The notes beneath the pieces were generated by a model that was not told the DNA's origin, ran no database searches, and saw only the letters and a program-made list of their open reading frames with translations. Shown here in pieces: positions 1-64,000 of a stretch of 64,000 nt of DNA (positions are counted from its first letter, which is position 1; the number at the start of each line of letters is the position of its first letter). Position numbers and translations under genes: made by a program. Source of the stretch: Mobula hypostoma (taxonomy: Eukaryota); contig NC_086097.1 of assembly GCF_963921235.1 (NCBI RefSeq), positions 15,810,001 through 15,874,000 of the forward strand. The letters are read 5' to 3'.

Positions 1-369
1 AGAATTCCTGTTGTTTGCGTTGAAATATATATGCGTTCAGCTTCAAGCAGTCTATCATAATCACAAAAGAATTCTGAAGAAGTAACACATTTGAAAAAAA
101 TTGCTGACCAGTAAATTCGATTGAAAGGAGAAGAAATAGAACTCCAATAACCTGGCATCTGATTGTTCAGAAATCCTGATAGTCCAGCATCTGGCTCACT
201 CATTTGTGTCAGGAGTCCAGAGAGAAATCAGGGTATTGCAGAATTTGTTGTCTTTTGGACATTGTTGTTTGTGTGTTTTTTTAAATTGATTTTATTGGTG
301 TTTCTTTGTATCTAAGGATTCAAGATTCAAGATTGTTTAATGCCATTTCTAGTACACGATTTGTAACAT

Positions 370-1760
370 AAAATGAACTGTGGCACTGACACCAATTATC
401 ATGAAGTGCTATGAACAGTTGTTAAAGGCACACATCAAAAACTCCATTCCTGTCACGTTGGACACTCACCAATATGCTTTCTGACAGGACCTCTCTACGA
501 CAGATGTTATAGCATCTATCATGCACCCTGACATGCCTAGGAAACACAGACACTTATGTCAGAACGCTGTTTCTTGATTTCAGTTTGGTATTCAATCCTT
601 TTGTCCCACAGACCTCGCTGAACGAACTCCTACTCCTCGGTCTAATTACATGTCTGTACAACTGTGTACTGGACTTCCTAACCAACAGATCTCAAATAAT
701 CAGAATGCACAACGGTTCCTCCCGCCCCATCATCCTCAACATGGGAGTCCCCTAAAGGTGGGTGCTGAGCCCTTTGCTCTACACTCTGTTCACACATGAC
801 TGCCCAGCCAAACACCCGAGTAATTGCATGGTCAAGTTCACCGATGACATGACAGGGGTGGGGCTCATCATCAACAAAGATGAGACATCCTACAGAGAGG
901 AAGTGTAAAAGCTCGAGGCCTGGTGCCTGGCAAATAAACTCTTCCGTAATGTCAACAAGACAATGGAGATGGTTATCAACTTCAGGAGAACTCACACCGT
1001 GTACACTTCATGATCGATGGCACAGCAGAGGAAAATGTGAACAGTTTTAGACTCCTGGGAGTGCACATCTCACACAACCACTCATGGTTTCAGAAAACAT
1101 CCTACACAATCAAGAAGGCTCACCAACACCTCTACTTTCTGAAGAGGCTGAGGGGAGCTGCACTCTGCACGTCCATACTCAGGACCTTCTACAGGTGCTC
1201 AGTAGACAGCGTCCTAACAAGTTGCATCACTGCATAGTGTGGAAACTGCACTGTGGCGGACTGGAAGGCTCTACAATGTGTAGTTAAAACTACCAAGTGT
1301 GTCATTGGCATCAGCCCTCAAGGACGTATATGCAGAAAGGAGCGGGAAAAGGGCCCATAACATCATGAAAGATCCCTCCCACCCTGCTCATGGACTGCTT
1401 GCCCCACTCCCATTACATAGCAGCCACACAGGCCCACAAGATTCAGAAGCGGTTACTTTCTCCAAGCAGTAAGGCTGATCAACACCTCCACCCTTCTACA
1501 CCCCTAACCACCACTACTTTATTACCTCCTGTCAGTTACCTTATGCAGAGGCACTCCTGCACCGAGTGTCACTTTACAGACATACAATCAACCTTTGTAT
1601 ATAAGTTATCTTATGAATATATATTTATAGTACTTTTATTATTGTGTTCTTTATTTTATTATGTTTATTTTGTGTTGCATCAGATCTAAGTAATAATTAT
1701 TTCATTTTATGTTATAATTATGTACTGGAAATGACATTACACAATCTTGAATCTTGAATT
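370..1760 (+). mobile_element. Rex1/Babar-type LINE, 5'-truncated and decayed (RT C-terminal half plus 3' UTR)
   Basis: GVP*RWVLSPLLYTLFTHDC...KFTDD RT motifs near 741-850, KKAHQHLYFLKRL and FYRCSVDSVLT; (cttgaat)n tail at about 1745-1760. Confidence 0.85.
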
Positions 1761-1764
1761 CTTA

Positions 1765-2065
1765 AATACAAAGAAACACGATAGAATCAATGAAAAAAAA
1801 CACTTAAGACAACACGGACAAACAGACAGTGTCCAAAAGACAACAAATTGTGCAAATACAAAAGAAAAACAAAATAACAATAATAATAGGTTAATAAGTA
1901 AATACTAATACATGAGTTGCAGAAGTTTGAAAATGAGTCCATAGGTTGTGAGAACAGTTCAGTGTTGGAGTGAGTGAAGTTATTCCACTGGTACAGGAGC
2001 CAGATGGTTGAAGGGTAATAGCTGTTCCTGAACCTGGTGATGTGGGACCTAAGGCTCCTGTACGT
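1765..2065 (-). mobile_element. Rex1-like LINE 3' end
   Basis: Minus strand YRSLRSHITRFRNSYYPSTIWLL followed by the recurrent T-rich 3' UTR. Confidence 0.75.
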
Positions 2066-2154
2066 CTTTGCGAAATAAAGGTATGCAGGTTCAGGTTCCA
2101 CTGCTGTCTGGAAGGAGTTTGTACAAACGTAGGTTCTTCCCATGACTGCGTGGG

Positions 2155-3037
2155 TTTTGTGGATGATACCAAGATTGGTGGAGTTGTGGATAGTGTCGAA
2201 GACTGTCAAAGAATATAGTGGAATCAAGCTCAGTTGCAGATATGGACGGAGAAATGGCAGGTGGAGTTTAACCCGGATAAAGGTGAGGTGTTGCACCTTG
2301 GTAGGGTGAATGCAAGGACACTTAACAGTGTTGCTGAGCAGAGAGATCTTGGGGTCCAAGTACATAGTTCCATAAAAGTGGCTACACGGATCGATAGGGT
2401 GCTTAAGAAGGCTTATAGAATACTTGCTTTTATTAGTCGAGACATTGAGTTCAAAAGTCAGGAGGTTATGTTGCAACTTTATAAAACTGGTTAGGCCTCA
2501 TCGGGAGTGTTGCATACAGCTCTGGTCACCCCACTATAGGAAGGGTGTCAAGGCTTTAGACAGAGTGCAAAAGAGGTTTACCAGGATGCTGCTTGAATTG
2601 GAAGGCATGTGCTATAATAAGAGGTTGCATGGTTTTTTCTCGAGTGCGGAAGGCTGAGGGGAAATCTGATAGAGGTATATGAGAGGCATAGATAGAGTAG
2701 ACTGTGAGTCTCTTTTTCCCAGGGTAGAAATGTCTAATACCAGAGGGCATGCATTGAAGTTGGGGGGGGGCGCGGGTAGATCAAGAGGGAATGTGAGGAT
2801 TAATTTTTTTTTACTTAGAGAGTGGTGGAATGTGCTGCCTGGTACGGTGGTAGAGGCAAATACATTACAGACTTTTAAGAGATGTGCAGATAGGCACATG
2901 AATGTGAGGAAAATGGAGGGATATGGGCATTGTGTAGGTAGGAGGGATTAGTTTTTGGTTTTTACCTTGTAGCTGGTTTGGCACAATATTAAGGGCCGAA
3001 GGGCCTGTTCTGGTGCTGTGATGTTCTACGTTCTACG
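2155..3037 (+). mobile_element. CR1-type LINE 3' fragment
   Basis: FVDDTKIGG, WQVEFNPDK, QRDLGVQVHSS, WSPHYRK, TRGHALK; short tandem tail gttctacgttctacg. Confidence 0.9.
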
Positions 3038-3039
3038 GC

Positions 3040-3500
3040 CTAATGCTCCTCGGCTTTGTGTATCGCCTGATGCCGGGGCCAGGGTCGAAACGCTTGGCAG
3101 AGATGGTGCTCGGTGCTCGGTGCTCAATGTCGAAGAGGTGGTCGGAGGCTTGGAGTTTTCGGACGGACTCGGAGTCGGACTGTGGTCGGATGCTTCCGGG
3201 ATGCTGTATCGGCAAGTTGGCAGCGCTGGAGGTTTACCGTCTGCATGAGATGATGGGACTTTCGAGAGACTTTGAGACTATTACTGTGCCATGGTCTGTT
3301 CTCATCAAATTACAGTATTGCTTTTCACTGTTGTAACTATATGTTATAATTATGTGGTTTTTGTTAGTTTTAAGTCGGTTTGTCATGTGTTTTCGTGATA
3401 TCATTCTGGAAAAACATTTTTATCATTTCTTAATGCATGCATTACTAAATGACAATAAAAGGGGACTGCGTGTCTTCATATTCATAATCATAATCATAAT
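3040..3500 (+). mobile_element. Non-coding LINE-tail-type repeat, CpG-rich body, (ataatc)n tail
   Basis: CpG-rich body, T-rich UTR, aataaa and tandem cataat tail typical of non-LTR 3' ends. Confidence 0.5.
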
Positions 3501-4100
3501 GAATTCCACAGGAACATTATCAGGTTTAATTGACTTTGGGGCATAGACATTAGAAAACATGTTCTTCATAATTTGATAAGAGGAGAATGAATGACATTCT
3601 TTTTTTTCTGTATTATACATTCTACATCAAATTTATACATTGTAGATCAACTCTATGTGTGATTCTGATATTGTTTATTTTACCTTCTGTATGTACTGTT
3701 ATTGACATATATACTGTACCAGAGATATTCTCCTCCTGTTTGTAATACACACTTTTTAAAAAATCAATAAAAAGATCGAAAAAAAACATGTTTCTTTAGA
3801 TTGGTTTCATGATAATGTTTGAGGGTGTGGTGAAGCTTATGAATATTATTTATGTGTTGTAATCAATAGAAGTTACCGCTAGGAGAGCAAAGTGGTGTGA
3901 AGCTTAGTGCGTGAGTCAAGTGAGCAGATAGGAAGTGAGATTTGATATCCGTACTGAACTTGACTGCAGGTTCTGAGTCTTAACCTCTCTGCAGCATTTG
4001 TACAATGTTCCTGAAGCTTCACGTTTGGCACTGATCCCCTCATACTGTCACTGGAAGATTCTTGGGGCCCTGTGAATAGAGGTCTCTCTTCCCCAATTGG

Positions 4101-4173
4101 CAGGGTTTCCCAGTCTGGGGCCCACAGACCTCTTGGTAGGGCCTCAAGGCATAAAAAAGGTTGGGAACCCCTG
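4101..4173. mobile_element. Very short hAT-like MITE
   Basis: Ends cagggtttccca...tgggaacccctg form imperfect TIRs of the CAGGGGTTCCCAAC type. Confidence 0.5.
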
Positions 4174-4611
4174 ATCTATGGAGAGGAGCAAAAGTTAACT
4201 TTTTGGGCTGAAACTCTTCATCGGGAGTTTTATTCTCCTCAATCGATGCTGTCTGACTTATGGAGCCATAGATTTACAGAACACTACAGCACAGAAACCA
4301 TATTTTTCTATCTAGTCCCATTGACCCACACCTGAACCGTAGCCCTCTATACCTCCCTGTACTTATCCAAAGTTATCCACTGTAAAAACGGTTAAAAAAA
4401 ACCTAAATTCTGGATATCTGCGATAAAACTGAAAACGCTGGAAATACTCTACAGAGCAGGAAACCTGTACGGGGAGAAAAACAGAGTTAATGTTTCAAGT
4501 CAGTGAATCTTCATTGGAACTGGAAGAGTTAGAGGTAAGCAGATTGTAAAATGCAGAACGTTCATCAATTCCTGATAATCAGCATCTTATATTTCTCCCT
4601 CCTTGTCCTTG

Positions 4612-4897
4612 GAGCAGCATGGCAGCGTAGTGGTGACCACAACGCTTCTTTACAGTCCAGGCGACCCGGGCTGATTTCCCGCTGCTGCTTGTAAGAAGTT
4701 TGTACGTTCTCCCCGTGACTGTGTAGGTTTCCTCTGGGTGCTCCAGTTTCCTCTCTCGGTCCAAGGACCTACCAGTTGATAGGCTAATTGGCCATTGTAA
4801 ATTGTCCCGCGGTTTGGGTTAAAATCGGGGGATTGCTGGGCAATGTGGCTCAAAGAACCGGAAGGGCCTGTTTCATGCTGCATGTCAATAAATAAGC
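4612..4897 (+). mobile_element. V-SINE (HE1-like), CR1-type tail
   Basis: tRNA-like head, V-domain core gtacgttctccccgtgactg...ggtttcctctgggtgctccagtttcctc, tail gaagggcctgttt...aataaataa. Confidence 0.8.
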
Positions 4898-5294
4898 AAG
4901 TAGTCTGATGATCTCTGCTGTCTTCCACTTAATCTCAGAATTGTCGACGCTTGCCCCTTGGCTTCTTAAAACCGCTGACTATGTCCAGCGTGATCTATTT
5001 TATTGCAAGTAGCATGATAAGAATTAACATTTGGATTGCTCTGCATCATGTCAAATCAGCATGGGTTAACCATAAATCCAGTACTGTACTTGGTTTCCCA
5101 GTCCTAGCTCCCATGGAGTTCTCAGGGTAATTTACTCATTACAACCTAGAAGGAGGCTATTCAGCCCATTGAGTTGATGCCAACATTTAGCAGAGCAATT
5201 CCATTAGTCCCATTTCCTTTTTCCTTACTTCCCTATAGATCTGCAACTTATTCTCTCTCACATTCCCATCAATTCCCCATTCATTCTTTCATCA

Positions 5295-5870
5295 GGTTGA
5301 CAGGGTTGTAAAGAAAGCTTTTGTCACTTTGGCCTTCATAAGTCAAAGTACTGAGTGCAGGAGATAGGACCTTATGCTGAAGTTGTATAAGACATTGGTG
5401 AAGCCTAATTTGGAGTATCGTGTGCAGTTTTGGTCACCTACCTACAGGAAAGACGTAAATAAGGTTGAAAGTATGCAGAGAAAATTTACAAGTATGTTGC
5501 CAGGTTTGGAGGTCCTGAGTTATAAGGAAAGATTAAGTAGGTTAAGACTTGATTCCTTGGAATGTTGAAGATTGAGAGGAGATTTGATAGAGGTATATAA
5601 AATTATGAGCAGTATAGATAGGGTAAATGTAAGCAGGATTTTTCCAAGTAAGTTGGGTGGGACTACAACCAGAGGTCATGGGTTAAGGGTGAAAGGTGAA
5701 AAGTTTGACTTAAGGGGAAACTTCTTCACTCAAAAGGTCATGAGAGTGTAGAACAAGATGCAAGCACATGGGTGCATGCAAGTCTGATTTCAACGTTTAA
5801 GAGAAGTTTGGATAGGTGCGTGGATGGTAGGGGTATGGAGGTCTATGGTCCCAGTGCAGCTGGGACAGGC
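5295..5870 (+). mobile_element. CR1-type LINE 3' fragment
   Basis: LYKTLVKPNLEYRVQFWSPTYRKD, LSYKERL, TRGH motifs. Confidence 0.9.
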
Positions 5871-6329
5871 AGTTTCCTGTGCTACTACGGGTAATTTATG
5901 GCAGGTCATTCACCCACCAGCACAAGGATGTGGGAAGAAACCGGAGTGCCCAGTAGAAGCCACTCAGTCACAGGAAGAACAGGCAAACACTAAATCCAGA
6001 TCCTTAGGGCTGTGGGGGACAACTACAGCATCTCCAAATTAATTGTACAGTTCTCAGAGGTAGGGAGCAGTCATACCACTGTGGGATATGAATGGAAGCA
6101 GCCACTTTCAATGTGAAGATAATGTACAGAAACAATCAGTAAACAGGAAGCTGCATGACAGAAAATACCGACTAAATCAGATCTGAAGCATGTGAACAAT
6201 TCTGGCTATTATATTTCTAAATGAACTCAGATGGATTGGACAAGAATCAAAGCAGATCAACAAGTCTAAAGAGTGAGCTGTGAAGCTGCTGAAAGAAGTA
6301 TAAATTCTTTAGCTTGCAGCAAAGGTATA

Positions 6330-6920
6330 TTACAACAAGTTACATCAGCCTGCTATGGAAAAACCAATGCCATTGTATGGAAAGTGCTACAAAAAGTGAT
6401 GGATACGGCCCAGTCATCACGGATAAAGCCCTCCCCGCTGTTGAGCAATCTACACGAGTGCTGTCGCAGGAAAGCAGCATCCAACATCACAGACACCCAA
6501 CACCAAGGGCATGCTCTCTTCTTGCTTCTGCCATCAGGAACAAGGTAGAGGAGCCTCAGAACTCATAGAACCTGGTTCAGGAACAGTTATTCCCCCGCAA
6601 CCGTCAGGCTCTTGAACCAGTGGGGATAACTTCACTCAACTTCACTTTGTCCATCACTGAACTTTTCCCTCAACCGATGGAGTCACTTTCAAGGATTCTT
6701 CATCTAATTTTCTCGATATTCATTGCTTGTTTATTTATTATTATTATTTCTTTCTTTTTGCATTTGCACAGTTTGTTGACTTTTGTACACTGGTTCTCAT
6801 TCATTGATTTTATTATGGTTATTGGATTTATTGAGTATGCCTGCAAGGCAATGAATCTCAGGGTTGTACTTGGTGACATATATATATACTTTGATAATAA
6901 CCTTACATTGAAACTTGTGG
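6330..6920 (+). mobile_element. Rex1-like LINE 3' end
   Basis: LQKVMDTAQ, HALFLLLPSG, FRNSY motifs and recurrent 3' UTR aatgaatctcagggttgta...tttgataataa. Confidence 0.8.
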
Positions 6921-7324
6921 TAAACAATTTTTTTTATTGAGAATTGAGTAGACAGATCTGAGAAATTGTTATTTAAATATTTACAGATACAGCCTTTCCT
7001 GAATTTGTATAAGTTTAAATCATGTAAAAAGTCAACAAAACATTTTGTTAAACAGATTTTCATTAGTTGAAAGGCTTGAGTAAAATGCCTTGCAGTTATT
7101 TTGGCACAGTGTATTGCTACATGTGTGTTGTACGTGGAGAGTAGTGTACTATTTGCTACAGTGAAAGAAAGCTTCAGAAATCATAGGGACTTACCTCATA
7201 GAGATGGAAGTTCAATTGTATTTGAATACTCTGCTGCAGAAGGGCAGAGGCAACAATAGGTGGGTTGAATCGCCTTAGTAATATATTTATATTTATTTTT
7301 TAGTGTATGGGGTGTCCTTGGTGG

Positions 7325-7694
7325 TGGGGTGGAGAAATACCTCCATCAAAGGAGGTGTAAGGCGCTCTTTCCCTCTGCTAGCCTGCAGGTCATTGTTGGA
7401 CAAGATGTGGCATCTGCTTAGCCCCTGAAAGGTCACGTGAAGCCGTGGGAGCAGTGGTGGATGTTCATATGAGCAGCTGGTGCGTACCACAAGTCCTGGT
7501 TATGCGACCACTGACACCAGGCAGACAATCTCTGAAGAGTTTCGACAATGGCTGGGGTCACCCACCTTGTAAACACACTGCCCAGGAGAATACAATGGCA
7601 ACCCACTTTTGTAGAAAAATTTGCCAAGAGCAGCCACAGTCATGGAAAGACCATGATCACCCACGTCATACGACATGGCGCATAACGAATGAAC
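7325..7694 (+). mobile_element. About 360-bp non-coding retroposon with RTE/BovB-like 3' end (copy 1)
   Basis: Collinear with copies at 15535, 23162, 44670, 51170; contains caatggcaacccact...tttgcc as in RTE 3' UTRs; (gaat)n tail. Confidence 0.75.
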
Positions 7695-8930
7695 ACGTGA
7701 ACATATGGAATGTCCAGGGACGGGTAGCCCCTGTGCTAAAAGGACTTGTCATGTCCATTCTGAGGGCAGTTCACTCACCGTCGGGCCTACTGGATACTCA
7801 GCTCTCATCTGTGGCTCCAAGTAGCTGTTTGCATGTGACAGCAGCTACAGCCCAGTACACCACTTCGACAGGCGGACTAAACCAGGTGAGAGTCGCCAGT
7901 GGGCTTCTACCCAAGTGAGGTAGGGACATGCCTGTCCTAGCATGCAGTCAGCTCTGGCGGACTGGGTGGATGCGATCTACAGTGAGATCCAATGGCCAGG
8001 AAGGCAGTTCTGCGATGCTTTGTGGAGAGCGACGTGCATGACAGTGCACAGAACACGTCATGGCACCTACTGCGACCAAGGAAGACCCCAGTTTGCAACG
8101 ACTAATCGTTCCACTGGACCTGGACCTCTGAGGTTGAGGGAGTGGAACTGCCCCAGGTTTTACCACTTCAAAAACCCTCCCATACAGGTCTTCTTGTTGG
8201 ATGCGATGGACAACCAGCAGTAATTTCATTGTTAATTTGCAGCTTGTGCCTTTTCTTCCAATTGTCCTTTTGCTTCGACTGCCTGTCATGTCAGAGTACG
8301 CTCTGGAAATGTGCCAGGAGCTCTGAGGTGTAAGGGTAATGCTTAGATCGACAGCGTAAGAAAACCTTTTCCCACTTCTGTTTGATTCAACTCCATTCAG
8401 AATGACAGACCTTTTAGTCGAGGCAAAACTGTGCACACCGAAACAAACTCAAAGTCTGTCAACTATACATCTCTTCCTGGGAAAATGGTGCTGAGCTACC
8501 CTCTTGATTTGCTGCAGCGTTTCGGATGTTGTCGAGGAGAGTGTGCCAGAATGTAGACCTAGCTACTAAAAGGAACATCAATAAATTTCCACTTTAGCAT
8601 GATGCACATTTCAAATTTCAAAGTAATTTTAATATTAAAGTATTTAATACGTCACCATATACTACCCTGAGATTCATTTTCTTGCAGGCATTCGCAGTAG
8701 AATAAAGTAGTACGAAAGGATCAACGAAAAACTACACACAAATACTGACAAAAAACAATGTACAAAAGAAGTCAAACTGTGCAAATATAAAAATAATTAA
8801 TCCGATATATGGATAGATAGGTAAATAAACAATGCTGAGAATGTCAGTTGTAGAGTGCTCGAAAGTTAGTCCATAGGTTGTGGAATCAGTTCAGTGTTGA
8901 GGTGGACGTTCAATTGGAAAACATGCTCAA

Positions 8931-9807
8931 ACAACAGGAATTCTGCAGATGCTGGAAATTCAAGCAACACACATCAAAGTTGCTGGTGAACGCAGCAGGC
9001 CAGGCAGCATCTGTAGGAAGAGGTGCAGTCGACGTTTCAGGCCGAGACCCTTCATCAGGACTAACTGAAGGAAGAGTGAGTAAGGGATTTGAAAGTTGGA
9101 GGGGGAGGGGGAGATCCAAAATGATAGGAGAAGACAGGAGGGGGAGGGATAGAGCCGAGAGCTGGACAGGTGATAGGCAAAAGGGATACGAGAGGATCAT
9201 GGGACAGGAGGTCCGGGAAGAAAGACGGGGGAGGGGACCCAGAGGATGGGCAAGAGGTATATTCAGAGGGACAGAGGGAGAAAAAGGAGAGTGAGAGAAA
9301 GAATGTGTGCATAAAAATAAGTAACAGATGGGGTACGAGGGGGAGGTGGGGCCTTAGCGGAAGTTAGAGAAGTCGATGTTCATGCCATCAGGTTGGAGGC
9401 TACCCAGACGGAATATAAGGTGTTGTTCCTCCAACCTGAGTGTGGCTCCATCTTTACAGTAGAGGAGGCCGTGGATAGACATGTCAGAATGGGAATGAGA
9501 TGTGGAATTAAAATGTGTGGCCACTGGGAGATCCTGCTTTCTCTGGCGGACAGAGCGTAGATGTTCAGCAAAGCGGTCTCCCAGTCTGCGTCGGGTCTCG
9601 CCAATATATAAAAGGCCACATCGGGAGCACCGGACGCAGTATATCACCCCAGTCGACTCACAGGTGAAGTGTTGCCTCACCTGGAAGGACTGTTTGGGGC
9701 CCTGAATGGTGGTAAGGGAGGAAGTGTAAGGGCATGTGTAGCACTTGTTCAGCTTACATGGATAAGTGCCAGGAGGGAGATCAGTGGGGAGGGATGGGGG
9801 GGAACGA
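8931..9807 (-). mobile_element. Penelope-like element, young 5'-truncated copy with GIY-YIG endonuclease ORF end and terminal repeat
   Basis: ORF 9354-9824(-) has CESTGVIYCVRCSRCGLLYIGETRRRLGDRFAEH...LEEQHLIFRLGSLQPDGMN; apparent TSD atgctcaa (8923-30 and 9808-15). Confidence 0.92.
9026..9063 (-). ncRNA. Minimal type I hammerhead ribozyme of the Penelope-like element
   Basis: Minus strand tagtc-CTGATGA-agg gtctcgg cct-GAAA-cg-TC-gactg: intact core boxes, stems I and II pair, stem III reduced to palindromic ACGT. Confidence 0.8.
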
Positions 9808-10649
9808 ATGCTCAATAGGTTCACCTTAAAAGAGCCTTTTTAGAACTTGTCAGGATTGCTGGAAGACAAATAGAGAGGAATGTGAAAGGAAAAATTCAGA
9901 ACCAGAATGATGGGACTTTCCAGCTGAAAGAAGCCAGATCAGATTAAAAGGACATAAGGATGAAGTAGACCTGGTGTGTGTTAAGAAGTGAGCTACTTGA
10001 ATTACAGATCATAGAACATGGAGGGCCCAGCAGCAACAGGTTGGAAAAGCTGAGCAGGAAGTATTGCATTAATTACTGAAGCTTAAAACAATGAATTCCA
10101 CTGATGAATGACATAATACAAGTATACTAGAAGATATGAGTAATGAAAGTTGTGAGGCATTAGTAGTCCTGATAAGAGAACTTATGTACACTAGGGTTGT
10201 CATACTGGGTTTGAAGCATTGCAGCATGAATCCCATACAAAAAGTGTAACAAAACATCTTCAAGTACTTACATATCCAGTAACCAACAATGTGCAATAAA
10301 AATGGAATTGATTATGAAGGGAAAAATATAAGGACAGGTGGCATGTTGATTACTTGGGGCTCGGGGGTGGGGCGGAGAGGATGTTGCGATTGCTGAGGTG
10401 GAATGGAGGGTGTGGTGATAAGATGCAATCACCAATCAGGAAAGGGTGATGATTTGATTGATGGGTAGTTAAGAACCAAGTTGGACAAAGATTATGAGCA
10501 TTGTGAGTGGGATGTAAGTTGATACATTAGGGAAGGGATAGGGGTTGCGCAGGGGATCTGCTGAGTAACTTAAAATGTTGGGGTCCCAGTGTTGGGCTTG
10601 TATCCACTCAGGAAGGATCCTCAAAGCTTGCTGAAGCATCCTATGGATT

Positions 10650-10967
10650 TTTTTAATATATAGGCATCCATTAGTCTCATGAGACCATGGATTTACGCCT
10701 TGGAAGGTTTCCAAGGCACAGGCCTGGGCAAGGTTGTATGGAAGACCAGCAGTTGCTCATGCTGCAAGTCTCCCCTCTCCACGCCACCAATGTTGTCCAA
10801 GGAAAGGGCATTAGGACCCATACAGCTTGGCACCGGTGTCGTCGCAGATCAATGTATGGTTAAGTACCTTGCTCAAGGACACACACGCTGCCTCAGCCAA
10901 GGCTCGAACTAGCGATCTTCAAATCACTGGACAAACTCCTTAACCACTTGGATACGCGCCAACACTG
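10650..10967 (-). mobile_element. tRNA-derived SINE with CORE-like domain
   Basis: Minus strand head tggcgcgt..agtggttaagg (A box) and gttcgagcc (B box), then gtgtgtccttgagcaaggtacttaacc; TSD cctatggatt (10640-49 and 10968-77). Confidence 0.8.
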
Positions 10968-11354
10968 CCTATGGATTATTTATTATTTATTAGATGTAAG
11001 TTTATGTGGAGCAGTGGAACAAAGGGCCTCTGAGAAACCAATACATTCATCTTTAAAAGTTGTGCCAAAGGTTAGTAAGGTGGTTAAATAAAAAACAAAT
11101 TAAACACTAAAATTCATTCCCAGAGTGAGGGAACTGGAAATTAGGGAAAGAATACTAAACCAGCACTGAACCTTGATCAGGTCATTCTTGGATCACTGGC
11201 TGCAGTTCTGTTTATAATACAGGAGAGGATACAGAGACTTACAAGGATGACACCAGGAATGTGAGGTACCCATGTTAGGAGTGAATGAGCTGGCGGGCAA
11301 AACAGACACAACTCCAAGTGTGGTTTAATCATTGTCTCATTGTTTCAATGGGCT

Positions 11355-12040
11355 TATTAAATGTCAGAGAAATGTAAGCAATATACATCCTGAAATTCTT
11401 TTTCTTCGCAGACATCCACAAAAACAGGGGAGTGCCCCAAAGAATGAATGACAGTTAAATGTTAGAACCCCAAAGCCTCCCCAGCTCCCCCTCCCATGTA
11501 CAAGTAGCAGCAAGGCAATGACCGCCCGAGCAGCAAAAAGGCATCAGCACCCCCCACCTAGCACTCAAGCGTGCAGCAAAGCATCAGTAAAGACACTGAC
11601 TTGCAGTACCCCAAAAACTACACGTTTACCCGGTAATTCGACATACCACAGGCTCTCTCTATCTCCCTAATAAGAGAAAAAGAGGTGTCTCCGTTTCACA
11701 GCGAGAGGGGAGACATAACAAACAACTCATTGATTTACGATGTTAAACGTCTGTTGCATTGCTTTTGCCAAGCTCTGCACCCGGAGAGTGGGCACCAGAA
11801 AGGCGTAGCTCTCCGGGCACACAACCCCTGGCAGCTAGCCTGCTGCTTCTGTGTTCTACCACGACGCTCCAGTCAGGGACCCCGGCATAGAATCAGCACA
11901 TCCCCAAAGCCACAAAATCCCGGAACCCTGAAGGTGCACTCGTCTTCCAGGCTGAGTCCTTTGGATATCAAAAAGCGGCTGGTCGCGAGGCCCTGACAGC
12001 GGGTCCCATTCCTGCAAAGAACCGAAGTCAGAGTGTAACA
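11355..12040 (-). mobile_element. Non-coding LINE-derived element, same family as 21103-21913
   Basis: Shares aatgtcaga..aatatacatcctgaaa, gcgagagggg..aacaaacaac..tttacgatgtt and cccattcc..aaagaaccgaag blocks with the 21-kb copy. Confidence 0.7.
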
Positions 12041-12379
12041 TTCCCTTCTGTCTACACAATGTCTATATCCTCACATTTTCTGCACATTAATGTGCCTATC
12101 TAAACTTCTTGAACACGAGAAAATCTGCAGATCCTGGAAATCTTGAATGCTTCCATAGCCCTAACCCCGACCAGCTTCCCTGCAGTGCATTTCAGGTACC
12201 CATTATTCATTTACCCTGCACGTCTCCTTTGAACTTACCTCCTCAAACCTTAAATGCATTAGACATAGACATTTCATCCCTGGGAAAGAGATGCCAGCTG
12301 TCAATATATACAGGTCCCTCTCATAATCTTATAAACCTCCGTCCGATTTCCCCTCCGTTGCTCCAAAGAAAACAACTCT

Positions 12380-13608
12380 AAGACTCTATTGTTAAGGATG
12401 AGGTTTTGAGGTACTTGGAGAATGATGATAAAATAAGTCAAAGTTACCATGGTGTCTGTAAAGGGAAATCTTGCCTGACAAATCTGTTGGAGTTCTTCGA
12501 GGAAGTAACAAGCAGGGTGGACAAAAAGAGTCAGTGGATGTCATTCACTTGGATTTTCAGAAGGCATTTGATAAGGTGCCATACATGAGGCTGCTTAACA
12601 AGATGGCGTTACAGGAAAGGTACTGGCATGGATAGCAGAATGGCTGACAGGCAGGAGGCAGCGTGGGAATAAAAAGGTCCTTTTCTGGTTGGCTGCCAGT
12701 GTCTAGTGATGTTCCTCAGGGGTCAGTATTGGGACCACTGCTTTTCACATTGTTTGCCAATGATTTAGATAATAGAAGCAATGGCTTTGTAGCAAAGTTT
12801 GCAGATAATACATAGATAGGTGGAGGGGTAGGTAGTGCTGAGGAAGCAACGCAATTGCAGCAGAACTTTAGACAAATTGGGAGAAAGAGCAAAAAGGTGG
12901 CAGATGCAAGACTCCCAGAAGGTTAATTTACAGGTTGAGTTTGTGGTAAAGAAGGCAAGCACAATGTTGGCATTTATTTCAAGGGGAATAGAATATAAAT
13001 GCAAGGAGATAATGCTGAGGCTTTATAAGACACTAGTCAGGCTGCACTTGGAGTAATGTCAACAGTTTTGGGCTCCATATCTCAAAAAGGATGTGTTGTC
13101 ATTGGAGAGAGTCCAGAGGAGGTTCACAAAGGTTATTCTGGGAACGAAGGGGTTAACATATGAGGAGCATTTGGCAGCTTTGGGCCTGTACTCACTGGAA
13201 TTTAAAAGAATGTGGAGGGAGGGAAGGTCTCATTGAAACCTACCAAATGTTGAAAGGACTAGATAGAGTGGCTGTGGAGAGGATGTTTTCTATGGTGGGG
13301 ATACCCAGAACTAGAGGGCACAACCTCAAAATTGAGGGCAACCCTTTAGAACAGAGGTAAGGAGGAATATTTTTAGCCAGAGAGTAGTAAAAATGTGGAA
13401 TGCTCTGCTACAGACTGCTGCGGAGGCCAAGTCCGTAGGTATATTTAAGGCAGAAGGTTATATTTTCGTGACTGGTCAGAGCATCAAAGGATATGACGAG
13501 AAGGAAGGCGTATGGTGTTGAGTGGGATCTGGGATCAATCATGATGGAATGGCAGAGCAGACTCATTGGGCTAAATGTCCTAATTCTGCTCCTATGTCTT
13601 ATGGTCTA
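12380..13608 (+). mobile_element. CR1-type LINE fragment (RT to 3' tail) nested in older minus-strand CR1 pieces
   Basis: GKSCLTNLLEFFEEVT, VPQGSVLGP, LYKTLVRLHLE; tail cctaattctgctcctatgtcttatggtct. Confidence 0.9.
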
Positions 13609-13964
13609 ACCAAAGTTGGTCCAGCCTCTCTTTATAGCACATGCCCTCTAATCCAGGCAGCATCCTGATAAGCCTCTTCTGTACCCTCTCCAAAGCCTCG
13701 ACATCCTTCCTGTAATGGGATGAACAGTACTGAATGCTGTACTCCAGATGAAGATACAGGGGTTCCCAACCTGACCAACTGTCTTTTAAATGCTGTTAAA
13801 GTAGCTGCCCTAGCTATTCCCTCTGTATGAATTGCCCATCAGGCCCCTTTACATCTTTCCGCTCTCACCTTAGACCTATGTCCCCTAGGTTCAGTCTCCA
13901 CTTGCTCTGGGAAAAAAAAAATTGTACATTCACCCTACCTATGCCCTTTATGATTTTATAAAGT

Positions 13965-14608
13965 TGTAGTTATAAAGAAGGCAAGACAGCGGCTATACTT
14001 TATTAGGAGTTTGAAGAGATTTGGCATATCAATAAATACACCCAAAAACTTCTATAGTTGTACCATGGAGAGCATTCTGACAGGCTGCATCACTGTCTGG
14101 TATGGAGGGGCTACTGCACAGGACCAAAAGAAGCTGTAGGAGTTGTAAATCTAGTCAGCTCCACCTTGGGCACTAGCCTACAGAGTACGTAGGACACCTT
14201 TAGGGAGGGGTGTCTCAGAAAGGCAGCGTCCATTATTAAGGACTTCCAGCACCCAGGGCATGCCCTTTTCTCACTGTTACCATCAGGTAGGAGGTACAGA
14301 AGCCTGAAGGCACACACTCAGCGATTCAGGAACAGCTTCTTCCCCTCTGCCATCTGATTCCTAAATGGACATTGACTCTTTGGACACTACCTCACTTTTT
14401 AAAAAAAAATATATAGTATTTCTGTTTTTGCACTTTTAAAAATCTATTCAACCTACATAATTGATTTACTTGTTTACTTATTAATATTTTTATTTTAATT
14501 ATTTATTTTTTCTCTCTGGTAGATTATGTTTTGCATTGAACTGCTGCTGCTAAGTTAACAAATTTCACATCATGTGCCGGTTATAATAAACCGATTCTGA
14601 TTCTGATT
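13965..14608 (+). mobile_element. Rex1-like LINE 3' fragment
   Basis: KKARQRLYFIRSLKRFG, ESILTGCITVWYG; (ttctga)n tail. Confidence 0.85.
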
Positions 14609-15534
14609 ATACATCAGTCTCCTGCACTCTGAGGACCAAAGTATCAAGAATCAACTGTACAGGTATTCGCCATATATATTTACAAGCATTAGGAATTGCC
14701 ATGGTGTGTTGGTGCAACATGCAACAAAAACAACAATAATCAACAATTACAAAGAATAGATAATAATACGGAAAAATGAATTTAGAGGTTAAAGTACAGA
14801 TATGGAACAAAATGTGCATAAATACATGAATGGCAGCATGTATTTACAATGTAAACAGCATTATGAAAAGTAGTTTAAATTGCTTACTGTGCATTGCAGT
14901 GACTGAGGTAATAGATGGGGGGGAGGTGGCTGAAAGAATGCTTGATCAGGTTAACCGTCACGAGGAAGAAACTTTTAAGGTGGCTTGATGTTTTTGTTTT
15001 CCAGAAGGGAGCTTTAAGAAGAGACAGTTTGCTGGGCAGATCACGTCTGCAATGATTTTTCCTACCTGCTACTTTGTCCTGGACGCATTCATATCCTGCA
15101 GCGATGGTAGCCTGAAGCCAAAGTGTTCCCCAATCTCTCCCTATAACTCAACATCTCGGGTTCTGGCGATGTTCTTGTAAATCTTTGCACTTTTGCCTAT
15201 AATAGGTCAACCAAAACTGTACACAATATTGCAGGTGTTGTACAACTGCAACATTACATCCCAACTTCTGTACTCAATGTACGCTGGAGGAACCTTGAGT
15301 TCCCCCAGCGTGTTATGAGTGTTGCTTTGACCCCAGCATCTACAGAGTATTTTATGTTTCTGTACTCAATGCCCTGACTGATGAAGATCAGCATGCCGGA
15401 TGCCTTCTTCACCACCCTGCCTACCTGTGGTGCCACTTTCACAGCACCGTGTATTGTGCTCCCAGGTCTGTTTGTTCTCCTACACAACCCAGGGCCCTAC
15501 CATTCATTATGAAATCCCTACCCTCGTTTATGGG

Positions 15535-15875
15535 GTGGTGGAGTGAAGATACATCTCTACTAAGGTGCTCCTTCCTGCTGCTAGCCTGCAGGTCGCCCTT
15601 GGACAAGGTGTAGCCCTTGCTTAGCTCCCTCCCCTGCCCCCCCCCATCAGGGTCAGGAGAAGCCACAGGAACATGTGGTAAAGGGTCATATGAGCAGTTG
15701 GTGCATATCACATGTCCATGTCCTGGTTATGCAAACACTGACACCAGGCAGACAATCTTTGAAAAGCATTGGTAATGGCTGGGGTCACCCATCTTGTAGA
15801 AACATTGCCCAGAACAAAGCAATGGCAAACTACTTCTGCAGAAAAATTTGCCAAAAGCAATCATGGTCATGGACC
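15535..15875 (+). mobile_element. RTE-tail retroposon (copy 2)
   Basis: Collinear with 7325-7694. Confidence 0.7.
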
Positions 15876-16589
15876 GCCAAAGAATCAGATTGGCTAGTCC
15901 ATTTTCCTGCCATGTTCCATCTTTGAAATCTGCCTAAACTAGAGTACCCATGGAAGACCCACACAGTCAATGGGAGAACATGCAAACTCCACACGGACAG
16001 CACCTGAGAGGATCACACTGGAGTCAATCGAACTGTGAGGCAGCAACTCTATCTATTGTGCCATTTATTATGCTCTGATGGAAAATACTAATAGAAAAGT
16101 TTTTTTTTAATATAAACTAGCTCCGAATTCAGTATTCACGGTGCTTTGCAATTATATATTTTTTTAAATAATGACATTTACTGCGCAAATGAATAAGATA
16201 TTTGGAGGCCCAAGTTGTAGATGTTGGAAATCTGGGCAACACGCACTAAATGCTGGAGACACTCAGCAGGTCAGGCGGCATCTCTGAAGGTAAATCCACA
16301 GGGCCAGTGATCGAAGGGTCTTGGCGCAAAATGCCGACTGATGATTTCTCTCCACAGATGCTGTCTGAGCCGCTGAGTTCCTCCAGCCGTTTGTGCGCGT
16401 TGCACAAAATACTTGCTGGAGATTGTCGACATTAATTTGAAAGGTTGGGCCATCTATTTTTCATTTGCTTGCAAATTAGAAAGTATATAAATTGGATATG
16501 TTGGCTGAGTTGTCTATCAAAATGATTATTTTGATATTTATGGGTCGCAAGTTTGCAAAGCGGCAGTGTCTGGCACTAGAAGGGTTAAT

Positions 16590-16946
16590 AGGTCCGCGGT
16601 ACGTAACTACGAGGAGCTTTAGGACCCAGCGGGCTCCTTTATTCTGTCGCCGATGAGACGAAGATTACCAGTTGTCGTAAGGAGTGTGTAAATTGCTGAA
16701 CTCCGGGAGGAGGAATGAGGCCCGGCAAAGGAACGGTCACCGGGGTGCCGGAATGGGGAAGAGGACCAGGTCTGTGATTGCAGCTTCCACATAACGGCTG
16801 CCCGTACCGGAAAGCGAGACAAATCTAAACTCCTACAGGATCTGGGGAAGCTGACCTGAAAAGTTTAACGACCCTCCTCCCAAGTTTAAAATCTTGATCA
16901 TCAAAGCAACTGTACATTGTTTCAAAGGCAGTCTTCGTGGAGCCAG
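16590..16946 (+). promoter_or_regulatory. CpG-rich patch; candidate promoter and non-coding first exon of the TC2N-like gene
   Basis: About 18 CpGs in 16591-16820, in sequence not resembling the surrounding repeats, against a CpG-depleted background. Ends at a good donor CAG|GTTAGT (16947); a second donor-like AAG|GTACGT lies near 17059. Confidence 0.4.
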
Positions 16947-17419
16947 GTTAGTGTCCACCTGTGCCTGTGACCGGTATGAAAGAGTGTGTGTGTGATTGAT
17001 TCCCACTGAACGTACAGAACATTCCGGGACTTGGACAAGTTCGACCGACCAGCATAAGGTACGTCTCCTAGTTCAGTGCAGCAAACTAGCTCTCTCATAA
17101 CTTCTCTTAAAAGTGGTCGTCTTGTAGCTTTTGTCGGGGAGGACCCAGACCGGCATCTTCTCTCAAATGTTTCTCTGCGACCTGCTGAGTTCCTCCAGCG
17201 TGTTGTGAGTGTTGCTTTCTCTGAGAACTTCCTTAGTTTATTTCTAGTTTTAAAAGTTGGTCCCCTTGTTGTGGGATTGAAGATTCAAGTGTAAAGTGTA
17301 AATCAATGCGGGGGAAATTAAAAATCAAAGCAGAATATGGTGATAATACAGTGTTGTTAGGCAGCACCTGCTGGGACCAAACTAGAATTTTAAGCGAGCT
17401 CACGGTTAGATTTGAGAAT

Positions 17420-17800
17420 CGGGGTTATAGGGAAGGGTTGAATAGGTTAGGACTTTATTTCCTGGAGAGTAGGAGATGAGGGGAGATTTGTTAGAGGTAT
17501 ATAGAATGATGAGGGGCAAATCAAGCAGGTTCCCCCCCCCCACTGAGGTAGGGTGAGACTAGAACTAGGGTTAAGGGTAAAAGGAGAAATGTTTAAGGGG
17601 AACATGAGGGGTTCAGAGGGTGGTGAATTTGTGGAACCAGCAACCAGTGGAAGTGGTGTTGTGGGTGCATCTGTAACGTCTAAGAGAAGTTTGGGAGGGG
17701 TGTGGTCCAGGTGGTAGTCATGGGGACGAGGTTGAATTATAGTTTGGTGCAGACTGGATGGGCCAAAGGGCCTGTTTGTGTGCTGTCTACTCTGTGACTA
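17420..17800 (+). mobile_element. CR1 3' fragment
   Basis: ggttgaataggttaggactttatt..gggagatttg, gggccaaagggcctgttt tail. Confidence 0.75.
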
Positions 17801-19719
17801 ATTCAGCTTGGCATCTCCATACCTGGTGCCTGCTGACATTTGGTGTCAGCCCTGATGAATCACGAGAGTATCCCTTTGGGGGGTGTTGGTGTCCCCATTT
17901 TTGCAATGATCATGCCATATTGCTGAACAAGTTCATCCAGGTACTTGGTACCAGTTGTACCCATGGGCCAAATGTTTCAAAGTGTATAGAACAAAACTAA
18001 GTTCCTTTTCTGGGGAGAGAAGGGTGAGATTAATATTTTAGGGATGTCATGCTGGTGAATCCTCCCAGGCAGCCGTGTGTATGAAAGGACCAGGTACGTT
18101 GGTTTATTATTGTCACATGCACTGAAGATCTTTGTCTTGCATGCCATGCATACATATCATATCACCACCTTAGTGCTTTGAGAAAGCGCAAAGGAAAGCA
18201 ACAACAGAATGCAGAATCGGGTGTTACCAGTTAACGTAAGGCACAGCTGAAGGCGATAGTAAGGTGAAAGGTCATAATGAGGTAGCTGGAGCCCATCTCA
18301 CAATACAGGGAACGTTTCAATACTCTTGTGTCTGAAAGCTCTCCTTGAGCCTGGCAGTATGCACTTTCAGGGTTTTGTATATTCTGTCACTAGCAGGGGG
18401 AGAGGGAGAGGAGAGAATGTCTGGGGGGGGCGGCGGGGGTCTTTGATTAAGCTGGCTGTGAGAAGTGGGAAGCAGTAATGTGCTGAGCTGTGTTCTCAAC
18501 TCTACAGTGTCTTGTGTTCATAAGACATGGGAGCAGAATTAGGCCATTTGGCCCATAAAGTCTGCTCCATCCATGGAGGGTTAATTTATTATCCCTCCAC
18601 TTCATTCTCCTGCCTTCTCTCCATTAATGAGTAGCTAATGGTCGTGAGCAGGTAATATTCTACTCTGCCGGGCAAAGGTATAGCTCTCGAGTCTTCATTG
18701 TTCCCCAGTGCTGCTGGTTTGTACACTGTACGTCTTTTGTCCTGGCTGCCTGCAGGGGGGTGTTGGTTCCACGTTAACGGAACATTCCCTTGCTGCTGGT
18801 TGCCTGGGTGAATGCTTCCCCAAACTCTGCAACAGTCAATAGGAGTTTTCATTAGCCCGGAAAGCCAGCCTAATTCACAGTGAAGAAAAGGAGGCCCTCG
18901 CTGAGATTAGCCTATCAGTAGCAGCAATAACTCTGTGTAGGATATTTCTCAAATACTTCATTAAGTGTTGGAGAGAGGAGCTGGGTGTTCAGTGAGAGGC
19001 AAGGGGCGGGGGGGGGGGAGATAGTGGGGTCAGGGTGAAATTCTGAGGAAACTTTAAATATAGGGGCAAGAGATGTGACCAGACAGAAGTAGGGGGTTGT
19101 ATGAAGGTGATGGTAGAATAAAAAGATGCATTGACTAGATAAGAGATTGACATACAATATTTGCTGTGTGTTAAGCCAAATTACTACAATTATTAAGTCT
19201 GGTTGAAACAGACTTTGTTACAGTTGTGCATAATTTGGTCTCCTTGTGTTTTTTTAAAAAAGATTAACTACAGAAGGAGTGCAGGCTGAGTAGGCTGTAG
19301 AGTTTAGTAGGCTGAAAGGGCATTTCACAGATTTCCTCACGTGTCACTTTAAGTAAAATAGTTTAACCTGAGGTTTTGTGTGTGTGTGCGTCTTCTGCCC
19401 CTTCCCATGATTATTAAAAATGCTCACATGACCCTTCCAAAAGCAGTCAACTGCACACAATAATAATTTCAGTTGTTATGTAGTGGACAAGTAGTTTTTA
19501 AGGCTTCGAGTGGTTGCCACTCCACTGTGAGTTACTGCCAACTAAAGCAGTATTTGACTGAGTGGATGGGGGAAAAGGCCTCTGTTACTCCTAATGTACA
19601 GTCTGATTTTTCCCCCTCTCCAGTTAGATGTATTAGTAATGTCATTGAAAGCAGGTGGTTCTTAACCTAAGAAAACCTGATTATAAATATCTCAACTTCA
19701 ATTTCTGCAACAATTTCTT

Positions 19720-20150
19720 CAACTTCCAGGAATTTATTCCCCTCCCCTTCCCTCTTTCTCAATTCCCCACTCCAGCCTTCTTATCACTTCTCCTTGCCTG
19801 ATTATCACTTTCCCGGTGCTCTTCTTCTTCCCTGCCTCTCGTGTTCTGCTCTCCTATCATATTCCTTCTCCAGTCCTTTACCTTTTCCACCTGTCCACCA
19901 CCCAGCTTCTTAGATCAACCCCCCCCTTCCCCACCCATCTGGCTTCACCTATCACCTTCTAGCTTGTTTTCCTTCCCCTCCCCTCACTTATTCTGTCTTC
20001 TTCCCTCTTCCTTTCCACTCCTGATGAAGGGTTCAGCCCAAAATGTCAACTGTTTATTCCCCACTGTAGACGCTCTCTGACCTGCTGAGTTCCTCCAGCA
20101 CTTTGTGCGTTACTCTGGGTTTCCAGCGTCTGCAGAATCTTTTATGTCTA
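19720..20150 (+). mobile_element. Penelope-like element 3' region, decayed
   Basis: Pyrimidine-rich tract, cctgatgaagggt degenerate hammerhead, gacctgctgagttcctccagca...tctgcagaatct. Confidence 0.75.
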
Positions 20151-21102
20151 TAAAATGTCAGTCTTCTTCCCTTGTATTTTCCATAATCATGGCAAGTTTA
20201 ATCACTAACATGATTAGTAATATCTCTGCTGGCAAAAAAAAATAGTGGTAGTTGTATTAACGTTGTACATTGTCCCAGAATTTGCTGGAGAAATGGCAAC
20301 AAATTATTGTGATGTATATTTTAAAAACAAAATGCCAGCAAACTGCGATGGACCAGTATTGCTACAAATGACTAATTGTTGGAAATAGTGACGTTCCTCT
20401 CCTCACAAATTCAGGATCACATTTTTGATTTCAGGGGGATCATGGACTTCTTGCATTTGCGCTCTTGAAGCAAACTGTATCCAATGCGAAAAGGGTGGCA
20501 CGGTAGAGTGCTATTACAGTGCCAGAGATCACCATTTGGGGTTCAATTCCCACCACTTTGTGTGACCGTGTGGGTTTCCTCTGGGTGCTCCAGTCAGGAC
20601 GTATGGTTAGGGTTAGTAAGCTGCGGTCATTAATGACAATCTGATAGTTTTATTTCAGTTCCACTTTAAAAAAGAAAAGAATTTAGTTCCAGTGCAGCTA
20701 CTATCGGATTTGAATTTTTGCAAATGTACTCCACATTGAAAGCCATGGAACACTGTGCCATTGTGTTTCTAAGCAGGGCGACACTTGCCGACTGCGCAGC
20801 ACGATCCTCACTGATTCGATCTGACACAAAACAACTCATTTCACTGTATGTTTCGATGTCCCTGTGACAAACAAAGCTAATTTCCGAATGTTCTTCTTCT
20901 ATAAATGTACTTACTGACTGCCTGTTATGCCCGCTGGCGCTTAGGTCAGCAATGAAGGTCCTCTATCTCTGTCTTTCAATACTGTCGCACACAGATGTAG
21001 CAGGATTCTTTATTGCTGTTTCCTTAACTGATTTGTTTGACCAGTCAGGGTACTTAGCCCTGAGCCCCTTCTATAAAGGTTAGCATTTAATTGCATAGGA
21101 AG

Positions 21103-21913
21103 TTCAAAGGTTCAAAGGTCGAATTTAATGTCAGAAATGTATACAATATACATCCTGAAATGTATTGTCTTCGCAAACATCCACGAAAACAGAGAAGCTC
21201 CCCAATAATGAACGACATTTAAACGTAAAAGCCCCAAAGTCCCTCCCCAGTTCCCCCCTTCTGCGCGTAAGCGGTAGTAACCTCCCCCCACCAGCAAAAA
21301 AAAAGCAGATCAGTACCGTCACCGAGCCCAAGTGTGTGCTAAGCAATAGCAAAGACACAGATGACAGCTACCCCAAAGGCTTCACATTTCATCCGACATT
21401 CGACAAACCACAGGTTCTCTCTCTCTACCTGGCAAGAGAGAGGGAGGTGTCCCCCATTTTCACAGCGAACGGGAGACGTAACAACAACCCGCTGGTTTAC
21501 GATGTTGAAAGTCTGTTTCATCGCTTTTTCCGAGCTCTGTGTCCAAAGATCGCAGAGAGATCAGGTCTTTGGGCCCACGGCGGAAGATTTTCCGATCTCC
21601 GCGTCGACACACGGGTCTCCTGCCGTGACATTGACTCTCGATCCGCCCGTCTCCAGAGCCCTAAGATCTTAGGCTTCCAAACACGAGTGAGACTCTCAGG
21701 CAAAACCCTTGGCATGTCGAATAGCGACCAGTCATGGAACCCGGAGAACTGGTCCCGTTCCCACAAAGAACCGAAGCCTGCGTGTAACTCCAGGTCAGGG
21801 TCTTCAAAAGAACACTGGAAGGGAAAAATAAAGATAATAAAGGTGGAAATAAAGCTGTTTCTGAAGATGCAAGGAAAGGAGTCGCCGTTAGGTACCATCA
21901 TCCCTCCTAAGCT
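21103..21913 (-). mobile_element. About 810-bp non-coding, CpG-rich LINE-derived non-autonomous element
   Basis: Minus-strand tail (gaaccttt)n preceded by a Rex1-like 3' UTR motif (ttcaggatgtatattgtatacatttctgacattaaa); related copy at 11355-12040. Confidence 0.7.
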
Positions 21914-22419
21914 CGTTTCGTTTAATAATCAGCGTTATGCACATTTAATGTGGATACTCAGAGAAAAAAAACAGGAATTGTGAAAACACACTCTGCACAC
22001 TTAAATAAAACCATCTTCTGCAAGTTTTCTTCCTTTTTTCCCCCATTCAATAAACTTTTCTTCACCTGTTGCACTTGCTTCTGTATCTAATTTGTGTAAT
22101 TCACCTGTTCCTTTCCTAGCCTTGAATTCCCCCCAAATAAGGAGGTGCACTATTAATCCCTTTGTTCATCATGGCCCCCACAGAAATGATTTAGATGCCA
22201 TTATCAATATTTTTATAGGAAGTATTTGTGAAGCAGAAGGGTGAAGGTGACAGGGGGATAGAATTGGAGTGTATCTGGGCAATTAAGAATCGCATGATGC
22301 AGCTTTTAATGGTGTGAAGCAAGCCTAATGAAAATAAATAAGTCAAACTCATGCATTCTAAGACAAGCAAAATCCTGTTGGAAATCTGAAATGAAAACAA
22401 AAGCATCCAGACCTTGTTT

Positions 22420-22825
22420 CCTTCTCACTGCTGACATCAGGAAGGAGGTACAGAAGGCTGCAGTCCCACACCTCCAGGTTCAGGAATGGTTATTACCCCT
22501 CAATCATCAGGGTCTTGAACCAGAGGGGGTATCTTATATCACCCCAACACTGAACTGATTCCTCAACCTATGGTCTCACTCTTAAGGACTCTACAGCTCC
22601 TGTTCTTGATAATTGTTGCATGTTATTTATTTATTTATCTTTTCTTTTTGTACTTGCATTGATCATTGTCTTTTGCACATTGGTCATTTGGCCGTCTCTG
22701 ACGTGTGCAGCTTTTCATTGATTCTATGGTATCTCTTTCTGCGAATGCTTGCAAGAAAATGAATCTCAGTGTTGTATATGGTGACATATGCGTACTTTGA
22801 TAATAAATTTGCTTTGAACTTTGAA
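22420..22825 (+). mobile_element. Rex1-like LINE 3' end
   Basis: catcaggaaggaggtacag..caggttcaggaa and 3' UTR ending tttgaactttgaa. Confidence 0.75.
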
Positions 22826-23161
22826 ACACCACAGGTAATCAACAGGACAGTCAGCATCTGTAGGGAGAGAAAACAATTGAAGTTCTGGCCAGCAGTCTCC
22901 CTAATTGCTTGCAATTAACTCAAGTATTGAGGCTGCTGTGCTCGTGGCATTTCATTGGCCATTGTCCCATGATGGAACAACCAATTGGTGACTTAATATA
23001 AATTAGTCTGAGTTAAAAATAATGAAGGAGAAATGCTGACAGTTAAAATCAGAAACCTACATGAAACTCATTTTATTTATTTTCTGAAGTATTAAAAAAG
23101 TGGAAATTATTTGTTTTTTGGACTTTAAACTATCCTTCATCTTATGACTGTGGTTGAAGAT

Positions 23162-23530
23162 TCATTCATTGGTTATGTGCGATGTCGTATGACGTGGGCG
23201 ATCGTGGTCTTTCCATGACCGTGATTGTTCTTGGCAATTTTTTCTACAGAAATGGGTTCACTATTGCTGGCTTCTGGGCAGTGTCTTTACAAGATGGGTG
23301 ACCCCAGCAATTATCAATACTCTTTGGAGACTGTCTGCCTGTCGTCAGTGGTCAAATAACCAAGGACTTGTGATATGCACCAGCTGCTGAGACAACCATC
23401 CTCCACTTGCTCCAATGGCTTCATGTGACCTTGACTGGGGACTAAGCAGGTGCTACGCCTTGCCCAAGGGTGACCTGCAGGCTCGCGGAGCAAAGGAGTG
23501 CCTTGTACCTCCTTTGTGTCTCCACCCCAC
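23162..23530 (-). mobile_element. RTE-tail retroposon (copy 3)
   Basis: Reverse complement of 7325-7694 family; (ttca)n tail. Confidence 0.75.
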
Positions 23531-24469
23531 CTCCAAAGATTAGCAAGGACATTAATGATGATAACTAAATAAATAACAAATTTAACTAGCTGTCTCTTGT
23601 CGTGGAGTCATCACAGCATTGGTGATTCTTGTGAGTCGATTTACAAAAAATCAATCCCATTGTGGTAGAAAAGGAAATAAGTTCATTTTAAAAAATTAAG
23701 TGGAACCGGAATGTTGAGTGGTGATGATAAAACGTTCAGAATGTCACTAAGTAACCCATCAGATTCACTGAAGTCCTTTAGGGAGGAAAAACTGCTGTTC
23801 TTAGTCAGTCTGACCTAAATATGACTGCAGACTCACGTCAATATGTTTGAACTTGAGTTCCTTACGAAACGGTCCAGTAAACTGCTCAATTCAAGGACAA
23901 TTAGGGATGGAGAATTAACAGTAGATTTGCCATGTCCTGTGAGTGAATAAAAAAAATTGCCTTTTGTTGTGGAAAGACTCATGTTAATGTGTTTTAAAAA
24001 GCATTCTACTGTAATGAAGATCTTCAATGATCTTGAAGAACTATTGTTTTTCCTAATTGCTCTTGAACTGAGTGGTTTGCTGGTACATTTCACAAGAGTC
24101 CAACTCCTGCTGGTGCCACTTTAGGAGTGGATTACTTCAATAGTTATCTCATAACCACAAGATTCTACAGGTGCTGGAAATCCAGAGAAACACACACAAA
24201 ATGCTGCAGGAACTCGGCAGCTCAGGCAGCATCTATGGAAATGAATTAACAGTCGACATTTTGGGCTGAGACTCTTCAACAGGTTTTCTTGTTCTTGAAA
24301 TCTGAAACTCAAGACATAGGGGCAGTTTCTTCCACAAACTCTGTAACCAATCACCTCTAACATTCCCTTCCTTGGTGGCGTTACCACATTGTACACATAC
24401 TTCTAACCCTGTTATTCTGCTATCATTGCATTAGTACTTTTTTAAATTAGACTGCTCCAGGTTACACCT

Positions 24470-24810
24470 CAATCAGAATCAAGTTTAATATCACTAACAT
24501 ACAGTATGTCTTCACATTTGTTTTGTGGCAGCATTACAGTGCAATAAATAACATATACTATGAACTACAATAAGAAAAATATATTTATGTACATTAATTA
24601 AGTAGTGAGGTAGTGTTCATGTGTTCAATGTCCATTCAGAAACCTGATGGCAGAGGGGCAGAAGCTGTTTCTACAATGTTAAGTGTGTATCTTCAGGCTT
24701 CTGTACCTCCTCCTTGATGGTAGCAATGAGAAGAGGGCATGTCCTGGGTGGTGGTGATCCTGAGTGATGGATGCTACCTTTTTGAGGTACCTTTTGAAGA
24801 TGTCCTCGAT
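24470..24810 (-). mobile_element. Rex1-like LINE 3' end
   Basis: Same family as 13965-14608 and 59975-60680, reverse strand. Confidence 0.7.
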
Positions 24811-25486
24811 CTTTGCACAGTTCTGCATTCACTGTTGTATTTCTTATTACCAGACTCTTTACTCTGTGAGCTACATGCAGACAAGGAATTTGAAGGCACC
24901 CTGTTGTATAAGACAATAATCTTAGTCAACGGTATTCGTATGTTTGTAGTACCAAATGTGATGGGTTGCTCCCACTCCAACTCAGTGCTTGTGCACGATC
25001 TTGATTATCTCACTGCTGTGAGGCCTCCAACAAATGGGCTATTTGAGGAACCAGGCCTCTGACTGTTACATCCTGAGGCACTACTCTGTTGGGATTCCTA
25101 CAAAAATAACATAGATTTTATTTTGACCATTTTTTACAATTTTAATTTTCCTATGCTTCTGCAAGTTAGAACATAAATACCCGGTAATGTAGATAAACTT
25201 AGGTAAGCTTACATATTTAATTGGATAGCAGGCCAATTCAAGTTAATGGTGCCACAATGGGTTTGCCAGCTATGGCTGGCATAATATTAAGAGGTCAGAT
25301 GTAGAATCTAAGCCTATAGGTTGGACACGAGGCCAGATGTGTGCCTATCTGACATCCAGAGAATTCCCTACAATAGCACATCTGATCTGTGAGGTAATAT
25401 TTAAGTCATTCCTCCAGCCTCTTAGCTACGAATGAGATTTTGCTCGCAAAAAATGCGCAGAACCATTATGTGGAGGAGTAATAAAT

Positions 25487-26170
25487 ATAAGATTCTGCAG
25501 ATGCTGGAAATCCAGAGTAACACAAAATACTGGAGGAACTTGGCAGGTCAGGCAGCATCTACAGAGAGCAATAAACAGTTGCCATTTTGGGCCGAGACCC
25601 TTCATTGGGACTGGAAAGAAAGGGGGGAAGAAGCCAGAATAAGGAGGTGAGGAGGTAGAAGGAGTACAAGATGGAAGGTGATAAGTGAAGCCGGCAAGAG
25701 GGAAGTTAGGTGGGAGTGTGGGTGAGGGAGAATGAAGTCACAAGTACTGAGGTGATTGGTGGAAGAGGTAAAGGGCTGAAGAAGAAGGAATCTGATTGGG
25801 GGGGGGAGTGGACCATGGAAGAAAGGAAAGGATAAGGGGATCCAGAGGGGGAGAGTAATAGGCAGATGAGGAGAAGAGTATAGAGGGGGAGGAGAAATTA
25901 CCGGAAGTTGGAGAAACCGATGTTCATGCCGTAAGTTTGGAGGCTACCCAAACAGAATATGAGGTGTTGCTCCTCCAAACTGAAAGTAGCCTCATTATGC
26001 CAGTAGAGGAGGTCATGTTGGAATGGGAATGGAGAATGGAAATAAAATGGTTGGCCACCGGGAAATCCTCCCAGTTGCCAATGGAGCAAAGTTGCTGGAC
26101 AAATTGGTCCCCCAGTCTGTGGAGGACAGTGGACATTTGATGTTTCAGGTCGAGACCTTTCATCAGTCCA
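25487..26170 (-). mobile_element. Penelope-like element, decayed, with GIY-YIG C-terminal remnant
   Basis: LEEQHLIFCLGSLQTYGMNIGFSNFR in ORF 25898-26236(-); terminal repeat gattctgcagatgctggaaatcc. Confidence 0.85.
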
Positions 26171-27444
26171 GAGAAAATTGTGTCCTCTCCTTGGAAAAAA
26201 AGTGTTATGGGCTAAAGAAAGCCAAATGGGACTCACCCTGTTAGTTATGGAGAAGTTGGGCTGAAAGGCCTGTTTCTATACTGTAACTTTGTGCCTTGGG
26301 GCATTTTGTTTTGCCCACCTGTGGAACTAGATTAGACTTCAGTTTAACAATTGACCCGAAACCACCAACCATCAACAACAGAGCACTCCATCAGGGTATC
26401 TGCAGCAATTTTTGAGGTCACAGGCTCCTCCCTCGCAGGCAAGTTAGCCTCTTATTGAGTCACAACTGTTATCAAAGTAACAATTGATAATGCTTTCGGG
26501 CAGAAGTCAAGAGGAAATCTAAACTGTAATTGTTCTTCAGGATTCTGTTGACCGTTCTCATTGCTTTGTTTGTATGGCTTGACGTCAGTTGAATTCTCTG
26601 ATAAGATTACTGCTCAAGTATCCATTATGTGCAGGATATCAGTGGTATTGTTGAGTGAATATAAAGTACTTGGGCAAACTGCTTCTGAAAACTTTCTCAG
26701 AACGTCTAAAGTACCGATGACTGCTGACGCAATATGGACAAAATGCATAGAATGAATAAACTTTCTTTTATCTCTTCATTTTTTTTGTTGCCTTCTCTAC
26801 TTTTTATCCCTCATGTGCAAGCCCCACTGCATCGCTGTCTATAAGTCCCTATCGTTACCACCTAGGTACAGTTCCCTCTCTGGGGATCTCCTCAAACCTC
26901 AGTACAAACTGTCTCCTGGTACTTTCTATCTGCTAAATCTTCAATGGTGCTTACAATTCAAAGCTTTAATTATCTTTGATCACCCCTTCATCTTCCAGAT
27001 ACATGTCTAGTCCATGCGGTATGCAATGTCCACACATTTAATAGTAGCATGGCTCAGATTCAATAAAATGTATAGGACTGGACAAGCTTTTTTCTGAATC
27101 TGTGTTTTAAATTCAGTAGAAATTGTACAATATACCCTGTAGTATTACAGACCTTCAGGAGAAGGGTGGATTTCATGTTGCTTTTCTTCGTATCCCGTAG
27201 AAATGCTGGGAGATCTGAATGACTCCACTTGGGAGGAGTGCTTTCCCACATGGTCTCAGATATAGTCGAGTTAGGGTTGGGACGTCCCAGCAGTTTGAAG
27301 CTTTGTGCTGGTGACTGACTAGATAGCTTTTGATTTTGTACTAGTGTTTTTCCCATTCTTTGAGTCACTGGGTATTGAGAGGAGAGTACAGCACAAATGA
27401 TTAAAGAGAAATCACAAGAATTTGGCAAGCTTGAGTATATTTGA

Positions 27445-27740
27445 GTTTGTTTGTTTGTTTGTTTGTTTATTGAGATACAGCGCAGAATAGGCCTTTTTGG
27501 CCCTTCGAGCCACGCCACCCAGCAATCACCTGATTTAACCCTTGCCTAATCACGGGACAATTTACAATGCCCAATTAACCTACCAATTGGTACGTCTTTG
27601 GATTGTGGGAGGAAACTGGAGAACCAGGAGAAAACCCACATGGTCACGGGGAGAACGTACAAACTCCTTATACGCAGCGGCAGGAATTGAACCGCAGTCG
27701 CCTGTACTCTAAAGTGTTGTGCTAAGCAGTACGTTACTGA
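27445..27740 (-). mobile_element. V-SINE (HE1-like)
   Basis: Reverse complement of 4612-4897 family with (tttg)n tail. Confidence 0.8.
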
Positions 27741-28554
27741 GCTAATGATTGTGATATGGGATTATAGGAGGAGAGTGAAGCAGTAGTTCCAGATAAACTT
27801 TTAAATAAAAATGCTATATGATGAGAAAAGAAGTTCTTAATCTTGTTCAGTCAACTGATGAAAACCTGTTGAGTTCAAATTTCATTTTGATAAATTATGA
27901 ATTTAATAAATCAGTTCATCAAAAAAGCAGCAAAGGCTGATGGGATCCTGGGAGGGGACCTTGCCACCCTCACCGGGTCCACTGTGGAGTCACCTCCTCT
28001 CTTCAACGGGCAGGTGGGTAACAGGCACCATGTTGCCCAACTCCAAAGATTGCGAGGAAAAGCAATATGCGGCACTCTTCCAAAATTTACTGATCTCAGA
28101 GAGCATCTGAAGATTGTTTTGGCTTAGTTCATCAATTTGTTTTTGTTCTCTGGTTTCCCGTTGTTCCAGTAAAAAATTTACCAACAATGTCCATAATGCA
28201 TTACTACAATTCATTGACCTTGCCTTCCTCGTGAAGAGCCTGATTACCCATTTAACACTCTATTTTTAAAAAATCTATTAAACTAGTAAAGTTAAGAGTT
28301 CAACTTTCTGCACACTACAATCGCTTTTTTTAAAGCCCCGAGTTTTGCTTTCCTTTCAGCCATTACCCTTTCTTTGAAGTGTATTTGACGTTTACAGTTG
28401 TCGGTGCCTCCAGCTGCTTCAATCTATTTTTGGAGTTTTCTTGTGAAACTTGATTCTTATTTTGCACCTTGTGACCACCTGTAAGCTCTACCTTAATGTC
28501 AGCTCTTTAGCCAAATGTTTGATCAAAGTTGGATTATTTCAATCAACTTCCCGG

Positions 28555-28792
28555 CTGTATACTTCATCCTGTCCCCCTCTCCTGGTCACCTACCACCTGC
28601 CACCTTGTACTTCTTCCTCCCCTTCACCCATTTTATTCTGACTTATTCCCCCTTTTCTAGTCCTGATGAAGGGTCTCGGCCCGAAACATTGACTGTTTAT
28701 GCTCATCGTGGATGCTGTCTGACCTGCTGAGCTCCTCCAGCACATTGTGGGTGTTGCTTTAGATTTCCAGTGTCTGCAGTACCTCTTGTGTC
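28555..28792 (+). mobile_element. Penelope-like terminal region with degenerate hammerhead
   Basis: agtcCTGATGAagggtctcggcccGAAAcattgact (CpG-decayed cleavage site). Confidence 0.75.
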
Positions 28793-28821
28793 AATGTTTA
28801 GCTTTATTTTTCCATTTACAG

Positions 28822-28867
28822 GAGGAACGTAAATGGAAATTGGGTTGCTGTCCCTGACAACAGATAT
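28822..28867 (+). other. Candidate 46-bp 5'-UTR exon
   Basis: Strong acceptor tttatttttccatttacAG and canonical donor GTAAGT at 28868; splice signals only. Confidence 0.25.
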
Positions 28868-30704
28868 GTAAGTGCTCGTACTCTCTCTAGGAGATGATCC
28901 CTCAGTCATCCGGGTAACAGTACAGAAAAAGGCTCTTTGGCCCACCATATTATGTCACTCTTCTAGCCTGTCAAACGGATCCCATGTAGACTCCTAGAGT
29001 AAAATGGCATGGTTACCATTTTGGCCAACCATTGAACACATTAGAACAAACATTTTTACACTTCTCCCACTTAAGTGTCTGTCCAATTGCTCCTTAAGCA
29101 TAGAAATTGTACTGATTGCATCCACTCATCTGGCAGTGAATTCCAAATGTCAACCACTGTCTGTGTTCTTAGCAAAAGCGGACCCTAGCGTATGCTTCAT
29201 GTTTCTTACCTCTTACCTTAAACCAATGCCCTCTTTGGTTACTGTGGGGAGAAAGATTCTGACCATCTACTCATCTGTGTCTTCAAGAACTTGTATACTT
29301 CTATCAGGCCATGCTGCGGCCTCGTATACAGAAACGATCCTGGAAAATGAAGCGTATGCACAAAATGCTGGAGCAGCTCAGCAAGTCAGTCAGCAACTAT
29401 GGAGGGGAATAAATGTTGATGTTTTGGCCTGAGACCCTTCAGAAGGATACTGCACCCTCCTTTTTTCTTGTCACCCAGCCTTAATATTGTTGTAAATGGC
29501 ATCTGAATGGTGTAGGTGACCTTTTCCTAAAACCTTTGGTTGTGCCTATTATAGGGACAGTGTGACTTGTGCTTTTTTGGTTTTCAAACTAATCTAAATT
29601 ATAAACATGAGAAAGTCTGCAGATGCTGAAAACCCAAAGCAACACACATGAAATGCTGGAGGAGCTCAGCAGGTCAGGCAACATCCATGAAAATGAATAA
29701 ACAGTTGATGCGTTGCACCGAGACCCTTCATCAAAAGATCTAAATTAGCTGGCTTTCACTTACTCCTTCCCATTGGAGCTGAGCGGAGTTTCAATGTGGA
29801 ACTTCAAGACATGTTGAAACTAATCAGGTAGTGTCTCAGTTCCAGTGTGTGGGCTAGCCACAGGTGCCGAGCGTCAGGCTGTTCAACGTGCCAGCAGACC
29901 TAGAGGCACTTAATTCGCACAGGCTGTTCTCATGTTTTGCACCAGTGAGCACTCGCAGACTTCAATAGCTGCCTTTGGCATTCTCTACTGGTGAAAACTC
30001 ACTTCAAATGACTTGCCAGAAAGAAATAACACACATTCATTGTGAGTCGATCAAGATGGTCAGAAGAGGCAGCATTGTGCATTGGTATTAGTACAAGATG
30101 CAGTGAAAAGCTTGTCTTGCACACTGTTTATACAGATCAGATCATTACACGGTGCATTGAGCATGAAGAAAACAAAACAATAACAATGCAGAATGAATTT
30201 TTTTTTTAATTTTATTTTTATTTGAATAAGGAGTTCACAATTATCATGTACTTTTTTCACACATATAACCTTTTCCATTTTTTTATATGGATAAAACTAC
30301 AATTATTTATACATTCTTAAGTACACATTGAGATGATATAAAAGCAAAATAAACATTTAAATAGCTTGAATTTTAAAAGCTATCAAAAGAGTGTGGTGCA
30401 GGTGAATGATAAAGTACAAAATCATAATGAGGTAGATTGTAAGGCCAAGAGATGTGAAGCTCATTTTCATGAACTTCAGTTCTGAATGTTGTTTGCTTAC
30501 TTTTATTGTTTGCAACATTCGTTTTTTTTCCTGCACATTGGGTATATGACAGTCTTTTTTAGTGGGTTCCATTGGGTTTCTTTGTTTTGTGGCTGTCTGT
30601 TAGGAGATGAATCTCAAGGTTGTATACAGTAACATACTTTGTTAATAAATGTACTTTGGACCTCTTGTACAATAAAATGTTCATTCAGGAGTCTGATAAC
30701 TAGA

Positions 30705-31478
30705 AGACCATAAGACATAGGAGCAGAATTAGGCCATTCAGCCCATTGAGTCTGCTCCACCATTCCATCATGGCTGATCCCAGATCCCAGTCAACCCCAT
30801 ACACCTGCCTTCTCACCACATCCTTTGCCCTGACCGATCAGGAAGCTATCAACTTCTGCCTCAAGTATACCCATGGGCTTGGTCCCCACTGCAGTCTGTG
30901 GCAGAACGTTCCACCAATTCACTACTCTCTGGCTTAAAAAAAAATCCTCCTTGCCTCTGTTCTAAAGCATTGCCCCTCAATTTTGAGGTTGTGCCCTCTA
31001 GTTCTGGACACCCCCACCATAGGAAGCATCCTCTCCACATCCACCTTATCTAGTCCTTTTGAACATTCGCTCCTCATATGTTAACTCCTTCATTCCTGGA
31101 ATCATCCTCGTGAACCTCTGGACTCTCTCCTATGACAACACATCCTTTCTGAGATATGGGGCCCAAAATTATTGACAGTACTTCAAGTGTGGCTTGACTA
31201 GTGTCTTATAAAGGCTCAGCATTATCTCAAACAACAGGAATTCTGCGGATGCTGGAAATTCAAGCAACACACATCAAAGTTGCTGGTGAACGCAGCAGGC
31301 CAGGCAGCATCTGTAGGAAGAGGTGCAGTCGACGTTTCAGGCCGAGACCCTTCGTTGCTGCCTGGCCTGCTGCATTCACCAGCAACTTTGATGTGTGTTG
31401 CTCAGCATTATCTCTCTGCTTTTGTATTCTATTCCCCTTGAAATAAATCCCAACATTGCATTTGCTTTCTTTACCAAC
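30705..31478 (-). mobile_element. CR1 3' fragment interrupted by a Penelope-derived insertion
   Basis: Tail gaccataagacataggagcagaattaggcc; insertion 31229-31399. Confidence 0.85.
31229..31399. mobile_element. Penelope-derived mini-element with inverted terminal-repeat copy
   Basis: Near-identical to 8931-9053, followed by an inverted copy of about 47 bp; flanked by direct repeat gctcagcattatctc (31214-28 and 31400-14). Confidence 0.85.
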
Positions 31479-32594
31479 AGGACAGCAGCTGTCCTTAAAG
31501 CCCAGTGGGCTGTGCTTTAAGGCTTTTGTATCTTCTGCCTGAAGGAAAGGGGAAGAAGAGAGAATATCTGGGGAGGTTCACTCCCATGATGTACTGAGCT
31601 GTGTTCACAGCTCTTTGCAGTTTCTTGTTAAAACATAGTCAATGCTCGTTTTCTTCATGTTCAAAGGACTTGGAAGTCACTGGGAATATTGTATTGGGTC
31701 TTATAGAAGGGAAGAATTGAGGTTAAGAGGATTTTAGAGGTGATTGTGGGTATTAGTTTGGGCAGTCTTAGTTGGGTCAGTTGTTTAAAATGGGAAAGCT
31801 AAGTGAGGAAGCTACCTTCCTACTACTACTACGTCGACACAGGCCTAGGGGGCCGGCTTCGGGCACCTGGAAGTGTCTGTAACTAAGTATTCGTAGCCTC
31901 TGCAACGAACACTGAAACAGGCTCCCTGCTTCTGCTAATAGCGTGAGCCTCAGATTGTAGAATGTTGTGCAGTGCGTTGGGAAAAGCTTTGCATGGTGTT
32001 TGACCCATATTCCCAGAGCCAGGAACCAATCTTTGGAAATTGCTGATGAAGACTCCAAAACAATGCTGTTCCACAACACGTGAAAGCATTGCATTAAATG
32101 ATACAATGTCTAGGCTCGTGACTCCTTGAAAAAACAGACATTGAGCACTAGGTTAAGGAAAGTTGTGATTAGTTAGGGCAAATATAAAGATCGCTTGGAT
32201 TGTGACAGTTGGCTTGCTGTGACCTTGCCTAAAATCTATATGCTGTGCCGTGCATTTCATCTCCCTGGCATTGATTGTAGTTAGACCTTGGCTCCTAACC
32301 AGCATTGACAGGAGGCCAAGAGCCTGATTCTGTCCTGTATCCTCGTGACTCAGTGACGACGGTGCCCAGCAACCATGATTGTGTCAACCCAGTCACTGGT
32401 AGCATACAAGGAAGGAAGAAGCTCGTACTTAACTTCTTGGGTTGCACAAAAGTTATAACATTCTTGAGTGATTAAAACAGAAAAATTATAATCAAATTAA
32501 AATTTTCTGTTCAATTTTGAAATATTTGATTCATTTGATTTTGACATGATTAATAAATCAGATGTATGCATGATTTATAAATAAATTTAATCTA

Positions 32595-32965
32595 ATCAAG
32601 GTATACAAAATTATGAGCAGTATAGATAGAATAAATGCAAACAGGCTTCCACTGAGGTTGGGTGAGACTAGAACTAGAGGGAATAGGATAAAGGTGAAGA
32701 GAAATATTTAAGGGGTAACTAAGGGGGAGCTTCTTCACTTGGGGCGGGGGGGGGATGTTGGGTGAGAGTGTGGAATTGGCTGCCAGTGGAACTGGGTTCA
32801 ATTTCAGCACTTAACAGAAATTTGGGAAAGTACTGTAAATGGATGGGCACGGTATGGAGGGCTGTGGCCCAGTGCAGGTCCATGGGACTAGGCAGACTAA
32901 TAGTTTGGCAAGGACTACGTGGGCCAAAAGGCTTACTTCTGTGCTGTGCTGTTCTTTGACTCTAT
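32595..32965 (+). mobile_element. CR1 3' fragment
   Basis: Same family as 5295-5870 and 17420-17800. Confidence 0.75.
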
Positions 32966-33293
32966 GATCGTCCTCGTGCAATTTTGCATAATGGTGCAGA
33001 GGGTATTACTCCTCTAGGGAGCCAGGATGAATCCTGACACTGGGGAGTTTTCACACTGCCCTTAGAACCGTGTGGCTTTCCACAAGCTGCACTGGGCTCC
33101 TCCCACATCCAAAGACGTGCAAGTAGGTTAATTGGCTGCTGTAAATTGTCCCTGAGTGGTTAAGGAATCAAAAGGGAGTTAATGGGCATGTGAGGGGGAT
33201 GTAGCTGGGCTGAAGGAGATAAGGGAAATGGGACCGATAGGATTGTCCTGGACACAGCCAGCACAGACCCAATGGGCCTAATGTGATGAGTAA

Positions 33294-33814
33294 AGGCTGA
33301 TTTATACTTGTGCGTCAACTTGACGCAGTAGGTACGGTGTCGCTGGGAACCCTACGCAGAGCCTACGCGGATCTCTACGCTGTAGCCTGACGTGCACCTC
33401 CCCCAAAATGTAACTGAGTGTTGCAGCAACACAGACCACAACGACTGTCATTGGTCCACCTGGTAGCATCGCATTTCCTCCTACACTGCGATAGCTTCCC
33501 ATTGGCCGACTGAAGGGCAGGGAAGGAACTCTGACTACAATGCTTTCCATAAAGCTTTACAGACCTCTGAAATTATGGAGGACACATTTCGCTTTTACGA
33601 AAAAAGACACTCGTTTTAAACATCTTTACCCTGAGAAAGACTACCATGACCATGAAGCCTTGCGCGGGCATCTGTGTGCGCGTGCGCATGTGCGATGTGC
33701 CCGAATTGCAGAGCGATGCAGACACACCAATGCACAAGTATAAATGCTCACAACGTGTGTGGGTCACTTGCGTAGGTTACGGCGTTGAGTTAACGCAGAA
33801 GTATAAATCAGCCT
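33294..33814. mobile_element. PIF/Harbinger-type MITE (521 bp)
   Basis: 27-bp TIRs aggctgatttatactt(g/c)tgcgt(c/t)aact with 2 mismatches; TAA on both flanks (33291-93, 33815-17); no transposase ORF. Confidence 0.88.
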
Positions 33815-34527
33815 TAAGTAAGAAGCTGTTAAGCAGAAATTAAAGGCGAGAATGGTGCTAAATCTCGTGTAACAAAGCAGAACAGTTTCTGTGGTTATTT
33901 TCACAGCTGGAATAAATTCTTGATAGATCACTTATTTCTGCTAGTTTCCCTGGATCATGCTAAGGTAGCACTCCTTAAGGTCTGTCACTGTCGGCAGCTT
34001 GCTTAACTGCGTGTCCCCTCCAGATTTCCCCTTCTACGATACATCTGTGCTGTTTCCCCAGCACAAAGTCCAAACCTACTCGAAGAGAAGTCAAAATTTT
34101 GGTGTAAGGTGCTAAATGGCAATAAGTCCTATGAGGAACAGAAGAAGATATGAACAGACAGAACATTTGTCTTTTAATCCCGCTGTTCCAATCAGTGTGC
34201 TCGTGTTTAATCTGCTCCAGTCTAACTCATCTGTAGTGCCAAATCCCATTGACCCTCATCTTTCAACATTACATGTACCTCCTACTTAAGTACCTCCTTT
34301 CTTCACAACATCTAAGGTAGTGAATTTCAGAGATTAGAATTCACGTGAAGGATTTTTCCTATGACTTTGATTTTCAAAGTTCAAAGTATGTATGCTATAT
34401 ACAACCTTGAGATTCATCTCCTTATAGGTAGCCACAAAGAAACCCAAAATAACCGTTTTTTTAAAAAAAACATCAAACACCCAATGTGCAAAAAAAAACA
34501 AATTGTGTGGACAATAAAAGTAAGCAA

Positions 34528-35051
34528 GTGCTCAGTTCTGGTTGCCGCACTACAGGAAGGACGTGGAAACCATAGGAAGGGTGCAGAGGAGATTTACAAG
34601 GATGTTGGCTGGATTGGGGAGCATGCCTTATGAGAATAGGTTGAGTGAACCTGGTCTTTTCTCCTTGGAGTGGAGGAGGATGAGAGGTGACCTGATAGAC
34701 GTGTATAAGATGATGAGAGGCACTAATCGTGTGGATAGTCAGAGGCTTTTTCCCAGGGTTGAAGTAGCTAACACGAGAGTGCACAGTTTTAAGGTGCTTG
34801 GAAGTAGGTACAGAGGAGATGTCAGAGGTAAGCTTTTTAAGCAGAGAGTGGTGAGTGCATGGAATGGGCTGCTGGCGATGGTGGTGGAGGCAGATACGAT
34901 GGGGTCTTTTAAAAGACTCCTGGACGGATACATGGAGCGCAGAAAAATAGAGGGCTATGGGTAACCCTAGGTAATTTCTAATATGAGGAAATGTTCAGCA
35001 CAGCTTTGTGGGCCAAAGGGCCTGTATTGTGCTGTAGGTTTTCTGTGTTTC
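34528..35051 (+). mobile_element. Young CR1 3' fragment
   Basis: Uninterrupted 140-aa ORF2 C-terminus (PHYRKDVE..RRMRGDLIDVYKMMRG..); TSD taagcaa (34521-27 and 35052-58); nested in a minus-strand non-coding element spanning about 34365-35640. Confidence 0.9.
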
Positions 35052-37003
35052 TAAGCAAATAGCATTCAGAAGTGAAGTTTATGAAAGAGAGTCCATCCAG
35101 AGACACAAAGCTGCAGCCTCGGTTCTGCACGGAGCCAAGAAAACTTTGCAGAGCAGCGAGTTGAATCATCCTGTCCCCTGTCTCCGGCCCTGATACCATG
35201 ACCTTTTCAATCTGGCTTCACGTTCAATTCGTCCAAACGTTCCTCAATCTCGGACCCGGGTTTGTTGCTTCGATACGCTCTGGGGCCTGGGCCCCGCCTC
35301 TTGATTTGGCCTGTACCTGACCTTTTCAATTCGGCCCAGCGTTTAAATCAATTGAACCTCAAATCCTTCCACGTAGTCAGGGATGGGACCAGGCTCCGCC
35401 TCAACTCTTCCTTGGCTCAGTTGTACTGCGTCGAATCACCTCCAAGTCCAGTCCAGCAATGGCCATATGTTGGCTCATTCCCTGTTCTCCAACCCGCCAT
35501 GCCTCAGCCATACTACACCACAAGGCTTCAGTTCGCACTGCAAAAACACCAGATCTTGCAGGCAGTTGAAAAGTTCAACTCCGAAAGGGAAGTTAAAGGT
35601 TATTGCTTACCAGAAAAAGTGTTATTAATGAAGTTAAATGACTGCCCCTTCTCTTGTAACAACATCCCCTTGTTCGAGACTCTTCCACTCTTCAACATTT
35701 ACCCTGTCATGTAGTATCTTGTTTCGTCGTTCTTGATGGGACTGCCATTTCATCCTAGAATCTATCTTGGTTCATCAGTTATGAAGAGCGTCCAATACTA
35801 GTATATCCTTTCTTCAATAGGGGCCCAAAGCTCAAGAAAGAATTACGATGACATTCCTCTTTGAGAATGGTTAAAATGGGAAACGTGCTACTAGTGTGTT
35901 CAGAGAGCATGAGGGGAAAGAGTGGGGGGAGGGAGGGAGGGAGAGAGATGTTGAAAGGACTGCATGGAAGTAACCTCATGTGCGGCATAAAATCTGGCAC
36001 AGCTCAGTTGGGCTGAATGGCCAGTCTCTGTACTGCCTTTTCTACACAGTTCATGTGGACATACTTCATTCTGTTCCCCGGAAATATGTTCACTCTGATA
36101 ACTGCAGGTGCAGCTTCAAAATTTATGATTGTTTATGTTCTCTGCACAACTTACCGATGCAAGTTTAGTCCCTATCCCTGGATAATGTATGGATGTCCTT
36201 ATTTTCCAATTTGTGCTGGAGACTATCCTGATTTTTATCTAGGTTACTGTCTGCTACTGTGATTCTCTGCTTCCAGATTTCTCTAATTTCCAGACTAGGA
36301 AACCAGACAGGAAGCAGGTTTCCACTTTGAGAATGTAAGCTGTTTACCAGACTGGAGAAAATGACAGTACAGGAAGTTCCCTAGCTCTTTCCAAGGAAAG
36401 AAAGGATGCTGTTAGCATTTGAGATGTACAATCACAAAGCTTTGACACAAATTCGTGGCCCTTTACAAGATATTAACCGCCCTCTATGTCAAGAAATTTG
36501 GCATGACCCTGTTGACTCTTTTCAAGTTCTATAGATGCACCATAGGAAGTATTTTGTCTGGATGTGTAACAGCTTGGTATGACAATGGCTCTGCCTGCGA
36601 CTGCAAGAAACTACAGAGAGTTGTGGACACAGCTCAGCACATCACGGAAACCAGCCTCACTTCCACGGATCATAACATAGAACATAGAAACCTGCAGCAC
36701 ATTACAGGCCCTTCGGCCCACAATATTGTGCTGATCATGGAGCCTACTCTGGAGACTGCCTAGAGTTTCCCTAACGCATAACCCTCTATTTTTCTAAGCT
36801 CCATGTACCTATCTAAGAGTCTCTTAAAAGACCCTATTGTATCCGCTTCCACCACCGCCATTGGCAGTGCATTCCACACACACACACCACACTCTGTGTG
36901 AAGACTTAGCTCTGACATCCCCTATTTCCAAGCACATTAAAACTATGCCCCCTCGTATTAGCCATTTCAGCCCTGGGGAAAAGGCACTGGCTAGCCACTC
37001 ATC

Positions 37004-37779
37004 ATTGAATTGAATTGACTTTATTTCTTACATCCTTCACGTACATGAGAAGTAAAAATCTTTACGTTACATTTCCATCCAAATGTGCAATGTGCAATCA
37101 TAGTAATTTATAATTTGTAATAAATAGAACAGTCAGTGTAATATAGAAATGCACACATATCAGCGTGTTAATCAGTCTGATGGCCTGGTGGAAGAAGCTG
37201 TCCTGGAGCCTGTTGGTCCTGGCTTTTATGCTGCGATACCGTTTCCTGGATGGTAGCAGCTGGAGTAGATTGTAGTTGGGGTGACTTGGATCCCCAATGA
37301 TCCTACGGGTTCTTTTTACACACCTGTCCTTGTAAATGTCCTGAATCATGGGAAGTTCACAACTACAGATGCACTGGGCTGTCTGCACCACTCTCTGCAG
37401 AGTCCTGTGACTGAGGGAAGTACAGTTCCCACACCAGGCAGTGATGCAGCCAGTCAGGATGCTCTCAATTGTGCCCCTGTAGAAGGTTCTTAGGATTTGG
37501 GACCCATACCAAACTTCCTCAACCATCTGAGGTGAAAGAGATGCTGTTGTACCTTTTTCACCACACAGCTGGTGTGTACAGGCTCTGGGACAGCTTCTTC
37601 CACCAGGCCATTAGATTGATTAACACGCTGATTTGCATGCATTTCTGTGTTACATTGACTGTTCTATTTATTATAAATTACGATGATTGTACATTGCACA
37701 TTTAGGCGGAGACGTAATGTAAAGATATTTACTCATGAATGTGAAGAGTGTAAGAAATAAAGTCAATTCAATTCAATTC
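37004..37779. mobile_element. Two Rex1-type 3' ends joined head-to-head
   Basis: 37004-37580(-) encodes ILRTFYRGTIESILTGCITAW...DSFFHQAIRLIN; 37578-37779(+) repeats the last about 200 bp; (attca)n tails point outward at both ends. Confidence 0.85.
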
Positions 37780-38715
37780 TATCTAGGCTTTTCAGTATTC
37801 GATAGGTTTCAACGAGGCCTCCCTTCTTTCTTCTAAATGCCAGTGAGTACAAGACCAGAGCCATCAAACTCTCCTCAAGTTAACCTTTTGTACTTGGGAT
37901 CATTCTTGTGAACCTCCTCTGAACCCTCTACAATACCAGCATATCCTTCCTTAAAAAGGATCCCAAAACTACTCACAATACTCCAAGTGTGGTCTGACCA
38001 TGCCTTACAAAGCCTTAGCATTACATTCTTGATTTTATATTCTAGTCCTCTCAAAATGCAATGCCTTCCTTACCACCGACTTGATATACAAGTTAACTTT
38101 TAGGGAATCCTTCACAAGAACTCCCAAATCTCTTTGCACCTCTGATATCTGAATTTCCTCCATTTTTAGAAAATAGTCTATGCCGTTAATCCTTCTACCA
38201 AAGTGAATGACCATACGCTTCCCTACACTATATTCCATCTGCCACTTCTTTGCCTATTCTCCCAATCTAAGTCCTTCTGCAGACTTTCTGCTTCCTCAAC
38301 ACAACCTGCCCCTCCTCCTGTCTTTGTATTGCCTGCAAATTTTGCCACAAAGCAAACAATTCTGTCATCTAGAGGACGCTTTTATTCCCACTGTTTGCCT
38401 TTTGTCAGTCAGCCAATTCTCTATCCATGCTACACACATCAAAGTTGCTGGTGAACGCAGCAGGCCAAGCAGCATCTATAGGAAGAGGCGCAGTCGACGT
38501 TTCAGGCCGAGACCCTTCGTCAGGACTTATCCATGCTTATGCATTTCCTGTAATACAATGGGCTCTTATTTTGTTAAGCAGCATCATGTGCAGCACCTTG
38601 TCAAAGGCCTTCTGAAAATCCAACTGAAAAACATCTACTGACTCTCCTTTGTCTACCTGCCTGTTATTTCCTCAAAGAATTCCAAAAGATTTGTCAGGTA
38701 AGATTTCTTTTTAAG
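37780..38715 (-). mobile_element. CR1 fragment with internal deletions
   Basis: Reverse-strand QRDLGVLV, IHFGR and LTNLLEFFEE coding remnants. Confidence 0.85.
38432..38527 (-). mobile_element. 96-bp solo Penelope terminal-repeat insertion containing an intact minimal hammerhead (38491-38527)
   Basis: TSD tatccatgct (38422-31 and 38528-37); minus strand agtc-CTGACGA-agggtctcggcct-GAAA-cg-TC-gact. Confidence 0.85.
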
Positions 38716-39034
38716 GCTCCCAAGATATCACTGTTTCTCCTTTAAGGCCTGTGGAATGAGTGAAGGGAAGTATATGTAGGGATGGTAGTAGTGGCAGAGT
38801 AGCAGTATTGCTTTCCAGTATTTGTTTGTGAATGTGGATATGGCTGGCAAAGCCCCACTTTTCCTCCACTTTAACTGACCCCGAAGTCAAGTAACCCATT
38901 CGCTGGGTCTAGACCACAGTGGTCGAAGGTGGGCGAGTTCCTTGCTCGGGGCCTTACTGAACCTGGTGGGACTCTACAATAATCCAGCAGCTCAATGACA
39001 ATGTGCTGGGTCCATTTGTTTACTTTTCCGAGGA

Positions 39035-41070
39035 TCATCACCTTGTCACGGTGGAAAGGCTTGCGAGTTCCTGAGATTCCAAGGGTGATGCTGTCCGGAA
39101 TTTAGGAAGCTAGCACTTAGCTCCTGGTAGAATCAAGGTAGCCCTTTACTATTTAACTTGGTTTTAGAACCCCTTGCTATTGCTCTTAGAGATTCTAATA
39201 CTGTTCAGGGTATTAAGAGAGGGGACAAAGTACACAGGGTTTCGTTGTATGCAGATGACCTGTTTATATTTCAGATCCTAGGAAATCTATTCCTTCTATG
39301 TTATCTATATTTTCTGAATTCAGTAGATTTTCTGGATATAAATTAAATTTACATAAAAGTGAGTTATTTCTCATTAATAATTACTTGGATCAAAATCATC
39401 AAGTACCTTTTAGTATTGCTAAAAATTACTTTACTTGGTATTAAAATTACTAAAAATTTTAAGGACCTCTATAAATATAATTTTTTCCCATTAATTGATC
39501 ACACCCAACAAATGCTTTCTAAGTGGTCACCTATGACATTATCATTGATAGGTCGAATTAATGCTATTAAAATGATAGTTCTACCGAAACTCTTATATGT
39601 ATTTCAGGCAGTTCCTTCCTTTGTTCCTAAAATGATTTTTGACAGAATAGACTCTATAATCTTATTTTATATTTGGAATAATAAAAATCCTAGATTGAGT
39701 AAACCATTATTGCAGAACTTAAAAAAGGATGGTGGTATGGCTTTGCCAAATTTTAGAATATATTATTGGGCAATTAATATTCAATACATTACTTTTTGGA
39801 TTCATTATTCAGACATACACAAATGTCCTTCATGGTTGGAATTGGAGGAAAACTCGGTGAAGGGGTTCTCTTTGGCCTCTTTACTGGGAGCTCCTCTTCC
39901 CTTTTTGTTTTCTAAGATTAGTAGACAAGATTTTAATCCCATTATTAAACATACATTAAGAATTTGGTTTCAGTTTCATAAATTTTGAGTTAAACAATTT
40001 TGTTCTTTTTAGTAATATCTATCTCAATTATTTTTTTAAACCATCAATTTTGGATAAGGCCTTTTTAATTTGGAAAACCAAGGGAATAACAACTTTTTCA
40101 GATTTGTTTTCAGGGGATTGTTTAATGTCTTTTTCTCAGTTAGTGGATAAATATGATTTATCTAATGTACATTTTTTTAGATATTTACAAATTAGGAATT
40201 TCTTACGTGGTTTGCTGCCAAATTACCCTTCTGCTTATCCACCTAACATGACAGATGCTCGTTTTCAGCCTAAACCACTTCAAAAAGGGTTGATAGCTAT
40301 AATTTATAAACGGTTATTGAATTTACGAATGATATCTAACGATAAAATTAAACGTGCTTGGGAATTGGAATTTCAGGAGTCATTTTCAGATCATCAATGG
40401 AGTAAAATTTTTCATTTGGTGAATAACTCATCTATTTGTGCCCGTCATTCCTTGATACAGTTCAGGGTAGTGCATCGGGCCCATATGTCAAAGGATAAAC
40501 TAGCAGGTATTTTTTCCAACTTCAATCATATTTGTGACCGATGTAATATTGAGGTGGCCAGTTTTTTTTTCTCCCTCTATGAATTGATAAGAGGAGAATT
40601 AGTTGTCTGTCTTTTTTATTAAATATTACGTATTTGCTTAATACTGTGTATGATTTGGATAATGTCTATTTCTGTTTGTATTGATATTGGTATATATATT
40701 TGAGATAATTCTCCTCTCGTTTGTATATATGGTCTTTCTAAATCAATAAAAAGATAAAGAAGGAAAGAATCAAGGGGAGGTTCCAGACAACGTGATCTGT
40801 CCAAACCTCAGCAGTGGAGTATGCGGAAGATGATGGTGCATCACAATGGCAGTGGAGGTGAAAGAAGGCTGTAGCAGTGAGGGGTCCCCAGTCAGCTTGC
40901 ACCATGCCACTGGAGCCTGACCCCAATCTCTGAAGGACTGTGTGGTGGCTGCCCGTGCATCAGCCTCCCCGCATTAAACAAAGTCACACACAGTGTTCTC
41001 CATTTAAGGGAGTCCACCCTAACCCCCTTGAGGAGAACATCATACTTGCCTCGAGTGATTGGACTACTAC
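39035..41070 (+). mobile_element. RTE-related non-coding element split by the L1 insertion
   Basis: caccttgtcacggtggaaaggcttgcgagt...ctcctggtag|..ggggaggttccagacaa resembles RTE/Expander 5' UTRs as recalled. Confidence 0.45.
39139..40765 (+). mobile_element. L1-clade LINE, 5'-truncated ORF2 remnant
   Basis: VSLYADDL, LSLIGRINAIKMIVLPKLLY, GGMALPNFRIYYWA, SLIQFRVVHR, CDRC; aataaa and A-rich tail; TSD agaatcaagg (39129-38 and 40766-75). Confidence 0.92.
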
Positions 41071-41129
41071 TGTTGTTTGTTTAATGGTTTGAGGTTAAAT
41101 GCTTGGGTGGGATTCATTGATAATTCATG

Positions 41130-41482
41130 TCATAGTCATGGTCATAATTTATTAATCCCGGGAGAAATTGGTTTTCGTTACAGTTGCTCCATAAATAATA
41201 AATAGTAATAGAACCATAAGTAGTTAAATAGTAATATGTAAATTATGCCAGTAAATTACGAAATAAGTCCAGGACCAGCCTATTGGCTCAGGGTGTCTGA
41301 CCCTCCAAGGTAGGAGTTGTAAAGTTTGATGGCCAAAGGCAGGAATGACTTCCTATGATGCTCTGTGCTGCATCTCGGTGGAATGAGTCTCTGGCTGAAT
41401 GTACTCCTGTGCCCGTCCAGTACATTATGTAGTGGATGGGAGACATTGACCAGGATGGCATGCAACTTGGACGGCATCCTCT
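41130..41482 (-). mobile_element. Rex1-like LINE 3' end (family also at 57650-57903)
   Basis: HPLHNVL..RLIPPRCSTEHHRKSFLPLAIKLYN; (catagt)n tail; highly similar to 57650-57903. Confidence 0.8.
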
Positions 41483-41875
41483 TCTGTGGGTAATGTGTCA
41501 GACCTCCAGCAGCTACACAGCAGTGTCACTTGGCTTCTCTTGCTGGGAACATGAACGCCTGGGAGTGAGGGAGGGAGGGTTGTGTTTGAGAAATTTAAAG
41601 TTTGGAACCTAGGCATCCTCCATAACACTGGCCTGTCCAAAAATTCCATTATCAAGGAGACAATTAGCCCACAACTAACTCCCACAGATGTTAATGACAA
41701 AACTAGTCACACTTTAAGGATACATACTGACCTGGAAACCATGAAGAACTTCCCTCATCTACTTTATTTAGTTCAGCAAATGGGAACTTGGTTTAATGTC
41801 TCATCCAATAAACAGAGCCCTCTGATGCAGGAGTCTCTACACCAGGAGTTGCTGAGCCCCCGATGTAGGAGTCTG

Positions 41876-42927
41876 CATCGTGTGTCCCCGGGCTTCCCGG
41901 TACGGGACTCTCTGTATCACGTGTCTCCGGGCTTCCCGGTACGGGACTCTCTGTATCGTGTGTACCCGGGCTTCCCGGTACGGGACTCTCTGTATCGTGT
42001 GTCCCCGGGCTTCCCGGTATGGAACTCCCTGTATCGCGTGTCCCCGGGCTTCCCAGTGCGGGGCTCTCTGTATCGCGTGTCCCCGGGCTTCCCGGTACGG
42101 GACTCTCTGTATCGCGTGTCCCCGGGCTTCCCGGTACAGGACTCTCTGTATCGCGTGTCCCCGGGCTTCCCAGTGCGGGGCTCCCTGTATCGCGTTTCCC
42201 AGGGCTTCCCGGTACGAGGCTCCCTGTATCGCGTGTCCCTGGGCTTCCCGGTACGGGGCTCCCTATATCGCGTGTCCCAGGGCTTCCCAGCTTCCCGGTA
42301 CGGGGCTCCCTGTATCACGTGTCCCCGGGCTTCCGGGCTTCCCGGCTTCCCGGTACGGGGCTCCCTATATCACGTGTCCCCGGGCTTCCGGGCTTCCCGG
42401 CTTCCCGGTACGGGGCTCCCTATATCGCGTGTCCCAGGGCTTCCCGGTATGGGGCTCCCTGTATCGCGTGTCCCCGGGCTTCCCGGCTTCCCGGTACGGG
42501 ACTCCCTGTATCGCGTGTCCCCGGGCTTCCCAGTACGGGACTCCCTGTATCGCGTGTCCCCGGGCTTCCCGGTGCAGGGCTCCCTGTATCGCGTGTCCCC
42601 AGGCTTCCCGGTGCGGGGCTCTTTGTATCGCAGGTCCCCGGGCTTCCCGGTACGGGGCTCCCCGTATCGCGTGTCCCCGGGCTTCTCGGTGCGGGACTCC
42701 CTGTATCGCGGGTCCCCGGGCTTCCCGGTACGGGGCTCCCTGTATCGCGTGTTCCCGGGCTTCCCGGTGCAGGACTCTCTGTATCGCGTGTCCCCGGGCT
42801 TCCTGGTACGGGACTCCCTGTATGGCGTGTCTCCGGGCTTCCCGGTACGGGGCTCCCTGTATCGCGTGTCTCCGGGCGGGGCTCCCTGTATCGCGTGTCC
42901 CCGGGCTTCCTGGTACGGGACTCTCTG
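41876..42927. repeat. GC/CpG-rich minisatellite, 39-bp unit, about 26 copies
   Basis: Unit TATCGCGTGTCCCCGGGCTTCCCGGTACGGG(A/G)CTC(T/C)CTG; central units carry extra 8-bp gcttcc(c/g)g sub-repeats. Confidence 0.97.
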
Positions 42928-44024
42928 TCCTGTGCTGGAGCTTTTGTTTAGATTATGTGTTCATGGAGTTTGAACCCAATGATGATACTCGCATCACAGA
43001 GCCAAGGCTGAAATTAAATATTCCTGGTGAAACTTGTGCTCCAAGTCTTGCCAGGAATTACAAAGTGCCAAATAAAATTATGACTTACTTCTAAGCATCC
43101 ATGATCTAAATACATCTTAAATAAAATTAATCAAAGAAGTACTATCATGGAGGGCTGGTGTTTGTTTGCTTTAAATGCAAAGTAGTAATAAATATCATGC
43201 ATCATAAAATCTGAATAGGAGTAAATAGACTCAGTTCACAATTAACAACTCGAATTATCCTTTGATTATTATTTCCCAAGCATCACGAGTTCCTTCTTTG
43301 TTTTAATAAAGCTCTAGTGGTTGCTAATTTCAGACAGTGCCATTAATCAAGTGAGCCATCAAAAAAAACCTGAACCTATTTAAAAGCCAAGTTACAGCTG
43401 GATAAAGCTTGGTTTCTTGTGCAACTTTTGGAATGTAGAATAGTTGATTTGGAAGATAGATAACCATATTTACTCCAAACAGGATAAGCACAATTGTTTC
43501 CTTATTCTTTGAGAAATTAACATATTGCAAACCCCGAAGCTTTTGATGATTGAAGTTAATAAATTGTAGATAAAAGACAAACACCATCTGTGAGTGATTT
43601 CTGAAATCCCAGGATAATTAAGTTGTATTCAACTTCATGTTACCGTACTAATGGTGAACTATTGAAGAGGAAATGTGAATGGCCTTATCTGTTCTGTGCT
43701 CTTCTCACTTGCACTGGGCTGTTATCGTGCTGTATTGGATTTACAACACTGGTACTTTCATTCTCCATATGACTGGAAATAATTCTTTGTTGAAGCACTT
43801 GCAACTTTGCAGGAGAAATGATTTCCTTGTTTCTGATACCAATCTGCAACACCCAGTGTTATTTTTGATTGGTATCTATTAAGTCCACATTTGTTTAATC
43901 TTTTACATGCTCTTCTGGGTTAATGGCCCCAATTCAAATGTGCTGGAAGCAGTGGGATATGGTGGTAGTTGATTTGGGGCTTAAATTGACTTGCCACGGA
44001 AGTTGATAGTGTGAGGTGACTATG

Positions 44025-44650
44025 AGGGTGTATGGTGTGTTGGCCTTCGTTCTTCAGGGATTGAGTTCAAGAGCCACAAGGTGAATTTGCACCTCTGTAA
44101 ACCCTGGTTAAACCACAATTGGAATATTGTGCTCACTTCAGGTCAACTCATTGTAGGAAGGATACAGACACTTTAGAGGGTGCAGAGGAGATTTTCCAGG
44201 ACGCTGCCTGGATTAGAGAGCATGTCATATGAAGATGGGTTGAGTGAACTAGGGGTTTTCTCCCTTCTGTTTAGAGTGAAGGAGGATGAGATGTGACTTG
44301 ACTGAGGTGTACAAGATAAGGGGCATAGACCGAGTGAATAGCCAGACACTTTTTCCCAGGGCGGAAATGGCAAATACCAGGGACATAATTTTAAGGTGAT
44401 TGGAGAACAGTATAAGGAAGATGACTAGTGTAAGTTCTTTACACAGTATGAGTGCATGGAACACCCTGTCACGGATGGTGGTAGAGGCAGATATGTTAGG
44501 GGCGTTTAAGAAACTTGGATAGGCAAGTGGATGTTAGAAAAATGGAGGGCTATGTAGGAAGGAAGGGTTACATTGATTTTAGGATAGATTAAAAGGTCAG
44601 CACAAAATCATGGGCTGAAGGGCCTGTACTGCGCTGCATTGTGTTAACTT
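44025..44650 (+). mobile_element. CR1 3' fragment, decayed
   Basis: Collinear with 2400-3030 and 34528-35051. Confidence 0.8.
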
Positions 44651-44667
44651 CTAAAAACAAAGGATCA

Positions 44668-45055
44668 TAATCATCATTATGTGCCATGTCATGTGATGTG
44701 GACGGTCATGCCCTCATGACCATGACGGTTCTCGGCAGAATTTTGTACAGAAGTGGCTTACTATTGTCTTCTGGGCGGTGTCTTTACAAAACGGGTGACC
44801 CCAGCCATTGTCAATATTCTTCAGAGATTGTCTGCCTGGTGTCAGAGGTCGCATGACCAGGACTTGTGATCTGCACCAGCTGCTCATACGACCATTCGCC
44901 ACCCGCTCCCATGGCTTCAGGTGACCCTGATCCGGGGGCGGGGAGGTGGAGGGGGGCGCTAAGCAGGTGCTACACCTTGCCCAAGGTGACCTGCAGGCTG
45001 GCGGAGGGAAGTGGCAGCTTACATGTCATTTGGTAAAGACGTATCGCCACCCCTC
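44668..45055 (-). mobile_element. RTE-tail retroposon (copy 4)
   Basis: Reverse complement of 7325-7694 family. Confidence 0.75.
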
Positions 45056-46329
45056 CAAAAAGCAAAATAAAACTTATTGTAAGATTAGTATTAAACAGAT
45101 CTCAATTTCAACTCGATGAGGAATTGTTAATTTTGTGGATGGATTTGGTTAATGTAGACATAATAATTTAATAATTTTTAGGGTGGTGGCATTCCAAAGA
45201 AAATTGTCTAAAATGAGATGACCATGTGGCACAGAGGCAGTGTTTTTTTGAAGAGCGCAGCAAAGGTAGTTCTAGTATCCCGGCCAATATTTATCCTTTG
45301 TACAACACTGCTAGCGTGTATTGAACAGTAACTTCTTTTGAGTAAAGCACCATCCTTGTGTTCCAAAGAAATTCAATGTAAACTAAATGTAACTGGGAGC
45401 AATGCACAAAGTTAACAATACTCAGCAGTTCAGGAAGTGTCTATGGAGGGAAATGGGCACTCAATGTACTGTGTTGAAACCTTTCATCAGGACTGATGAA
45501 GAAAGTGCCAGTAATATGAAGGGTCTCAACCCAAATGTCAGCTGCTCCTTTCCATCCATGAATGCTGCCTGACCTACTGAGTACCTCCAGCATTTTGTGC
45601 TGCAGCAAGAGTCCAGTATCTGTAGCCTCTGTCTCCTAAATATAACGAGTCATTGTTACATGGGTGGTGCAGTTTTGAAAGCTTAATCCAGGTGTTCATG
45701 CATATAACCTGTCCTCCTGGGGAGGCCAAAGGGCAAAGCCAGAGAAGGAAAGGTCTTTGCAATTTTTCATGCAGTATTGGGGGGGGGGGGGGTGTTCTAT
45801 CTAAGGTGCCTAAGACTTTTGCACAGCACTGTATTAATTATGTATTGTACTGTCCTGCTGTGGCCAGAAAAAAACAAATTTCATGACATGTATGAGTGAT
45901 GATAAACCTGATTCTGATATGGGTCTCTATTGTGGACTGAGAGTGGGAAGAAGGCAGGGAGAGGGGAATCATGGTTGGGAAAAGGGGAAGGGAGTGGGAA
46001 GCACCAGAGAGACATTCTGTAATGATCAATAAAACAATTGTTTACAATCAAATGACTTTGCCTGGTGTCTCGGGGCTGGGTGAATCTGCACCTGCATCAT
46101 ACCCCTGCCCCAGCACTCCTTCTCTGCCACCTGTCCCACACCCCTCTTATGGCACTCCACCCTTGCTATTCCTGAAATCCTTTGCTTCTGGCAGATTTAC
46201 AAGCTCACTCTCCGCTCCACATTGACAAGAACAGGGTTGTGCAAAAGTCTTAGGCACCCTAACTGACTTTTTGCACAGTTCTGTACTTTTTTGGCTGTGA
46301 ATGTTGTTGCAGATTCAAACTCTGGGCAC

Positions 46330-46615
46330 CAAGGTGGCGTAAAGCAATTACAGCTTTGGCCATCGGAGTGCAGAGTTCATTTCTGGTGTCGTCTGTAAGG
46401 AAGTCTGTATGTTCTTCTCCTGAGGGTGTGGGGTTTCCTTTGGGGGCTCCAGTTTCATCCCATACCCCAAAGGCATGCCAGTTAGTAGGTTGGTCATTGT
46501 AAGTTGTCCTGTGATTAGGTTAGAGTCAAATAGATGTATTGCTAGGCAGTTTAGCTCATTGGGCCGAGGGGGCCTGTTCTGCACTGTATCTCTAAGTAAA
46601 TAAATACTAAATAAA
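46330..46615 (+). mobile_element. V-SINE (HE1-like), decayed
   Basis: Collinear with 4612-4897. Confidence 0.7.
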
Positions 46616-46820
46616 AGTTACCACAGCAATACATGTCTTTGTTTTCACCATGGATTTTATCCTCTGTCACCTTACCTAATGTCTTTAATGCCTCTAGAAA
46701 TTAATATGTTTATTTACTCTCTAAAGTGATATATTTTTACTTGTGCAGGAACCCTGTGACTCATTCGTAACTTCCAAGAGAACGACATCCCAATAATTTT
46801 TCACCACAGTAACTGGAGGA

Positions 46821-46854
46821 ATGGCAGCTTTCAAGGTAGATCCATCCACAGCAG
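46821..46854 (+). CDS. TC2N: TC2N-like gene, putative first coding exon (MAAFKVDPSTA-); exon 46749-46854 including 5' UTR
   Basis: Acceptor ttttacttgtgcAG (46747-48). ATG at 46821 in strong Kozak context (ggaATGg) with an in-frame TAA upstream at 46794. Donor AG|GTGGGT at 46855 leaves phase 1, matching the phase-1 start of the next exon. No homology support for this exon alone. Confidence 0.6.
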
Positions 46855-47659
46855 GTGGGTGTCTGTAAAACTGCAAACCAGACTGTCGTTCAGCGTCCCA
46901 ATATAGTGTTTCGAGACTTTTGTTATTGACTGAGTTCCTGACACTGGAGTGCAGTAGTCATCTGCTGAAGAATCACATTAAATGCTTTCCAAATTGCCGC
47001 TGATTGCAACCTCATTTGAATACTTTGTAGCTATCTGTGGATTTTGATGTGTTCTGGATTCAAGATTGCTTAATGTCATTTTCAGTACATAGGTGTAAAG
47101 GAGAATGAAATCCAGTACACAAATACAATAAAAGATAAAGCACACAATAATAAACATATGATAATAAATATAAGTACATAAGAGCTTGTATAAATGGACT
47201 GATTGCATGAACATAAAGTGACGTTTGGTACAAGCTTATCTGTACATATGGTGACAGAAGGGAAATGATAAAGTAGTGGTATGAAGTCATGGGACATCAT
47301 GGGCAAATTATCATAGTTGCATAAATCAAGACTTTCAAGATTTTAGTTGGTAGATTAAACAAAAGCTTATCTATTCAGAATGTATGTATATCATTGCATG
47401 TTCCTTCACTGTTTAACTGTGATATCCATCCTTTTAATTATCTGGTACTAGACCAAGGAGCTGTAAATGATAAGAAATGCTAGACATCTGTTGCTTTTTT
47501 AGTGGTAATAGTTTGGTAATAATTGTAAAATGATCTATATCTTTGGGAAGGAAGTGAAGTAAACGACTAAATGCATTAATATGGAGTCAGTTAGGTTCTT
47601 GTAAAGTTACCTGTGGGGAAAATAATTTGCAGGGAAGTTGGGGAAACTGATGGAAATAA

Positions 47660-48020
47660 ACTCACAAAAATTCTGGAGGTATTCAGCAGGTCAGACAGCA
47701 TCTATGGAGAGGAATAAACAGGCACTGTTTTGGGCAGAGACTCTTCATGAGAACTGGAAAGAAAGGCAGAATAAGAAGGCGGGGAAAGGGGATAGAGTAC
47801 AAGCTGACAGGTGATAGGTGAAACCATGTGAGGGAATGGAAGGCGTGTGGGTCAGGGAGGGGGGCAGGAAGTGAGAAGCTGGGAGGTGATAGTTGGAAGA
47901 GGTAAAGGGATGAAGAAGGAGGAAGCTGATAGGAGAAGAGTGTGGAGCATGGGGGTAAGGGAAGGAGGTGATGGGCAGGTGAAGAAAAGGGGAGGGGTAA
48001 GATGGAAAGGAACTGGTAGG
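47660..48020 (-). mobile_element. Penelope-like 3' region, decayed
   Basis: ctggaggtattcagcaggtcagacagcatctatgg followed by purine-rich tract as in 25500-25900. Confidence 0.7.
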
Positions 48021-50654
48021 GTTGTTCTCCCCAGAGTTGATAGAGAGCCAACCTACTTCAGCCATAACTACAATGATTTGATTCTGTTCTGAAGCCATCA
48101 CAGTATTTATGATTGGGAGCTGAGCAAACTCCATATATTGTTCACGTGACTTGGTAATAACATTGAGGCCATTACAAAATCAAATCTGTACAGGCTCCTC
48201 CCAGATTATGGCAGGGTCTCTTTCTGTGATCTGTTAGCAGCCCAACAGTTTACAGTCACAGTTCTGACTTGCGAACCAAATTCCCACAGGTGCCTAAAGC
48301 TCCATAGCAGTCAGCAAACCACCCCATCGGTCTCCCAAGCACTCATGTGTATGAGCCGCTCATAAGTTGGGGAAGGTTTGTACTGTAATGGAATGTGTTG
48401 AAGTAGAAATCAGAGTTAACTACTTACAAGTGTACCCTTGCATTCCAGGAAATTGCTGATCCCTATCTGTGATCTCTCTTTGTGGAGACAGTACTGAAAT
48501 TGTTCCACAATATTGAAAATATCGGCCAGTATATGATCGATATAATTTATGTTGATTTTCATTGAAGTTCCCTTCAGACGCATTAGATCTTGAAACACAA
48601 TAGAACCTGGCTGAGATTGACATTTCAATAACTCAAAGTCAATGGCAAAACACTCTGTAGAAAAAATTGCCAAGAACACTTATGGTCATGAGACCATGAT
48701 TGCCCACATCATACTGACATGGCACGTGATGATGATGAATGATGTCTATCTCTTCTTCTAATTCTGCTAATGGGTATTTTGAAAGTTTGCTCTTAAAACT
48801 TTGTATGACAGGAAATGAAACATTGGCTCACACAGTGTTGGCTCAGGTTTTGCTATTCTAACAACAGTCAAACTATTGACGGCCTAAGACAGGAACCTCA
48901 TTTCCCAAGTTACTCAGCCCTTTCCTATAAGCTGCACAGTTTATGGCCCCTTTCAATTGTGGGAAATTAATTAGTGTGAACTTAATTTGCAAATAAAATT
49001 CTATATAAAGTGCCCTAAGAGTGTTACGCTTTCTTGTATGAAGTCTATTCAAGCTTGTAATGGCTTGCTAAGTTTGATTACTGCTTAGCAAATTATCTGG
49101 CCCTGAACTAGGAATGTACTTTATTTGTGTAAGTGGCAAAACATGATGAATTTTAAAATGACTTTTTTGCCTACTCCGGGCTGCTCCGGGTTTCAGATTT
49201 GAGGAATCAATTTTGGTCTGGAATGCTGTTGTTCTCAATTGTTTGCATGATTTTTTTTCCTCTTGCAGATTGAGTATTGGTTTTCTATTTTTATTGTCAT
49301 TCTTTTTCTTTCTATAATTGTGTCCTTCTGGGTTTCTTGCTTTGTGGCTGCCTGTAAGCAAACAAATCTGAAGGTTGTATAATTTATACATTATTTGATA
49401 ATAAGTCTTGAATCTTGAATTTCAAAAGTTGTTTCTGACATTGCAGCATCTATATTATCCTTAATTGTATGTTGTTTAATCTGAGTTCTATAAGAATTAA
49501 GGAAAAAACCAAGTCCAAGCTACTATGACCACTGGACCTTAAAGGGCAGTGGGAAAAGCTATCACTTCACCACTGACAAGGCCATGCAAATGCTGCAAAT
49601 TAGATTGCTGTTAAGTTCCACTTTGCTCTCCAAACTTCCCATCAACAAAGTCTAGTAATCTGTAATTTGTTATTGTTTATTGTATTATGGCAAACAGTTC
49701 ATGCATTTCTCCCTGCTTGACAACACAGCCAGAATGCATCAATGGCTGTTAAGTTTAAAAAAACGGGTTCCCTTGCTTAATGGTATTTGTCCATGTCATA
49801 AAAAAGTTGGGATCCCCTAGTTTAAAAAAAACTCATAATATCAGCAATGCTTTTATCACTGCTAATCCCATTGGTAATCTAATAAACTAATCTTCTGTTG
49901 CTTCACAGAATCTTGAATCTCAATGGTCCTTTCAAAACCCATGTTAATTCTCCCTAAAAATTCCAATAGGTTTACGTGGCAAATTTTGTGAATTCAGAAC
50001 CATGCTATTAAATTATAATTCTTCCATTTTGATCATTGAAGACATACTTTAAGTCTTTGCTGAGTATTCCTAAGTCCACAGTGGATACTAGCTATGAGTG
50101 GTACTTGCATGTGCTGTTGGTCAGGCATTCTCTTTAAGTAACTGAGTAGCCTCCATGCTCCAGACTCCAGTGATACGAGGAGAAAGCAGGAGATTGTGGC
50201 TGAGAGGGAAATGGATGAGCCATGGTGAAATGGTAGAGCAGACTCGATGGGCCAAATAGCCTAATTCTGATCCTAATGGTCTTGTGTTCCAGTGTGTTGT
50301 TCAAATGCAAATTTACTACTCAGACACAAATTATAGAAGGATTTGCTGTTCTTCAATAAGTTTACACAACTTGGGATCCAAGTTGATCAGGCTTGACTTC
50401 TGTAGCTGTTTGACTTCAGTCTACATATTGTTGAGAATCTCTATTTAATTTTCCATCAGAGTTCAGAATGACAAATAGGGTCATGTAACTTCCAGGGATC
50501 AGCAAGACATACGACAAAGGAGCTGAAGATACCTTGGTTGCATTTCCATTAAATGTCCTGCTTCCCCCCGCCATTTCCCAACAACAGCCCTCCCCTTCTG
50601 TTACAGAAAAGTAGTGACATTCACGACTATCTAACTTCACCAGACTAAAAGACG

Positions 50655-51087
50655 TAGACCATAAGACAAAGGAGCAGGTCGGCCATTTGGCCCATCGAGT
50701 CTGCTCTGCCATTTTATCATGAGCTGATCCATTCTCCCATTTAGTCCCACTCCCCCGCCTTCTCACCATAACCTTTGATGCCCTGGCTACGCAGATACCT
50801 ATCAATCCCTGCCTTAAATACATGCAATGACTTGGCCTCTACTGCTGCCCGTGGCAACAAATTCCATAGATTCACCACCCTCTGGCTAAAAAAAATTTCT
50901 TCGCATTTCTGTTCTGAATGGGCGCCCTTCAATCCTTAAGTCATGCCCTCTCGTACTAGACTCCCCCATCATGGGAAACAACTTTGCCACATCCACTCTG
51001 TCCATGCCTTTCAACATTCGAAATGTTTCTATGAGGTCTCCCCTCATTCTTCTAAACTCTAAGGAATACAGTCCAAGAGCAGACATG
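50655..51087 (-). mobile_element. CR1 3' fragment
   Basis: LGLYSLEFRRMRGDLIETFRMLKG, TRGHDL, FFSQRVVNLWNLLP. Confidence 0.9.
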
Positions 51088-51167
51088 TAAGCAGCTCTTA
51101 GTGAGAGATTTAGCAAAAACGCGAATGTACTCCCTAAATGACTCAATAAAAGTTGAGTACAACACTC

Positions 51168-51520
51168 AATCATTTGTTATGTGCCGTGCCGTATGACGTG
51201 GGCGATCATGGTCTTTCCATGACCATGACTGTTCTTGGTCAATCTTTTTACAGTAATGGTTTGCCATTGCCTTCTGCTGGGCAATGTCTTTACAAGTTGG
51301 GTGACCCCTTCCATTATCAGTGCTCTTCAGAGATTGTCTGCCTGGGGTCAATGGTCACATATCCAGCTCACTAGCTGCTCATATGACCGGTCACCACCTG
51401 CTACCACTGGTTGACATGTCCATGATAGTGGGCTAAGCAGGTGCTACACCTTGCAGGCTAGTGGAGGGAAGGAACACTTTGCACCTCCTTTGGTAGAGAC
51501 GTATCTCCACCCTGTCACCC
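51168..51520 (-). mobile_element. RTE-tail retroposon (copy 5)
   Basis: Reverse complement of 7325-7694 family. Confidence 0.75.
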
Positions 51521-51932
51521 AAGAGTACAGTACAAAATAAACACCAATATTGAAAAATGATGATCAATACTTGTTTCCTAATTTAGATTAAATAAAAGTA
51601 ACAAAATAGCATTTGTTACTTCCAGTATAAAGATCAACTAAAACCGACCTGCTCACACTAGTTCAAATGTGCTGGTAGCCAGCATGGACCTACAGTAAGC
51701 TGGGTGAGAGAGCCACCTCAATGTGGCAGTGCTGTGCTGAACCAAGTATCACGCAATCCAGGAGGCTATTTGAGCCTTGGGTTCCTGCCTTCATTCTGGG
51801 AGTTATCCAATTTACCTCACTCAGTTCCTGCTCCTTCCCTGTAGCTCTGGCATTGTCATTGTACATGGAACCCTATTACCTTGCAGCTTTTCTGGAAATC
51901 CTATTAAACCTCGCTTTTCCCATCTCTTTCAG

Positions 51933-52067
51933 CAACACCGTGGTTGCTAGTTCCAGTTTTTATTGGTTTGCTGTTTGTTGTTGTACTGGGGATCAGCACA
52001 GAGTTTCTAAAGGATTGCTGCAAGAAAGCCATGAAGGGGAAAAAGAAAGCTGTCACCAAAGAAACGA
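51933..52067 (+). CDS. TC2N: TC2N-like exon encoding hydrophobic helix plus STEFLKDCCKK motif
   Basis: Acceptor cttttcccatctctttcAG (51931-32), donor GTAAGT at 52068. Translation (A)TPWLLVPVFIGLLFVVVLGISTEFLKDCCKKAMKGKKKAVTKET; ISTEFLKDCC resembles the human TC2N N-terminus MATEFIKSCC as I recall it. Confidence 0.85.
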
Positions 52068-52254
52068 GTAAGTATTCTTTTGCTATCCACAGTGATTTTT
52101 TTTTGTTTGATAAAATTGGGGTTTGTGATATGATAATGCAGATAATGATAATGCATGGTAATGGACAAACAAGAGAAAATCTGCAGATGCTGGAAATCCA
52201 AGCAACACACATGGTAATGGACAGAATGCACTTGCTTAAAAAACATGCTCTTCT

Positions 52255-52530
52255 CACAATAATAATCTGCTCTTCTATTATTCCTTCCGAAGTGGATGAT
52301 CTCACATTGTATTCCATCTGCCAGACCTTGGTCCACTCACTTAACCTAACTATATCCCTCTGCAGACTCTCCACATCCTCTGTACAACTTGCTTTTCCAC
52401 TCAGTTTAGTGTCATCAGCAAATTTTGCTACACAACACTCAGTGCCGTCTTCCAAATCATCAATGTAAATAGTAAACAGCTGCGGGCACAGCATCGACCC
52501 CTGAGGCACCCCTCTCACACTGACTGCCAC
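52255..52530 (-). mobile_element. CR1 RT fragment in TC2N-like intron
   Basis: GVPQGSMLCPQLFTIYIDDL..KFADDTKL..WQMEYN. Confidence 0.85.
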
Positions 52531-53252
52531 TGACGTAGTTTTAAATACTATGTGATAACATTGAATAAAATGGAAAAATAACAACAACAATTGCAATGTC
52601 CACTTCTGAGGCAGTCTCTTCGGGTTGAGAATGACTTGGTTCCACACTGAATTTGTGGGTTTTGAGGTGACAGAGGATGTTGTGAGAATTACTGGCTCTT
52701 CCAGTGACGTGGCAGTGAGTGGGGATTTTGTAACGCGATGCATCCCTCTGCAAGGTTCCTCTGAGCTTCTGATGCCTCTGTTCTCAGTAGCATCACAAAT
52801 GCTCCTCCCCCATTTTGAGCATTTCAAGATTCAAGATTGTTTACTGTCACAAAACCCTTCAAACCTCCTCAAAACCAGTTCTCCTGCCAACAGTGCATCA
52901 TTCTATTACACTGTGTGTCACCTGAAGCTCTAGTCCCTGCTTCCAGTCAACGGTTGCCTTCTTCCCTACTAGTAATTGGTGGGGAAATTGTTGATGCTAG
53001 TCATGAAATAAGATCTGAGAAGTAAAATCACCGGAGTACAGCGCATTCTTATACGACTAACCCCTGTCATCCGGTATTGGGAGGTCTTGTCATGGGTGTA
53101 ACTTCTAAATTTCCATGAATTCTGAAATCTCTTTTAACCTCATTTTACCTTATTTTTCAAGAATTCACTTACTGATTATAAATACCACAGCAATTCTAAC
53201 TTAGTTAAGTATGTTGGTGATAATTACTGGTGGCATTTTTTTTTGCTTGTAA

Positions 53253-53522
<270 letters not shown>

Positions 53523-53599
53523 TAATTTTTGTGAGTCTAATCTCCATAAATGATGACAATAGTGACATAAACAGCGTCTAATAAATATTTAATGTCATT

Positions 53600-53870
53600 A
53601 AACTAGAAGGGAGCAAAGAGATTCATGAGGATGTTAATGAAACTGGAGGGATTGAATTATGAGGAGAGTCTGGATAGGCTGGGACTTTTTTTTTCCTGGA
53701 GTGAAAGGGGCTAACTTTATAGAGGTTTATAAAATCATAAGGGGTGTAGGTAAGTTGCATGCACAGTCTTTTCCCCTGCATAGGGGAGTACAAAATTAGA
53801 GGGTGGAAAAAGGAACAGTCAAAAGAGACTCGAGAAGCATTTTCTCCATGCAGAGGGTGATAGGTGTATT
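53600..53870 (+). mobile_element. CR1 3' fragment, decayed
   Basis: gagattcatgaggatgtt..tatgaggagag..tagaggtttataaaatcat. Confidence 0.7.
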
Positions 53871-54103
53871 TATATGTGGGTGTGTGTGTGTGTGTGTGTA
53901 TACTGTAAGCTGTTTTTTATATCACTTTCTGCATGGGTTAATCTTGATTTGATTTGAAGTACGTAGTGGAAAGATATCCATCTCCATCCTCTCTTTATTT
54001 GCCCTTGAAACCACAATATTTATCTGTGAGTCTTAAGTTTTTGTTAATATCGGTAAACATTTTGTAAATACACTACTGTGGCAAAGTTTTAGGCACTCCA
54101 GGT

Positions 54104-54331
54104 CAGTGGTCCCCAACCACCAGGCCGCGGACCAGTATTGGGCTGCAAATCATGTGCTACTGGGCCGCGAGGAAACAATATGATTTGGCGATATGAAACG
54201 ATATGAGTCAGCTGCACCTTTCCTCATTCCCTGTCACGCACCGTTAAACTTGAACAACACCCCCCCTCCCCCCCACCCCCCCCCCCCCCCCGTCGGCCGG
54301 TCCGCAGTGCAAAAAAGGCTGGGGACCCCTG
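54104..54331. mobile_element. hAT-Charlie-type MITE
   Basis: TIRs cagtggtccccaacc / ggctggggacccctg; 8-bp flanks ctccaggt and ctcgagat (6/8 match, near the NTCTAGAN preference). Confidence 0.75.
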
Positions 54332-54361
54332 CTCGAGATAGATATGTATCTACCTAAGGTA

Positions 54362-54397
<36 letters not shown>

Positions 54398-54799
54398 CTA
54401 TAACACTTTTGCACAATACCATACAGTGATCCAAATTTTAGTCTGAGAGTCTTAACCAGGGAGATAGAGGGGTTTAGAGAGAATATTTCAAAATCCGAGG
54501 TGCAATGGGAGGCTGAAGATGAGGTTGGAAACACCGAGTGAGGGGGAGAACTAGAGATCAGATGGAAGACTAGAGTTTGTGGCAGAGTGCAGGGGATGAT
54601 TGTGGCATCAGATGAAGATACAGAGGTGTGGATGCAGTGGGTTTTAAACCTAAGAATGGGAAATTTTAAACAACAGCTTGCTAAGGGTCCATTCTTGGGG
54701 AGGACTGGTCCAAACTAATCTGTCAGTTGGATCATTATGATTAATGGATAGAGATGGAACACAAACAGTTTTCTCACACTTAATTATTTTGACTGCCAG

Positions 54800-54970
54800 T
54801 TCTCTCAAGAGCTCAGTACAATGAAAGAAAACTGGAGCTGTCCAATTCACTTCAAAATATGCCAGATATCGATGATGTGTACAACCCCAATTATATGATC
54901 CCTAACATCATGCCAGGATCTGGGAGACAAGTACTACCCAAGGGGAAAGCAGGAAGCCCTAGTGGATCAG
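54800..54970 (+). CDS. TC2N: TC2N-like exon
   Basis: Acceptor ttttgactgccAG, donor GTAAGG at 54971, phase 1/1. (V)LSRAQYNERKLELSNSLQNMPDIDDVYNPNYMIPNIMPGSGRQVLPKGKAGSPSGS aligns with recalled TC2N ARASFGDRKVELS...YDVYNPFYM. Confidence 0.9.
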
Positions 54971-56467
54971 GTAAGGAATAGGTTTGAATTAATTGTCACT
55001 TTGGAAATGAGTACAGAGGGTGATGTGGTTCCGAACAGTAACAAGGGTGTGTCTTGGTGAGAAATGCCTGAAGACTAGATAGAAGAAATAGATTAAAAAG
55101 GTAAGATTACAAAGAAATGTAAAGGAACAGATTCTGAGGGGAATGTCGGGATCAGGTATGTAAGTTGCATGTTATCTCCTGTGATAATTTTAAAATCGAA
55201 AAATGTCAAATCTCAAATAACTGTCCAATTGCGCACTTTATTTGCATCCTCTAAACAGCCCGAGTTGATGGACTATCATACTGGATCTGAGCCATTACTC
55301 CCAGATGGGATACACTCTGCTCTTGTATCAGCTGACGTTTAATGTTTGTCAAGTCACCTGAGCATTCGGCCACATCCGATGATGGTCTGATGTCCTGGAC
55401 TCTCAAAAAAGTGACAGGCCTTTGGCACTCTGTGGTGATTATTTGGCTCTCTATACAGTTCCTATCTTCTGCTCTTCAGCAATTCTGAGAATAGATGTAA
55501 CATCACCTTATCATATACGATGAACACCTCATTATATTTCTCTGGATTTGTTGGGTTCACCAGTATCTCCACAGTGGGCTGCAGGGTAGCCTTGTGGTGT
55601 TGCTTTTTACTGCATCGCTTCAGATTTGTTGGTTTGCTTCAGGAGGAGTTTAAAAGTTGCTCCGAAGTGGAAACGAAATGTGAGTGGGTGAGCTTTTTGC
55701 CATCATCTTCCTGTGGATGAACACAATGGCTGACCTTTTAATTAGGTCCATTTACGTTCAGCTGATGCTCTGAACCTGAAACTGTTTCTGTCACTCCACG
55801 GCTCATCTCAACCACTGCGTGAACTTCTGGTATCTTCATTCGTACTGTTTGTAGAAAAGACTTCCCAATCCATATTCCCAATCTTTTAATTGTGTATTAC
55901 CATTCTCTGCTCCTGTAGCCTGTGTACTGCACCTTAACATGTGTCAGTTGTGGTCTGTCTGGTGTAGCCTGGCTTATTATAGGGCGTAATCTCTTCTTGC
56001 ATTCTGGCCGTTCTTGGAAACCAACGGTTGGTGGTTTTATTTGCACCTTTATGCTCTGTCTCTTGTTTTCTGGTGCATGTCCACCTGTTACTTCAGTCAG
56101 GATTTCTAGATCTTGTTATTTCATTAAGGAGCCCTTATAGTACCATATATCAGTATCGATTTCCAAGATACTGGAGGCTAGTCATTCAGCTAAATGAGCA
56201 CTGTGCTTTATTAACTAAGCCCACAGGAATAGAGAGAGCCGTTTGTTTACTGTGTGACCATTCCCAGAGACAAGTGAGCAGCTTTATTACAGAGGGACTT
56301 TGTGGATACTTCTTGCTAAACATCGTTGCTTCTTCTTAAATGTCATTCTCACATATACAGAGAATGAGCTGGTTATATACCACAGTTGTTAGTCAAGCAC
56401 ACCCAGTTTTAAAAACCGTTGTGCTAAATGTGGGCATTTGTTGTGCTGAAGTTTCAGAATTCATTTA

Positions 56468-57352
56468 AGACCGTAAGCTATAGGAGCAGAATTAGGTCAT
56501 TTGGCCCATCAAGTCTGCTCCGTCAATTCATCACAGGTGATCCATTTTCTCTCTCAACCCCAATGTCCTGCCTTGTACCTGTATCCCTTCATACCCTGAC
56601 CAGTTAAAAATCTAGTAATCGCCGCCTTAAGTATACACTATGACTTGGCCTCCATAGCCACCTGCTGCAATGAATTCCACAGATTCACCACTCGCTAACT
56701 AGAGATATTATTCCTCATCTCCATTCTAAAAGGACACCCCTCTATTCTGAGGCGGTGTCCTCTGGCCGTAGACTCCCCCACCTCAGGAAACATCCTCTCT
56801 GCATCCACTCTATTGAGGCCTTTCAACATTTGATAGGTTTCAATCAGGCCATCACTAATTCTTACTAAAAACAGGCCCAGAGCTATCAAACGCTCTTCAT
56901 ATGACAAGCCATTTGATCCTGGAATACTTTTCAAGAACCTTCTTTGACCCCTCTCCAATGTCAGCACATCCTTTCTTAGATAAGGCACCAAAAATTGCGT
57001 TTTTTTTAAAAAGTGTGTCGCACCAGACAGTCAGCCATTCTTGACTGGCGCATAGTGTCAGGATTGGTCTCCTTTCAGATTAACCGGGTCACGAAATGAA
57101 CATTCCTTACTTGACCCCTTTTTTTTTTACGAGGCCGAGTGCCTAGCCCAACGCTCAACCCGGCACGGATGGAAAGCGTGCACGGGGGGGGGGGGGGCAA
57201 CTTGGATTCGAACTCGGGAGCCTTCGCTCCGGAGTCCGGCGCTGATGCCATTGCGCCACCAGCCGGCCTACCTAAAATTGCTCACAGTACTCCAAGTGAG
57301 GCCTCACCTGTGCTTTACACAGCTTCGACATTACATCCTTGCTTTCAAATTC
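56468..57352 (-). mobile_element. CR1 3' fragment interrupted by a SINE
   Basis: PYLRKDVLTLER, LSYEERL, LIETYQMLKG, ARGHRL. Confidence 0.88.
56999..57273 (-). mobile_element. Young tRNA-derived SINE
   Basis: Minus strand ggccggctggTGGCGCAATGGcatcagcgccggactccgg...GTTCGAATCC; internal A-run and terminal A-tail; TSD aaaattgc (56991-98 and 57274-81). Confidence 0.88.
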
Positions 57353-57459
57353 TTTCTGACCTGTGCACTAATAATCAGGAGAACCAAATGCAAATCTGGA
57401 TATTGTAGAATTTAAAGCTAGTTTTTAAACCAGAACTTTAGAGACATGAGAGTGGTTCC

Positions 57460-58330
57460 TGGGCCTGCCACATTGTCAGAAACACAAAGAAAGAATGCCA
57501 GCATCTCTACTTCATCCGGAGCCTGAGATTTTGTATGTCTGCAAAGACAAGCAAATTTGTATAGCTGTACCATTGAGAGTATTCTGACTGCTTGCTTCAC
57601 TGCCCGTGTGGAGGCTCCAATGTGCAGCATCAGAAGAAGCTGCAGGGGTTAGTCATAGTCATAGCCATACTTTATTGATCCCGGGGGAAATTGGTTTTCG
57701 TTACAGTTGCACCATAAATAATTAAATAGTAATAAAACCATAAATAGTTAAATAGTAATATGTAAACTATGCCAGGAAATAAGTCCAGGACCAGCCTATT
57801 GGCTCAGGGTGTCTGACCCTCCAAGGGAGGAGTTGTAAAGTTTGATGGCCACAGGCAGGAATGACTTCCTATGATGCTGTGTGTTGAATCGCGGTGGAAT
57901 GACTCAGCCAGCAGGTTCACAGTCACCACCCTTCCCATCATCGAGGACATCTTCATGAGGCGTTTCCTCAGGAAGGCAGCATCATCATTAAAGACCCTCC
58001 CCACCCAGGGCATGCCCTCTTCTCATTGCTACCTCCGGGGAGGAGGTACAGGAGCCTGAAGACCTGGACCCAAGTGTTTTAGGAACGGATGCTTCACATC
58101 TGCCAGCAGATTTCTGAATGGTCCATCGTCACTACTTCATGATTCCTCTTTTGCATCTTTTTATTGATTTTTAAAATTTAAACTTGTAGTTTTATTTCTG
58201 GCCTGCACTGTTCTGCTGCCACAAAACGACAAATTTCGCCACGTGTGCCGATGGCAATAAAGCTGATAGTCATAGTCATACTTAATTGATCCCGGGGGAA
58301 ATTGGTTTTACTATGCTGGTTCTGATTCAG
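57460..58330 (+). mobile_element. Decayed Rex1-like 3' fragment with a nested minus-strand Rex1-like end (57650-57903)
   Basis: LYSCTIESILTAC remnant, KAASIIKD..HPGHALF; nested copy matches 41130-41390. Confidence 0.75.
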
Positions 58331-59974
58331 TCTGCTGTCGGATGGACAGCTCCCTGATCACCAGCATGGTCCAGATCATGGTCTTTCATGACGTGACGTA
58401 AATGTGTTCTAGCGTGACTTGCCGCTACCAATGCTGTCACTGCTGTTAATTGCCCCCATCTCTGACATTTAGAAGTTTTCAAGAGGTTTCAAATTATAAA
58501 AGTAACATTAAAAAGAAATAATAGAAAGACTAATTGCAGATTCACTTTCAACGACATTTTACAACTCAGGTTCTCATTTCTATTTTATTTGTACAGTTTG
58601 TCTTTTGTACATTGGTTGTTCATCAGTCTTTGTGAGTGCTTTTTCATAGATCTATCTTATTTCTTTTTTCCCTGTAAATACCTGCAAGAAAATTAATCTC
58701 AATGGTAACATATATGTACTTTGATAATAAATTTACTTTGAACATTGAACTGAATGAAATCAAATACGAAGGTCCACTTACTCATCTGTCCTTGTTCATG
58801 TCAGTTGTATATCCTATTGATTTTAGGCTTGGTGGACTGATTTCACATCATAGTAGAAGATGCTAAAGCCAGCAATGGTCTTTGGGACATTTGTGAAGAA
58901 AGTTATGGATTTCTTCTAAGTACCAGTGCTGGCTTGCAACACAGATTGCAATTTTGAGGATTTCCTGAGATAGACTCTAAATGCAAGAGATTCTATTTAC
59001 TCTGTGCATTAAAGACATGCTTGACTCAACATAGCCCTAAAGAAAAATGTAGCATTGTTTGATGTTACATACCAAAGTTAGTATTCAAGAAGTTTGCCTT
59101 AGGTGATATTCCATCAATCAAAACATGCAGCTACCTCAAACAACACAAAACACAAACCAGTGTCAGGTATGATGCCTTAATTGCAATAAACAACTTGCAC
59201 AATAGTAACAAATCCTTTAAATGGGTGAAGAGGCAGTTTGTCTGATTCAGACAGAGTAGCTTCAAAAGCCAGTCTATAATCTGAAGAAAGGAAAATTGGA
59301 AGCATGAAATCTTGAGGCACTTAATCTAAATTGAAATAGCTGCATTATCCAAGATGTTGTCTTTATTCCTGATGAGACCTTGAATCAACATTTTCCCTTT
59401 CAAGTGGTTATAATAGCTCTGAAGCATTATTTGAAGAATACTATGCCATTTCATAGTTCAGAATAAATTTATCATCTAAGTATATCATGTATCAGCATAT
59501 ACAACCCTGAGATTCATTTTCTTGGGGGCCTAATCAATAAATCCATAATGGAATAATTACAGTAACAGAATCAATAAAAGACCACACCAACTTGGGCATT
59601 CAAACAGTGTACAACAGACAACAAACTGAGCAAATACAAAAATAAAGAGATAATAAATAAATGAGCAATAAGTATGAAGAATATGAAATGAAGAGTATCC
59701 TGACCAATATTTATTCCTTCAGCCAGTATGAGCAAACAGCTAATTGATCAAATTGCTTTTGATTTGCCTTTAATAATTCAACACCTTTGGTACTTTGGCA
59801 GTGCAGGTCTAGTAGATTTTCTGAACTATTGGACTGGAGAAATCAACAAACACACTTTAATTCCATTTTTGTTTCATTATACAGTGGTGTAATAGATTTT
59901 CCAGCAAACTGTTAGCTTAATGGGAGGAAGAAATACACATGCACTCTGGATCCTGGTTCTACTTGCAAACTTAG

Positions 59975-60680
59975 GATCAGAATCAGGTTTAATATCACCG
60001 GCATACGTCATGAAATTGGTTTTTATGTGCAGCAGTACATTGCAATACATAATAAAAGCTGTAAATTGTGGTAGGAGCTATATAAATTAAATACGTAGTG
60101 TAGAAAGAGGGAGATGAAGTAGTGGGGCAATGTTCATGGGGTCAATGTCTATTCAGAAATTGGATGGCAGAGGAGAAGAAGCTATTCGTGAATCATTGAG
60201 TGTGTGCCTTGAGGATTCTGTACCTGTTCCTTCCTGATGGTAGCAATGAGAAGAGGGCATGCACTGGGTGATAGGGGTCTTTAATGATGGATGCTGCCTT
60301 TTTGAGGCATCATTTTTTTGAAGATGTCCTCTGTGCTGGGGAGACTAGATGATCAGACTCCATGATGGAGCTGACTGAGTTTGCAACTTTCTGCAGCTTG
60401 TATCAGTCCTGTGTGGTGCCACCACTCACCATACCAGACGGTGATGCGGTCGGTTAGAATGCTCTCCACGATCGATCTGTAGAAATTTGTGAGTGTCTTT
60501 GGTGACACACCAAATCTCCTCAAACTCCTAATGAAGTATAGCTGCTTTTGTGCCTTCTTTGTGGCTGCGTCGAAATGTTGGGTCCAGATTAGTTCCTCAG
60601 ATATTGACACACAGGAACTTGAAATAGCTTACTCTCTCCGCTTCTGATCAATCGATGGATGAGGGCAGGGGCGTGTTCCC
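59975..60680 (-). mobile_element. Rex1-like LINE 3' fragment
   Basis: KKAQKQLYFIRSLRRFG..NFYRSIVESILT; (tcagaa)n tail. Confidence 0.85.
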
Positions 60681-61214
60681 TCGTCTTACTCTCAATCTTA
60701 ACCCCTAGTGTACCAGACCCCATCTCCAGCCATTCATTGGCCCACAGGCTGAACCCCAGTCCTTGCTGCACTCCAGACTATCACTCACCCAGTTGTACTT
60801 GGGTCCATCAGCTCAAATGCTGGATTTAACAGTGAATTAAAATGTCATGCCATAAGGATTTCTGAGCAGCTGGATTCTGAATTATTGGAGTTTTGCTGTA
60901 CATGAGCAGAGTAATTAACTATTGCTGCTTTTCCAAAAGCAGTCTGTTTTGATTTTTTTTTTAATCTATTTCACCACCACCCTGCACCACACCTTGCAAG
61001 GTGTAACCACAACACTATTTATCACCAAGGCAGCTGACTGCCAGCTCCCTTATTATAAAACACCAGAATATTTAGTGACTTTTGCAATGTCAGGGAAGGT
61101 TCTGAAGAGTGGAAGGATCTAATTTGCTTCGCACCTAATGGTCTCTGTTGTCAGTAATCAAACCCTTTCCACAAATGCAAACAATGGCATATGTGGCTAA
61201 TAATTAAAAATAAA

Positions 61215-61370
61215 CAGGAGAGATTCCACAGATGCTGGAAATTCAGAGCAAAATGCTGGAGGAACTCAGCAGGCTGATGAAGGGTCTCTGCCTGAAATAT
61301 CAACGGGTTATTCTTCTCCATAGACAGTACCTGACCTGCTGAGTTCCTCCAGCATTCTGCGTGTGTTGTA
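61215..61370. mobile_element. Penelope-derived inverted mini-element
   Basis: aatgctggaggaactcagcagg ... cctgctgagttcctccagcatt inverted pair enclosing ctgatgaagggtctc. Confidence 0.75.
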
Positions 61371-61549
61371 ATAAAAAAAATACAAGGTTAATTAGAATAA
61401 TTTTAACTGGTTCATACATCACATTTCCAAAGCTGGTTCAAGAGTAATGTCATCTTTACAAATCATCTGCCTTTTGCTCAAGAATTGAATATCAATTGTA
61501 TAACAGTGACTAAATTACGGGGTGTGAGAATTTGTGTTCTGATCGTTCT

Positions 61550-62950
61550 TAAGAGCATAACACATAGGAGATGAATTAGGCCATTTGGCCCATTGATACT
61601 GGTCTGCCATTCCATAACGGTTGGTCCATCATCTCTCTCAACCCCATTCTCCTGCCTTCTCCCCATAACCCTTGACACCCTGATTAATCAATAACCCATC
61701 AGCCTCCGTCTTAACTATCCCCAGTGACTTGGCCCGTACAGCCATCTAAGGCAATGAATTCCATACATTCACCACCTTCTAGCTAAAGAAATTTTTCCTC
61801 AACTCTGTTCTAAATGGATGTCTTTCAATTATGAGGCTGTGCTCTCTGGTCCTAGACAGCCATACAATAGGAAACATCCTCCCAACACCCACTATATCCA
61901 GACCTTTTAACATTCGATAGGTTGCAATGAGGTCCCCCCCACCCCCCCCCACATTCTTCTAAGCTCCAGTGAGTACTGACCCAGCGCCAACAAACACTAC
62001 ACTACTCATATGTTGACCCTTTCATTCTTCTAGACCCTCTCCAATGCCAGCACATTTTTTCTTTGATAAGGGGCCCAAAGCTCCTCACAATATTCCAAGT
62101 GTGGTGTGACCACTGCCTTATAAAGCTTCAGTATTATATCCTTGCTTTTGTATTCTAGACCTCACAAAATAAATACTGACATTCCTTACCACTGACTCAA
62201 CCTGAAAATTAACCTTTAGGGAATCCTAAAGGATGACTCCCAAGTCCCTGTGAACCTCTGATTTTTGAATATTCTCCCCATTTAGAAAATAATTCGTACT
62301 CTTCTTCCTTCTACCAAAGTGCATGACCATACACTTCCCTACGTTATGTTCCATCTGCAACTTTCTTTTCCCATTCTCCCAATCTGTAAGTTCTTCTGCA
62401 GACACCCTGCTTCCTCAACAATGCCTTCCCCTCCACCTATCTTCATATCATCCGCAAACTTGGCCTCACCACCATCAATTCCTTCATCCTAGTCATTGAA
62501 ATATGATGTGAAAAGAAGCAGTTCCAACACCGACCCCAGCAGTGCACCACTAATCATTAGCAGCCAACCGGAAAAGGCCCTCTTTGTTCCCGCTCTTTGC
62601 TGCTGTCAGTCAGTCAGTCTTCTACACGTACTAGTATCTTTCCTGTGATATCATGGGCTCTTGTTAAGCAGCCTCATGTGTGGCACCTTGTCAAAGGCTG
62701 TCTGAAAATCCAAATAAACAACGTCCACTGATACTCGTTTGTCTCTCTTGCTTGTAATTTCCTCAAAGAATTCCAACAGATTTGTCAGGTAAGATTTCCC
62801 CTTTAGAAAACCATGCTGACTTCCGGTAAGTACCCTGAAACTTCATCCTTATTAATAGGCTCCGATCACTGAAGTTGGGCTAACTGGCCTAAAATTTCCC
62901 TTCTTCTGCCTCCCTCCCTTAAAGAGGAAGATAGCAATTTCCTTCAGGAG
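61550..62950 (-). mobile_element. CR1 fragment (RT to tail)
   Basis: Reverse complement collinear with 12380-13608. Confidence 0.88.
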
Positions 62951-63056
62951 ACCATGTATCTTTGTAGACAGCAAGAGGGACAGCTACATATGATCTTTAT
63001 GATGGCTACAATATGATTACCTTGTCTTACAAACACATATGTGCCTCCTTTTTCAG

Positions 63057-63142
63057 CATGGGAACTGAGAAGTCCAAAACTGAGCAATGCACAAGGTTTA
63101 AGCAGTTCCACGTCGGATCTCTCGTCTGGCCAGCGAACACAG
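63057..63142 (+). CDS. TC2N: TC2N-like exon (last one in window; gene continues downstream)
   Basis: Acceptor cctcctttttcAG, donor GTAAGT at 63143, phase 1/0. (A)WELRSPKLSNAQGLSSSTSDLSSGQRTQ aligns with recalled TC2N [30 protein letters not shown]. Confidence 0.88.
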
Positions 63143-63274
63143 GTAAGTTTATATATGAGTTCAGCAACCAGTCTCGATCACCTTGTTAAAATCCACTGTC
63201 AATAATAGAGACGTAGCTCCTAGAACTTGCCAAGTGGGTGGTGGTGTGCAAAACACTACGAGACATTATGTAAA

Positions 63275-64000
63275 AGACTAGAATATAAAAGCAAGGATGT
63301 AAAGCCTGAGGCCCTATAAGGCATTGGTCAGACTGCACTTGGAGTATTGTGAGCAGTTTTGGGCCTCTTGGCTCAGAAAAGATGTGCTGGTATTGGAGAA
63401 AGTGCATAGGAGGTTCATGAGAGTGACTCTGGGAATAGAAACATAGAAACATAGAAACATAGAAAATAGGTGCAGGAGTAGGCCATTCGGCCCTTCGAGC
63501 CTGCACCGCCATTTATTATGATCATGGCTGATCATCCATGGGGAGGGGAATGAAAGGGTTAAAGTATAAGGACCCTTTAGGCCTGTACTCGCTAGAGTTT
63601 AAAAGAATGAGGGGGCATCTCAATGAAACCTACCAAATGTTGAAAGGCCTCAACAGAGTGGATGTGGAGAGGATGCTTTCAACGGTGGGTGAGTCTAAGA
63701 CCAAAGGACATAGCTTCCGAACAGAAGGATGTCCCCTGAGAGATGATGAGGAGGAATTTCTTTAGCCCGAGCGTAGTGAATCTGTGGAATTCATTGCAAC
63801 AGATGGCTATGGAGGCCACGTCATTTGGTATATTTAAAGTGGAGGTTGATAGGTTCTTGGTTAGTGAGGGCATCGTAGAATGGGGGGAGAAAACAAGAGA
63901 ATGGGGTTGAGAAGGATAATAAATCAGCCATGATGGAATAGTGGAGCAGATTCAATGGGCTGAATGGCCTAATTCTGTGCCTATGTCTTTTGGTCTTATA
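63275..64000 (+). mobile_element. CR1 3' fragment with a nested antisense CR1 tail (63435-63537, (atagaaac)n)
   Basis: LGLYSLEFKRMRGHLNETYQMLKG, TKGHSF; tail cctaattctgtgcctatgtcttttggtct. Confidence 0.88.

Follow-up and report, generated by a model that had tools for sequence, protein, structure and literature searches.

Tandem-C2 protein TC2N of the ray Mobula hypostoma and other cartilaginous fishes carries a predicted synaptotagmin-type membrane anchor

Introduction

Synaptotagmins such as Syt1 and Syt7 have a short N-terminus, a single transmembrane helix, juxtamembrane cysteine and basic residues, a linker, two C2 domains (C2A and C2B) and a WHxL motif; in Syt1 the topology is N-out and the juxtamembrane cysteines are palmitoylated. 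A second tandem-C2 protein, TC2N (Tac2-N), is described as being without a transmembrane region; the mouse protein is said to have been first described, as an atypical tandem-C2 protein, by Fukuda and Mikoshiba in 2001, reportedly also the source of its "nuclear" name. Mammalian TC2N is reported from the nucleus and the cytoplasm (PMC7778556), and WHxL is given as a feature of TC2N (PMC11758731). The TC2N papers we found are almost all cancer studies; passages from this literature assign the protein to nucleus and cytoplasm or set it beside other C2 proteins. No description of a TC2N anchor was found in the literature searched. Here we analyze a 64,000-nucleotide stretch of the Mobula hypostoma genome (the window) in which the first coding exons of TC2N encode a predicted transmembrane helix.

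Results

The Window Contains the 5′ Part of TC2N

The locus (Table 1) is the 5′ part of the single-copy ray orthologue of TC2N. All named best matches in the protein search were "tandem C2 domains nuclear protein," with 98%–100% identity to Mobula birostris, whose NCBI model (P0001) is identical to the window over the first 57 residues. With M. birostris as proxy, the Mobula protein fell within the gnathostome TC2N clade (support 100/100). When P0001 was matched to the genome, 10 of the 11 matches were collinear exons of this locus and the 11th was weak (30% identity); no intronless copy was found among them. The exons for C2A and C2B lie beyond the window, collinear and on the plus strand, at C1:15895114-15924998. 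At the other end, the sequence just before 46749 is an acceptor, ...TTGTGCAG, which implies one or more additional 5′UTR exons upstream.

Table 1. Features of the TC2N locus in the window
Feature	Position	Strand	Basis or remark
ATG-bearing exon	46749..46854	+	CDS 46821-46854, MAAFKVDPSTA plus first base of Ala12
5′UTR in ATG exon	about 46749-46820	+	start to within ~3 nt
Intron, 5078 nt, GT...AG	46855..51932	+	sequence; absent from transcript contigs (indirect)
Predicted-anchor and juxtamembrane exon, residues 12-57	51933..52067	+	sequence; contigs from 4/4 runs; identical in M. birostris
Predicted transmembrane helix W15-I32, WLLVPVFIGLLFVVVLGI	51941..51994	+	hydrophobicity, conservation, AlphaFold2
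Juxtamembrane motif EFLKDCCKKAMKGKKK, Cys40-Cys41 (52016-52021), Lys-rich tract	52001..52048	+	translation
Exon 3, linker, conserved block ...YIQP	53263..53454	+	98% identity to M. birostris P0001; contigs
Exon 4, linker	54800..54970	+	sequence, homology; transcript contigs
Exon 5 (AWELRSPKLS...GQRTQ), last TC2N exon within window	63057..63142	+	contigs cover 63111

The C-terminal part of P0001 is that of a tandem-C2 protein. Pfam C2 matched two stretches (E 5.5e-15), and AlphaFold2 returned two beta-sandwich domains, at about residues 240-360 and 368-502, with most 10-residue blocks at pLDDT 78-94; most of residues 45-236 were below 50. All 23 solved-structure matches to the C2 region were synaptotagmins, the best being Syt7 (E 4.7e-15), and the alignment with Syt1 spanned query residues 236-504. 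The protein ends in ...INWHNLSLT and so contains the WHxL motif, in which, among 27 TC2N-family sequences, W500 never varies and H501 and L503 hardly do. Acidic calcium ligands mark only those synaptotagmins that are calcium sensors. Unlike Syt1, the ray protein has, as aligned, an acidic residue at none of the 10 positions that we take to be the calcium ligands (C2A: Ser, Asn, gap, Thr, Arg; C2B: Ser, Thr, Ser, Ser, His), and its linker, some 190 residues long, is modelled for the most part at low confidence.

The Hydrophobic Exon Is Expressed and in Frame

The start codon at 46821 (context GGAGGAATGG) has an A at −3 and a G at +4, and an in-frame TAA (46794-46796) lies 27 nt upstream in the same exon. 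The first coding exon contributes 34 nt, that is, 11 codons and one base, followed directly by the donor CAG/GTGGGT; the acceptor ahead of 51933 is a pyrimidine tract and CAG, and joining G to CA creates Ala12 and maintains the open frame. Conceptual translation of 51935-52066 gives TPWLLVPVFIGLLFVVVLGISTEFLKDCCKKAMKGKKKAVTKET. The second donor (CGA/GTAAGT) directly follows 52067, and the junction 52067/53263 is also in frame (A+CT, Thr).

In each of four runs, from two studies, one long spliced contig (2949, 2502, 2969 and 1857 nt) covered 51930-52067, 53263-53451 and 54797-54966, unbroken in the record, with the junctions 52067/53263 and 53454/54800 directly visible. The same contig depths were seen again at 46783, 46818 and 63111; for exon 1 the equal-depth contigs covered the first two of these positions, and the calculated ends of the piece fall near 46746 and 46851. 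Use of the junction 46854/51933 in transcripts is thus read indirectly, from equal depth. These data support the conclusion that the exon with the hydrophobic run is expressed, that it is in frame and that, in the contigs examined, it is constitutive. Exon 4 is missing from isoform X2 of Hypanus sabinus (P0003).

A preliminary description of this DNA had spliced 46821-46854 to 51933-52067, and the peptide that it gave is reproduced exactly, down to the 18-residue uncharged run at 51941-51994, the CC pair and the Lys-rich tract, with the run inside the exon, in frame and past a good acceptor; its assignment to TC2N also agrees with the search and the tree. It had named exon skipping or a downstream acceptor as ways in which the reading could fail; the contigs of all four runs instead include the exon and go straight on to 53263. 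Of the two junctions that it proposed to check, 52067/53263 is seen directly and 46854/51933 by depth.

The Hydrophobic Segment Is Conserved in Cartilaginous Fishes

W15-I32 has a Kyte-Doolittle 19-residue mean of 2.67 and a summed insertion free energy of −1.29 kcal/mol (Hessa scale), and AlphaFold2 models a helix at residues 14-46 with modest confidence, the pLDDT block means being 53-72 over residues 11-40 and dropping to 46 at 41-50. Hydrophobicity alone is weak evidence: across all six frames the window has 811 stop-free segments of at least 40 amino acids, and 15 of these contain a 19-residue stretch with a mean of 2.5 or higher. The case for an anchor depends on the spliced contigs, the identical M. 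birostris N-terminus and a charge-free helix throughout the chondrichthyans. Our chondrichthyan set comprised 16 sequences (14 named species and one further transcript) from rays, sharks and a chimaera. All 16 had an N-terminus of 6-14 residues, an uncharged helix of 18-20 residues (mean hydropathy 2.34-2.70; insertion free energies that add up to between −0.67 and −2.29 kcal/mol) and the motif (E/D)F(L/I)KxCC, and in each, from chimaera to rays, the helix frame was open, with substitutions of hydrophobic for hydrophobic residues. The helix is intact in the whole set; stops or frameshifts in the hydrophobic stretch were among the findings that, by the preliminary description, would have spoken against its reading. 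To its question whether the protein was already annotated the answer is yes: helix-bearing models are in NCBI or UniProt for the 14 named species, including a Callorhinchus record with curated-style accessions (NP_001279089.1/AFK11637.1), all still called "nuclear protein."

Signal anchors of N-out topology have basic residues after the hydrophobic segment and few before it. In all 16 sequences Lys and Arg numbered 0-1 in the N-terminal flank versus 2-4 in the 15 residues that follow the helix, with a C-flank net charge of just −1 to +3 (−1 in Hemitrygon, Hypanus and Narcine). Cys40 and Cys41, 8-9 residues past the helix end, are candidate palmitoylation sites; all of the 27 TC2N-family sequences have C40, and K38 is almost as constant. 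From sequence and structural model, we predict that the segment is a signal anchor of N-out/C-in topology and that the cysteines after it are possibly palmitoylated.

Bony-vertebrate TC2N is collinear with the ray protein from EF(I/L)KxCC to WHxL, matches it at 46%–51% of residues across about 93% of the length, and has in common with it the block TEDxLLSKLPxxGxExPFVVP and both C2 domains. It differs in having no counterpart of ray residues 1-33: within the first 90 residues, none of 104 bony-vertebrate sequences had a 19-residue window that exceeded 1.67, and the typical start, MAxEF(I/L)KxCC, stands where the helix would end, its Met aligned with Ile32. The motif (E/D)F(L/I)KxCC is thus common to the N-termini of both groups. 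The description of TC2N as nuclear and without a transmembrane region, with the second part of which the predicted ray helix is at odds, applies to the mammalian protein and is no criterion of orthology.

Discussion

The ray mRNA contains a 135-nt exon whose uncharged hydrophobic segment, 18 residues long, lies 14 residues past the start; EFLKDCCKK and a Lys tract come after it. We consider it likely that the segment serves as an anchor. It would be inserted co-translationally as an uncleaved signal anchor, so that the short N-terminus would face the lumen or the extracellular space and the remainder would be cytosolic, in the manner of Syt1; Cys40 and Cys41 would be palmitoylated on the cytosolic face, and the disordered linker of about 190 residues would tether the two C2 domains. 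As these lack acidic calcium ligands, they should work independently of calcium, binding protein or lipid. With an anchor and cytosolic C2 domains, TC2N of cartilaginous fishes would thus be integral to a membrane rather than nuclear. The synaptotagmin-like layout put forward in the preliminary description is borne out in its parts (short N-terminus, one predicted helix, CC pair, basic residues, linker, two C2 domains and WHNL). TC2N is nevertheless distinct from the synaptotagmins: the family forms a separate clade (99/96 in the careful tree) and is the orthologue of no numbered synaptotagmin.

When did the anchor arise? Two other members of the TC2N family by tree, lamprey LOC116943175 ("synaptotagmin-6-like," P0139) and a sturgeon "TC2N-like" protein (P0137) for which relatives turned up in sturgeons alone and not in this ray genome, resemble the ray protein in having an N-terminal helix (Kyte-Doolittle means 3.04 and 2.71) with Cys and Lys after it, and the lamprey protein has the motifs DYVERKL, GSEWHLR and WHKLN. 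They are unlike it in being only 26%–33% identical and in having helices without significant similarity to that of the ray. The lamprey protein was sister to a helix-less cyclostome pair (96/86) and the sturgeon protein was placed outside (90/83), both on long branches whose placement is unsure. On this tree parsimony requires two losses versus three gains within the family, with a minimum of two changes. In addition, four sturgeon models include, directly before the RefSeq start and in frame with it, a hydrophobic stretch (Kyte-Doolittle mean 2.25-2.62, equalled by just 0.15%–0.38% of background windows), although these N-extended models are not RefSeq, and the RefSeq and transcript-derived sturgeon proteins begin MKAMATEF; the stretch is possibly a relic of the helix. 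Taken as they stand, these sequence comparisons lead us to favor, by a modest degree, an anchor ancestral to the vertebrate TC2N family.

An appreciably less probable alternative, though a serious one, is a genuine anchor that cartilaginous fishes acquired on their stem, as a hydrophobic N-terminal extension ahead of an older Cys-cluster N-terminus, with bony vertebrates and cyclostomes keeping the anchor-less original. It draws on the absence of a helix from the proteins annotated as TC2N-like in lamprey and hagfish as well as from all the bony-vertebrate sequences, and on the N-terminal comparisons. Against the chondrichthyan profile, similarity was not significant for sturgeon P0144 (667/1000 shuffles as good), for lamprey P0139 (884/1000) or for squamate extensions, and marginal for Polyodon X1 (77/1000) and lamprey P0134 (38/1000); the helix of sturgeon P0137 likewise showed no significant similarity (77/1000). 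Moreover, the stretch of P0139 that aligns with the ray pre-Cys region is not its helix, so the helices of P0139 and the ray may be non-homologous. A stem gain would, however, require the three independent gains, each at the same site just N-terminal of the Cys/Lys juxtamembrane motif, whereas loss of a helix requires just a new start codon; outgroup synaptotagmins mostly have an N-terminal helix, and an open hydrophobic frame persists upstream of the sturgeon start. Thus the suggestion in the preliminary description that the anchor is possibly ancestral gains from parsimony and the sturgeon stretch; because the similarity tests are not significant, and because the cyclostome proteins lack a helix, we hold it to be probable rather than proven.

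That the segment is instead a cleavable signal peptide, the mature protein being lumenal or secreted, is very unlikely. The segment does lie near the N-terminus, and the small residues G-I-S or G-L-T after the core could suit a cleavage site, but a core of 18-20 residues is long for a signal peptide, the flanking basic residues follow the N-out pattern, and C2 domains, a Cys-Cys/Lys motif and a synaptotagmin-type architecture all point to the cytosol. Least likely of all is that the hydrophobic codons are untranslated 5′UTR and the protein begins at Met45 (52031-52033) or later, for which the sole support is that bony-vertebrate starts lie downstream of the equivalent position, and against which stand the strong context of ATG 46821 with its upstream stop, the open frame in all 16 sequences and the loss of invariant Cys40 from such a product.

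If the anchor is ancestral, it would have been lost on the bony-vertebrate stem when translation moved to the Met aligned with Ile32 (ATC in the ray), at the cytosolic end of the helix, and this shift would have brought the Cys cluster of mammalian TC2N to the very start of the protein. Our fullest proposal, which we regard as evenly balanced, is that TC2N began as a calcium-independent, membrane-anchored synaptotagmin, a state kept in cartilaginous fishes; that bony vertebrates dropped the anchor by this start shift; that the human Cys cluster is a vestigial juxtamembrane palmitoylation site that may still tether the "nuclear" protein reversibly; and that sturgeons keep helix sequence that is decaying or alternatively used.

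The sequences were already public, so what we offer is interpretation rather than discovery, and no long-standing open question is touched. A conserved, expressed, predicted anchor across cartilaginous fishes nonetheless places the origin of TC2N among membrane-tethered synaptotagmins. An ancestral anchor would account for the odd Cys cluster at the mammalian N-terminus and leads to the prediction that mammalian TC2N may be lipid-anchored, and the case shows how a start-codon shift could turn an integral membrane protein into a soluble one.

TC2N Locus and Helix Exon

The features that we read at the 5′ end of TC2N (tandem C2 domains nuclear protein), together with other features of the window, are collected in the table. 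The coding part of exon 1 comprises 11 codons plus one base, and its joining to the helix exon, which encodes the predicted membrane anchor, creates Ala12, beyond which the frame reads TPWLLVPVFIGLLFVVVLGISTEFLKDCCKKAMKGKKKAVTKET. The preliminary description placed an uncharged run of 18 residues at 51941–51994, coordinates with which our translation agrees. The in-frame stop codon upstream of the ATG lies within the same exon, and an acceptor precedes 46749, so that there is at least one further 5′UTR exon upstream.

Features of the window
Feature	Position	Strand	Detail	Basis
In-frame stop codon	46794–46796		TAA	
TC2N start codon	46821		ATG, context GGAGGAATGG	sequence read
TC2N exon 1 donor	after 46854	+	CAG/GTGGGT	sequence
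Helix-exon acceptor	before 51933	+	pyrimidine-rich, ends CAG	sequence
Helix-exon donor	after 52067	+	CGA/GTAAGT	sequence
Further TC2N exons, in frame	53263–53454, 54800–54970, 63057–63142	+		sequence read
Simple-sequence repeats	53864–53908, 54252–54406		CA/TG runs visible	
Minisatellite	41873–42928		39-bp unit, ~27 copies, 80% matches, consensus CTGTATCGCGTGTCCCCGGGCTTCCCGGTACGGGACTCC	
Stop-free frame with RVT_1 fragment	51907–52830	−	E 7.7e-7, 29.5 bits (cut-off 29.6)	Pfam
Repeat-associated ORFs	950–1234	+		
	60356–60628, 9357–9839	−		

A search of the 3.48-Gb genome (the window being C1:15810001–15874000) with the Mobula birostris protein P0001 returned 11 matches. Ten of these are collinear exons on the + strand of one locus, reaching as far as C1:15924998, which indicates that TC2N is single-copy, that it spans about 68 kb, and that the exons encoding both C2 domains are downstream of the window. 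The eleventh lies elsewhere and is weak (30% identity), and no intronless copy was seen in the same search. As the preliminary description had expected, TC2N was the best match, all named top matches being “tandem C2 domains nuclear protein.” P0001 contains two Pfam C2 stretches and ends in WHNL, and in a careful maximum-likelihood tree (36 rows, 497 columns) chondrichthyan and bony-vertebrate TC2N form one clade with support of 100/100. Judged by these sequence comparisons, the gene is an orthologue of TC2N.

Two annotated isoforms keep the hydrophobic N-terminus: Hypanus sabinus X2 (P0003), which lacks the equivalent of the exon at 54800–54970, and Narcine bancroftii X2 (P0006), which lacks part of C2A.

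Transcript Support for the Helix Exon

Eight small runs whose status as RNA was guessed (word shares of 0.11–0.19, none being recorded as RNA) came up in a run search, and four of the eight were aligned to the window; three of these share an organism code and study, and the fourth has another. In each of the four, a single long contig (1857–2969 nt) lay on 51930–52067, 53263–53451, and 54797–54966, its record unbroken. Because the contigs skip the introns, we treated the runs as transcript assemblies and the contigs as spliced transcripts, from which junction counts are not obtainable and rare isoforms not excludable. The junction offsets of three letters arise because CAG fits on either side. 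The contig depths (297, 26.7, 25.1, and 21.8) were seen again at 46783, 46818, and 63111, and the distances to the piece ends place the ATG-exon piece at about 46746–46851. Of the junctions proposed earlier, 52067/53263 is carried directly by the contigs, and 46854/51933 has indirect support only. Independently, the first 57 residues of the NCBI protein P0001 (506 aa) are identical to those of our translation, and exon 3 is 98% identical. The simple-sequence repeats, which lie in introns flanking exon 4, were skipped in the alignment.

Distribution of the Hydrophobic N-Terminus

We surveyed the N-termini of 121 proteins (16 chondrichthyan, 104 bony-vertebrate, and our own exon translation). 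The segment was present in 16 of 16 proteins from cartilaginous fishes (rays, skate, sawfish, electric ray, seven sharks, Callorhinchus, and one unnamed transcript), with Kyte–Doolittle 19-aa means of 2.34–2.70, and in none of the 104 from bony vertebrates, for which the top value was 1.67. It consists of 18–20 residues, none of them charged, with 6–14 residues ahead of it and (E/D)F(L/I)KxCC after it, and it is found also in three more Callorhinchus members, one of which is NP_001279089.1/AFK11637.1. Bony-vertebrate TC2N typically begins MAxEF(I/L)KxCC, as in Manis (MATEFIKSCC) and Bombina (MAAEFIKNCC). Likewise, H3BIA4, a more complete coelacanth model, begins with MATDFIKSCC and has no such segment. 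The clusters from bowfin, bichir, paddlefish, and teleosts are also without it, and the lungfish model, being short at the N-terminus, is uninformative.

Nature of the Segment

Comparably hydrophobic 19-aa stretches occur in 15 of the 811 stop-free segments of the window, so hydrophobicity alone is insufficient for reading the segment as an anchor. Its summed insertion free energy, calculated on the Hessa scale, was negative in 16 of 16 proteins (−0.67 to −2.29 kcal/mol; −1.29 for the ray window). In all 16, zero or one basic residue lies ahead of the segment, as against two to four in the 15 residues after it; the net charge of the C-flank (−1 to +3) is a weaker signal than this count. AlphaFold2, run with a 27-sequence alignment, modeled a helix at residues 14–46 with modest confidence (pLDDT block means of 53–72 over residues 11–40), gave pLDDT below 50 for most of residues 45–236, and produced two well-modeled beta-sandwich domains at about 240–360 and 368–502. 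Every one of the 23 solved-structure matches was a synaptotagmin. At the ten calcium-ligand positions of Syt1, HMMER alignment places Ser, Asn, a gap, Thr, and Arg in C2A of the ray-type protein and Ser, Thr, Ser, Ser, and His in C2B. The layout is like that of synaptotagmins, but the ligand positions are non-acidic. Ray TC2N is therefore predicted to be an N-out/C-in signal-anchored, calcium-independent protein of synaptotagmin layout, probably palmitoylated.

Repeats and Other Features of the Window

The RVT_1 fragment lies in the intron just past the helix exon, and its stop-free frame extends back over the exon by coincidence. An origin of the exon from this adjoining retroelement was rejected: the repeat-associated loose ends of contigs start at 52165, about 100 nt beyond the donor, and the exon is conserved to chimaera. 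The GC-rich stretch at 42001–44000 was ruled out as a CpG-island promoter of TC2N, the minisatellite being found there instead; this repeat accounts for the local GC peak (0.508) and for the long ORFs at 41555–43091, where several frames stay open on both strands. Of the three repeat-associated ORFs, two hit Pfam ALKBH8_N (E 6.5e-8 and 2e-11) and the third has a weak GIY-YIG match below cut-off (E 2.8e-4); their position among very high-depth repeats makes them probable remnants of retroelements, not genes. No other host gene was found among the 91 ORFs of at least 90 aa that were scanned (102 listed).

Ancestral or Derived Anchor

Distant relatives, gathered by an all-library HMMER search and cluster look-ups, were of four kinds: the lamprey and hagfish “TC2N-like” proteins, which are without a helix; the 599-aa product of another lamprey gene, LOC116943175, which carries TC2N motifs as well as a strong N-terminal helix; a sturgeon “TC2N-like” protein (P0137, 412 aa) with a helix; and synaptotagmin-like relatives, most of them with a helix. 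In the tree, the TC2N family had support of 99/96, the cyclostome genes formed a clade (100/99) in which the helix-bearing gene was sister to the helix-less pair (96/86), and the sturgeon gene fell outside (90/83). At least five state changes are needed overall, by our reading three among outgroups and two within the family, and the tree fits an ancestral helix with two losses, as against three gains. The LOC116943175 proteins (P0139/P0279, Petromyzon marinus) are named “uncharacterized” or “synaptotagmin-6-like”; tree and motifs place them in the TC2N family.

Immediately ahead of MKAMATEF, where the RefSeq protein starts, four non-RefSeq sturgeon models have an in-frame stretch (for example, LVIFALRYWLPSFLVLILV), and its hydrophobicity is reached by only 0.15%–0.38% of background windows. 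Elsewhere, upstream stretches in bichir and one lizard stand at 2.8% of background, and that of a snake is unremarkable. When an HMM of 13 chondrichthyan N-termini was compared with 12 test segments in order-preserving similarity tests, each with 1000 shuffles, no score among the 12 was convincing: the best shuffle results were 38/1000 for lamprey P0134 and 77/1000 each for Polyodon spathula X1 (P0020) and sturgeon P0137, and hagfish P0133 and Rhineura P0035 yielded no score. In P0020, MAAISVSSLTTSG precedes VMAAEFIKNCC; it equals in length, and is similar to, the peptide that exon 1 encodes in rays and sharks (such as MAALEVDPSTTAS in Pristis), as if exon 1 had been retained and joined to an exon 2 that lacks the helix, its shuffle result being marginal. 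P0137 and P0276–P0278 represent a divergent sturgeon gene (392–419 aa) whose N-terminal helix is followed by KNKNKCFFKC. Relatives of P0137 were found only in Acipenser and Huso, the three of 3997 candidates that passed being itself and two synaptotagmins, and the Mobula hypostoma genome held no clear copy (best E 2.3e-7, 30% identity). The gene may represent either an ancient paralogue or a sturgeon duplicate that has evolved quickly.

The earlier suggestion that the anchor is possibly ancestral is thus favored by tree parsimony and by the sturgeon upstream stretch, but the similarity tests were non-significant and the cyclostome TC2N-like proteins are helix-less; their models may be complete, which would count against it. 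It is further weakened by the long branches of the sturgeon TC2N-like and LOC116943175 rows, and the part of P0139 that aligns with the ray pre-Cys region is not its helix, which also counts against it. P0139 has, about 40 residues beyond its helix, a segment like the N-terminus of the helix-less lamprey protein (MSWLLEAARSHVKRCLC versus MEWLWAHVSATLGSLRRFCRKC), and the presence of both suggests that in cyclostomes the N-terminus was truncated in parallel. On balance, we lean toward an anchor ancestral to the TC2N family over a chondrichthyan gain.

TC2N sequences and gene models are already public, all named “nuclear protein”; in full-text literature searches outside subscription journals, judged from listings and abstracts, and in passages of TC2N papers, we found nothing about the evolution of TC2N or about a membrane-anchored form. 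If the anchor is ancestral, its loss could have come about by a shift of the start: Ile32 is the residue aligned with the start Met of bony vertebrates, and its codon, ATC (51992–51994), is one base from ATG and lies where the helix ends on the cytosolic side, which would offer a simple route to loss. An anchored TC2N would be of moderate interest to researchers on C2-domain proteins.
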